NCBI RefSeq assembly: GCF_000315625.1
Contig: NW_005434671.1
Location: 700,188 to 764,187 of the forward strand
Source of the DNA: Guillardia theta CCMP2712
Lineage: Eukaryota > Protista > Cryptophyta
DNA: 64,000 nucleotides
Direction of reading: 5' to 3'
A program made the position numbers and the translations under genes. This document shows, one piece after another, positions 1-64,000 of the stretch (position 1 is its first letter; each line of letters starts with the position of its first letter). The notes beneath the pieces are model-generated. The model ran no database searches. It worked only from the letters and a program-made list of their open reading frames with translations, and was not told the origin of the DNA.

Positions 1-997
1 CGCATTGATGCATTTTAAGCTACAGACTTATGCAGACCTTTCTCACGTATCAAAAGCAAGATTTTTCAAGTATTTGTCAGAGTTGATACCACAAATCTTT
101 GGAATCCCTGAAACTTTCGCACTCATCAACTCGCGGTGGATACCCTTCTCTCAAACGTGGTTTCATGATTGACATGTCGAGCAGTCCCTTTGAAAAGCAA
201 AAGGTTTTCGACGTGTTTGTATGTGGCGAATTGTTTAAGCTCATTGAAGACCTCGTTGTAGCGATTGGGCGGTGACGTCATGCACTATCGCACGACAGAA
301 ATGATTTTTTAACCACGCAGGGTGCAATCTTGTCGAAAGATCATCATTTTATCATGCCTTGAAGGGCTCCTTCCGTTCTTGCTCAAATGCCGCTTCCCCA
401 AGATTGAAATTGTTGTTTGAGGCTGCTGTGAAACTCTCTGATCTTCAGGCAGGTCATACAAGGAAACTCACTTGAGCAGAGCACCGGCAGCTGGATCAGC
501 ACCTTCTGTGAAGTCATTGATGCTGCAAACGGTGTTTGGAGCAAAGAAGATGTCAGCATGAGCTTAACCATGAGGAGTAGTCGTTGCTGGAAAGACGAGC
601 TTGACCCTGAGACTCTGGTCTTTTGTGGACGGAGTTCGAACCACGAAGTCTTAGAATGTATCACTGAAGCGAAGAAAAAGAGCAGTATTTGGGCTGTTGT
701 TCCTGACCATGACGAGAATGGATTCTTCAACAAATTTAGAGCAAACCTACACAATGATTCTTTTACATCCGACATTGCATATGCTCTCAGTAGCGGAGTT
801 CTTGCACACAGGTTAGTCATCCAACCTTCATTATTGTCCATGAACGATTTGTTACCAGATTTCAAGGGCAAATGATATCAGAGATAGACAAGGGGTTGAG
901 TGACAGATACCTCTTCATTGCAGGTGGACTGAATACTAGCACTAAGCCTTTCGGCATTGGAAGAAAAGTTCGCAGCAAAGTGCGATCACAGCAGTGA
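1..997 (+). CDS. 3' part of a multi-exon hypothetical protein (truncated by window start)
   Basis: ORF 558-875 plus flanking short introns; an apparent GC-AG intron at ~868-923 leads to a last exon GGLNTSTKPFGIGRKVRSKVRSQQ* (TGA 995-997). No family recognised. Confidence 0.4.
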
Positions 998-1327
998 GAA
1001 AGATTTGTAAATAATTGTATCGTTTAGACTCTTTTAAAACTGTTTATGAATATTGAGGAAAAGGTGAAGCAACATTCTCAAAACAAAGCGAACGGATTCT
1101 TCGTCGTTACAAGCGCAATGGCTGCAATGCTTTGGTCCATCAGAAGATAGCACATCGACGAACAGCTTCAACTCCGAGATTCGCATCGGAAGGGAAATAC
1201 AATTCACAATGTCCTTTCAAAAAATAGAGATTAACTCCAGAGACCAACCTGTGGAACCTTGTATCGCGAAGTTTTGTACATCTGAGCAGATCATCGTGCA
1301 CGTTCAGTGTAAAAAACGGTCAAGCCT

Positions 1328-2341
1328 TCAGACTCGATGATTTTGCCTCTTGGGCACGGGAGCAAATATTTGCACCCTCCGATTTTTGCAGTCAGCCACA
1401 ACGATATTTCCACTCTCATCGACGGCAACTCCACCCGGCACGTTCAACTCACCGAGTTTCGAGCCACTAGAACCGATTGATCGCACAAACCTCCCGTTGG
1501 CATCAAGTACTTGCAGCCTATGATTCTTAGCATCCGCTACAACAATGTTTCCCGCCTCATCCAATGCCAAACCCATGGGGCAATTGAATTCCCCTTCGCT
1601 CTCTCCTTGCCGCCCCCAAACGCACACGAAGTCGCCGTCGTCAGTAAAGACCTGCAGGCGATTGTTCTGACAATCAGACACAACTATTCTCCCGCTCTTG
1701 TCTACAACCACGCCAACTGGGGCGTTAAGTTCCCCATTGCCATCTCCCGCCTTCCCGAATGTCCTGAGGAAGGTACCATCCGCTGCGAAGACCTGTATCC
1801 GATGATTACCCCAGTCTGACACGAAAATGTTCTGTTTTCCATCGAAAGCAACTCCCATAGGATACATGAGTTCCCCATCCCCCTTGCCCTCTCGCCCCAT
1901 TGTACACGCCATTCCCCCATCCTTGGCAAAAACTTGCACTCGATGATTTCTAGAATCGGCAACAGCAAAACGTCCATGCGAATCGATCGCAATGCCGACC
2001 GGAAAGCTAAGTTGTCCATCGCCATTTCCTCTCGAGCCCAACGTCTTCTGTAGAGTCCCATCTGTTCCACTATAAATCATGACCTGATGGCTGCCATAAC
2101 TGGTGACAGCGATCGTCCCGTCGTCAACGATGGCAACATATCGTGGCTCTAACCCGGCTTCCTCTATTGCAAAGACTTCCCCAGCTTGCATCGGCCTAAC
2201 ACTTGTCTTGACACTCGCCGCATCAAGAATCTTATGGATTAGAAGATCATCTAAGCCATGCATGATCGAAGAAGCCCCCAGACGTCTTTGCGCCACCATG
2301 GCAAACGCCAGCTTCATATCTTGAGACAACTCAACCACCAT
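1328..2341 (-). CDS. NHL-repeat (six-bladed beta-propeller) protein with short helical N-terminal module
   Basis: Intronless 337-aa ORF with about six repeats of the type G-x-G-x-G-E/Q-L-x-x-P-x-G-[IV]-A-x-D-x-x-G-x-I-x-V-x-D-x-x-N-H-R-[IVL]-Q-[VI]-F, the NHL signature. Confidence 0.92.
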   Translation of the reverse strand: MVVELSQDMKLAFAMVAQRRLGASSIMHGLDDLLIHKILDAASVKTSVRPMQAGEVFAIEEAGLEPRYVAIVDDGTIAVTSYGSHQVMIYSGTDGTLQKTLGSRGNGDGQLSFPVGIAIDSHGRFAVADSRNHRVQVFAKDGGMACTMGREGKGDGELMYPMGVAFDGKQNIFVSDWGNHRIQVFAADGTFLRTFGKAGDGNGELNAPVGVVVDKSGRIVVSDCQNNRLQVFTDDGDFVCVWGRQGESEGEFNCPMGLALDEAGNIVVADAKNHRLQVLDANGRFVRSIGSSGSKLGELNVPGGVAVDESGNIVVADCKNRRVQIFAPVPKRQNHRV

Positions 2342-2799
2342 ACCACTTCAAAATAAAGCCCTTATCGAAATTCCAATTAAATTTGGAGAAGTTGCCAGTA
2401 TTTCAACACATCAAAGCTTGGCTACCGCATGAGATGTCAAGTATCAGAATCGACTCTGCGCCGAGCCTCTGCTGTTCCTAACTTGACACTGTCCTGCATC
2501 AAAGTCAGAGAAAATCAACTCCGAGAATCTTCTGAGCGTACCAGCTGAGCATAACCAATGATAGCAGCATCTTCGTCCTATTTCACGATCAAGGAGAGCC
2601 AAAGGCAGATCACCAAGAATTTGCTCAAATTGCCCTCAAGGCCACCACCATCTCAGAGGTTCAAGTGGGCTTGTTGGAAGCTCGAAGAGGTAGGGAAATG
2701 TTCCAAGCGTTGTCTGCTGTTCTTCCTCCTTGTCTCCCTGCTCTCTCTCTCCCTCTGCTTGCTCACCCTCAGCCTCTCCTCCTCACCTTCCATCGCTCA

Positions 2800-3460
2800 A
2801 CCCCCATGAGTCCGCTCCCGTCGACCCCCCTCCTTGAACCCCCTTTAAAACCACATGGACCCTGTACCCCATGTGTGTGAGTTACCCAACTCAAACATAT
2901 CACCCTACCTCCTATTCGGCCCCATTTCATTGGAAGATTGGGGGTCCCCACACGGTACCCTCAAGCTCACCTCCTACCTCCTACCCACCCCACACCCAAT
3001 TGATCCTATCTTGCTCTACCCTACCCCTACTATTCCCCTCGGCCTCCACACCCACCCCGTTTGGATTACTCATCCCTTTGGCTTCAAGAGTTTGGTGAAT
3101 TTTCTTTTGTAAACTGAGATTTTCAAATATTATGGTAAAATTACATATGATCTGGGCTAATTTTGATAAACCTACCCACCTTCCCATTGCACGCAAACTC
3201 CACCCCTCATGGAATATTTCCACTACCCCCCTTTCCCTCCACCCCTTATGATGCTTTTTGGACAACCCGTACTCATAAAAACCAATCATTTTATGTTTTC
3301 CCCGCCTACCCCCTCTGACCCAGTTTCGCCCGAAAACTATGAAGTGAGGCGGACTCGGGAGCTCTAATTCCGATGCATTGAAAGGGTGGTGGATCGAATT
3401 ATTTTTTTTGATACCATGCCCCTCAAACTGATAGCAATTCAGGGGTAGGGGTACAAAAAT
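2800..3460. repeat. ACCC/TACCC-rich low-complexity intergenic block between divergent genes
   Basis: Dense ACCC/TACCC words on + (2820-3320), switching to GGGT/GGGGTAGGGGTA at 3380-3455; lies between the NHL (-) and PX-TPR (+) starts. Confidence 0.5.
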
Positions 3461-3626
3461 GTCTATCCAATTTTAGATGAGTAAAAAGTGACGTCAGATT
3501 GTTCGATCACGTAATTTGGAAGCAGAAATGGCTGGAGCGGTGCGACGGGGCCACCGCTAGGGAGGCAGAGGGCAGGCAGGAGGCGGAGAAAGTGCCGAGC
3601 CCGGAGGAACAAGAGGAGACTCCTTC

Positions 3627-6600
3627 ATGCCTCCTGAGACGAACAAGGACTTCGAGTTCAAGTCCCTCAGCGTGTTCCCCTCAAATCCCCCGTCCTCTGA
3701 GTTCCAGTTTCTGGTCAGAAGGGACGAAGCATGGCACGAGTACGACTTCTTCCGGGCTGAAACGTGGAACTCTCACACCCTGAAATATGAGGAGAGAAAA
3801 AGTGGCATTCGATCCGTCATCACAAAGACCGAGACGAGAGGTCCGTATTCGAGGCCCTTCACCGTGTATTTTGTGCACACCAAGACAGCGTTCAGTGTGA
3901 AGGGAGTTTGCAAACGTTTCAGCGATTTCAAAGAGTTAGACCAAAAGATCAAGAAGCAATTCAAGAACTTCCAATGTCCGTTCCCTCCTGACAAAGTATT
4001 CAACGCTCTGCAACCTGAGTTCGTGAATGAGAGGAAAAAGCAGCTACAACGTTACCTGGACGATGCTCTTGCTGTCCCCGAGATTGCTGCATATCCAGAA
4101 CTACACAGCTTCCTCAATATTCCCGAATATAACGACTACGTCTCCCAGGAGCAGGAACAAGTTAAGAAGGAACAAAAGCGATTCTCGAATCCAGAAAGCG
4201 AAAAACCTGAAACGTATCTCCGTCTGATAGATCACGCCAAGTCATCTGGTGACCGAATCAGCGAAGCACAGGCATTCAATGCCTTGGGCATTTTGTACTG
4301 CGAGATGGGATTGGATCCGCAGGGCATAGAATGCCTTGAAAGCTCGCTCGAGCTGTGCAGGGTGGAAGGTGACCAAGATGGTACTCGCATTCTGTTGTCC
4401 AATCTCGCTTGTGCGCATAACAAGCAAGAGTGTCACTCTCTTGCTCTCTCGTGCTTGAAGGAGTGCGACGATCTGCAAGGCGAAGATGCGCAAGCACAGG
4501 CACAAACCAAGATCAAGTTGGCTCTGACCTCCTCAGCAAACGGCGAGCAGTACGAGGCTGTTGAGTTCTGTTTACGTGCTCTTGAACTGAGTAAGAACCT
4601 CGAGGACCAGGTCCTCGAAGCCACCTGCCTCTTCACACTTGGCACTATATATTACGATGCTGGAGAAGTGCGCCAGGCGGTAGAGGCTTTCGAAAGGTGT
4701 CTGGTTCTGCGAAGGAAGACAAGGAACAAGATTGGTTTAGCTGAAACGCTGAATAAGCTTGGATTGACATACTGTGATATTGGATACGACCTGAGGGCGA
4801 TCGACTACTTTGAACAAAGTCTCGTGATTTGTGAGGATAGTGCAGATCTGCATGGCCAAGCTGTATGCTTGCAACACCTTGGCAATGTGTTCAAGATGCA
4901 GAAAGATAACAAGCTGGCAATAGACTTTTTTGAGCGATGCTTGTCTGTCCGTGAAAAGATAGATGATAAACGTGGATGCGCGGATTGTCATGAGAGGTAT
5001 GCAATTTTTAAAGATTGAGTCCTCCTGATATTCCTTGCAGTCTTGGTTTAGTGTTTTATGGACTAGGGAACTTCAAGATTGCAACAGAACATTATGAAAA
5101 AGCCTTGTCGGTAAGAATCGCTCTAGGAGATAGAGCTGCGCAGAGTGAATGCTACAAGAGCCTTGGAACAGCTTATATTCGGATGGAAGATACAGGAAAA
5201 GCAGTGCAATCCTTTGAACATTGCTTGCAATTGCAAAAACAAATAGGAAATGACAATGGTATTGTGGATGCACTCATTTCCTTGGGGCTTGCATATTTCA
5301 AAGCTGGCGACAATCAGGCTTCAGTCAAACATCTTGAAGATGCCTTGATGTGGTTCGAATTCTTGCCTGAGGAGGATGCTGCTTCCAGCACTGGCAAAGC
5401 TGTGTGTCTTGACCACCTTGGAAACGTTTACAGTAAAATGGGGAGGCCATCAAAGGCGGTTGAGCACTACAAGAAGAGCTTGGTTGTCAAAAGAGAAATC
5501 AATGACATGACCGGCGAAGCTCGTTGTCGAGTTCGCATTGGCCTGGAATATTTGTCGCTTTCCAACCTTCAAGAAGCATATTATGAATTTGAATCCGCGC
5601 TGAAATTGTTCGAAAAGCTTGAAGATGATCATGGCATAGCCATTTGCTACGAAAACTTAGGTCTACTGCTTATTTGTCAATTCGTTCCGCTTGCTTGCTA
5701 AGCCCATGAACAGGCGACACTTTGATGAAGCTGGGTGAGTTGCAAGAAGCGATCATCGCGTATGAGAAGTGTTTACCGATCAAGGTGGGTCCAGTTTCCA
5801 GAGATTATGGAGTCTTATGTTCATGGCAGGTTGAGACGTGGGACAAAGTTGGGGAGGCGCAATGTTTGGACAACTTGGGGCTGGCTCACTACTCTTTGGG
5901 TGATCTGAACAAAGCAGCCGAATATTACGAACAGAGCATGGCGATTTGGAAGTCTGAGGGTGAAAAGCATGCGCTGCTGACGTGTTGTGAGAGTCTAGGG
6001 GGAGTCTGCTTCCACCTGGAAGAGCACCTGCGCTCCATCGAATGCTACGTGCAGTATTTGACCCTGTCGCAAGAGGTTGGAGATGGTTCGTCCGATCACG
6101 AAATCTTGTACAGACTTGGTCTCTCTAATGCTGCCATCGGTGAATACTCCGTCTCCCTTGAGTTTCTCCGACAAGCCATGACTTCGTTCATTGAGCTCGG
6201 AGACATCAAAAACAGAACAGCTTGCCTCCAGAACATTGGTATGGTGCAAGGAAAGCTAGGACAGTTCTTTGAAGGGTTGAAATCACTTGAACAAGCTCTG
6301 AAGCTCAACATGGAAATGGAAGAGCAACAAGGCATTGCCATGTGCTACAAGGAACTTGGTCTCCTCTACTACGATGAAGGGGACAATGAAAAGGCAAAAG
6401 AAAGCTTTGAGAATGCCCTTAGGTATCTGACAGAAGCGCGTGACAAGCCAGAGATTGCTACTTGCAACATGCACATCGGGGGGACTTTGGCAGCTGCTGG
6501 GGAACATAAGGAAGCCATCCAGTACTACACCACTTCCCTTGTTGTTGCAGATACCCTACACAAGGAATGGCCTCTGAAGGCAGAGTGCCTGAAGCAAATG

Positions 6601-9600
6601 GGTTGTTGCCAGGCTGCTCAAATGGATAACGCCGCTGTCCACACGTTCAATCTTGCCCTCGGGCTATGGAAGGAGAAAGGCAATAGAGCCGGTGAGGCAA
6701 ACATCCGGATGAGACTCGCCGAGTGCCACATGGCGTTCAAGCGCTATGAACGAGCTGTCGATGAGGTGAACTTGTGTCTGGAGCTCAGAAACCATCTCGG
6801 CGATCACCGAGGGCAGGCAGAATGCTATTTTCAGCTGGGCAATGCCCACGGAGTGCTTGGAGATTTCATGGCGGCAGAGGAAAGTTACACCAAGTGCATC
6901 GCCCTGAGACGCGAGCACGGCGACAGGTACGGCCTTGCAGATGCCATATCAGCTATCGGGCAGTTGATGGTTGCCAACGGAAAGGCATTGGATGGTCTAG
7001 AAAGTCACAAAGAGGCGCTTGAAATCAGACAAGGGCTGGAAGACAAGGTGGGAATAGCTGAGAGCTACAACAATCTTGCAGTCTGTTACAATCAGACGGG
7101 GGACCAAGAAAGCGCGTTGAGATATTTTCAGAGTTGTCTGGAATTGATGCAGCGGGGAAAAGACTCTGTCAGGGAATGTAAATGCCTACTCAATATGGGT
7201 GCATGCTATGCTGATCAAGGAGACTTTGCAAAAGCGATTGAAATGTTTGAACAAGCCTTGCTGGTCTGCAGGGCGTGCGGGGATTTTGAGGATGAAGCCG
7301 CCTGCTTCTGCAACATCGGAAGTGCAAATTTGCAGTTGGGGCTTATTGAAAAAGCGCTTGAATGCTACGACATTGGACTGAGAATTCTGAAGAAACTTGG
7401 CGACAAGAAGGGAGAAGGAGAATGCTTGCACAACATGGGAGCTGCCAACTTTAACAACGGCAGCACTGAGACAGCAGTGAAGCTCTTCGATGAAGCCTTT
7501 CAGATTTTCCGCTCCTTGAAGGACTCCAAATCAGCCACCATGTGCCTCAACAGCTTGAAATCAGCTTACATCCGACTTGGAGACGCGTCGCAAGCAAGTC
7601 GCTGTGTTCAATTGATGCAGGAGTACTTTCCTGACAGAGACATACAAAGTGTCACTGAGCAGCTGGAGCTGGAGCTGGAGCACGCAAAAGAATCGAAGGA
7701 TCTCGAGCAGCAGGCGCAGCTGCACTTGAAACTGGGAGACTCGTATGAGAAACTCGAGCATCTCGCCATGGAGCACTACGTGGCTGCCCTGGGGATCATG
7801 GAAGAATTCGGAAACCTGGACGGAGTCACAGAGTGTCACAAACGGATCGCCAACATCCAAATAGGGCAGGCAGACTTTGCGGGGGCTCTTGAATCCCTGG
7901 CTCATGCGGTAGCTCGGTTCGAAAGCGACCAGACCTGGAGAGACGGAGGGACTGAGAGCCTGATCTACTACGCCTCCATCTTGTACTCGATCGGCATCTG
8001 CCAACTGGCGTTGAATCAGAACGAGGAGGCCGTGGGTGCGTTCCAGCAGAGCATTTCACTGAGAGAAGAGGCGGAGGACGAGGAAGGCATTGAAGAATGC
8101 CACAATCAGCTAGGTGTTGCCTACTCCAGAATCGGAGACACGCGACGGGCAATGGCGTCTCTCTCTCGAGGTGCTGGTGGTCAATATCTCGCCGTTGAGG
8201 ACACTCCGGGGAAAGTAGTGGGGGTGAGCAGCTTGGCGTCGACTTTGATGACTCTCAAGCAGCATGAAGATGCTCGCAAAACAATCGAAAAGCATGAGAC
8301 AAACCTTGCAATCTACAAGACAAGGCACGACAAGAAGAGTGAAGCAAATTGTCACAACGTCCTTGGTCAGATGTACATTCAGACGCAGCAGCTGAACAAA
8401 GCTGTGGAGGCCTTCGACCTGTGTCAGAAGATCAGAGAGTCTCTCAACGACACGGACGGCATGGAGATTGCGATGAAACGAAAAGGCTGCGCCCTGTATC
8501 TCAGTGGGGACATGAGAAGTGCCGTTGAGGTGTTGGAGGAATACCTCTCCCTAGTCTCTCAGAACGTCGACAGGCGAGTCTTCATTAGCAAGAACTTCGA
8601 GAACTCTCGGCGAGAGGAAGTCGACGCCTGCTGCGTGCTGGGCAGCGCGTGTTACGAGATGGGGGATTTGCCGTCTGCCTCTGAGGCTCTGAAGCGAGCC
8701 CTGGCCCTCTCGCACGAGTCGGGTGATCGAGCTGGTGAAGCAAAGTGCCTGATGGCGTTCGGAGAGATGTACTCCAAGATCAGGGCGAACAAGCGAGCGA
8801 CGGAGCATCTGGAACGAGCTCTCTCGATCTGCATCGAGCTGCAGGACAAGTGCGGGGAAGCCAAGTGCGTCTCCTTGCTGGGCTTCCTGCACTATGCTCG
8901 AGGGGATACGAGCGCGTGCACCAAGTGCCTGGAAGAAGCCCTGGCGCTCTGCAAGCAGAGCCTCATCTCGTCCTCTGAAGCCGAGTGCCTCATGAACATC
9001 GCCGACATCCATTGCCGACAGGGCGACATCGTGCAAGCAAAGGCGCACTATCAACGAGCTTGCAAGCTCTGCAAGGAGCAGCTGGACTCTATGGGAGAGG
9101 CCCGAGCTCTGTGTGGACTGTCAGAGACGGACTTGTCGCTGGGGGACTCGTATGCAGCCATCGACGAGCTACTAGAGTCGCTCGCCATCCGGAAGAAAGT
9201 CGGGGACAGGAAGGGAGAAGCTGAATGTCTCCGTCGTCTCTCCCATGCTTACACACTTGTGGGCAAACTGTCAACCGCCAGGAAAGTCACGGAGCAGGCA
9301 AGACAACTTGCGATGGAGAACGGCATAGCGTTGGATGATGCCAAGGCTGACATGTTGTTGGCGAAGATTGACATGGAGGCGGGAGATCTTGATTCAGCAA
9401 TCGAAGGGCTGCAGCGAGCGAGAGACATGTATGCCAAGACAGTGATGCTGGGAAACAACAAGGTCTTCATCGATCCTCACATGCTGGGGCAGTGCTTAGG
9501 GGAGCTGGGAAACGTCTTCATGTTGGCCTCTAAGTTTGATCGAAGTCACGAGGTGTACGAGCAAGCAGAGCAACTGCTTGAAGCTGCCGAAGAGATAGAC

Positions 9601-11000
9601 GAGATCTCAAATCTCCGATGTCGCATGGGCCTTCTTGCCAGCGTTCGCAAGGATGGAAGTACGAAACCGTCGGCAGAGATGTTTGAGCATGGCTTGCAGA
9701 AAATCGCTCAGAGCTTACAGGCGTTCGAGAAGATAGGAAGTAGGAAGGGCATCGCGCGGTGTATCCTCTATACCGGCATCGTGTTGTGCCGCAAGGGGGA
9801 GCAGCAGAAGGGCATGCAGAAGTTGAGGTTAGCGCTGGACATCTTCAAGGAGTTGAGCGACAAGCGGAGCATGGCCGAGACGTTCCTCGAGATGGGGGTC
9901 CTGAGCTCGAGCTCGCCTCAGGGTGTGGTCTACCTTGAACAGAGCTTGATGCTGCGGAGAGAAGCCTCGGATCTGGCCGGGGAGGCGAAGTGCCTGCGCT
10001 CGCTTGCTGACCTCCACTCGTACCTCGGCAACTCCCGCGCAAGCATCAAAGTGAGTCCCCTCGGTGTCGTGACTTGCTTGTGACTTGTTCTCAGTGTTGG
10101 CAAGACTGCCTCAGCCTCAAGAAGGAGCTGCAAGACAACGCGGCGATCAAGCAGTGTCTGGAGCATCTCTGTGCTCTGTACATTCAGGTACTTCACGTTG
10201 AACCCCCTCCGCTCTCTGACTCTCTCACTTGGCGACAGCTGGAGGACTACTCGAGAGTGTCGGACTACATCTCTCAGCTCCGAGACATCGCGCATTCACA
10301 AAGGGACCATGACTCTGAAGCACAGGTTGCTTCCCCTCTCCATCGTGCCTCCCCCCTCACCTTGGCTCCCTAGGCGCTCTTGCTGCTGGGGAAGTGCAAC
10401 TTCAACCTTGGAAGCACCTCTGGCGCAGAAGAGAACTTCAAGCTCGCTCTCCGGATCTGCCAGGAGAACTCGAGGTAGGATCAAAGGCCCTCCACGTTTC
10501 TGCCGCCTCCTGACCTCCTGGTCGCTTGCAGTTCGGAGCAGCTGCTGGTCAGAGAAGCCGAATGCCATGACAAGTTGGCCCAGGTTCCGCTCCTCCCTCC
10601 CCCCTCGCTTCTTGTCCCGTTCCTTCGCTTTCTGCGCCTTATTGGCTCAGAAGCTGAGTTTGTTGTCAGTTGTATCTCGACCAAGGTCGCACCAAGGAGA
10701 GCCAAGTCGAGCTGGAGCAAGTCCAGAGACTGAAGAAGAAACTGGGCAAGGACATGCTGAGGTATTTGCTGCCGTCACACCGACCGGTCATCTCAACTTG
10801 TTGCTTTGTAGGGGCATCTTGAGCAAAGTGGAACGACCGAACTCGCTGAAGAAGGTGAGGAGGGATGGGAGGAGGGATGGGAAGGTGGATGGGAGGAGGG
10901 ATGGGAAGGTGGATGGGAGGAGGGATGGGAAGGTGGAAGGTTCTTGACTGTTTCGTCTGCCCTGCACAACCAGCTCTTCCACCTGAAGATGAAGACATGA
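3627..11000 (+). CDS. Large PX (phox) domain + TPR-array protein, multi-exon
   Basis: PX motifs FTVYFV...KRFSDFKELDQKIKK...FPPDK...FVNERKKQLQRYL...ELHSFL, then dozens of TPR repeats in ORFs 3627-5018, 5015-5701 and 5722-10083 joined by ~45-55 nt GT-AG introns; last exon LFHLKMKT* (TGA 10998-11000). Confidence 0.88.
10865..10940 (+). repeat. 24-bp tandem repeat (about 3 copies) in the last intron of the PX-TPR gene
   Basis: gatgggaggagggatgggaaggtg repeated head to tail. Confidence 0.85.
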
Positions 11001-11222
11001 TGGCTCGGTCTGCCGCGAACTTGTTCTGTGGAGCGTTTTTCCCTCCAAGAGCGTGTCTAATCTGGAGATGGCCATGGAGCAACATCGCGGATAGTTTTTT
11101 GAGTTCCACATGCATATGTATTGATTACATGTACGTTCAAGCGAAATGATCCCATCGATCGGTGAAGCAAGATGCTTGCAGTACTTCTTTCATAAAACGA
11201 ATATCATATGAGGTGACATCTC

Positions 11223-12346
11223 TTAAACATACTGGTTGGTGAGAGCCTCAGTCTCCTCGCTCTCCTCAACTCCGAAAGAATCTGCTCACGAGCCAGGTCA
11301 AAATCCTTCCTCCCCTCCAACACACGTCTGACCGTAGTTGAGCAAGAAGTAGAGGCCGAAGCCGACAGTGGCAATGAGGTCGGTGACACAGGCGATGCCA
11401 ACCTGGAGCAACTTTCACAACGAGCAAGGCTCTCGGAGCAAGAGGACGCTCACCTCCTGGGAGAGGCCGAGCGCAGCCGTTCCTTCCGATCCGAGGAGCC
11501 AGAGGATGGGGAAAACTCCGGTAGCGAACATGGTGATGTAGATCAACATCTGCTGGGCGGTCACATCAAGTGCAAGGAAGGTGTGAGACAGACCTTGGAG
11601 TTGTCGGTGGCATACTCGGAAGAGAGGATGCTTGCAAGCTGAACGATGACGAGCACAGCGAAGATGAAGCTCAGGAACCACCACATGTACTTGTGAGATC
11701 CGACAGACACGGACCCGATCCAGCCAGCCATGAACATCACGAGGTCGTAGCCAACAAGAGCGATCATTTGAGCGTTGTCAAGCTTGAACACAATCGAGAT
11801 GTCGACGAGCACAAGCTGCACGATTGAGGAGAAAGACAGTCAGAGCTCATGAGGTAAGTGCAAGCGACGTACAGGATAAGTGATGAGGTGACCAAGATAT
11901 CTCCCCCAGAAGATCACGCGGGGTGTTGTGTCAGAGGTCTTGTAGGTGACTCCTAGGCCGCTCCACATGGAGTAGTAGGCGATGGCTCCTGAGCAGGTGA
12001 GCAAGAAGGTGACCTGCAGTTAGAGAAGTTCAGCTGAGCTGTGGCGGCAGGAACAAACTTCACCGCATGGCTGAGGGACGTCTTCTCTCTCATGTAGTTC
12101 AAGGCGTAGAAGCAGATAGCTCCAATGAACCTAGCACACCCCGTCAGCACCTGCACATGCCGCGCGAGCACTTCATCACATTCCAATCGCCCCCAACAAG
12201 AGGAAATGCTTCACAGAGTTGGGATAGTCTTCAGGGAACGAGACTGCGCCAGCTCCTGAGTCGGTCTGGTTTCCGCCAGCCGCGGCAGTGCCGTTGCTCT
12301 GGAGAATCTCTAGAAACAGCTGAGGCATGTTCACTCTGTGATTCAT
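11223..12346 (-). CDS. Microbial (type 1) rhodopsin homolog lacking the retinal-binding lysine (Rh-noK)
   Basis: Seven exons spliced at GT-AG introns give a 7-TM protein: helix B AYYSMWSGLG, helix C WGRYLGHLITYPLVLVD, helix D YDLVMFMAGWIG, helix E MWWFLS, helix F FPILWLLGSEG, helix G TDLIATVGFG (bacteriorhodopsin DVSAKVGFG; K->T, codon at 11367-11369). Stop TAA at 11223-11225. Start at 12346 or 12328. Confidence 0.92.
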
Positions 12347-12976
12347 CTGCGTTGAGAGCAACAGTCAGACCGAGCATGCAATCATACCATCCTCTATCAA
12401 CAAAAGCCCGTCTGCTCTCTGATCCTCAGTGAAAGCAAACTGCAGGATCTTACTGTGACATCAGCGTTCTACAGTGCCTAACGTGAGCTCGAACATGCAT
12501 CTGGCGGACTAGGAGAGGACATCATGGGAAGGTTGAAGATGGTCAGGAATAGAAGACGAGGAGACAGGAACGCAGAATGAAGTCTCAACCCAAGGACCTG
12601 GTTAAGACTCCAAGGCTACTCCAGCTATATAACGAGGTTCCGTTCCAGTGGAGCGAACAAACATCAAGGAGAAAGATGAAGTGGATGGGATAGATGATGG
12701 GCGAGGCAGAGAAGAACGACAGAGGGGGGTAAAACGAAGACAGGCACGGGGGGACTGAGGTACGAAGCTGGAACGATGAGACCACGAGGAGCATGTGTGA
12801 AGGGCAGGGAGACGGGGAGAGAGGTATGCCCGAGGATCCAGAGACAAGGTAATGAAGAAGTGAGGCAGGAGAAGGGAAGGGAGACAGGATGAGATCCTCC
12901 ATAGAGCATGCGCGACCCGATAGGATCCATCGCCATAAAATGGTATGAGTTCGCTCCCCCAAAATAGATCGAGTAT

Positions 12977-13058
12977 CCGTTACAAACAGTTTTCTTTTTC
13001 AAGACCGTTTCTTGATTTGTGAAGCCGTTGCACAGGCACTCTCCGTTACGTGCCGTTG
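12977..13058 (-). promoter_or_regulatory. Cluster of five AACGG (MSA/Myb-type) motifs in a divergent promoter
   Basis: CCGTT on + at 12977, 13005, 13025, 13043 and 13053; four of the five read YAACGG on the minus strand. Confidence 0.45.
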
Positions 13059-13123
13059 AAACTTGATTCCAGCAGGATGGCAGGCAAGAGGCGGGGAGAG
13101 GGGAGAAGGTGAGGTAGCGCGAC

Positions 13124-13197
13124 GATGAGAAGACGAGAGCAGGAGCAGGAGAGGAAGAGAGATGAGAAGACGAGAGCAGGAGCAGGAGAGGAAGAGA
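13124..13197 (+). repeat. 37-bp purine-rich direct tandem duplication
   Basis: gatgagaagacgagagcaggagcaggagaggaagaga x2 (13124-13160, 13161-13197). Confidence 0.85.
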
Positions 13198-13381
13198 GAT
13201 GGAGAGGACGAGTGATGGTGCCCTAGTCATCGTGTGGGTGACTGACACTTGAGGCTGTTTGCCCTCACCTGCACCCGAAGAAACTCCAAACCGGAATAGT
13301 TTTGACTTGCTGTACTGGACGAACAAGACGCGAGGAGAATAGGAGGTTGATTGCGCCCATAGCTCTCTCCATAGGAAGAAA

Positions 13382-15715
13382 ATGAATGACGAGGAACGAG
13401 CCAGGAAGCTCGAGGAAGGCAAGAAGAAACTCCAGAAGTAAGTGTCCATGCATATTCAACTTGAATTCCCAAATCGTTCTTGACCATTAATTTGCAACAA
13501 ATCAGATTTAGAGCAAAATCCAAGCAATTCAAGTCAGTGGATAAGACGTCTGTACCTTTGGAAACAAGGAACAATGCTAGCAGCGAAGTGGATGTTTCTG
13601 TGGGAGATGGACGGCCAGTAAATGAGTCCAATGGTCACGACAATCATCCCTCAGAACGCAAGGCACAGACTTCTGCAAGTGCAGGATCTTCACAAGCTGT
13701 CGAGGATGACATCAGTCTCGCCGGAAGTAGCAAGCCTGGAACTGTCCTTCACTGGCTTGCGGAGAGAAATAAGCGGATGAAGGTCGTCGCTGCTGCTACT
13801 GCAGAGTTGGAGCAAGCTGTTATTGGGCTCACATGTGATCCAAGACTGTCAGCATCGCAGACTTCCTCTGTGAAACGAGTGAACATGAACTCCCTGATGC
13901 GAACAGCACATGACTTGGTCTTGAGGGTTCAATGTTGTAACGTGTCCCCGGCAACAACTGTGAAGGAGGAAGATGAATTTCCTTTTGTTGCAGATGTTCT
14001 TGCAGACCTGCGAAAGCTAAACTCATCATTGTCCAAGATGTCCAGAGAAATCGAGCCAGTACCAAAGGGAGTGAATGGCAGTGACGATCAAGTAGATTCT
14101 CTCACTAACGGTGAAAACCCTCCTCATTCAGGTCCTGAGGGACCCTCGCCAAATCAAAGCACGAAATTCGAAAACTCTTTGGCAGACTTTCTGAATTCTT
14201 CTAGAGAGACCGAAGTTCCTTCAGATCTACCAAAGTAAGTGGTTTTTGTGTTACATTCAATCTGCTCTGACGAAAACGCAGGAAAAGTACTGAATTCCCA
14301 CCAATATTCTTGGACAACTTGAGAGACATCGGTGGCTTTTCAGAAAGCAAGGCCTCAGATCAATTATCGGCTTCAGAAATACGACTTTTGACACAGCAAA
14401 GGAAGGAAGAGCCGCTGAATGACACCATCTCAACAAGCAACTCGCACCCAAAGTCGAACTCGGGCTCGGGTTTTCAAAAATCCTACAAGGACTATGACAC
14501 GGTGAACCAGCTTACTTGGGAGAATACGTCTCTCCAACGTAGAGTTGAAGTTCAAGCCAGTGCTTTGATCGAACTGTCAGTGGAGAAAGAAAAGTGGATG
14601 GGTGAGAAATACAAATTGATAGACGAACAGGTGCGGAGTCATTCTGGTGTTTGAAGATTGAGAATTTTGACTGGTGTACAGGAGAAAGCTCGGAAGAGGA
14701 TTAAGTTGCTTCTCGAAGAAAAAGAAGAGTTGAAGTTGTCGCTGCAAAGGGTCATTGAGGGACTCGTGACTGAGAATCAATTTCTTTCGCAAGTCGCGTC
14801 CGTCCGGCATGACCCCAATCTTCAAGACACAACAACCAGGAAAGCTGAGGAACACACTATGCTCGAGACTCAATCTACGTCATCTACTCACCTTTTGGGA
14901 TCACAATCTGTACCGAACAGGCCGCTCGAGAACCACTCTGCGGAAGAAACTCCGCATGTTTCGGACCACACAGAAGTGAATTCATCGGATTCAAGAGCGT
15001 ATCCACCAGACCCAAGTGTTGGATTGCCTCACTCCTTACAGAGCGAGGGAAACGATGCTTCGTATCAATCTCTAGACGTGACAGCTTTGCACTATGAGGT
15101 GACGTCTCCTGCTCTGGAATCAAAGGATAGCATTGCCGAAGAAAAAGCCGAGGATGCGCAAAGACAAATTGAGCATGACTCGCACCCGCAGGAATCTCAA
15201 GGTTCTCAAGGAGGAGAAGGGGGGCGGATAGGAAACCTCAACGCGTCGGAGAGCGTCACGGAATACAACAGGCCCACTCGGCATGCACCAGATGCAACCG
15301 CAGTCGATCACAGCTTGACGTCCCCTGAGCCTGACAACAGGGACCAACCAGCGCACCCAGCAGAGCAGAATCAACACATTCACCCTCAGGCTGCGGATCA
15401 CGAGGACTGGAGTGACGCGGTCTTCACCAAAGACAAGTCCTCAGTTCGGAAAGCTCCTCCACCGCGACCGTTTCCCCCGGAGCTCCTTGCTCACCCTGGT
15501 GACAAGGACATTCAGATAGGTAAGCTACATGAGATTGTGGGTGATATCGTGATTCCTACCCAGGTCTTAAACACTTGTTCAACCCTCCCAAAGCTGCTCC
15601 TCCTCCAGCTATCTACTACGTCTTCGATGCGCTCTGGAGCGTGGTCTCACTGCGTCCGGTCAGGACTGCACTGTTCCACAGCCACAAGGCAGAGATAGAC
15701 GACGACGAGTGGTAG
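13382..15715 (+). CDS. Coiled-coil protein with golgin/AKAP9-like basic N-terminal helix and acidic DDDEW C-terminus
   Basis: ATG 13382 exon spliced to ORF 13480-14238 gives MNDEERARKLEEGKKKLQKFRAKSK; further exons in ORFs 14310-14654 and 14658-15698 contain heptads; last exon ends EIDDDEW* (TAG 15713-15715). Confidence 0.65.
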
Positions 15716-15819
15716 CCGCAGAGGATGCTTGTACACAAACTTATTCTTTCGCCATCGGTTTATGACACTGACTGATCTCAATGAAAAAACTGAGCCTCGG
15801 AGAACCATGGTTTTCACTA

Positions 15820-15960
15820 ACGGTCCGATCACTGGCCTCGGCCTCTCCGAGGCTCCGGCGCCGTCGCCGCCCGTCCGGGATCGGATCGCCGCCCGCGGTC
15901 ACACTGACAGTGAGCTTGGGTTCCCGATAGCCGGCCGCTGGCTTCGTCACAAACAGTAGC
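15820..15960. repeat. CpG-rich palindromic-word intergenic block
   Basis: Dense CCGG/CGGC and CACTGACAGTG words just upstream of kynureninase; same vocabulary recurs at ~19195, ~21230, ~34140, ~41050 and ~59100. Confidence 0.5.
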
Positions 15961-16062
15961 CCTGGAAGCTCTCGCTGAACTCCCGGGTGCTAAACCCCTA
16001 CTACGCTAAACTCCCAGACTAAACCTTGAACCCCTAGCTAAACCCCTCCTAAACCCAGGATC

Positions 16063-18154
16063 ATGCAGGCGCATAGCAGGGGGTTGTCGATGGAGCATGC
16101 AGCGTTCGAGACGCAGGGGGAGGTGGAGGCATGGCTGAGCGAGGCCGCGAAGTTGGCGGGCAGAGACCTGCTGAGTGAAGAGCTGGCCAAGTTCCTTGGT
16201 GGGACCCGCCATGCTCTCCTTTCATCGCTCTTCTTCATGCTCACTGGCGTGCCGCAGACGAGAACGACAATGTCATCTGCCGCGAGGACTTCTGCTACCC
16301 GACCTCTGACCCCGCCTCTGACCTCTCAACCTCCTGCACGTACATGTGCGGGAACTCCCTGGGGCTGCAGCCTGCAAAGACCAAGCAGTACGTGAACGAA
16401 GAATTGGACCGATGGGCAAAGCTGGGGGTTCGGGGACATTTCGAAGGGGAAGGGCGACATTGGGCGAAGATTGATGACCTTCTGCAGTCACCCATGGCCC
16501 GTGTGGTTGGAGCTCAGGACAAGGAAATCGCCGTCATGAACGGCCTCACTGCTAACATCCACTTGATGTTCGTCCCCTTCTACAGACCCACCAAGGAGCG
16601 CTACAAAGTCATCATGGAAGCGCAGGCGTTCCCTTCGGATCGCTACATCGTTGAGTCTCAGGTCCTACTATGCAAATGTTTGAGCGAGAGCTGACGCTGT
16701 GCTTTGGTGAAGGTGCGCTTCCATGGGTTCGATCCCCAGGAGGCCATAGTGCTCGTGAGGCCGCGGGAAGGGGAGCATACACTGAGGACTAGTGACATCC
16801 TAGACGCGATAGGAAGAGAGGGGGCCCGGACTTGCATGGTTTTCTTTCCTGGGGTGCAGTACTATACTGGGCAGCTGTTTGACATGAAGACCATCACAGA
16901 GAAAGGCCACGAACAGGTCTGTCCAGCGGCTACCTTGCTCCTCCTCCTCCTCCTCCCTCCTGACACTTGGCAGGGCTGCGTGGTTGGCTTCGACCTCGCC
17001 CACGCTGTTGGCAATGTCGAGCTTCATCTCCATGAATGGGAAGTGGATTTTGCGTGCTGGTACGAGCCTTGAGTTGAACATCGCCATCATACCGCACTGC
17101 GGGGAAGAGCCCGACCTTAGGTGGAGCATCAGGTGTACCTACAAGTACCTCAACGCTGGGCCTGGATCGATTGCCGGAACTTTTGTTCATGAAAAGCATG
17201 GATCGAACTCGACACTTCCAAGGTTCTTGATCTCAGCCTGCGAGACTTTTTGTCCTCATGAACGTCATTCGAAGGTTTGCTGGTTGGTGGGGCCACGATG
17301 ACTCGACGAGATTTGATATGACCAAGCCGTTCAAGGTGAAAGAGCTTGGATGACTTACAGATTTGTAGTCAAAGGTTGAACTTCCTTGTCTGCAGGCTGA
17401 AGAGGGGGCTCGAGGCTTCCAACTGTCGAATCCTCCCATCCTTCAGGTCGGCTCGTGAGGGAGCGGAGCAGGGCCTTAACGGGTTCGAATGTGATCAGTG
17501 TGTTTCTTTGATTGCAAGCCTCGAGATCTTTAGCAAGGTGCCTAGCTTGACTTTCTTGGGACCGATTCGGTTGCTTGTTGATACCTCGGCAGTGTGGAAT
17601 GAAAGCACTGAGGTCCAAGTCTGAGATCATGACTGGATACCTCCTCATGTTGTTCAAGCAGAGGCTGCAAGGTAAGTCTTGCGTTCCTTTCAATTCCATC
17701 TCCGAGCTGCCAGATGCTTGACTTTGTCATGTGTTCCAAGGCCATGTAACCTCCATCACCCCCGAGAATCCGCAAGAGCGGGGATGTCAACTCTCGATCA
17801 TCTTCGACAAGTACTGTCACCATAGATGATGACGTGTTGTTGTTGAGGATGCAACCAGGCCTGTCAGGATGATGTTTTCTGCATTGAGCTCTTATGGAGT
17901 GGTAGACTCGAAATCATTTCGCATTCAATCTCTTTACAATCTGTTAGGTTTGCGACATGCGGGAACCAGACGTGATCCGGTTAGCTCCGTGCCCACTCTA
18001 CAACACCTTTCATGAGGTATATCTACATAATTGCTTTCCTTCTCCTGACCTCAACTTTGCGATCAAACAGGTTTACAAGGTTGTCGACATGCTTGTCAAG
18101 CTTAACGCGATGACTCAAGAGGAACTTGCTGCTCTCATGAGTCCAAGTAGCTAG
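16063..18154 (+). CDS. KYNU: Kynureninase (PLP-dependent, Trp catabolism / de novo NAD), multi-exon
   Basis: Motifs [77 protein letters not shown] (PLP lysine), GWWGH and [17 protein letters not shown] across short-intron exons. Confidence 0.95.
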
Positions 18155-18211
18155 CGCTGCATGTATACAAGCACCTCATCCGCCCTTGAGCGATCTCAAC
18201 GGCTGATGGCA

Positions 18212-19099
18212 TCAGGATCTCGTTCCCTTCTTGGCCAGGCTGCTCGTCGAGCTCCTCTGAGCCTCCAGCTTCTTCCCCTTCAGCTCTGAGCGCCCGTGAG
18301 CAGTGATAGTTCCCTCCTCGCGCTCTCACCTTGATACTTCTGGCTGTCCACGAAGCCCAAGTACTCGTAGAAGTTGACCGTGCTGTCATTGTCAAGGTTG
18401 CCCTTGAAGAGCTTCGTGAGGAATTCGTTGATGTAATGCTCGTCTATCGTTTTTCCTGCCCGCAGGTACCTGCGAGAACGCTTCAACGCCCATATCCCGA
18501 CGATCTCAAGGCCCCCATGGCGGCCTCACATCAACTGAGTCGCCTCATCCACCTGCTCACACGAGAAGAGAGGGTCAACATCGATGGGAGTCAGCAGCAG
18601 ACACGTACGTCGATCCTCCCGTCACAGTTGTAGTCATTCATCTGAACGCCCTGATGTCAGCAAAGCAACCCGACGAGAATGCTTTACACCATGAAGTCAA
18701 CGACGTTGTAGAGAGCTCGAGGCTCCAGCATGGTGTCGTCGGACCTCACCCTCCTGCACCCCCATGAGCGCTTGATACAGAACTCACACTGACAGGCCCT
18801 TTGCTACCTGTACATGAGGACGAACTCATCGTAGGTGACGGTCTTGTCGAGAGTCTCATCCACTTCCCAGATCATCTCTTCCAGCTCTCCCTTGTGGGGC
18901 TCGTACTTCAACTCCCTCATGGACGCTGACAGGTCGTCAATGCAGATTACCCCTGCTGATTATCAATCCTGTTGCTCGTGCAGTGGCAGCATGGAAAGTC
19001 ACCATCCTTATTGACGTCCAGGCGTTGGAACACTCTGTTCACCTGCTCGCTCTCCGCCTTGTTCAGCTCCGCAAGTCCCCGCTGAAGCTTCTTCCACAT
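18212..19099 (-). CDS. Calmodulin-like EF-hand protein, multi-exon
   Basis: Spliced translation MWKKLQRGLAELNKAESEQVNRVFQRLDVNKDGVICIDDL...MIWEVDETLDKTVTYDEF...MNDYNCDGRIDV...DNDSTVNFYEY gives four EF-hand-like loops. Confidence 0.8.
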
Positions 19100-19194
19100 G
19101 CTCGCAACTACAACAGTCAGTTGAATTGTAAAAAGGAGTCAACAAACCTTGTCACAGTTTTAGTTATATTTTGATAGTAGGAGCCTGATCAATG

Positions 19195-19400
19195 ATCCGA
19201 CTCCGGCGAGTCGGAGCCTGACTGCGAGGCTCGCCGCCGGGCTGGGGCCGGCCGGGCCGCTTGGTCGTCACTAGTACCGTCCGGCGGCAGTCCGACACTG
19301 TCACTGAGGTTCCGGGACGGCCCGATCACCCCGAGGCTGCCTGAGACCGGGCTGACCGTACGGGACACTGACTCTCAGAGCTCAGGCTACCGTGAGCGCC
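19195..19400. repeat. CpG-rich palindromic-word intergenic block
   Basis: GACTCCGG, GAGTCGG, GGCCGGCCGGGCC, CACTGTCACTGAG words upstream of the EF-hand gene. Confidence 0.5.
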
Positions 19401-19599
19401 GTAGGAGGCAAGGAACGAAAACAGCGGCATTGAATGCGGCTTATGATCAAAGGCGCGATAAGGGGAAACAGCAAGGAAGAGCGCTTGAATCATGAATCTG
19501 AATAGCAAAGACAAGATCTTCATGTCAACTAGTAGTTTTCTTCTTGGCATCTCCGAACTAGTAGTCATACCCAGCATCGTCTACTGCATGTTCGCCGTT

Positions 19600-20938
19600 A
19601 GCGAACGCTCGCTTGAGCCGCGCCATACATTCCGATCTATCAACGTCGCAGCCCCATCAGAGAGTCGCAAGAGAGGAGATGAAGACAAACCTGCTCAACC
19701 TTTTCCTGCTTCCTCCAGGCTCTTCATCGTCACTGAAGTATTCGTCCTCTGCATCTCTGCTCATCTGAGGATCATGTTAGAGGGCAGGAGTCTCCAGATG
19801 TCCGCCGACCCACCTGGTCCAGGTCATCAAGATCGTGATCCTGATCGCAAGACGCGTAATCAAAGTATTGAACATCGTGACCCTGCACAGGTGGGTCAGC
19901 GCGCCATAGCAAACATTGCTCGATACACCTCAAGGAATCTTTCCCTCATGATCTTGTAGAATTCATCTCGCAGGCGCATGCGATCCTCGGCAGAGACGAT
20001 CTCCTGCTTTCCTTGGTCCCCTTTGCTGGATGATTGCTCGAGATCCAAATCCTCGTCGCTGTCTTCCTCCTCGCCTGCGAAAATGCATCAGACCCGCTCG
20101 TGAGAGGCTGCGATGGATTATGAACGAACAGACATGCAGAGATCCAGGTACTGCTAGGTTCATGGATTGAGGGTGAAGAGCTTACAATTTCTTTCGGCGT
20201 CTGCCTCCTTTTCGCGCCGAGTGCGATTCATTTTCCTGTCATAGCTGTGGAGGAGAAAGTCGGCTAACGCCTGGGGAAAGTCAGACATACAGGAGGGGCG
20301 GAAAAGAAGTCAGAGGAAGACGATATGTTGAGAGGATGCTGATGAAACAGGCAGAGGTAGGTGCATTGCGGCAGAGAAAGATATGCGAGGCGAGAGAAGG
20401 GAGAAACGACAAAGAAGAGGTCGACAAAAAACAGGAGTGGAAGGAGGCAGGAAGAGCGAGGGGGGAAACAATAGGGTTCAACAACCTGTCCAGACCAAGA
20501 AGAATCGCGCCAATCGCCTGGTTTAAGACAATGAGGCACTTCCTCTTTGACTCTGCGCCCGTCCTCATCGACTAGAATACAACTGGGTTTGTCGGCGGGA
20601 ACGATCGTAGAAACACCTTCGCCCTCTTCCATGAATTTTCCAATATGTTCGTGGTAAAGGAGTGGAGCCCTTCTTTCCATATTTCCAAGAGAGAAGTACT
20701 CCCCTTCTTCCACGAGCTGGTTCATCTTCTTCAGTCGACGATTCCGAACTGATACGCTCTTTGGCAAGCTCTTGGTTGCACTCGACCTAGGTCCATTCAG
20801 CTTATCGTCTCCTTCGTTCCTCCTCCGCGCCGACCGTTGTGCTTCCTCACTTGCATCGTTGCAATCGGCCCTCCTGTCTTCCTCTTCGTCTCTCCCCATC
20901 TCTGCATCGCCGCTTTCCACCATCTCGCTATCCGGCAT
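19600..20938 (-). CDS. CCDC97: CCDC97 (DUF2052) homolog, multi-exon; 3' end approximate
   Basis: N-terminal motif VRNRRLKKMNQLVEEGEYFSLGNMERRAPLLYHEHIG and C-terminal motif LRDEFYKIMRERFLE-GHDVQYFDYASCDQDHDLDDLDQ-MSRDAEDEYF match the CCDC97 family signature. Confidence 0.8.
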
Positions 20939-21229
20939 CCTTGGCAAACCTCCTACACGGGCAATTAATGTTATTATCAACACTTTATGGAAACTCTCAT
21001 ATATTGGGTAAGTTTTACAACTACTTTTAAGACAGCAGTACCTGGTTTGTACCAATCAGTTTTATTTAATTTTACAAGATCTGTCTTACTGTACCGGTCA
21101 TATATACTGCAAAACATCTGTGGGGGGTCATCATATTTACAACTATAAGCAGTATAAGTGGTAAATGTTTTGTAAATCATTATACAAATATATTGAAATC
21201 TATATTTAGTACTGCATTCACGAACAGTT

Positions 21230-21900
21230 GCGTTTCAGTCCCCCCGACACTGACTCCTAAAGTTGCCGGGATGACTCCGACTCCCTCCGACGCCTTCTTG
21301 GACTCCCGGAGTCAGGCCTCGGACTCCCACCTACACACGGACTCGAGTCATCCCACCAGGCCGGGCTGTAACACTCCGACTCGTCGGTCCGGCGGCCGGG
21401 GAAGGCGGCCCGGGCCTGGCCGCGTGACTGTCAGCCGGGGCAAGGCTCGGACTGAGCGCAGTGACCCAGCGCCGGGTAGCCGCCGGGTCGGACTGTCCCG
21501 GCCCGGTCCGGACCCGGCGCTCCCGGCCACAGCTGAGCGCTTCTTTATATGATCCCGGCCCCTCCGACAGTCGCACTCCCGGAGTCCCATTCCCGGGCCT
21601 CCCGACTCCGTACGGTCGCCGTGACTTCCGCCATACATACTCGACGCTTGAACCTACGGTAACTAGGACCCCAACCAGGCTCCGAGGCTCCGGATGCTCC
21701 GCCTACTCTGGGTGGACGTATCGGGTCGAATTTCGGAACGCGGACTGTGCCCGGTGAGTCACTCGGACGGCGGGCCGAACTTCCGAATACCGGCCGCACG
21801 AACTCCGAATACCCAGCGGTCTCTGTGACGGTGCTTCATCGGATCAACTCTCTGGCAGTGCAGTCAGGCTCATTGAGGACGCGGCCGTCCCGGCCTCCGA
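21230..21900. repeat. Long CpG-rich palindromic-word block inside the MULE
   Basis: About 670 bp of GACTCCG, ACTCGG, CCGGG, GTGACT, ACTGAG words with no convincing coding frame. Confidence 0.55.
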
Positions 21901-22050
21901 CTCCATGCGTGAGCCATCATGTCACATCCACCTCTGCCAAGTTGCAACAAGACCGTTTTACTGAAGACCTAGGTTCATGCAAACGACACCAGAATTGAGC
22001 ATCACATCAAAGATAGACTGTACGCTAAGGTCTAACTTCTGCGTTTTGTT

Positions 22051-25000
22051 TCACTTTATACTTGCTCCGCCACCGGCACGATACACTTCACTCAGCAGAT
22101 TGCCTATTCGCATGCGAATGTCAGGTATATCCTTCTGACAAAAACTCGTTGCTGGGTTGCGGCCCGAAGCTATACAATCCGCTATCGCACATACAAATAC
22201 TCCGCACGACGATCCGTCTGTCTGTCGCGGTACCTGTGTCCGGGATCAGTGTATACAACACGCCGTTTGGCAATTGATGTGGTCACCAGATCTGACGTAA
22301 ACGAGTACACGTGTTGCCATTTAACCCTCAGTTTGTCTTGCATCCATGCTTCCAATAGCTGGTTTCCGGTAGATTGAGCTTCATTCAGTTGACGCTGCCA
22401 TTCCATCTCTACAAAACCTGCGCGGTACATGTACGTGTTACAGCGACAATCCAATGCGCACCATGAACACGTCTCACATGCTATGTCCTTGGTACACTCC
22501 TTGTGCACGAGTTTCATGGAGTCATATAACCTGGTAACAACCGTCAATGACACTGTATGTCGCTGCTATGTCACAATTTCATTACGTCACTGCCACATGA
22601 CCAATGGATCTCAGATCAATGGTAACGAGGCCCCAATGCTTCTGATCTCTGAGTACTCCTCCCATCCTCTCCATGGTTGGGAGTTCGCTGGTTGTATCGT
22701 TACCTTCCACCCTGCTGGCCAGTTGCACAGAAAAGATAGGTATTAACACGATGTCAGTGGTTGGCCACCATATATCCTTGATCCACTTCCGGCAACCCGC
22801 GTGTACGGAATTTGTCACCTGCAACGAATTTATCCCTCACACTGCAATCATCACTGGCACGTTACATTCTTCACGCACCTTATCTGCATCTCCACAGAGA
22901 GCGATTTCCTGAATCAACTTGGTGTAAAAGTATGTCCCACAGCAATGCACACTGATTCCTGATGCCTTGCGGGCCTGTATGACACACAAAAACGCATCTA
23001 TGATATCTCCTTTCAACCATCCACCATTCCTCACTGCATCCAAGTCTTCCAATGTAATGTCCGACTGGGAAATCATGTGTGTGCCCAACGAGACCATGTT
23101 CTTGACTTGGTTCACCACTACTGTATCCAGCCCAATGAATATTTCTCTCAGATATGCGCATTGTACTTTGGGCATCCCGTCATTTCCAGCTGTTATCTGG
23201 TTCTCCTCCGCATCTGTCTGCACTCCTACTGAAGTACCAGAAGCTCGAAGATTCTTCTGGGTTCTGCTGGATACATGGGACTCACAAGGAATGTCAGCAG
23301 TGTCTGATGTGCACGAACGTTTGTTATGTCCGATAGCTTTGCATATCTTACATGTCTTCTTCAAATTTCCTTTCACAGTGTAAAATTTGCCATCCACAAA
23401 CCCTGGCACTGCTTCCCCATGGAGTCGGATCGTTCCTTCTTCGTTGCGAAGGATCACTTGTTTACAATCATGGACACGCTTTCTTTTGGATCCTTGTCTC
23501 TTGGAGATTTTCTTGCCTTTTTCCCCATGTGATGGAATGCGACCAGGGAGGGAGCCAGGACAGGGAGCCTTGCTGGGCGGAGGAAGATAAGACTTGTCTG
23601 TGTGTTGCGGGCGGGGGACATCATCATTGTGTGGGGAATATCCAATACGGAATGTGCCTGAGTGTAACACGGCGTCGAGAAAAGTGTCTGTCAACCATAT
23701 ATCATCGTACAACTGCCGGACCATATCTTCATGTGGCTTCGCCAATCTTTGGTTGTATGCCTGGAATGCGGCGATTGCATGTTGACATGGTCTTCCATTG
23801 ACCTGCCAAAGACAACACAAAGAGCAGGTTTTTTTGGACAAGTCGACATGGCAGTCGGAGGACTCTTGGTTACGTTTGCCTGCCAAGATAACCACTGTGT
23901 CAGAGACGGAAGTAGCGTACAAATGTCTCGCTTGAGTTTGGAATATGACATGCTCTTCGTTGACTGCATCACTGATAAACATATCGGTGTAGATGCTAGC
24001 AGGCAGTTCATTCCTTCTTCGTGATATTTCATTGGCCAGATTCCGCATGTCATTCAAGCATGTCACCCACGCGCATGTAACCTTCTGGAGAAATCCCAAC
24101 GGGTGGTCATTCGTGGCGAGCATTCCGCGGAGACGAGAGTTTTCACTTTCACTGACATTGTTGCTCCGAATCCCATAGGTACGAATGCCATGAAATTCTT
24201 TCAGAACTTGGGCCTCCCCCTGCATGTGTTCGGCAAGAAACACCCTCGACTACCAGGGTTGTGGCAAGAAACACCCTCGACTACCAGGGTTGTTGTCACA
24301 ATATAACTTCATCCAATTCGGTAAGATCTTGAATGTTTCCTCGTACTGTTCCCAAGTACCATATTCGAGGACAAAGCGTGCTTTCCAAACGTTGGCAGGG
24401 GAGGAATCAATACCGTGGGATGCTTTGAGCTGACGCAATAGTTCCTTCACCGTCATTCTCTTGCCACCACCACTTGAGCTTCCAGAGGACATTGAGATCA
24501 TTTCCCGAAAAGGATGGAATTGAAGCAGGAACTTCACAGAAGCTTTGCCTGAGAACGTGCACATGTACTCATCGTGCTGCAGATGGCTGTCTGTAATGTT
24601 GACAGTGAAGAGAGGTACCATACTGCGTGATTTTTTCACTACGACACTGTACCTGCCAAGGTGGTTCCCTGTTAGTCAAGCTTTGCAAATCAATGACGGT
24701 GGAGATTTACCTGCACTTGGGCGAAAGACACTGTAGGGTATATGTTTCGAAGAGCGCCTCAAAATTTGGAATGCAACGAACCCCTCTATTGCAGAACTCG
24801 AAGTTGACACCTTTGATGTAAGCAGTGCATTCTTGCCTACTCTCCCAAACCTTGCCGGTGAACAAGTCAGCGTGATTCAGAAGCAGGCCGCCCTGGCAAG
24901 TTGCGTGAACACCATGCCCTGCATCCGCCGTGTTGTGCCCACGAGATGCAGATGAGCCCTCACAATGATCCTTCAAGTTTGAGCAGGAACCGCCAGAGAA

Positions 25001-25381
25001 TGTCGTTGCCGGGGTGCCAACGGGGGAGGAATCAATGCCTTTGCCAACTGGAAAGGGTGATCCCGAGGGTTTGGTAGTAGAATCTGAAGTATGCAGGACG
25101 TCAGCTGGTTGTGTAAGCCGCCTGGAAGCAGTAGTAGGACACAAAATGCTATACAGCTTGTTCACCCTGGTGAATAACGGTGTAGTGTCGCTGACGGGCA
25201 CACCAAGCAAAGAGTATCCTTGACGAATCACCTCATTCATCGGGACTGTCCGATCCAGTTGCAGTTGGAATCGAATAGAATCAATTCTGTCTACAAGAGG
25301 AATTGTTTCATACTGGTCATAGTCATGTGAGTCGTGTTCAAGACAGGATGATTCAACTCTCCCCTGCTGCCAGGCAGCCAT
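22051..25381 (-). pseudogene. MURA-like transposase fused to SWIM, CCHC knuckle and Ulp1 (peptidase C48); DDE core missing and frame broken
   Basis: MuDR-type DNA-binding region (LFTGKVWESRQECTAYIK...CLSPKC...HLQHDEYMC), YGTWEQYEETFKILPNWMKLYCDNNPGS, then almost directly RTYGIRSNNVSESENSRLR, SWIM CSLCCLWQVNGRPCQHAIA, knuckle CKICKAIGHNKRSC, and Ulp1 WLKGDIIDAFL...FYTKL...HWGL...LYDSM...VPRQTDGSSCGVFVC. Stop TGA at 22051-22053. Confidence 0.85.
24232..24293 (+). repeat. Perfect 31-bp tandem duplication at the transposase deletion junction
   Basis: ggcaagaaacaccctcgactaccagggttgt at 24232-24262 and 24263-24293. Confidence 0.95.
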
Positions 25382-27119
25382 CACTGTGTTTATGCGAGGT
25401 GACACCCCTCCAATGCCTTAGGGCCAGCCACTAGAAGAAGGGGGTGGATGGAGCAATGAAGGGGTGACAGTGACACTATGAAGGGGTGGGTACAAGTACC
25501 CTGCATCATCCCTATCAAACCCCTGGGTTTAAGGGGGTGATCAGTTTCTTGGAGGGGTCGTGGAGTTGGGGTGGGTACATATAGTATCTGATTATTAACC
25601 TGTACTAGTACCCCTCATCTCCTCTCTGTACGATAGTAATAGGGGTGGGGTGTGCTGTATAATCAGATTATTGTTGTGATCGTACAAAATACTATAAGGT
25701 AATTGTATAAATCTCGCTGTGTAAAATATGAACGTTTCAATTAAATGACATATAAAACATTGATGTATCCAAAAAGTGCCATACAATTTCAAAATACATG
25801 TTTCTCTTGCAGTATTTTGTGAAAGAATTTGATAAAAGTGTTGATAATAACATTAGTTGCCCCTCCTACACCAGACCCCACCCTATGGACCCAATCTCTC
25901 CACATGGAACCACCCCTCGTTGTATTTATCATAATTATACACAAAAAATCATAAATGTACCCAATGTTATAGATATTTTTGACCGAAGTTGATAAAACAA
26001 TTGTAAGAATAGATATATGAGCTGGTCTGTCCGAGTAAAATGTTTTTGTCGCAGTTTATATCATTATAAATATTATATATAATTTTAAACTTCACAAAAC
26101 ATTATTAAAGTCACGTTTTAAGTCTGGCAGTCAGACGTGTGAGAGGGTGGGGTGTTGCACTTCAGGAAGACAGGGGTGGGGGTGGGTGGGCGGCTAAACC
26201 GACCTTGTAGGGGTGCCTTCAGGCTTCTCAATCGACGCAAGGGGGGGTGGGATAGGTAAGGTGGCGGAGGGGGTGGTGAGTGGTAAACTCGAGGAGGGAA
26301 GGGTGGGGTTGAATGCGGGTGGGGGAGTGAGGGTTTTTGCGGACGGCGTAATCGATGTTGGTGGGAGGGAGTAAAATGGTGGAAGGGGAGGCAGGGAGAG
26401 AGGAGAGCGAGGAGGAGAGCGAGGATAGAAAGGAAAGGGATCAGTTGGCAAAAAGGGAGGGGGCGGGGGCAAGAGGGAGGGAGGGAGGGAGGGAGGGAGG
26501 GAGGGAAGAGATGAGAGGTGTTTACCGGGCAAAGGAGGCGAGATCTGCACTATGGTACAGGGGGAGCGGAATGACATGAAAGGAGAGAATGAGATGATAT
26601 GAAGACAGCCAGGGAATGAGATAGATGAGGGAAGTTGTTTTAGATTTGTTCAAAGGACACGGACTATGGAGGTGAGAATACAACTTGAGAGGAGGGTTGG
26701 AAGGGGTTTATGTGGTAAAAGTTTTACGCAGACGCAGTGAGATAGATGCAATGGAGAAGGAACGTAATAAGAGGGGCAAGAGGGATGGGGGAGAGAATTA
26801 TACGAGAGAGGCCAGGGTTATGAATGACAGAACGATCTGGAGCAGGCTACTCATATCGCTGGATTTGAACCAGACAGACTTGCACCAACAAATGCATAGA
26901 GTAGATCTATGTTGATCCGATCGTTTTTGAATCTATCATTCATGTCGGATGATTTTTAAGAAATGGAAGATGATACGAGCAAGAAACATGTTCGTTGATT
27001 ATATATGTTTTATTTTGCACACCTACTCACTGAAGGTTTGCTGACTTCCCGTTACAGTTCGAACTTTCGTTAGAAAACGGCATAGATGGAACTTCAATTT
27101 ATCTAAAGCTTTCTGGCAA

Positions 27120-28868
27120 ATGCTTCACAACGCTTATTTTTACCACCATGCACGTCCTGAAAAGAGACATCAAGTTGCAAGGGCGTGTGCTCGTTGTCGA
27201 AGGCTAAAATTGAAATGCGTGGAGAAATTCCCATGCTCAAGGTGCGAAAGGAGGATTCTCGAGACTCATCTCGAACAGAAGCAGATCAATGGCATATGCG
27301 CAGACTGCGAGGAGGCAATGCGTGGAAACGAACGTTTCCGGATTGTTCTTTCCAATGAATACGGGGGACCAGAGAGGCCGATCATTTTTCGAGGCAACTG
27401 CATCGAGCTGACGAATCAGAAGAAGAAAGCTGCTCAACTGATCCTACCTTTGTTGCGAGTTCCGTGTGCTTACACGATGATCCATCGGTACAGTGAGGCG
27501 GGATTCTCCGTGAGGGATATTTGCAACATCTTCAATCACATCCCAGCTGAGCTTGCGAGTGTGCTCGAAGAAGGGTTGAGGGCCATGCAAAGGAATGCGC
27601 CATTGGTCCTTCCTGTGGCAGGTGAGAAGAGAATGCCGGGAAGTGAAAATGCGATGCAATTCCATGAAAAGAGACTGCTCGACAACATCAAAGACTTTGG
27701 GTGCGTTCGGCTGGAGTGGAATAAAGAGGGGGAGCGAGAATCAGTATACTTCAACGACGTATTTGCGCTGCTGGCAGGAGCACATAAAGAGGAGCTCTTG
27801 TCAAGAGCTGCATCTTGCGAGCTTCCGCTGCCTATGACAGAATTGGATCTTATCTGCACCATTCTGGATGACGTGCTGCGTTGTGGTTCGTCAACGATCA
27901 CTCGCTATGTCAGGTGGCGCGTCGGATTTGTGAATGGAGGGCAAGGGCAAGCAGCATTCCTGAAATGGACGAGGAACAAGAGCATTTCACCGGCTCAGGG
28001 GATCGAAAACGCGCTGCACAGTTTCTCTTTCGTTACCCCAGAGGAGTATGATTGGGCAATGCACACGACTCCCGAGCTGTGTCGACCTCTCATGTGGGAG
28101 CTCGGAGATTTCCGCTCTGCCTCTTCCTGTCTCAATGATATTGGAAAAGATTGGCACGATATGCGCATCTCCGATTTGCAGAGCTCAGATCACGGTCGGC
28201 ATCTGCTCTCGAGGCTCACGGAGTTGGTGAGATTGAAGTTCGCTCCGTTTGTGAGGGCGGCCAACATGGTTCAGATGGAACAGTCAGAGGGCCATAGACA
28301 TGTCCCTGCGTGCCCTCAAACAGTCGGAGCAGCTCAACTTTGCGAGATGCCGCTGGCGGTGCCTCATCCTACGGCGGTCATGATTCAGGGGTGGATGCAG
28401 GCATCAGCGATCTGCCAGGGCGAGAGGGACCTTCAGTTTGTGTCGCCGCATCCTTGCGGACCAGCGGCGTCACAGCTGGGCTGCGGACCAGCGGCGTCAC
28501 AGCTGGGCTGCGCATCGCAGGCCATGGAGACGAACGCACTGAGTGCAGGTATCTTGCCTTGCATCCTCCAGAACCCGCACGACGCAGAGAAGTTCGTCTC
28601 TGATATGTCAGCAAACGTGCGACAGAACGTCTCTGATATGTCAGCAAACGTGCGACAGAACGATCTGAATTCCTTCGACTCTATCAACCACAAGTGGCCC
28701 ATCAAGAACGACAAAGAGGAACACACAAGCCAACGCGACGTCTCACATTACACAGTTTCATCCGAGGCAAACATGGCTCTGAATCATTCTGTTGCATTTT
28801 CTGTCCTCAAATCAACAGAGCTGCGGCTGGAAAGGTCGCATGTCTTCCTGTCTCCCAGGAATGTTTAG
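27120..28868 (+). CDS. Zn(II)2Cys6 (Gal4-like) transcription factor-like protein; a short 3' exon to ~29020 is possible
   Basis: RHQVARACARCRRLKLKCVEKFPCSRC gives C-x2-C-x6-C-x5-C-x2-C; the sixth Cys is atypically distant. Central globular domain; C-terminal 27-bp and 33-bp coding duplications. Confidence 0.7.
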   Translation: MLHNAYFYHHARPEKRHQVARACARCRRLKLKCVEKFPCSRCERRILETHLEQKQINGICADCEEAMRGNERFRIVLSNEYGGPERPIIFRGNCIELTNQKKKAAQLILPLLRVPCAYTMIHRYSEAGFSVRDICNIFNHIPAELASVLEEGLRAMQRNAPLVLPVAGEKRMPGSENAMQFHEKRLLDNIKDFGCVRLEWNKEGERESVYFNDVFALLAGAHKEELLSRAASCELPLPMTELDLICTILDDVLRCGSSTITRYVRWRVGFVNGGQGQAAFLKWTRNKSISPAQGIENALHSFSFVTPEEYDWAMHTTPELCRPLMWELGDFRSASSCLNDIGKDWHDMRISDLQSSDHGRHLLSRLTELVRLKFAPFVRAANMVQMEQSEGHRHVPACPQTVGAAQLCEMPLAVPHPTAVMIQGWMQASAICQGERDLQFVSPHPCGPAASQLGCGPAASQLGCASQAMETNALSAGILPCILQNPHDAEKFVSDMSANVRQNVSDMSANVRQNDLNSFDSINHKWPIKNDKEEHTSQRDVSHYTVSSEANMALNHSVAFSVLKSTELRLERSHVFLSPRNV

Positions 28869-29124
28869 AGTGATGACACTTTTGCAGGTTTTCCCAAGAC
28901 TTGCAGTGCGAGTTTGGACAGTTCGGGGGCCTCGAAGATCCTCTCGAGGCGATTCTCCCTCGCCTGGACTAGTTTGACTCTTCCGTTCCGAGACTTTATG
29001 GACATAATGAACAAGTGAAATCCAGACGGATTCATTTCAACCAACGACTTGGCAAGGGTGGGGTCACACCCACTGCCTGTCCGCTTTCTTCGCAGCTCGA
29101 GCTTGTTGTGTCTCTGAATCCTGA

Positions 29125-30680
29125 CTAGACGTCAAGCCTCAAAGCGTTGAGAAGTGATTGAACCTTCGCCTGCCGTCTTGCCATGATCCCCGCGAAGTAC
29201 CTATCTCTATCCTTGTCCAGCTGTAGCCCTTGATTACACGTGGCACAAGGAGAGCAGAGGCACCTGCTCGTCGTCCACCTCCCTTGTCTTTCCCGCATGT
29301 CTTGGCCTCGCATCCTGCAATCCTTCTACCCTCTTCTTAGGCGGAGGGAGGATAGGACGAGCCTGCAGCGAGAGCAACGATCAAATTAGTGAAGGTCACA
29401 CCACACGAGTAACCCTCGGTGTTGGGTCGGCATCTTGCATCACCAGCTTCCTTGTGACCTGAGCACGAGAGTGGAAGTCACGTCAAACTCGCTCTGTCGC
29501 TCCCTATCTCTCTCTACCATGGGAGCCGGATCCGCATCTTCTATCACCACATCATCCACATCCTGCCTCCTGGAGTGCCGCAGGCTTCGACTGCAACTGT
29601 CCGTTCACCAAGAATGGGATGGTGGGTGACAAGGGGCTTTCGACGCACCTGGATGACACCAGCGACGGCGGCCTTTTGCTCTCCCTCAGAGCACGTGCCA
29701 ACTGATTCCGCTCCTGGTCCGATCTCAGCGCCTGTGCCCCTCAAGAGATGCAGAGCTGACCTCGTCTCGTGATCTTGGGGCGGGCAGATCACTTGCTCTC
29801 CGCCTCGCCATGCTGTCATCTTCCTCAGAGTCTCCGTCGCTCTCCAAGTCATCAACAATCTGCGATGGAAGGCTTCGCTTCAGGGAACTCCAGGCAGCAC
29901 AGGCTCCTCACATCGATAGGGTCCCACTCGTCATCCTCATCGTCCTCGTCGTCATTCCCTCCATCGAGATATGCCTGCATGCGAGCACGAGGGAGAGGAA
30001 CGTCAGTCAGGGGGGGAGCAGGGTCGCGGGCTGGCACCTGGTTGTCATGAGAAGAATCGTCCATGGTGAAGGCTTTCATCATGGCCTGCAGCCTTGTGCT
30101 GGGAAACCCAGTGAATAATCCCTCCAGTCGGGCAGCTGCTAAACAAGTACCTCTGCTGTCCTTTCAGACGCACCCTCTCTCCCTGCGGGTTGGAGGTGTC
30201 GATGATCACTTGGGTGTCCACGGGCTGGGGGGACGAGGAGAGTCAGGGAGGCATGCAGTTGACATCATGCAGAAGAACCTGAGAGCTGAGCTGCGAAACA
30301 TGCCCCCCCTCCAGCAGGACTGCTCGTTTGAAGTCATCCAAAAACCTGACGGCCGCATCCCATCAAACTCCAGGAGGATGGAGGATCAACTCACTGTGCA
30401 TCTCTCTGCTTTCTGTACTCCTTCTCGCGTTCGAAGCTTCGCTTGCTATCCTGAGGAATGGTGTCAACCAGGATCACAGTATCCCTATGGCATCAAGGAG
30501 AAGTTGCAAATGAACAAGCGGAGAGACTGTGTAATAAGTTTTGACCCACCCTAATAGCTCTCTCCATCGCTGCATTCTCGTAGTCCATCTTGAAGATTGA
30601 AAGCAAGAGAATAGGCTAGTATCCTCGATTCAAAGGCAGCATTTCCTGGTGGAAGGTGCGTTACTGAATTTCAGAAACCA
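29125..30680 (-). CDS. Multi-exon hypothetical protein (5' boundary uncertain)
   Basis: Series of minus-strand segments bounded by short GT-AG introns, including acidic DDEDDEDDEWDP and ending ...QAKVQSLLNALRLDV*. Confidence 0.35.
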
Positions 30681-30821
30681 CATGCATTCATCCAGATGAC
30701 GCTTGTTTTGTCGGAATATCCAAACTTTCATGATTGTTTACCCGCACTCTGACTGTTACATTACTGGCTACCAAGGCATAACACTAGCTGCCTTCTCCTT
30801 CCAGTCTTCCGATCGCATGTT

Positions 30822-31036
30822 GTCTCCTGCCCCTTCTTCTGTTCCTCCTCCTGCTCCTGCACCTCGTGCACCTCCTTCTCCTCCTCCTTCTCCTCCTCCT
30901 CCTTCTCCTTCTCCTGCTTCTCCTGCTTCTCCTGCTCCTGCTCCTGCTCCTGATCCTGCTCCTCCTCCTCCTCCTCCTCCTCCTGCTCCTCCTGCTTCTC
31001 CTGCTTCTCCTGCTTCTCCTTCTCCTCCTCCTCCTC
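30822..31036. repeat. (CCT/CTT/GCT)n pyrimidine-rich microsatellite
   Basis: About 210 bp of cctcct/ttctcctgc units with roughly mirror-symmetric arrangement. Confidence 0.9.
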
Positions 31037-31193
31037 AGGGCACCTCCTGCTCCTTGCCGTCGGGAAGATCAGCGGTTTCAATCCGTAACGTGCGATTTCC
31101 AATCTCTCTATATTAGCTTTTCTAATTTCTTATATTCTATGAGCTAATTTAATTTCTTTGTCAAAGTTCCGTTAATCAAATTTCTTTCCCGCA

Positions 31194-34024
31194 ATGCTCA
31201 GGGCGGGAGGTCAACGGAGGGAGCCGATGCGAGCATGGCAAGCGGCGACCCCACAGAGAGACTCCAGAGCTCACCAGCAGGACAAGATTCAGGAGGAGAG
31301 GCTGGCGAGCGAGCAGCAGGTAGTTCGCCGCCTGTTGTGCGTGTGGCTGACATGGGCCGGTTTTAGGGGGCGGGTGGTGCGAAGGTCGAGATCATGGTCG
31401 TGGAGTCGCCGCAAGACGCAGAGAAGCACGACAACGGTTACGAATACATCGACCCAAGGAGGATACAATCTCCCACAAGGAGGTCGATGGGTAACATGGA
31501 GCGAAGGCATTTCCAAGAAGACCTGCACATGCTACCTTCCGACGGAGGGTTAGCCGGGGACATGGGGGAGAAGGTGAGTTTCTTCTACTTGCAGATGGAG
31601 ATGCTCTGACTGGGAGTCGTCAGTTCTGTGATGTCTGGGATACTTCGCACACCCCATTGAAGTCGAGGAGGAGGAGCGGAAAGAGGGCGGACCACATGAG
31701 TGAGATCTTGTCGGGAACCCCGGACAGGTCTGCTCCCAGCCGACATGGCAGGGAATGGCAGAGCCCTCCAGACGCGTCGAGGAGGGAGGAGACAAGATCT
31801 TCGCTGCAGAAAGATCGCGACCACTCAGATGTGCAGCATGCCATGAAGAGCGACGTGAAGATGCGACCGTACGAGAATGCGAGGGAGGGGCCTGACACGC
31901 ATCCAACGAGGAACAAGGGCGAACGGCTCAGGAGCATCCTCAGGATACAAGACTCTACTTGCAGTGGAAGTGTCGACTGGCAAGACTTCAAGTTTGCCCT
32001 CCACGAAGCTGGAATCCAACTGAATGCGCAAGACACTACTGCGATGTGGCAGAAATCCGGAGGTTCCATCGATGGCAACGGTAGTCCCCTGGGCAGAACC
32101 TCGATCGACACGATCTTGCAGGAAGTCAGTGGTCAAAACCACAGGAGGTCAGAGTTCAAATCTAGCGAGAAGGCGTACAATGAAGGAAGAAGATATTCTG
32201 CACACATGCAAAGCAATCTGACAACGGGGATGGCTGTCAACCATTCCGCCAGTGAGTTTGAATGTACAGGTGGTGGAATGAAGAAAGGTCGTTTACCTAT
32301 CTCTTACGCCTGGCAGCATGGGTCTCTCAACAGTGGTGTGAAGGATAGACAATTCCTTGAAGTGCAACATTTAAGCCATGAATACGACACCATGGCTCGT
32401 TGGACCAAGAATGAGAGCAAATTGAAAGATGACTTTTTGCTGAAGAGGAACCAAATCAAGCGACTTTTCTCTACTGAGACTGAAGAGCCAAAGAGTTTGG
32501 GATTTGAAGAGTTCCGCAATGGCATCAAGCAAGTTGGAATCATCGTATCGGATCATGATTGCGAACGAATTTGGAGGAGGGTCGACAAAGAGTGTCTTGG
32601 ACAAGTGAGTTTTGATCAGATGGTCAACGCATTTGATCTGACAGGAAGAGAAGCATCGGCAAGAACCTCTCTGTCAACACAGAACCATGGCAAGGACGTG
32701 AACAGCCCTGTAATTCTGAGGAAACTAAAGGAAGATCATGATCCCAACAAGTTGTCCACTGACAAAGTTTCGCTTTCGATTGTCAACGATGCACCAAGAG
32801 GGAGCATTTTGAAATCGTTGCAGAAGTCTTTGAACAAGCAGAGGATTACCCAGAGGGATTTCTCCGATGCTCTTGCATCTGCTGGGCTTGTGGTGAATCA
32901 GACTGACTGTAACGAGCTGTACAAGAGAGCTGGAGGAGGCATAATGAGGCCCTACGTCTCCATGGAGAACATCGAGGAGGCGATTCTATCAGCCTCAGCA
33001 GTGCAGAAGCCTGGTGCCGATGTGGCGATCTTCTGCTTCAGCTCCAAGGAGGGGATGTATCATCGCGAGAGCAACCCGCACCCCCAGGAAGGCTCGCGGG
33101 ATGCCCTGTTGACGCAGGCTTGTCAAAAATTGACGTCGGGGTGCCTGAAGAATCCTCATCGTCTAGTGCAGGTATGTGACATTCACTGTCATCGCAATCT
33201 CTCATCCCGTGGCCCCTTCCGAAGGTGTTCAAGAAGTTCGATGTGGATAGGCTTGGCTTCATCAGCAGGATGGAGTTCGAGCGAGGACTCCTGTCGCATG
33301 GAATTTCACTTTCGCCGGGTGACATTCAAAGGCTCTCGATGGTAGACAGGAGCAGCTCGTGTTCCTCCTTGACCTGCTTGTGCAGGAAGCGTCCAACAAG
33401 AACGGGATGGTCGTCTACGAGGATTTCGTCTCCAAGGTTTTTGCCGTGCAGCAGCACTTGGAGCAGGGCGGAGGCAAGGAACATGCCCCTTTACGTACGT
33501 CAATCCTCTCTCGCTCTACACCAGCAGTGCTGACGTTGATGGATCAGCGAGTCCCTCCCATGACGCCCCGAGGAGCAACCAGCTGAGCAGCACAGTGATC
33601 CCTCACCCTTGCTATCTCTTTTCCCTGACCTCCTGTGGTCCCAGGTGCACTCCGAGAGGAGCCGTTCCTCAGTCCGCAGTGAGAGGTCCACGTCGTCGGT
33701 GAATTCTTCCCTAGGAGGACGAGACTCGACGTCTCGCTCGGCCTGGATGAACGAGTCTTCCGTCAACCATGGGTGAGAGCGGCCGCTGCCTCCCCTCTTC
33801 TCTCCCCTCAAGTTGCTGTTTTCAGGCATCGCGGTCCGATCAGAGCTCGCTCTGCCTCCCCTGCACGTCCCTGTCGCGTTTCCGTGCAGTTTGAAGACAC
33901 GGGCGGTGCCAGCGCAGCAGCGCCTGTGCGCAGCTCACTGGTTGGGCCTTCGAGCTGCAAAATCCTTCACCTGGCCGCTGCTCCTCCGGTCGCGATCCAC
34001 CGACCGAGAGCCGCAGCGAACTGA
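31194..34024 (+). CDS. Multi-EF-hand protein, multi-exon
   Basis: EF-hand-like loops DSTCSGSVDWQDF, VDKECLGQVSFDQM, FDVDRLGFISRMEF and SNKNGMVVYEDF; Ser/Arg-rich tail ending ...RPRAAAN*. Confidence 0.7.
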
Positions 34025-34336
34025 ATCAGATGAACTTGAATAATTATTCTTTGAACGGCTGAATGAAAAGATTATGTATGATATGAACCAGCCGTACTCT
34101 TTACTCAACTGAGTTAAGTTAAAAATCAGTGCGAGGACAATAGTCGGGCCCGGCTCGGGGCCCCGGCCCGCTAGGCGTCCTGCGAGGGTAACCAGGGAAG
34201 TTGGTAGACCACGCGTCAAATGCGGAAGCAGTAGAGGCTGCAGTAGAGGTAGAAGGGACAAGGATGGAGAAGACTGCTGCAAGGATGAACAGAGCAGGAG
34301 TCTAGCCTCAACTTGAGGGTTGGGGGTAAGCTTACG

Positions 34337-37300
34337 ATGGGTCGGGGCGAAAGAGGAGGCGAGCGGAGGGAACTAGGAGGAGGGTCGAGATGCTTGCTCG
34401 CAGTCATATCGCTGATGATCTTCTTGCACCCTGTCCGTGCGATCGAGCCGGTGGAAGTCACATCGCTGGCGAGTGAAGTCTCCATGTACCTCAAGGACCT
34501 CGTGTGCTCCTCCCTCAACCTCGGCAAGGACTGCGGGACCCCAGGAGTGAAGGACGCGTACGGAGTGCTCATGTCACCTGAAGGCAGCTATGGGGCGATG
34601 AGCGCAGATCCCGTCTCGACGCTGCTGGACGCAGACCTCTTGCCTCACATCACTTCGTACCTGGACGAAGTCACGACTGCCCTGGCGAAGATGCGTGACG
34701 ACATGGAGCTGTACATGGCCGAGAGGCTCCGAGTGCCGAGTCTGCAGGAGGTGAACTACTCGGCTCTACCAGAGTACGACTCGTCCCACCCACACTGGTT
34801 GGCAGACGCCGTGAGCACTTCCATTCAAGGAACAGAATTCTATGTCCCGGTGGTCCTCGCGAGCAATCTGCAGTTTCCCAAGAATCTCAACAGGGACGAT
34901 AGGCAGGTCAAGCTCGCAGCGAACGCCTCCATCGGCCTCGACACGAACTTTATCGCTAACTTGGAGAACAACACCACACCAGGACAGATCTCCATGAGGT
35001 GGCAGAGGTTTACGAGCAAGACAGGCTTCACCCGCTCGTTTCCAGCAACTTTTGACAACTCCACGAGGGATCGGAGGTTTGACGCTTGGTACAGAGTTTG
35101 CACTCAGATACCCAAGAATGTTCTCATCATCCTCGACTTTTCTGAGAGTATGAGACTATCAAACAACTCGGAGATCGCCAAGCAAGTGGCATACACGATC
35201 CTAAAGTCTCTCACGCATCAAGACAATGTCAATGTTTACTTCATGGCTGGCTCGAACCCCGGCCTCCCGCCTTGCTTCCAGTCTTCCTTCTATCCTGCCA
35301 CTGCAAAGAACATTGAGCAGCTGGTGGAACAAGTTGCGTCCGCTACGGTCCATGGCGGCGAGGATGTGGATAGAACTCTATCATTTGCCTTCGAGATGGT
35401 AACGTCACACAATGACCTCGTATGTAAGGCAACGTCGCCTAGCCCTCAAAGTCCCTGTACAGGCCGCGACAGCTACATCTTCCTCATCAGTGACGGAGTC
35501 TTCAGTCAGTACACGCTTCCTCTACAGGAAATAGTCGCGCTGATGCCGTCCAACACTTACCTCATGGGGGTTGAGATTGGTCAGGGGCCCGGCGATTCGA
35601 AGATACACGAGTTCACATGTTTGCTTCGGGGGAAGTTCTTCAAAATAGAGACCATGTACTACATGTCAGAGATTCGCTCGATGCTCGATGACTGGTTTCA
35701 GATGATCGCTGCGCCGATTGTCCGACAAAACTTGACCGACAAGGTCTCGCTGTCCCTCCCCACGCTCAGCAGCACTGGCGACGAGATCTACATCACCATC
35801 TCGCTCCCCTGCTTCACAGACATCGCGTCCACCCTTCCTCGTCTTGTCGGGGCAGTGTCGATAGACCTCGCCTTCGCCTCGCAGAGCAAGACGTACACCA
35901 AGGCACTGTTCCCCTTCCTCGCCAGTCTGCGGCCAAAGTCAGCCGAAGGAGTGGCAGCGTTTGACAAGGGAGGGGAGTGGACGATGATCTACAACAAGGG
36001 ATATCCGGGGACCGTGCTATTAAATGCTCAGAAGGTAGCCACGTATGAGGCCACGATCCAGGGAAAGTCCAAACTATCGCAGCCGGGGAACGTCCTCATG
36101 TACGAGTACGAGGATGACGTGTTTGCGCGCTCCGGGTCTTTAAACCGTTTTGTCGAGCAGTACTCTGGAATGCAGACGACGACTTCGCAGCGCTGCTTCG
36201 AGCTGTCGGACAGGTGGGACTTGTCTCCCCTCCGATGCCTCGACCAGCCGACATGGACGTTTGCATGGAAGCAGCTTGCGAAACTCCCGATCACAGTCGT
36301 CCTCAAGCTTCCTGGAGCCTTCGGGGCCTCAAACGTCTCTGTGCATCGCAAGATGCCCTTCGTGGGCTGGAAGAAATTCCCGACTGAGCTGACCCCAGCT
36401 GCTTCCTGCCAGCGTTTCGACAAGTACCCCCAGCTGCTGCATGAGTTGCTGGCGGTCAACTTCGTGCCTCAGGGAAGCTCGTCCAACATCGCCTGCTCGA
36501 TCTCCAACGTGAAGTTCCCTCAGCCTCCTTCCTACCGGAGCAACATCGAGATGCCGACTGTCGCTGCAGACCCTGCCATGCGCAGTTGGATCGTCCTTCC
36601 CTTGACGGCCTACTCGGAGCCATGGGACATCATCGCTGGCAACGACAATCGTGACAGCTGGGCAGGAGCCGGCGGCCTGAGGTTGGAATGGCTGCAGGAC
36701 ATCGACTTCACTGGAGTGATTGACTTGCTGTGGAGGAAAAGCAACGTCTCCTCCTTGTTCAAGGATCCGTTGCAGGATTCTGTGCGGTTTGCGATAACGA
36801 GCCGAGGTCTGATGAGGTATCAAGCTAGGGGAGCTGTTGATGCCATCCAACAGAACCTTTCACTGCTCGAGTTGCAGTTCTTCTACCAGAGTGCTGTGGT
36901 TGCCAAAGAAAGAATCTCAATCTCTCCCCCGTCGCTTGCCTTCTTCTCCTCCCAAACCCGCCAGAGCCAATCGTACTCTGTGCTCTCAGTCGCGATCCCC
37001 TTTGCCGAGAACAGCAGCTCGTCGCTCAACTGGTCAAGCTCGGTGGTGGTCGGAGCTGAACTTCCCACGGCCCAGCTCAAGGCAATTCTGACAGAAAGGG
37101 CCCTCGATGGGAAGTGCTGGGAGAGGAGCACGTACAGATGCTTCCTCCTCAACTCGGTCGGAGTCGTCGTCGTCGACTCTCGACAGGCAGCAGGCAGCGT
37201 GCGGGACATGTCCTCGTGGCCGGAGGGGCTGAATTTTGTTTCAGACGTTGAGCCTGCGCTTGCTGAGGGCCTCGTCCGCTGCGGCTTCCTGCAGCCAAGG

Positions 37301-38605
37301 GATGATTCGAGGTATAACTCGCAAGGGAGCAGGAGCTCTGCCTATGAAGCCAACCGGGACATCCTGCCACTCGGCCCGCTGCTGCTCGTTGGCAGGACGC
37401 GAGGAGAATTTCACGTGCAGGAGGTGGCAGGAACGGATCTCTTCCTCGTCTTCGCCGACCTCACCCTGTCTGGTGACCTGGTCTCCGCGCAGTCCTGCGG
37501 GATCCTTTCCGACGTCTGCCCCTCGGCCGTGTACCCTCAGATATACGCTCCTTTGCCGAATCTCTGCCCCTTGGATGTTTCCTTCCAGAACACAACGTTC
37601 TTGCTCCTCCCTCCTGAACCTGTGGATCAAGACTTCCAGATGAGTGTGTTGAATTTCCTTCAGATCGCAGACTATTGCCCGGAGACTATCCCCTTCTGGC
37701 ATCCCTACGTCATCACAGGAGCCTTGCTCCTCCTTCTCTTCGCCTTATATGTCGTCATGGCGTTGCAGCCAGATTCTTCGCTAGAGAGCAGCAGGAAGCT
37801 AGCATTGGCTAAGGAGCGACCTCGGTCCCTTTTCGACTTTACGTCCCCCTCGTCCCTCCAAACGATCGGCCAACGCTCTGGCATCGATCGGATCAAGGAT
37901 GAAGTGCAGGCTGTCAGGGAAGAGGTGTCAAGCCTGATGCAGAGAGCGAGGGACATCGACGACTTTCAGCACGTGATTCAGCGACAGGATCGAGTCATCC
38001 AGCAGATCACCAAGTACGATCCTCTTGCTTCCTATCCCCGTTGACTTTGACTTTCAGCGCCAAGGCCTCGCTGAGCGACGCCATGCACCACGAGCTGCGG
38101 GGGGTGGCGAGCGAGCTCTGCAAGTACCGAGTACTGGCAGAGAACATCGGGAGGAGATGCGAGCACATCGAGAAGAACAGGCCGACCTTCTCGACCCTCC
38201 GCGTCTCCATGCTTGAAGCCGCCAACGCCGTCGCTTCCCTTGAGGTTCAACAACTCGCTGGTAGGTGGGGGGGGATGAATCACTCAAATCTGTGCAGAAA
38301 CAACTGGCAGACCTCGAGCTCCCCTCCGTCTACGTCGTTGAGAGCTCGAAGCCGGACCTCGCTGAGAATGTCTGACGCTTGTCCTGCATGCACCCGCGTC
38401 TCTGACCAGTCGCGCAGAAGTCCGAGGCTCTCAAAGACGAGCAAGACTTCTACAGGGCGCACTATCCTCACCTCATCCAGGTGCGTAGCTCCCTCCCTCC
38501 CCCTCGGGGATGACATTATCGCAGTACTCCAACCTCCAGCCTTCAATCACGTTGAACACCGCGAGGTCCTCCTCGCGTGCCCCGACATCCCGGCGAGAAC
38601 GGTGA
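34337..38605 (+). CDS. VWA + Cache domain (alpha2delta / CACHD1-like) type I membrane protein with cytosolic coiled-coil tail
   Basis: Signal peptide CLLAVISLMIFLHPVRA; Cache-like WQRFTSKTGFTRSFPA...RRFDAWY; VWA MIDAS PKNVLIILDFSESM and IFLISDG; ITISLPCF...LVGAVSIDL; CFLLNSVGVVV; TM YVITGALLLLLFALYVVMAL; heptad tail. Confidence 0.8.
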
Positions 38606-38844
38606 AGGTTGACCCCCGTCTGTAAATTTTCTGTTTTCATGTCGCCGAGCGACAAGTTTGTTTCATTACAAGATCGATAAGCACGTTAACTTCCATCCGA
38701 TGTTCTGCTACAAGAATGCAGAAATGTCGACTACATATCACATCCCACCGACCCACAGCTTCTGCTCCTCCACGATCCGGAGAAGGGGGATCGGGACAAA
38801 TTTACCGTGAGTAAACGTTCGGAAGAGCCGATTCAGGATGTTTC

Positions 38845-40880
38845 AGGCTTTCCCACTCTCCTGCAACGCGGTCAGCTGCGAGACAGGAGCAAACTTCTCC
38901 TACTGGAAGGGTTCGCAATTGGAATCGACTTGATCGTCTTGTCGAACGGCGTGTCTTCGTACGCCTTACCCATCACTGGCTCATCGGCAACGTATTGCTG
39001 CAGCGACTAGTCAGCATTGCGATCTCCCTCCTCTCTCTCTTCCCACTTCCCACTCCTCTCAGCCCCTTTCCCGCTCCCCTCCCCTCCCCTCTCCTCTCTC
39101 TCTTGCCTTGAAAGGCTTTCCCGTCACGTGCTCGCCGATTTGCACCACTTGATCGAAATCAAACCCTCCGTCAGAGTCGCCCAGCGACTGACCAGAGTCC
39201 ATCAGGCTAGAAGCATCGGCTCGCTCCCCTCCTCACCTGCAGCCTTGCCTGCTTTGCTGCTCGCACGTTCCACGTGTCCCCCTGCGGTTGCGGATCGCCT
39301 GACCCGTCGAGAGGGAGAGGGGGCCCCCGGGTCTCGCATCCCCCAATGCACAGCTCTGTCCTCCCTGATCCCATGAGGAGCATCGAGACCGCCATGGTTG
39401 ACCCGAGAACGCACAGCAGAGCCTGGCGTCACACAAGCTCTGCTGTCAGTCTTGGGAGAAGTGCGAGGAGAGCAGGTTACCATACGGTCCCGCAGAGAGC
39501 TCTTCATTCTTGGACCCGGCAGAGAGTGTCTGGAACTTGGTTACAGCAGGTTTCAGCATCACGAGCGTCAGCCGACAGCAGACTCTCACTCCTCCTTCCT
39601 TTTTTCTTGTCCTGTCCTGCACTGAACTCGCCTCGCCTTATAATGTTTCCGATCCTTGAACCTGTCTCCTCCTTTCAACACTCATTTCCCCACCGGCATC
39701 TTACATCCTCCGACTTCCTGCTTCCTCTTCCTCCATCTCGTCAATCTTCTTCTACGCCTGTTGTTCTCTTGTTCTCTTTGGCCTTCTCTTCTGCACATCT
39801 CCTATTCCTTTGCTCCTTCCCTGGCAAACATTTTCATGGCCTTTCGCCAAATTACCGTTACAAATTGTAACGTGGACTCACAAAGAGGAGCCGCCCTGGC
39901 CATGGCGCAGTACAAAACGTGCCCCCCCCCCTCTCTCTCCTTCTCCGTCCAGCGTCCCCCCCTCCTCTCCCTCTGCCTCTCCCCCTCTCTCTCCCTGCTC
40001 TCCCTCCCTCCCACCTTTGACTCATTTCGTCTTCAACAGCAGCAGATACGATGGAGACGAGCACCTCTGCCCCTCACTGCCCACAAAAGGAATCTTGAAG
40101 CATGCGTCAACCCACGAGGAAGTGAGTCTGGTGGAGTGCGTTGCCCTATAGTATGGAAAAACTTTGCCTTGCCTGCACGTATCCTTCAGGCAAACAGAGA
40201 AAGGAGGGGAGGGGAGGAGGGAAGGAAGTGATGGGAGAGGAGAAGGGAGGCGAGGGCGACTTGCTGCTGGACCGCTGGCGAGGTCTAGGTTAAATCTCTT
40301 GACAGGAGATCAGAAGAAAACGAATAAGTTGAAGCCCTGAGGAAACAGTGGTCCCAATGTGTCAGCCGAAGAATGATCAGACACCTGTTGGCCTGAAGAT
40401 GTCGTGACGACATCATCTCAAGTCAATGTGCAGCGGTCCTAGGCCCTGACTTGGAGCTGCCGCGAAGTCAGAGAAGAACTGGACTGTACTGACCGAACAC
40501 GGTGTAGAACGAAGACCGATGAATGCACGTTACCTCCGGTCGAAGCTTGAAATGCGGTGGCCACACAATGTGTAAATTCGGATCACACGAGGGCTTAGCC
40601 TGACGATGAACGACGAGCGACGAATTACTGGACAAGCCATTGCTGACCAAGTAAGGTGATAGGATTAGCAGGATAAGAGATCAAACGCCGATTATCCGAA
40701 GGAAGGGAGGAGCAGCCGGGACCACGAGCGTGGACACAGGATGATGGTAGAAGAAAAGTGTTATGATGTAACAAGAAGGTAGAATGAATCAGGAAGATAT
40801 AATTAGGAAGGAAGATCAACTACCGACGTATGTTTTTTGTTTAGGAAGATATGAATTCGTCGGCAGATGAGGTGCTTGAC
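38845..40880 (-). CDS. Multi-exon hypothetical protein (boundaries uncertain)
   Basis: Short exon-like segments between purine-rich introns, e.g. LMDSGQSLGDSDGGFDFDQVVQIGEHVTGKPFK and SLQQYVADEPVMGKAYEDTPFDKTIK. Confidence 0.3.
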
Positions 40881-41160
40881 ATTTTGAGTGATTGAGGGAA
40901 GGCGGATTTGTCCATTATACTTTTTGTACTGACTCAGTAAATCGAACTTCGGAAGCTATGCGTAAATTGTGTCCTATAACCGCTGAATCATCCTGCTCTT
41001 GCAACAGGCTTTTGGAGCGATCCAACGTGTCACTGATGTCCTTAGGACTGATCAGTGACGGATCACAAGTTCGGCCAGCCAACACGGTGACCGCGGCGCG
41101 CCGGGCCGGCACTTGTCACAGTCACTGACTCTGTGAGTGGCCGCCCGGCCGGGCCGGCAG

Positions 41161-41272
41161 GGCAATCATCAATTTCCAGTCAACAAAATTTTGGGGCAAT
41201 CATTTTCCAATCAACAAAATTTTGGGGTAATCATTTTCCAATCATCTTTTTAACAGTGTAATCATTTTCCAA
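41161..41272 (+). repeat. ~31-bp degenerate tandem repeat containing CCAAT
   Basis: gg(c/t)aatcattttccaatcaacaaaattttgg units starting at 41161, 41195 and 41226, with a partial copy at 41258. Confidence 0.8.
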
Positions 41273-41447
41273 GCAAAACTCCCCGACATGACTCGTATTT
41301 TTTAGTCAAGGAGATAAAAACGCATTGAAGCAAAACTTCCGTTACGAGGAATCAACGGATATTTTCCCGCCTTTTTTTTACCCCCCACCCCTCTAAATCC
41401 CTGATGAGGTACCCGGGGTAGCATCCTCAGCCCACAAACTTTCTACC

Positions 41448-43000
41448 ATGGAGAAAGCGGCGGGGGGAGAAGCAGGAGTAGGAGTTGAAAGCAGACTGGA
41501 GGCTCTGGGTAGACAGCTGGAAGCTCTCAAGCTAGACAGCGACAAGAGGCTGCTAGCCTTGGAGGAACACTATGAGAAATCAGACAACAGGATTCGAGCC
41601 TTAGAGGAAGACTACAGGCGCTTACAGGAAGAGAACAAGATTCGAGACCTACAGGAAGACTACAGGCGCGTACAGGAAAACTACAGGCGCCAGAAACTCA
41701 GCATGAAAGTAGCGTGCAATCTACGATTTGGTTACTTCGACGACCTTTGCTCTACTTTTGTCCAGCTTCCAAAGGCTCCTGCAGTATTTCGGCAAAACAA
41801 ATGTCTGGCTTTTGAACAGCTCGCGCAGGACTTACCCGCCGATAAAGATTGCAATAAGGGACATATCACTGAGGAGAAAGCTTTTGACCTGGAGGGCTGT
41901 AAAGTTAACTCAGACTTGATCGAGCGATCGCACTTGGTCCCAAACAGTGCTACATGTCGAATCGACTGGGGGGTTATTGTGCAGAATGCCCTTCCAGAGG
42001 GCTTGCGTTCAGATGAAGTTGCTAAAAAGGTTTTGTTTGGGTGTTCTGATCAGGACAAACACATACCAGGCATTGCGGACCTTCCTTTCAACTTCATCTA
42101 CCTTGGTGGCCAACGAGAACATCTAGACAGCAAAGCGGCTCTAATGTTGCTTCCACTCCTATCTCCTCAGCAGCAATTCGAGTGGAAAGGCGAAGGGTAC
42201 AAAGCGATTTTGATCGGTGCACAAGGAACAGTTTACAAGCAGACGTATTTTAAACTTGATACGAAAGCTGTTCTGAAGAACTCAGAGTACGAACCGTGCC
42301 AACATCATGTGGACGAGGAGTCTCTCGTCAAGGAAATCTGCCGTCCGATGAGGCAGAACTATTTGCTGCCCACGTTGTATCAAGGTACTGTAGCATTGAA
42401 TGTGTTGACCAATGACATCCGACATCGGTCCTAGATGACAGGGAGGTGCTAGATCAGTCCCTACAGCACATTGAAACTCTTTACAAGGACGTTTGTTTGA
42501 TTCAGTGCGAAGCTCCAAAAAGTCTCAAACAATTGCTGCAAGATGGCGGATTCTGGAACCAAGACTCCAAGCGTTTCAATCTCACAAAAGTCTCAGGGTT
42601 CGATGATCTCAGGGATAAACTTAGAAACGAGAAGAAGGTCAAGGCTTTCAAGGGACTTAAGTCTGAAACTGGGCAGCCAGTGGCGGAAGCACTGCCATGT
42701 TTTCGCGTGATCACGTTCAAAGGAGACAGTCAGGAAGAGCAAGATTTAGAGCTTCACACGGCTCCACACCCTCTTCTTCTCTCGCTTCGCTCGATGAACG
42801 CAATCACGAATCACTTTTACGGAGACTTGCCAAATGGGAGATCAAGTTTGCTTCTTATGTCCTGTTACGGCGGCCTGGAGGAAGGGATGGCATTCGATTG
42901 TGAACAATGCTTGCGAAACGCGTTTGGAGAAGAATACGACCCGAAAGAGAAGTACGTCATGGGACCTCATGGCCCTGAGATTCTGTCTTGCGACGGGTAA
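41448..43000 (+). CDS. Coiled-coil + putative HNH-like (His-Me finger) nuclease domain protein, 2 exons
   Basis: ORFs 41448-42434 and 42446-43000 join in frame via a GT-AG intron at ~42384-42452. N-terminal heptads; motif order SHLVP...NFIYL...HLD...LLP...PHPLLL resembles eukaryotic HNH_2 proteins. Confidence 0.5.
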
Positions 43001-43670
43001 TCCCGTCCAAGGTGCCGCAATGACTCCAGAAAACAGTCCGGAGGCGTTACTGTATGCGGCCGAGCGTCAGTGTGGATCGAATACCAGCGTGTCTCCCAAT
43101 ACAAGTCAAGAGTCGGAATATAGCGCCGCGAGTACTGTCCAAAGGGGCCTTTTTGGAGACTGAAAGAGTGATCAGTGAAGTTACTAGTAAAAGGCTCAAA
43201 GCCGGCGCGGATTGTTTTGATTTCCGACAAACTCGGAACTTTCCATGATTTCCGACAGACTCGGGCTTTGAAAAATTACTTCATCAATGTAGTCGTGCAC
43301 GAGCTGTTTTGGCGCAGCGTGACCGCTTGGGCGTAGGATGTATGGCAGCCATGATTCTCTCCCTCACCCGGCTGGGGGAGGGGGGCGGGGATCACAGTGA
43401 GCAGCTTGTTCCGGTGAGTCAGCAACGATGCTTGTAGAGACTCCTGTACATTCAGTGTCATGTTACACTCCTCACATGGGCCCCAGTGGTCCCATCACAG
43501 TCAAAACATGTTCTTTCAAAGATATGAGAAATGTCATTGAATTCGTGCCCTGACATCCTAATTCAATACATCAATGTACTAGTCTGCTCGCAATCAAGTC
43601 GAGATCAGCGTCCCGATCAGCCACGGCGCTCAACTCTTGTAGTTGTGGACTGTGACGACAACAGCTCAAG

Positions 43671-44671
43671 CTATTCCGCCTCCGGAGGGGCAGGGGATAC
43701 GGTGTAGAATACTTGCTGCAGCATCATCTGCTGCATCTCTATCTCCTTCATCCTCACCTCAAGCTCCATCTTCCGCAGCTCACGTTCCTGTCTCCTCTCC
43801 TGCAGGCGACTCAGAGACCCCCTCCTCCCCTGTGCAAGGACACGATGCTTACCTCGAGCTCCAACTTGCGGATCTCCCGATCCTCCTTCCTTCCCTGCAG
43901 CTCCCGCATCATGTAGTTGGTGATGAAGGTCCATTCTTCGTTGTCCGACATTCGCACTGCCGTGCTGCTCCTCTTGGCCGTATCGCCGTGAGTTTGAGCC
44001 TTGGAGGACGAGGGAGGAGCAGCCGACTCGTCGTTGGAGTCCTCCGAGCCGTGTTGGGCTTCCTGGGCGCTCGCCATTTCCAGCTTCCTCTTGCGGATGC
44101 GCTGCATCGCCATCTCCAAGGCCGGGAAGTTTTCGGTCTGCGGCTCTCGCTTCTTCTGCTTCGACAGGGTGTAGTCGTCCAGCCGCTCCACCACCTCGTG
44201 CCACACCAACTCCCACTGCATGGAAGGGTCGGTCGAGCCTCGCACCACGTCTGGCGGGTACGTGTTCCCTTGTATCTGGCGGACTCGGAACTTGCGTATC
44301 ATCTCATCGAACTTGCTCTTGATCGTCTTCCAGGACATGGAGCCGAAGATCTCGTCCTCTGCTGTCAGCTGGTGCTTCAGGCGGCACCACTGCTGTACCT
44401 GCCCCTCAGAGGAGTGATCGGGTTGACGGAGCCACGCCTTGGCGACCTTGAGCACAAGAGATCGCATCTTCTCGTCGTCCTTCGGCCAGTGGGTCCGCTT
44501 CTGCCGCTGCTGCTGGTTCGCTTCCTTTCCATCCGCCTGGCTGTCGGCATTGTCAAGCACGTCCTGGTCGTCCCCGTCGTTGTGCGCTCCATCAGCCGCC
44601 ATGTCCCTCCCGCTGTCCTTCATCTGATGATCCATTTCCTGCTCGTCCACCTTCGCCGCCCCTGCCATCAT
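43671..44671 (-). CDS. Myb/SANT-like (trihelix-type) DNA-binding protein with C-terminal coiled coil
   Basis: KRTHWPKDDEKMRSLVLK...QQWCRLKHQL...SWKTIKSKFDEMIRKFR; an intron near 43800-43851 joins to ...RELRKMELEVRMKEIEMQQMMLQQ...*. Start uncertain. Confidence 0.65.
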
Positions 44672-44829
44672 CCCCGCACCCCCCAGGCTCGCCCGCACGT
44701 CAAATGCTGGCGCGACATTGCCGTGGGTCTGCACCAGTCTGAGGCGGGGTTGAACTACCCGGGGTGGAAGGGAGGGAGGAATTTGCTGCACAGTGGCAGC
44801 GCAAGGGAGGGCGCGAGCATGGCGGCAGC

Positions 44830-47800
44830 ATGCTGGTCGTTGTGGATGTTGGGTATGAGAGGTAGAACGTTTCTTCGATATTCTCCAGACAATCTTGTCC
44901 TTAGCCGAGCATGACTGAACGAGCCGCCGGCTGACAGTGAAGGACATCAAGACTTGATCGTTTCTCAGCTTGGTGAAATCCTCCGCAATTGTGGACGTCG
45001 TTGCTGGGCTTCGTAGAAGAGATTTGGGTAGATGAGTGCTGCAAGGATGCTGCAGGACTTACAGATCAAGACGACAGAGACGAGCTCAGTGCCTTTGATC
45101 AGGTAGGATCCTCATCATCTTCCTTCCGATACCCTCCCCTCCTCGTTATCCTCGTTCTCATCGTTCTCCTCCTCTCCACCTCCTTCTCTGTCCTCCTCCC
45201 TCATGATCAAGGCCATGTCTTTTGGGTTCATGACTTGCTCTCAGCCGGTCGAGGTCGCAGGACTTCCCTCCAGGGAAGGGGATCGCGGTGCTGCTATCAT
45301 CGAGACGGAAGGACCTGGCAGCGTTGATGCAGGCCTTGGACGTGCCGAACCTTTACGTGGAGGACGATCGCTGTGAGCAGGGGGTCTGCCATGAGGACCT
45401 TAGTGCTTCATGGTTGTCGATCAGAGGGTACCTCAGGCGCTGGTCTAAGGGGGCGGAGGGCGATGAGCTCTGCCGTTCGATTGTCCTCTCCTGTCTGAGC
45501 GCGTTCTCCGAGAACGAGCAATCACGATCGAAGAGAGCGTTCCTGCTCCTGACAGCCCTGGTCTCCGACCCCAACACCCAGCCGGCCTGTTGTGCCATAT
45601 TCTCCCACCTCCTGCAAGGGGAAGATAAGACTAACAAGCTCCGGGTGTGCAGTTTTGTCTTCGAGCTGTTTGCTGCGAGGGTCTTTGGGGACGACTGCCT
45701 CCACCCGATCCAATCTCAGAGGAGGAGAGGCCACTGCAGCCTGAGTGCCCTGCAGCGGGCAAGAGCAGCGACGAGAAACGCTCTAGAGCTGGTTTTCCCG
45801 ATGGAATCGCTCCTGGTCGAGATTGCGAGGAGGGAGGCTCGGCACCTGGATGACGACCCCAAGTTCAAGCCGATGCCCACCCTTCTCACCACCATGTCAG
45901 CTGATTGCTGGTAAGTCCCCAGATGACGTGGTAGCAGCTCACCTTCTCTCAGCATCTTCAACTACGTGGCGCTAGGGCAGCTGTACCTGTCGGAAGAAGG
46001 AGGGGAGGAGGAAGAGACCTCGGACGAGGAGGGACGTGCCCCAGCCTCGGAGCTTTTCTCATGGTCAAGGCTCGAGAGCATGTTGAACAACATGATCGCT
46101 GTGTTGGACAGGTTGGAAGTCTGGTTTTCATCACGCAAAGATTTGCTGGTTGCCGTCGTTAGAGTCACCAGGAAGAGAATTACTGATTGCCGGAAGACAT
46201 ACGAGCAGATTGCAATTTATGACCATCTCAATCACATTCCAGAGGAAGAGAAATCGATCAGACAGTACGGCGATGAGCTGATGAGGGTGGTTTGGTATCA
46301 ATGGGCCTCGACAGGTCGGAACTTCATTCAGAACTACAAAATGCCTTCAGAGGAGTTGAAGGTGAGACGTATCCTTTTGGATCTTCTCTGCAAGGCGTAT
46401 GGATGTTCTTAGGGCCTGTTTGGTTTCTGATCTTGAGTTGCTTTTGGTCCATCAATTTCTGTCTTTGTCTATCTAAGATGGAGACGATGTTTCTGTTCAG
46501 CTGACCTACATTGCATCTTCAGGAAGAAATCGACAAGCTGATTAACCTGCTGCCCACACAAGTGATTGCCATGGGAGCAGAGGAGAAGCAGCTTAGCTCG
46601 AATGCTTGTTCCTACGCCCTTATGTCCATCTGCCTGCTGCTTTCTCGCTGCAAGAGTAAGCTCGCTGCCGCCATCCTAGACCACAAGAGCTCCGTGCTCT
46701 TCCCGCGCCTGATGGAGGCCTTGCACTTCAACGACGACGAGATCTCCCAGCTCTCTACGGCTCTCTTTGGAGAGATCCTAGCGTCAATCGCGAACGAGAA
46801 GACGATCTTCGATATGGTCCCTCCCCTCCTTTCCCTCCTCGATGAAGACGACGCAAGCTCGGGGGCCGCGTGCGGACTCATCGCTCGAGCGTGCGTGTCT
46901 GCCAACAGTGAGGTTGCCCAAACCTCCATCCTCTCGGAAGTTCTCAGGGCTGTCGATAGCGAAGGCAGAGTGAGGCGAGCCAACGGCCTGCGGGTGTGTA
47001 CCTCCCTCCCCCTTCCCTTCCCCTTCTGCCTCGTTGACGTTTCGTCCCCCCCTGTCAGACGCTGCAGGAGGTGGTGAACCTGAAGAAGTCCGTCATCACC
47101 GACAAGGGCCGAGAGCAGAGCAGAGCCACGAGCCATGTCCTCTTCAAAGCAATCTGCAAGGCCCTCTTGGACCGGCTGGGAGACGAGGAGCTCACGACCA
47201 GGTCCTCCTCCTCCTCCTCCCCCTCCCCCCCTTCAGTGCTTCCCCTGCTCACTCGCGGCAAGGTGCAAGTCAGCGAAGCTACTCGCCTTCAGCGAGCCTG
47301 CATCTATTCTCCCCATCCTCTGCCGGAGGCTGTACGACCGCGATGATCGAGTGAGGTCGGCTGCCGAGCTGGCACTCGTGACGGTTCTTGCGGGTCTTCT
47401 CCCACCCTCTCCTCCCTCTTGCTGTTTCTGATCCTGCTCGCACAGAAGGAGAGGACCCCGAGCAGGCTGCCCGCGCGTTCTTGGATATCCTTCGCCTCCC
47501 CTTCGCCTCTCTTGGGGAACCCTCTGATCAGACCCCGGTGCATCCTGGTGACATCAAGCCGTCAGTGGCTGCCCCAGCCGGGAGGGAGACGGAGAACGAT
47601 TGGCCGGAGAGAGCGCTCCGTCAGTGGAGCAAGTGGGCCGAGGGTGTTCCAGACGCACTCTGGCGGGGCTCGCTGCTCCCCGTGATCCTCTCCAAGACTT
47701 TTGGAGCGCCTCGGGATCACGTCCTTGTTCAGGTCTGCTGGTTGAAGACAGCAGGCTGCCAGCCCACTGATGATGTGGCAGGCGTGCTCGAGGATAGCGG

Positions 47801-49383
47801 CGGTCCTGGCGCGGCATGCCGACCTTGTCATGTCCATGGTCCTCGACAGGGTGGAGCAGATCGAGTTGCAGATCAAAGGCGCTTGCCAAGTACGAAGGAC
47901 GACGGGAAGAGAGGATGAGGCTGACGCTGTCGCTTTCAGGTCATGGAGACCAGCGAGGTCTCCGAAGAGATCGTCTTCCTGAGGCTGAGCCCCATGTTGA
48001 TCCTCAAGCTTCTCCCCACGGCTGCTTTCAGGATCCAGGCCGTTGAGGAGGCGTTCGATAGGCCTGGAGAACTTGTCAGGCAGTACGATCGCAAGGGAGG
48101 ACGGGACTGCCTCTTGCCCTTGCACGAGCTGGAGAAGGAGCTGCCGTGCTCGTCGGACGTGCCTTGCAAGACCATGTCGCGGCTGGTTCGCCTCCTCTAC
48201 CAGCGGATGATGTCAGATGCCGAGCTGAAGCCGATCCGAGAGGTCGACGATCTCGCTCCCTCTCTTACCTCAGCTGACACCTGCAGCAGGTCTCTGCTCA
48301 GGTGCTGGGCTGCGTCAACCCGGGATGGATCGTCGTAAGCGTGTCTCGACTGATCAATGAGCTGACCTCTAGCCTGGATGCAGCAGCATCCGGAGTAGGA
48401 GGAGGGGGAGGGGGAGGGGGAGGGGGAGGGGGAGGGGGAGGTGGTGGTGGAGAGAAAGAAGTCGCCGAGGGGAAGTCAGCCTTGTTCTATGTCATGTTCG
48501 CCTTTAGAGCCCACGGACTGCAAGCCTGCATGCGACAAGTCTACCTGCGCCTGCTGCTCAACCTCATGGCCGTCGACAAGGAGGGAGAGGAGGTAGAGCA
48601 CGTGCTCCGGGGATGCTGCGCGGCCGTCGCTGAAGCCCTCGTGGCTGTGCTGATGATGAAACCGCAGCCGGAGGAAGCGGAGGATCACGGCAGGCAGACT
48701 GAAATGGTGCAGGGGGAAGGAGGGATCCTCTCCTCCTTCTGCGACCTGATGGGCGGAGACTTCGAGCTGGGCAGTGCGAAGTTGGAGAGGATAATGCAGG
48801 AGACTGAGGGAGAAGCGGGTCCGGGCATCGAGACTCGCCTTCAGTCGTTAGAGGAGGAGGGGAGGACGAGGCTGCGGTTGAGAGTCTGTGAGGTGATGAA
48901 GCACGTGGCGCGCGAGCTGCCAGGCTCCAGTCTCGCCATGGTGAACTTCTCCAAGAGGATCGCTCCGACACTGCTCGATCTCGGGTGCCGCCTGCAGAGT
49001 CCAGCAGCCCTCCGAGCAAGTGCCCTTGAGGCCTTGTTCTTCATCGCTTACACTCTTGGAGAGCGAGCGGAGCCACTGGTATCGGACCTGCTCGACGTCG
49101 CTGAGCGAGGACTAACGGTGAGGGAAGAGAAGGTGGGGTGCGATGGAGGTTGGGGAATTGACAGGAGGAGTAGGCGAAGGATGAAGCAGTCCGGCTGCAT
49201 GCCCTCAAGATCGTCGGAGTTTGTGCAACTGCGGATGCGGAGACGTTTGTCAAGGACGAGGAGAGGCTCGTGCGGATTCAAAGTCACTTGGTCGGGATGG
49301 CAAACATGGAGGAATCAACGTCGGTCCGCGGACTTGCCTGCAAGCTGAGCCAGCTCATCGTCCCTGCGCAAGGAGCCGGTTGA
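44830..49383 (+). CDS. Large ARM/HEAT-repeat alpha-solenoid protein, multi-exon (5' end uncertain)
   Basis: Successive Leu-rich helical ORFs (45288, 45966, 46511, 47388, 47943, 48302) with HEAT-like ends (RLYDRDDRVRSAAELALV; ALRASALEALFFIAY); poly-Gly linker; TGA at 49381-49383. Confidence 0.6.
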
Positions 49384-49656
49384 GCCTTTGAAAAAAGGAA
49401 GAGAGGGAGGAGAGGACGAGGAGGACGTTGGGGGTCTTGGTGGACGTCGGAGATGGCGGAGAGTTCGATCGGTTGATTGTCAAGCGAAGACAGTGACTGA
49501 GGAGAGAAGACGAGAAGGAGCATATTTAGAGCAAACATCTCGGATACATTCTGCTGAAGTCAGACCATGGGATATGTGAACTGAAGTGCTCACTCTCACA
49601 TGGCAAGGCAAGGAGGGTCTAGGGAGCCGATGGTGCTCGTGGCTCCTCCTGCTGCT

Positions 49657-50523
49657 CTAGGGCGATTTCGTGGAATCCTTGACCCACTTGAGGTAGTCGG
49701 GGAGTCCGGCGACCACGTCGGTGCAGATGAACTCCTGGGTTATTGCATACGTGAGGGAGCAGAGGGCAGACAAGGAGAGGGACGGGAAGAGAAAGGGAAG
49801 GAGAGGGAAGGGAAGGGAAGGGAAGGGAAGGGAAAGAGAAGGAGGGGGGAGGCAAGGAAAAGAGAAGGAAGGGAAGAGAAAGGGTCGACAGAGATGTTGA
49901 AGTAGAGAAGAGGAGATGAGGATGCAGTGGAGGAAGGGAGATACCGGGGTATCGTAGGGATGATGTTTCTTGACGTGCTGAGCAACCTGATCGGTGAGGG
50001 TGTCACGAGTCTTGACCATGAGCAGGAGCTCCTGACAGGACGTGAGAACTGCAGGGGAGGGAGTGAACAAGCAAGCTTCTGACTTTCTCAGTCTCGATCT
50101 TTCCTTGCCACAGAAACTTGCTCTCGATCCCCGGGATGATGTTGACACACGCAGCTAGCTGGGACTCGACCTGTGCACCAGCACGTTGTGACCGCTGGAC
50201 GTATGCTGGGGGGAGCGCCATACCAGGCTTTGCGAGAGCTTGTCTGCCACCTGCACGCTCATGAGCACGCGAGCCTTGCGGCAGCTTTGCCTTCCCCACC
50301 TCCTTGCTGGGCACTGTGATGTAGCAGATCCTTGCCCCCGTAGAGCTCGAACTCGAGAGCATGCGCGCAGTCAACGACCTGACGGCCCGGGTGTCATCGA
50401 TGGCGAGACGTTGAAGCTCTCGAACCTCAACATGCCGGGGAAGACAACCCAAGCGCCTACGACAGTTGCTCCGATGACCAACAAGCTGCGGGAGTTCTGA
50501 AAGTCGATCAAACTACCTCTCAT
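49657..50523 (-). CDS. CUTA: CutA divalent-cation tolerance protein with hydrophobic N-terminal leader, multi-exon
   Basis: Spliced sequence ARICYITVPSKEV...VESQLAACVNIIPGIESKFLWQGKIETEKELLLMVKT...VKKHHPYDTPEFI...GLPDYLKWVKDST is the CutA1 signature. Confidence 0.93.
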
Positions 50524-51278
50524 GGAACTCCTGAGAAGGAGACGGGGAGGTTAATGAGAAGGAACAAGAAGGAGAAGGAGAAAGACAATACATCTCTTGA
50601 TCATCATTGCACCCATTCTTCTTGATCCCTGTCTCATTAACCACCGCAACCACCACCACTATCACCACTACCACCACCACCTTGTTCTTGTTCTCTCCCT
50701 ATTGCTATCTTCCTTTTTTGCTATATCCATCCACTAACTCATTATGATCTCCTTCTGCTTCTGATCCTACTTTTTCATCATTTCACTTTCGCTCTCGCTC
50801 TCGCTCCCCCTATCGCTTCCCCTCTCCCCCTCCCCCTCCCCCTCCCTCCCTCTCCCTCCATCAAAGTTTGCCTTCTGAGCGGATGCCCAACATAAAAAAA
50901 CCCTTTACGCAGAAATAAAAAAACTTTTTTCATTCACCCCACCCCTTTAGACTGAAGGAAGTGGGTACTTGATGGGGTGGGCAGGCCGGATGGGGGAGGT
51001 CCAAATACTGGACATGCATGTGGAGGGATGTGAAGGGCGATGGGAGCGAACGCGAGGAGAGGAGAGGGGAGAGAGGAGGAGAGAGAGGAGGAGAGAGATG
51101 AGAGGAGAGATGAGATGAGAGGAGAGACGAGAGACGAGAGAAAGAGAGCTTGATCGAGCTTGGTCGAGAAGGAGATAGAGACAACAGCGTCAGAGGTACG
51201 TACCAGGGGAACCAACGTGACAGGCCTCGTGCCTTCCACATCGAACTGCAGCAGGAGGTCTGATTCAAGGCGCTCCCA

Positions 51279-54200
51279 ATGGTCAGGGAGAGAGATTCTG
51301 ACATAGAGGAGGGAGCGGTGGCGTCTGGGGGAACCCACCTGGGAGGTCAGAACATGGTGAAGGAGGAAGAGGTATACGCACGTGGTGGTTCAACCGACGA
51401 GGGGGTGGGCGAGACGGCGAAGGCTCTTGTGAGCCCCAGGCACGTTTACGGCCTTCCTTCTCCCCAGGGCAACATCCGCTTGGTGGCAACCTTGCGACTT
51501 CCTCAGTCGGCATCATCGCAAGCAGAGAGGGGGGAAGGTGGGGAATGGGACGACGAGAGCAAGGAGCGGGTGGGGAAGGGAAGCGATCGGGAGTACCGGC
51601 ACCTCACCTGCGTGGACTGGAAGCCCTCGTCCTTCAATGATCTTCTCACCACCGCCAAGGTCATCGAGGACTTCCAGGGGTTCTCCCCCAAGTTCGTCGA
51701 GCTGGACCGGGACACTGATCTCAACGTCCCTCCTGGCTGGCTGGTGGACCCGTCCGCTTCCTTCCAGAGCCTCTCCGGCTGCGACTCGGCGCTGGTGTCC
51801 AGAGCTCTGGCTGACCTGCGCATCTCGGCAGAGTTGGCGGGAGTGAACTCAGACGACGCTGACTTCATCGCCTCGGACGCCACTATGAAGGCTATCTTTG
51901 CCCTTCCCTTCTCAGAGGCCAGCGTCAGCGTCACGGTCCACCGGGTCGACCAGTCGCTGATCTTCAGTGGGATCATAGGAGGGGATGTGAGGTCGATGAA
52001 GAAGAACGAGAGCTCGACGCTCTTTGAGGAGCAGGAGGAGGAGTGCGACCAAGGGCTGGGCAGCGGGAGAGGAGAGCCTGTGGACGAAGGCGACGAGGCC
52101 GAAGGCAGGAGGAGGCAGCGGGCTAGCGAGGACAGCTACCTGTTCTCAAACTTGATGTCCTACTCCATCTCCAGCAATAGCACAGACGAGGCGTCGACAG
52201 CAGTCGGGGAAGAGCTGGAGGAAGGGACCGTGGTCCCATCGCGGGAGGCCCAGGGCAGGCAGCGGCCTCAGCAGCATCTCGATTTGCCCATCTTCCAGGA
52301 GCACGAGGGCAGCAGCAGCAGCAGCGGCAGCAGAGATAGGAGGGTGCAGGACTTGCAAGGAGGACGCGCGAATTTCTTCCGCCGGGCCGTGCACTTCCAG
52401 TTCAACCAGCTGAACCTGCTGCTGGGCAGTGACACAGTCATCTTCAACAGGGGCCCCCGGAGGTCGAAGCTGAGCCTGAGGCTGGAGGACGCGGACGCGC
52501 AGGTGAATCAGCAGACGTGCTTGGACTACTGGCTGGACAACATCTTCAACAACCTGTCGGAGACGGCCGTGTGCTACCACAAGGAGGGGAGGGTGCACGG
52601 GTACCAGCTCGTGAGGACCGAGGAGATTCCAAAGTGGAGTGGTTTCTCCTTCGAGCCCAAGGCCGTGATGGAGAGCGCGTCTTCCATCCTCCAGTTCCTG
52701 CAGCAGAACTGCACCAAGGAAGCAGGGACGTACTGGCTATGCCGAGCCGAGGGAAGCGACGAGCTGCAGCTCTTCTGCCTCGACGACGCGGACAACAAGC
52801 ACCGCAACGCTCTCTCCCAGCCCGTCGGCCTACTCTGCTTCCGCATCGCGCGCAAGCTGCAGCAGCGTGACCGGGAGGCGATCGAGGAAGGAGGAGCGTC
52901 AAAGCACAGGCAGAGGACGGCAAGGCTCTTCCTCAACGCCCTAACTGTCCTGGACGAGACTCTGCACGCGGCGACCGTCTGCCTGTGCCACGAGGGGCTG
53001 GCAGACGCCATGGTCGGGGCCGAGTGGCTGCCGGAGAGCGAGGGGATGGTGCCGAGCGAGGGAGAGTTCTACGTGGACGAGAACGGAGACCTGCAAGAGT
53101 CGTACCGTCGTCCCCGCAGGGAGGACGAGGGCAACTTTCGACCCAACGTGGGGGACACGGCGGAGTGGGGGGCAGGATATTCCCTGCCAGACCTGGAGAA
53201 CGCGGAGGCGCACTACAGTGAGGCGCTGAAGATGATGGATGGACGCCACGGGGGGAGGGAGGAGGAGGAGGGGGGGGAGGAGGAGGCCAGGAGACTGAGG
53301 ACGCTGCGGCGTCTGAGGTGCAAGGCATCCAAGTGCGGCATCGCCATCGGGCTGCGACTGCTGAAGAGAGGGGACCTCCCCAACGCGCTCATGCGCTCCG
53401 TGAGCGCGTACAAGAGGTGCGTCAGGGGGCAGAGCAGGGAGGAGGAGGAGATTGTGAGCGAGGCGATGGAGCTCTGGGCGGACATCCACGAGGCTCTTTG
53501 CGGGCTGTCGGTGGAGAGGGTGAAGAGGCTGAGGGGTCAGCTGGTAGAGGTGCAGGAGGAGGAGCGGGTGCTTCACTTTGGGGACTTCGAAACCCTGGGC
53601 TGCTGGAAAGGGAGCAAGGGGGAGGAGGACGAGCAAGGGACGGACCTGACACCGCTGTCGCATCCCCTCAGCTCGGACCTGGAGGACAACTGCAACCACG
53701 CGATCCGCTACCTCATCCGTGCCATCCAGCACTGCCACACCCACAGCAGGAGGAGTGACCTGATGGTGAAGCTCGGTAGCGTCTACGAGAAGCTCGGGGA
53801 GCACTACACGGGCACCGGGCGGTTCACCCGAGCTCACCAGCACTACCGGCAGGGGATGCAGCTGTTCCAGTCCATCGGAGACAGCCACTCCTCCTCCGCC
53901 CTCGCCTTCAAGCTCGGCAAGCTCTTCTCTGCTCGCTCGCACTCGTCGCCTCCTCTCCCGGGCCTGTCGCCCGAGCAGCTCAACGACCTCTGCCGCGCGC
54001 GGGGCCTCGTGCAGGCAGCACGGGATGAGATCGAGAAGCTGGCGAGCTCTCCTTCGGCCCTCTCAAACAAGCGGATGAAGTCACTGAGGTGAGGGAGAGT
54101 AGGGGGAGGCGCAGGGCAAGGGGAGGGCAAGCAACGGGGGAAGGGGAGTGCAGGGAAGGGGAGGGGAGGGGAGGGAAGGGAAGGGGAGGGGAAGGGGAGG

Positions 54201-56183
54201 GGAGGGGAGGGGAGGGGAGGGGAGGGATCTGGTAGGATGACTCATATGATGTCAGGGAACTTCTTTTGAGCGTCAAGGAAGAGCTTGCAGACATAGGTCA
54301 ATCCTCCTCCTCCTACCCCTGCTCCTCTTCCTCCTCCACCACCACCTGCTCCTCCTCCTCCTCCTCCTCCTCCTCCTCCTCCTCCATCACCTCCTGGTCT
54401 CACTTTTCTTTGCAGACATGGCGCTAGGGGTTGGCAAACTTCATGCTCCTCAGAGTCCTAAGATCGGGTTTCCCTTCGCAGCCCTCACTCCTAAGAATGT
54501 AGAGAAGCTTTGTCCTTAACCACTTCTTCCTCTACCTCCTCTCCCGCCTCCCCTCCCGACTCCCTTCCCGCCTCCTCTACCTACAATCTTTTCTCTCTTC
54601 CTAGTACCGGTCCTTCATCCTCCATTCTTTTCTCCCAGTCCTCATTCTCATCGGGTGTTGTTGCAGGAGGACCCGACCGACGAGGAGGCGATTCGCTCTG
54701 ATCGCGCAGACGTCTGCTTGCTGCGAGCTCTGGCTGTCTACGAGAGCCTCTCCCATCCCCAAGCCTTCGCTGCCCACATCTACTTGTCCTCCTTCATGCT
54801 CAAGGTCTGCGGGCGAACCATTCTGCCCCTCCCTCTCCCGCTCCTCCTCCTCCACTATCACCACCACCTCCTCCAACACCACCTAGGGATCCTCCTCCTA
54901 CTCAAGATCCTCCTCCATCTCCTGAGCTTCTCATCGCACTTTGTCAGGTGGAGATGGAAGTGTCCGAGGCCATCAAGTCTTGTGGAGCAGGGGAGGAGAA
55001 GTCGCTCCTACGCACCCGCAAGGTTCTACTCTCCTGCTTTCTCGCCTTGGCTTGCTGGCTGACAGATCGCAGACTTGGAGGCAGAGGGCAGCTCGCCACA
55101 TGCTGCAAGCAAGGGCGTTGGCGCCCAGCATGGCTGAGCAGGTAGAGGCAGGACGAGGGGCGCGGGAGGAAGAGGGAGGCCATGGTGGTGGTCATAAAGA
55201 ATGAGGAGAAGGAAGTAGTGTTGTGGGGGGGGGGGGGGGGTGTAAAAGAAAAAACGGGGAATTTGTTGGGGAAAAGGGGGGGGAAGAGTAANNNNNNNNN
55301 NNNNNNNNNNNNNNNNNNNNNNNNNNNNNNNNNNNNNNNNNNNNNNNNNNNNNNNNNNNNNNNNNNNNNNNNNNNNNNNNNNNNNNNNNNNNNNNNNNNN
55401 NNNNNNNNNNNNNNNNNNNNNNNNNNNNNNNNNNNNNNNNNNNNNNNNNNNNNNNNNNNNNNNNNNNNNNNNNNNNNNNNNNNNNNNNNNNNNNNNNNNN
55501 NNNNNNNNNNNNNNNNNNNNNNNNNNNNNNNNNNNNNNNNNNNNNNNNNNNNNNNNNNNNNNNNNNNNNNNNNNNNNNNNNNNNNNNNNNNNNNNNNNNN
55601 NNNNNNNNNNNNNNNNNNNNNNNNNNNNNNNNNNNNNNNNNNNNNNNNNNNNNNNNNNCACATTCTGTCACACTCTGTCTCTGTCTCTGTCTCTGTCTCT
55701 TCCTCCCTCCCCCCTCCCTCCCCCCACTCCCCCTCTATTCCTTCTCTCTTCTCTTCTCCTCTCCCCCCTTCTTCTTTCCTTCCCTCCTCTCTATTCCCTC
55801 CTCTCTCTCTTCTCTCCTCTAACTGTTCCTTCAGATCTTCAATTGCGACGACGCGGAGACTGTCGGGGAGGACGAGATGCTGCTGCGAGCTGCTGCCAAG
55901 CATGCTACCTTTGTGAGAGTTTGCGGGATGACTGTCATTTCCCTGACCCTTCCCAGCTGCTGATGGAGCTGATCCGCGACCAACTCGCCCACCGCAACCT
56001 CCAGCTCGTCGAGCGCTACAAGTCGCTCTTCCGCAGCGCCCTGACCCTCTCCCAGGCATCGGGCAGGCAGTTCCTCAGGGTGAGACCCGACCGTGCCCAG
56101 CTCTGCTCCAGCTGACTCTCATGCAGGACCTCGCGACCCTCCACTCTCAGCTTTCGTCGTCGTCGGGCAGCTGCGCGACTTGA
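51279..56183 (+). CDS. EDRF1: Erythroid differentiation-related factor 1 (EDRF1) homolog, multi-exon, spans the assembly gap
   Basis: LLLGSDTVIF...CLDYWLDNIFNNLSETAVCYHKEGRVHGYQLVRTEEIP...SILQFLQQNCTKEAGTYWLCRAEGSDELQLF is the EDRF1 N-terminal domain, followed by a TPR-like region. Putative stop at 56181-56183. Confidence 0.82.
55292..55658. other. Assembly gap (367 N)
   Basis: Run of n, flanked by G-rich and CT-rich low-complexity intron sequence. Confidence 1.
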
Positions 56184-56362
56184 GCTGAACGAGCACGAGA
56201 GCTCTTGCTCACAGGTTAGACGTGGGAGAGATCGAGGAGGGAGCGGAGGCGTATACACACATATCAACCTGTAGAAGAGACCAACGCTCATGTACAACAA
56301 AAGTATTTAGAGATTGTTCACTTTAATCCACCTAGAGCTCTTCAAAACCTCCATTAACGTCC

Positions 56363-57943
<1,581 letters not shown>

Positions 57944-58057
57944 CGTAGGAGAGTGCCGTCCGGGTGAGATACAACCACTTGACTGCTCTGAATGGCCCCT
58001 GCACAAGGCAAACAATGAGCTTGCTTCAAACGTTGTCCGTGTCTACGTTAGATGATT

Positions 58058-58067
58058 CGCGCCAAAA
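58058..58067 (-). promoter_or_regulatory. Possible E2F site upstream of RUVBL2
   Basis: TTTTGGCGCG on the minus strand, about 115 bp upstream of the ATG; matches the TTTSSCGC consensus. Single short motif. Confidence 0.3.
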
Positions 58068-58300
58068 TTCAGGGAGATAATCGCTGTACAACATCATCCA
58101 CCAAGCACACAGAAGATAATTGAGTATGACTTTGTGCTTTTTTAGCCGTTGGTGGTCATTCCAACTGCTCGCTCTCGAAAACATCGATTCGCAACAGTAA
58201 TGGCAAAGTGAAGCTACATAAGCATTAAAGACACGCATCTATCTTATAGTAACGGTTATTGCCCCTGCTCTTCCTTTCACCAAAGTGAGCAAGCAGGCAG

Positions 58301-58380
58301 GCTGAAGGGCTTTTGTGCGATGACCGGGAGAAGGACACGTGCTGAAGGGCTTTTGTGCGATGACCGGGAGAAGGACACGT
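58301..58380 (+). repeat. Perfect 40-bp tandem duplication
   Basis: gctgaagggcttttgtgcgatgaccgggagaaggacacgt x2. Confidence 0.95.
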
Positions 58381-58544
58381 GACAGCATACAACAAGACAA
58401 GAGCAGCATGAGGCTATGAGCTGAAGATCTTGGAACGATCATGATGAGTTGAAGAAGGGAGAAAACACAACAGCAACATGTTGGACGGCCACATGGCTAA
58501 CGCAGGCGCAGCAGCGGCATGCCAGAGGAGGGGCGGGAATTCTG

Positions 58545-59790
58545 CAGGACCCTACCCACACAAGAACCCTACCCACGAATGCATTACAGTACCCCTTCAC
58601 TGTACCCCCGGACAAGTATCCCACCTGATCATATCTCTCAATGTACCTACCCACAGTATTATTTACCCTACCCCAACGATTTTTCACCCTCAAAAATTAC
58701 CAAAAAGTACCCCCAAAAGGACCTTGTTGTGAACTTCAGGACCTATCCTGATCAAACGGACCCACCTTCTCTCGGACCCCCACCTACTCTCTCGACAAAG
58801 TACCCTCAATCCACCTCCAAATAAATCCACCCACCCTGTGAAAGCATAGCGATCCTCACGTTCTTCTGTGATGCAGGGGTAGGGTATCGCCAGTACCCAC
58901 CAACCGAAACTGAAAGGGATGGAGAGGGTATACCCCTTCATCATCACGCTATACCCCCCCTTATCCCTATAATGATAACTGAATTGAACGGGTGTTAAAG
59001 TACCCCTACCTACCAGGAAAAAGGATGCTTCTGAGATGCAAGTTCTCCCGCTAGAAAACTGCAAGTGCCAGGCCATTCAGCTAGTCATGGAGTTCTAGAT
59101 TCGGCCGGGCCACCCGGTCACCGCACGGCAGTGTCACCCGAGTCACAGCCGCTGAGCACGGTCGGCTTAGACCAAAACTTGAATTAGACCGTCACTCTGC
59201 ATACACAGGCTCAGGAGTCCGACCGTCTGCACTCACGGAGGCTCTGCACTGGCCAGGCCCGGGGCCCGGCCTTTCGAGTTGCCAGGCTCAGTCACCGGGC
59301 GAACCGTTCCGAGAACTCGGAAGCGGCCCGGCCCTTGCGGGGCGGCGGCGCCTGCGTGACTTGTTAACTTGAACCGTGTGTCCGGTGACGCCCGATCACT
59401 GAAGCTTGAAGGAAACTCGGAATACTACCGGAACTTAGGCTCAGTGAAATGTTGAATCGCAGCCTGGCACCCGGCATCAGAAGACTGGCAGATGATTACA
59501 GTAAGGTGACTCAGTCTCGTGGCAATGCAACGGACTGCAGTGAGCCCCGGGTACCGGGCCCGAGTCAGGGCCCGGCGGCCCAGTGACCGGCCCGGCACCG
59601 GGCCGGGCCCGTCGGCGTCACTCACAGTGAGACCCCGGCCCCGGGACCGTCCTACTCTATTCAAGGCTTTATCACCCGTCGTCAAAGAGACCATACCGGT
59701 TTATCTGTGGTAAATACTAGGGGTAGGGGTGGTGTAAAGACCCTCAGAAACAAGGACCCCCCACTTTGAGGTATAGTACCCTACCGAACT
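58545..59790. repeat. Composite intergenic element: TACCC-rich arm, CpG palindromic core, GGGTA-rich arm
   Basis: 58545-59010 TACCC/ACCC-rich; 59100-59650 CCGG/CAGT/GAGTCA words; 59715-59790 GGGGTAGGGGT. Lies between divergent RUVBL2 and patatin genes. Confidence 0.55.
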
Positions 59791-60215
59791 CATTCTCCCG
59801 GCCGCAGGCGGTGGGAATGGCGTCCTAGTGTGTCGAAGCGGAGGGAACGGGAAGGAAGCGACGATGGAAAACCATCGGCGTTGAGGAGAATGAGAGAGAG
59901 GAAAAAGTAGCTGGTCTGTCTTTCTGCCGGGACGAATTCTGGGGACCATGAAGGAGGGAGGAGGGAAGTTGCTAGGCACAAAGTCAAGAGGCTTCCGATA
60001 GTGGCTTGCTCTACTGATGCTGAGGAGCGAGAGTGGCGTCTACCAAGTTACCTCTCGTGAGTTCGAGTGATTTCCTTGTGGAAGATCTGTTCCTTATGCC
60101 GTCTCACGTCCGAATTTTGGGGCTTCGAGGCAAGGCCCCGCGCGGTGACCCCGAGCACAACAAGTCCATGCTTCAATACTCCTCTTCTCGATATGATACC
60201 ACGGCGAGCTCGGGG

Positions 60216-63200
60216 ATGACGACTCTTCTCCTCTTCTGTCTCTTTGCACACGTGTCCTGGGCATTCCATTCTGTAACTACCCCTGCGACGTTCAGCGCAC
60301 CGGGGCCGCACAGAGGCTTGCAACACTTGCGTTGCACCTCCATGCGGCGCCGGTACCGGCCGAGAGTTGACATGAGGGCGGTCTCCTCAGAGGTTCAGAA
60401 GACAGGCGATGCAGAGAATCATGAGGATCGCTCTAGTTCGAATCACACAGCGACGCTGAGGCGACCATGGACTTGGACCTCGGTGACCGGCGTTGTTGGG
60501 AACGCGGTGCAAGGGATCCAGACTAACTATTCTTTCTCCTTCTGGCCCAACTCGACCATATCGATCTCCCCTGTCAATCCCGTGAACTGGACGGGGAGGA
60601 GCTTCATTCCAGGGGTCGGTTACGTCACGAGGACTTCAGGCAATCTGTGGAGAAACGCTGTAAACTGGACTCTCGGGAGGCGGAGCAGGCCCATTCCTGT
60701 TCGATCAGTGTCGGAGCTCGAGGGGCTCTTGAAGCAAGGCGTCTCGATACATCGCATGGACGTCAGGGGAAAGTCGCAACCCTGGAGGCAGAACGAAAGG
60801 GGCGAGCTGCTGGAGGCTTCCCTGGAAGAGCTCATCTCGGAGGGCAGGGCGGACGGTCGAAAGCGACAGTTCCAGCACCCTGTGCTGCGTGCGATCTGGA
60901 ACCGAGTGAGAGAGAAGTCGAAACCTGGGGCGAGGACGGACAACTACAAGATTGCTCTTGCGATCGAGGGGGGGGGCCTTCGGGGGAGCGTCCCAGCAGG
61001 GATGGCAGCGGCGATTTCTTACCTGGGGCTCGGAGATGCGTTCGACATGGTGCTGGGATCGTCCGCTGGCTCCATCATAGGATCCTACTTTGTCGCGAGA
61101 ACCGATGCCGACAGTCACTGTCAGATCACCTACGAGTTCTTCTGCAACCATCTGACGACGTCGAGGGAGAAGCTCAACGGGACGAACTGGCTCGACATGG
61201 GGAGGCTCATCGATTTGTTTGCACCTTCTTCCAACCAGCAATCCAAGAGTGCGGTGATGGTGATGTCCCTCATTCCTTGTTGTTGCTCCGTGCAAGTCTG
61301 ATGCTCTCTGGCAGGTCCTGGACTATCCCATGAAGACCATCATGCAAGAGATGCTCCCGGTCAACTGGACCTCTTTCAAGGCAAGGAACGACAGGCAGCC
61401 TCTGAAAGTGATCGCGACAGGGCTGTTCTCGGAGGGACCGGTTGTTCTTGGCTCCGAAGAGGGGAGCTTTGATGACCTGGCATCCCTCTGTGAATGTGTC
61501 AAGGCTTCCTGCATGCTGCCTGGGGTAGCTGGAGTTCAGCCCCCGTGGCTGAAGGGAAGCTCGGCCAAGAGTCAGGATCAGCTGAGAAAGGGGCACGAGA
61601 AGTGGCTCAAGCAGGAGCTGAGCCGATCGATCTGGGCACGTGCGAGGCAAGCATTCATGAAGCAGGTGAGCCTGCGAGCGGTGGATGGTGGTTGAGAGGT
61701 GAAGGAAATCGCAGGTCAAACAACGTCGGCGAATGTCATGGGTTTTCGACCTGGTCAACCAGGGTGACCGCAGGACGAGGGAGCAAGAGGGCATCAACCA
61801 CATGTACCTCTCCCTCCTGCTTCAGCGATGATGGAGAATGATTCTTGTTGTCGCAGGGAGATGAGGACTGCTCTAGAGGAGATCGGTCTCCGCCCCACAG
61901 ATGAGGAGCTGGAGTACCTGTACAACAAGGCAGACTCCAACGGCGATGGCCTTCTTGACCTCCTTGAGTTTCGAGACATGGTCTACTGGCTGGTCGCTCA
62001 GGACGCTTGGATCAAGAACGATGGCTTCGGCCTGTCCGACATGGAGCCCATGGTGGACGCTCTCGTCTACGAGCCCATCCCCTACAGGTCGGCGATCGAC
62101 TACGGCTGCACCCACGTCCTGGTCCTCCGGTCGTTCCCCGACGGCAAGCCGATGCCCAAGAGCCTGCTCGGACTCTTCGAGCGGCTCGTAGCTCCCAAGT
62201 GCCTCGATCCGTTTCCCAGCGTCAAGTATCACCTTCAGAGCGCCGGGCACTCCGTCATCTACGCCAGGGATCTCCTCCGCCTCAACGAAGCTGTCTCTCC
62301 ACCGAGCACGGACCCGGATGACGTTCAGGTCCGTTGAGGTCGCGTTGCATCCGTTCTGACTCCCGGGGCAGATGGACGATGCGCGAGACGTCGGGAGGAT
62401 CATCGCGGTCCAGGCGGCCAACTGGGCTGGGATCTCGTCCATGGAGATGTTTGACGCCATGCACCCGATGCCTTCCTCGACTCACTTGTTCGCCGTCGCC
62501 CCTCTTGACACGGACGGAAACGTGAGGAGGTGGAAGGGAATGTCTGGAGACGTTGACCCCGGTCGCAGGCCTTGTCGTCCCTGGAGCTCAACCGAGATGC
62601 TCTCTTGCGAGGGATCATGCAAGGATTCGCTCGAGCCTACGATGTCTTGGTCCCTGATGACCATCCGAGTCATTCATCAGGCGATCAAGTGGCCAAAGAG
62701 ATCTTTCTCCCCATCCACTACCGCTTCCTGCATCAACTCTCTGAGCAGGTAAACACGTTCCGTGGCCCTTTCTTTGTCTTGTATGCTTCATCCTATTCTT
62801 CGTGGCTTCCCTTGATGGCCTAAACCTCTTCTCTCCCCTGCTGTATCATCGTCGACGAGCAGCTGCTCACCAGCAAGCAGGACTCCTCGGTCAAGAAGGG
62901 GACGCAGCTCTTCACCGTGTCTGGGTCGCAGACGGCCAAGGACATCAGGGATTCCCCTAGGTACGACGGAGAATGGGGAGAAGTTTTGATGCTTACCCTG
63001 CACCACAGCGGGGAGCGGGTGGGCAAGGCGGTCCCGTCGGCGTGGGAGGAGGGTGTGCACTACAAGATGGCGTCGTCGAACAAGCTCGAGCACAACGAGC
63101 TGGTGGTGGTGCAGCGCAGCGACGGGTCCCTGCGGTTCGCGCAGGTGGAGGGCTTCGTCAAGGGGTCCTGCATCCTCCGAGTGGGTACCAGCGCAGATAA

Positions 63201-63426
63201 GGGAGGCATCCTCTTCCGGATGGAGCCCGTGGAGAAGGTAGGGAAGATCTGCGTGGAGGAGTGGACATGGGATCAGCAGGAGGAGGGAAGGTTCTGGTCG
63301 TTCCCATGGAGATGGAACGCTGATCACCAGCTGCAGCGGAGCCCTCCGGTGCGGTGGAACCTGAGGCCCTGGGTTGTAAATAGGAGGGAGAAGAAGAACA
63401 CCAGCGCGACGGGAGTGGAGCGATGA
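60216..63426 (+). CDS. Patatin-like phospholipase with EF-hand insert, probably plastid-targeted, multi-exon
   Basis: Oxyanion motif ALAIEGGGLRG, nucleophile VLGSSAGS, KASCMLPGVAG, catalytic Asp variant MVDALVYEPIP, EF loop ADSNGDGLLDLLEF; leader MTTLLLFCLFAHVSWA-FHSVTT. Confidence 0.85.
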
Positions 63427-63634
63427 CGCTGGCAGCTTCAGGAAGCAGGGCAGGAGGTACGTCATTGCGAGCGGCAAGACGGGGAGCTGGACTGAGCTGG
63501 AGCTGGACTGAGCTGGAGTCCGGGTGGCAGGGGAGGAGAGGCAGCCGGGAGCAAATTTTTGGTTTCTTATGAATTTGGCCTTCAATATTCTTGCGATGTT
63601 TTAAACACGGTTTTAAAAGTCGCGAGCGCGCCCC

Positions 63635-64000
63635 TCACCCCAGCGAGCTCTCATTGGGAACAGCTCCCTTGCAGAGCTTCATGAAGTACTTCTGCGCATG
63701 CGTGCGCACCTGGGTGACGCTCCTGGTCCCCACGTAGCTCGCGATGTCCTGCGCGTTCCCGTAGCCGAAGATCTTCATGGCCTCCAGGAACCGCTCGTGC
63801 TCCTGCTCCGTCCAGAACCTCGAGCGGCTCTGCCCCTCCGGCCCCTTGGGGCTCTGGAGCTTCTTCCCCTGCCCGCTGGCATTGCTCTGCATGCCCAAGG
63901 AACTGGTAGAGGACACTCGGGAGAGGCCCTGCATATCGAAGGCGGAAGGGTTGGCGCAGTCTCCGTAGGGGAGGGACGACAAATCGATCCCTCCTGGCAG
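63635..64000 (-). CDS. SHAQKYF-class single-repeat Myb transcription factor (5' part may lie outside the window)
   Basis: RFWTEQEHERFLEAMKIFGYGNAQDIASYVGTRSVTQVRTHAQKYFMKL. Confidence 0.9.
   Translation of the reverse strand: MPGGIDLSSLPYGDCANPSAFDMQGLSRVSSTSSLGMQSNASGQGKKLQSPKGPEGQSRSRFWTEQEHERFLEAMKIFGYGNAQDIASYVGTRSVTQVRTHAQKYFMKLCKGAVPNESSLG

What the first reader, a model, noticed from the sequence alone, without database searches (positions are those of the whole stretch)
20950..25871. MULE transposon with both ends present that carries a SUMO/Ubl-specific Ulp1 protease with an intact catalytic triad
Seen: 28-bp TIRs (1 mismatch) and a perfect 9-bp TSD bound a 4.9-kb element. After removing three short GT-AG introns, the C-terminal part reads through SWIM and CCHC into a peptidase C48 domain with His (HWGL, 22636-22638), Asp (YDS, 22521-22523) and Cys (QTDGSSCG, 22204-22206). 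Known: MULEs make 9-bp TSDs, Ulp1-bearing MULEs (KAONASHI type) are described from plants, and SUMOylation contributes to transposon silencing in several eukaryotes. Inference: a cryptophyte-type MULE family with the protease fused to the transposase may use deSUMOylation against host silencing. The ORF track splits it into four pieces and misses the catalytic Cys exon.
Basis: partly seen in the sequence, partly recalled or inferred. Interest (0 to 1): 0.8.

Follow-up and report, generated by a model that had tools for sequence, protein, structure and literature searches.

The report
Deleted Mutator transposon carrying Ulp1 protease
This is a real Mutator-like jumping gene in the alga Guillardia theta whose transposase gene ends in an intact-looking SUMO-type (Ulp1) protease, but this copy has lost its cutting (DDE) domain, and the protease-transposase combination is already known from other organisms.

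Summary
The element spans window 20959-25862. Its 28-nt terminal inverted repeats (TIRs) differ at one base, and a perfect 9-bp target-site duplication (TSD), CTCCTACAC, flanks it.

Spliced transcriptome contigs show five GT-AG introns (four inside the protease part, not three). Raw RNA reads show a poly(A) site at 21942.

Three corrections:
- This copy is non-autonomous. A 5,908-bp relative (98-99.7% identical) on a metagenome contig has 944 bp more, encoding the MULE DDE core.
- In the window that stretch is replaced by a 31-bp filler duplication with an in-frame TAG. It splits the message into a 357-aa ORF and a 648-aa SWIM-CCHC-Ulp1 ORF.
- The DDE stretch is absent from the whole G. theta assembly.

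The fusion is not unique. Two further Guillardia MULE lineages (about 30% identical) keep the same architecture and catalytic residues. The literature already reports Ulp1 domains in Mutator transposases of hydra, lancelet and plants.

It is not KAONASHI-type: it has TIRs and the protease is fused. The anti-silencing role is untested.

The scan noted a similar MULE-Ulp1 fusion elsewhere in this genome.

The parts
20950..20958 (.). Left copy of the 9-bp target-site duplication, CTCCTACAC
   Evidence: Identical to 25863-25871.
20959..20997 (+). Left terminal inverted repeat, at the 3' side of the gene
   Evidence: 39-nt arm, 85% complementary. The first 28 nt have 1 mismatch. The pattern occurs only 5 times in the genome.
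20998..21941 (.). Untranscribed subterminal region. It is GC-rich (about 67%) between 21200 and 21900 and holds clustered GACTCC motifs.
   Evidence: No RNA depth in X1, X3 or X20. Composition. Five GACTCC copies lie in 21252-21327. It is also present in L035 and in the old C64 end.
21942..22233 (-). Last exon: C48 oxyanion Gln and catalytic Cys (PRQTDGSSCG), stop codon at 22051-22053, 3' UTR, and the poly(A) site at 21942
   Evidence: PF02902 positions 160-213, 28.9 bits, on 22081-22239. Raw RNA reads of X20 carry a poly-T loose end at 21942.
22234..22286 (-). Intron (53 nt, GT-AG)
   Evidence: Skipped in the spliced contigs of X1 and X3 and in 2 raw RNA reads of X20.
22287..22417 (-). C48 exon, the variable insert between Asp and Cys
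   Evidence: Contig pieces. Open in frame.
22418..22477 (-). Intron (60 nt, GT-AG)
22478..22530 (-). C48 exon with the catalytic Asp (LYDSM, 22521-22523)
   Evidence: Aligns with the YYDSM of SENP1.
22531..22585 (-). Intron (55 nt, GT-AG)
22586..22818 (-). C48 exon with DIVLIPI and the catalytic His-Trp (KHWGL, His at 22636-22638)
   Evidence: One contiguous piece in the RNA contigs. The public model P0002 wrongly splices 19 residues out of it. HW aligns with the HW of SENP1.
22819..22878 (-). Intron (60 nt, GT-AG)
22879..24652 (-). Large exon. It holds the end of ORF1, the filler with TAG, the start of ORF2 (ATG at 24223-24225), the post-DDE MULE motif GIRSNNVSESENSRLR, SWIM, CCHC, a linker, and the N-terminal part of C48 (GGWLKGDIIDAF).
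23752..23850 (-). SWIM zinc finger
   Evidence: PF04434, 29.6 bits, E 4.8e-7, residues 132-164 of the 468-aa ORF.
23311..23352 (-). CCHC zinc knuckle, CKICKAIGHNKRSC
   Evidence: Conserved in family B and family C.
24232..24293 (.). Two exact tandem copies of a 31-bp unit. They mark the 944-bp deletion of the DDE core and contain the in-frame TAG at 24250-24252.
   Evidence: A DNA contig of X13 spans the junction.
24653..24710 (-). Intron (58 nt, GT-AG)
24711..25399 (-). First exon: 5' end of the RNA contigs at about 25399, ATG at 25379-25381, and the N-terminal putative DNA-binding region. It carries a 114-bp in-frame deletion at about 25024 relative to L035 and C116.
25400..25823 (.). Subterminal region upstream of the gene (presumed promoter), with clustered GGGGTG motifs
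   Evidence: No RNA depth. Motif positions 25441-25652.
25824..25862 (-). Right terminal inverted repeat
25863..25871 (.). Right copy of the 9-bp TSD, CTCCTACAC

Best explanation
Window 20959-25862 is a recently inserted, internally deleted (non-autonomous) copy of a cryptophyte Mutator-like element (MULE) in Guillardia theta. In its full-length form (5.9 kb, seen on a metagenome contig), one intron-rich gene can encode a protein of about 1,270-1,290 aa. That protein has an N-terminal DNA-binding region, a MULE DDE core, a SWIM finger, a CCHC knuckle and a C-terminal Ulp1/SENP-type (C48) cysteine protease. In the window copy, 944 bp holding the DDE core were lost and replaced by a 31-bp filler duplication. 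This is the kind of scar left by interrupted gap repair after excision. The filler carries an in-frame TAG. The copy is still transcribed, spliced at five GT-AG introns and polyadenylated. Its message carries a 357-aa N-terminal ORF and a 648-aa SWIM-CCHC-Ulp1 ORF. Inferred, not shown: in the intact protein the protease is a SUMO-type (Ubl) isopeptidase, delivered by the DNA-binding parts of the transposase to the element's own chromatin or transpososome. There it would remove SUMO marks that support silencing or that regulate repair. The window copy could move only with transposase supplied in trans. No such source is visible in this assembly.
For: TIRs, TSD and rarity of the TIR pattern.
SWIM.
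C48: the exon scores 28.9 bits and the public model P0002 scores 51.1 bits, E 2e-13. The best solved relatives are SENP1, SENP5 and SENP2, with His-Trp, Asp and Gln...Cys aligned. The Atlas structural matches have TM 0.70-0.72 to SENP2/Ulp1 clusters.
RNA: spliced contigs with 0 mismatches in two runs, five CT..AC joints, and a poly-T loose end at 21942 in raw RNA reads. The frame analysis gives two ORFs in one frame split by a single TAG.
Full-length relative L035: it matches exactly from TIR to TIR and has 944 bp and 116 bp more than the window. The extra exon hits PF10551 MULE at E 7e-5, and the equivalent exon of family B passes the Pfam cut-off at 30.5 bits. An open spliced frame of 1,264-1,292 aa exists through all domains.
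The DDE stretch is absent from G000.
Families B and C keep the same domain order and His/Asp/Gln/Cys at about 30% identity.
Detectable relatives are almost only from Guillardia and Hanusia.
Against: No DDE domain is present in the window itself.
The MULE profile hit on L035 is below Pfam's cut-off, because the domain is split by introns.
The N-terminal region gives no DBD_Tnp_Mut or FAR1 hit exon by exon.
L035 shows no TSD (GCGTCCACT on one side, CTACTGATC on the other). Its two flanks resemble different repeats of G000, so it may be a chimeric short-read assembly, and its organism is unknown.
The introns of the DDE segment are modelled, not RNA-verified: 40 alternative solutions fit.
The RNA contigs break at the 31-bp tandem repeat (24261/24264), so continuity of one transcript across it is inferred from equal depth only.
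ORF2 lies behind a 357-aa ORF and may not be translated.
Protease activity, substrate and any link to silencing are untested.
Confidence: 0.85

Rival explanations
1. The Ulp1 part is a passively carried, transduplicated host fragment (Pack-MULE style) with no role for the element. Its intact look is due to the youth of the copy.
For: Gene capture by MULEs is common in plants (PMC13317346). This copy is young, 98-99.7% identical to L035.
Against: Three lineages only about 30% identical overall keep the domain in frame at the same C-terminal position. All three keep His-Trp, Asp, Gln and Cys, and the Cys exon is 47-55% identical among them. The domain shows no close similarity to the host Ulp1-like genes on C10 and C17, where the best match has E 3e-4 over 72 aa. 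No near relative was found in the word-indexed database of 5.8 billion sequences.
Confidence: 0.07
2. The locus is a domesticated host gene (annotated as GUITHDRAFT_132208, ubiquitin-like protease) rather than a transposon copy.
For: It is annotated as a gene. It is abundantly transcribed and correctly spliced. It lacks the DDE core.
Against: It has near-perfect TIRs and a perfect 9-bp TSD. It is 98-99.7% identical to a DDE-bearing element in another sample at a different site. The loss of the DDE is a fresh deletion with a filler and an in-frame stop, not a streamlined gene.
Confidence: 0.04
3. The C48 domain is a self-processing protease that cuts the long fusion protein, in the manner of clan CE viral proteases, rather than a deSUMOylase acting on host chromatin.
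For: Clan CE includes adenoviral, poxviral and asfarviral processing proteases (general knowledge). The fusion protein is very long, about 1,270-1,290 aa.
Against: The best sequence and structure matches are SENP1/2/5 and Ulp1, not viral proteases. Both tunnel tryptophans (GGWLKGD and HWGL) typical of Ubl-tail recognition are kept. No conserved Gly-Gly site was seen in the linker, but this was not searched systematically.
Confidence: 0.07
4. This particular copy makes no protease at all. The message is a dead, stop-interrupted transcript, and only ORF1, a DNA-binding fragment without catalytic parts, is translated. That fragment might act as a repressor of the family.
For: A TAG at 24250-24252 lies about 1.1 kb into the mRNA, followed by four more introns. 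Truncated transposases that keep DNA binding act as repressors in other systems, such as the KP elements of P (general knowledge).
Against: Transcript contig depth is high and even on both sides of the stop (X3: about 280-390). That is not what strong nonsense-mediated decay would give. ORF2 has its own ATG 24 nt downstream of the stop, and reinitiation or an internal start is possible.
Confidence: 0.4

Closest known systems
Mutator (MuDR-type) transposases with a C-terminal Ulp1 domain from hydra and lancelet (Repbase entries cited in Bao, Kapitonov and Jurka 2010, PMC2836005)
   Same: A DNA transposon of the Mutator superfamily in which the Ulp1/C48 domain is part of the transposase protein.
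   Different: The host lineage is different (a cryptophyte alga). No detectable sequence relatives were found outside Guillardia, Hanusia and a few metagenome or algal hits. I had no sequences of the animal elements, so common origin versus independent acquisition was not tested.
KAONASHI / KIU-carrying VANDAL MULEs of Arabidopsis, and the Ulp1-bearing MULEs of melon, rice and grapevine (PMC13317346, PMC2836005)
   Same: A MULE that carries a conserved Ulp1 protease domain. A link to escape from silencing has been proposed for the VANC/KIU genes.
   Different: The plant elements are non-TIR MULEs, and Ulp1 sits in a separate VANC-derived gene, one of three genes (PMC13317346). Here there are clear TIRs, a single gene, and the domain is fused after SWIM-CCHC.
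Ginger1 DNA transposons with C-terminal Ulp1 or OTU domains (PMC2836005)
   Same: A cut-and-paste transposase with a C-terminal Ubl or ubiquitin protease, and introns in the transposase gene.
   Different: Ginger1 has a Gypsy-integrase-type DDE and 4-bp TSDs. This element has MULE, SWIM and CCHC domains and a 9-bp TSD.
Internally deleted non-autonomous derivatives of DNA transposons (Ds from Ac, dMu or rMu from MuDR, KP from P)
   Same: An internal deletion removes catalytic parts and leaves the ends intact. There is short filler or duplicated DNA at the junction, as left by interrupted gap repair (general knowledge).
   Different: Here the derivative is still strongly transcribed and keeps an open protease ORF.
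SENP1/SENP2/Ulp1 SUMO proteases (PDB 2iyc, 1tgz, 6dg4)
   Same: C48 fold with aligned His-Trp, Asp and Gln...Cys.
   Different: Identity is low. There is an insert of about 20 residues between Asp and Cys. The domain is attached to transposase parts instead of the host-type N-terminal targeting regions.

Membership tests
Mutator/MULE superfamily of DNA transposons | Target-site duplication of about 9 bp (8-11) | tested here: met
   Perfect 9-bp CTCCTACAC on both sides.
Mutator/MULE superfamily of DNA transposons | Terminal inverted repeats | tested here: met
   27 of 28 bases match, extending to 39 nt at 85%. The pattern occurs 5 times in 87 Mb and 0 times in the control.
Mutator/MULE superfamily of DNA transposons | DDE transposase core matching the MULE profile (PF10551) in this copy | tested here: not met
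   No PF10551 hit on any ORF of the window. The 944 bp that encode the core in L035 are deleted here and absent from G000.
Mutator/MULE superfamily of DNA transposons | DDE core matching PF10551 in the full-length relative and sister families | tested here: met
   The L035 exon scores 23.6 bits, E 7.2e-5, below the 27.6 cut-off because it is only part of the domain. The orthologous family B exon scores 30.5 bits, above the cut-off, and is 48% identical to the L035 exon. The distant hit P0016 has MULE at 56 bits plus SWIM.
Mutator/MULE superfamily of DNA transposons | SWIM zinc finger downstream of the DDE core | tested here: met
   PF04434, 29.6 bits.
Mutator/MULE superfamily of DNA transposons | N-terminal WRKY/GCM1-type DNA-binding domain (DBD_Tnp_Mut or FAR1 profiles) | tested here: inconclusive
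   No profile hit exon by exon. The candidate region (CTAYIKGVNFEF...CLSPKC / ...HLQHDEYMC) is split by intron 24653-24710, and the joined search was left out. The region is conserved among families A, B and C.
Peptidase C48 (Ulp1/SENP) | Profile match above Pfam's cut-off | tested here: met
   Last exon: 28.9 bits. Public model P0002: 51.1 bits, E 2e-13, profile positions 27-213 of 217.
Peptidase C48 (Ulp1/SENP) | Catalytic His, Asp and Cys plus the oxyanion Gln at the aligned positions | tested here: met
   HW, YDS and PRQTDGSSCG align with the HW, YYDSM and PQQMNGSDCG of SENP1 2iyc. Codons verified.
Peptidase C48 (Ulp1/SENP) | Clan CE fold | tested here: met
   The Atlas model of P0002 residues 270-516 has TM 0.70-0.72 to SENP2-like and Ulp1 clusters. 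Both sides are predicted models, and P0002 lacks about 39 residues through wrong splicing.
Peptidase C48 (Ulp1/SENP) | Isopeptidase or processing activity on SUMO (or NEDD8) | not testable with these tools
   Needs a biochemical assay.
KAONASHI (KI/KIU) MULEs of plants | Non-TIR (VANDAL-type) element | tested here: not met
   Clear TIRs are present here. The definition is from PMC13317346.
KAONASHI (KI/KIU) MULEs of plants | Ulp1 domain in a separate VANC-derived gene, not in the transposase | tested here: not met
   Here SWIM, CCHC and C48 are in one RNA-supported ORF. The definition is from PMC13317346.

The most novel reading that the evidence does not exclude
Cryptophytes of the Guillardia/Hanusia lineage harbour an old clade of Mutator elements that has kept a transposase-Ulp1 fusion through deep divergence. 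There are at least three lineages at about 30% identity. An unrelated LINE family in the same genome independently carries an N-terminal C48 domain. Together these would mean that removal of SUMO (or another Ubl) is a general, selected counter-silencing or repair-steering strategy of mobile elements in this genome. Deletion derivatives such as the window copy could supply protease, or a DNA-binding repressor, in trans.
Probability: 0.2. Interest if true: 0.7.

Novelty: new member of a known kind. Interest (0 to 1): 0.4.

Why it matters
It corrects a public gene model: GUITHDRAFT_132208 is the tail of a broken transposon gene, with two wrongly placed introns. It shows that a Guillardia theta MULE is still transcribed and accurately spliced. 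It extends the recurring pairing of DNA-transposon transposases with Ubl proteases to cryptophytes. Because three diverged lineages keep the catalytic residues, the system is a reasonable place to test what a transposase-linked Ulp1 does. That question has been open since these domains were first seen in plant and animal MULEs and in Ginger elements. The finding itself, however, is an expected kind of element, and this copy is defective.

Tried and rejected
- Pfam on the five mechanical ORFs gave only SWIM. The C48 domain is too fragmented by introns to score, except for the last exon in the six-frame genome scan.
- The word-indexed protein search with the 468-aa ORF and with the C48 part of P0002 found only the locus itself and its metagenome twin.
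- The exhaustive phmmer search found 16 proteins. None showed a C48 Pfam hit when scanned on their own. For P0003 the C48 exons lie downstream on its contig.
- I asked whether C116 is a processed retrocopy, because its limits are close to the transcript limits. Rejected: it retains the introns.
- I asked whether L035 marks a polymorphic insertion with an empty site in G000. Its flanks match only repeats, at 83% and 91%, on two different contigs, and it shows no TSD, so nothing can be concluded.
- I looked for a second, convergent gene in the GC-rich 21200-21900 region, in the way MuDR has mudrB. There is no RNA there, and the frames are low-complexity and broken in the window.
- Subterminal motif clusters (GACTCC on the left, GGGGTG on the right) are modest and differ between the two ends. 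I do not claim them as binding sites.
- A literature search for PRJEB17505 and for Guillardia MULEs found nothing relevant.
Exons were searched one by one by reference or through the public model P0002. Joined frames were only checked for openness inside scripts.
Full report
**Organism and locus.** The window is G000:C3:700188-764187 of an 87.1-Mb, 669-contig genome. The only database proteins that match the locus are its own product, named GUITHDRAFT_132208 of Guillardia theta CCMP2712 (P0002), and a metagenome twin (P0001). The genome is therefore the cryptophyte G. theta.

**The observation.**
- The sequence and the repeat finder show an inverted repeat with arms 20959-20997 and 25824-25862: 39 nt, 85% complementary, and the first 28 nt differ at one base.
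- The nine bases outside each arm are identical: CTCCTACAC at 20950-20958 and 25863-25871.
- The 28-nt terminal pattern, with up to three mismatches, occurs five times in the whole genome and never in the reversed control. The pair in the window is therefore not a chance match.
- The 468-aa ORF 22837-24243 has a SWIM finger at 29.6 bits and the knuckle CKICKAIGHNKRSC.

**The protease domain.**
- Exon by exon, only the last exon is long enough to score. A six-frame scan of the genome with PF02902 hits window 22081-22239 at 28.9 bits, above the 20.7-bit cut-off.
- The public model P0002, which strings the exons together, scores 51.1 bits (E 2e-13) over profile positions 27-213 of 217.
- Against solved structures its C-terminal 247 residues find SENP1 (E 1e-8), SENP5, an Ulp1-like SUMO protease and SENP2. 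HW aligns with HW, YDS with YYDSM, and PRQTDGSSCG with PQQMNGSDCG. The triad and the oxyanion Gln are therefore in place.
- The ESM Atlas model of the same stretch matches SENP2-like and Ulp1 clusters at TM 0.70-0.72.
- Both tryptophans that line the Gly-Gly tunnel in SENPs are present, in GGWLKGD and in HWGL. The role of those positions is general knowledge of the family.

**Gene structure from RNA.** I laid four runs on 20900-25920.
- Two transcriptome-like runs (X1, X3) contain contigs identical to the window that skip five stretches.
- With the stated offsets these are minus-strand GT-AG introns at 24653-24710, 22819-22878, 22531-22585, 22418-22477 and 22234-22286. The last joint is also seen in two raw RNA reads of X20.
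- X20 reads end in a poly-T loose end at 21942, which is a poly(A) tail on the minus-strand RNA.
- The contigs reach 25399 at the 5' side.
- No intron-less DNA copy exists in the assembly, so the spliced contigs are RNA.
- Four introns, not three, separate the SWIM/CCHC exon from the Cys exon.
- The RNA shows 22586-22818 as one exon. The public model wrongly removes 19 residues (WPTTDIVLIPIFSVQLASR) there and about 20 more (VRNGGWLKGDIIDAFLCVIQ) upstream.
- The contigs break at 24261/24264, exactly between two identical 31-mers. I take this as a k-mer assembly effect, because the depths on both sides are alike.

**This copy is a deletion derivative.**
- The spliced message (3,172 nt) has two ORFs in the same frame. 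One is 357 aa (25381 down to the TAG at 24250-24252) and the other is 648 aa (ATG at 24225 down to the stop at 22051-22053).
- The TAG lies in a 31-bp unit that is present twice in tandem, at 24232-24262 and 24263-24293.
- P0001 is encoded on a 6,259-bp contig of an ENA metagenome assembly (L035). L035 matches the window from TIR to TIR (L035 172-6079) at 97.7-99.7% identity. It has 944 bp more at exactly this point and 116 bp more (114 bp net, in frame) at window position about 25024.
- In L035 the single 31-mer is followed by exons reading FLANGAILHMVKCCGIRLLGQDYTH..., ...LTIMTDRGNAILSGVENALPHANIVYCSVHL... and so on.
- One of these exons hits PF10551 (MULE) at E 7.2e-5. The score is below the cut-off because only a third of the domain lies on that exon.
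- The 944 bp have no counterpart anywhere in G000 apart from 61 bp in a relic on C116. A DNA contig of run X13 spans the junction in the window.
- A deletion with a short duplicated filler is what interrupted gap repair after excision leaves in Ac/Ds, P and Mu (general knowledge).
- In L035, the five RNA-supported introns transferred from the window plus four modelled GT-AG introns give an uninterrupted frame of 1,264-1,292 aa. That frame contains all conserved blocks from the N-terminus to the Cys box. The exact borders of two of the modelled introns are ambiguous.

The joined sequences were only checked for openness inside scripts. All searches were done exon by exon by reference or with P0002.

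**Copies in the genome.**
- Besides the window copy, G000 holds a TIR-less relic on C116 (86-90% identical, with a different internal deletion) and a 78% fragment on C258.
- It also holds short end fragments on C101 and C68, and three solo left ends on C138, C150 and C64.
- None of these has both ends, so further TSDs cannot be scored.
- L035 itself shows no TSD. Its flanks resemble two different G000 repeats at 83% and 91%. For a multi-copy element in a short-read metagenome assembly this may be a chimeric join, and I draw no conclusion from it.

**The fusion is conserved.**
- The exhaustive search of 1.84 billion representatives with the 468-aa ORF found only 16 proteins. Those with names come from G. 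theta, Hanusia phi, one chlorophyte transcriptome and metagenomes. Eleven have SWIM and two have MULE domains.
- The best hit, P0003 (29-34% identical), lies on contigs (L045, L046) with the same exon order as family A:
  - an N-terminal block;
  - DDE exons, with PF10551 at 30.5 bits, above the cut-off;
  - SESEN-type, SWIM and CCHC motifs;
  - a WV.DE.IN.F block;
  - VHWSL, MYDP and KQTDSVSCG.
- G000 has at least four copies of this family B, with stops.
- A third lineage, on C9, has the same order with THWSMIVVDL, LYDSMN and MQQDSCSCG.
- Retention of the catalytic residues at the same place in three lineages that are otherwise about 30% identical argues for selection on the protease as part of the transposase gene.
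- The domain is not a recent copy of the host's Ulp1-like genes on C10 and C17, nor of the LINE-borne C48 domain.

**Function.**
- Shown: it is a bounded, duplicated-target insertion. It makes a transcribed, spliced, polyadenylated message. It has a C48 domain with complete catalytic machinery in frame with SWIM and CCHC. The DDE core has been lost from this copy.
- Inferred:
  - that the intact protein is both transposase and Ubl protease;
  - that the substrate is SUMO, since the best matches are SENP1/2/5 rather than NEDD8-specific enzymes, although specificity cannot be read from this;
  - that tethering to the element's DNA lets it remove SUMO from chromatin or repair factors.
- Bao et al. 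(PMC2836005) proposed a role in transposition or repair for such domains. The 2026 review (PMC13317346) notes that the function of Ulp1 in plant MULEs is still unknown.
- From this copy, ORF1 (the DNA-binding part only) is the product most likely to be made. Whether ORF2 is translated is open.

**Comparison and novelty.**
- Ulp1 domains in Mutator elements are reported from hydra, lancelet, Arabidopsis, maize, rice and melon. That paper aligns the Ulp1 domains of 'Mutator TPases' (PMC2836005).
- KAONASHI/KIU elements are non-TIR VANDALs with Ulp1 in a separate VANC-derived gene (PMC13317346). This element fails both features, so it is not of that type.
- I found no paper on MULEs of Guillardia.
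- The finding is a new, lineage-restricted member of a known kind. This copy is defective.

Noticed in passing
L042 (G000:C23:35-4384, minus strand), and more than 15 other places listed: A non-LTR retrotransposon family has one 1,449-aa ORF with an N-terminal Peptidase_C48 domain (30 bits), an APE-type endonuclease and a reverse transcriptase. This is a second, unrelated mobile-element class in G. theta that carries an Ulp1-like protease.
   Followed up: partly
L057 (G000:C9:431000-440999), about 4640-8900, minus strand: This is a third MULE-SWIM-CCHC-Ulp1 lineage, with long open exons and the motifs THWSM, LYDSMN and QQDSCSCG. TIRs were not examined.
   Followed up: partly
L045, L046 (metagenome contigs); G000 C105:244604-245935, C154:100146-101477, C367:5787-7115, C41:418180-419523: Family B of the same clade, about 30% identical to the window element. 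The G000 copies carry 1-2 stop codons. The metagenome copies look open.
   Followed up: partly
L040 (G000:C150:6555-6702) and L041 (G000:C64:24189-24579): Two solo left ends of the element are truncated after 148 and about 407 nt and run into short (TTTAGGG)n tracts. TTTAGGG is the telomere repeat at contig ends here. Short interstitial tracts are common near contig ends, so these fragments lie in subtelomeric mosaic DNA.
   Followed up: partly
window 21919-22027: The 3' UTR and poly(A) region of the element is 73-82% similar to part of a dispersed repeat, tandem in places (period about 1.2 kb on C84), found on at least ten contigs. Its nature is unknown.
   Followed up: partly
window 20264-21055 (minus strand) and 20900-21036: The element sits about 200 bp upstream of a CCDC97-like gene (PF09747, 54.8 bits). 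An 872-nt contig of the presumed RNA run X1 runs from that gene across the TSD into the first 78 nt of the element. This suggests read-through or a start inside the element.
   Followed up: no
window 27120-28868 (plus strand): A 582-aa ORF with a fungal-type Zn(2)-Cys(6) binuclear cluster domain (26 bits) lies 1.25 kb from the right end of the element.
   Followed up: no
window 22586-23060, compared with protein P0002: The public gene model GUITHDRAFT_132208 starts at the ATG behind the filler stop and skips most of the SWIM finger. It also removes two conserved C48 segments that the RNA contigs keep. The annotation of this locus is wrong in several places.
   Followed up: yes
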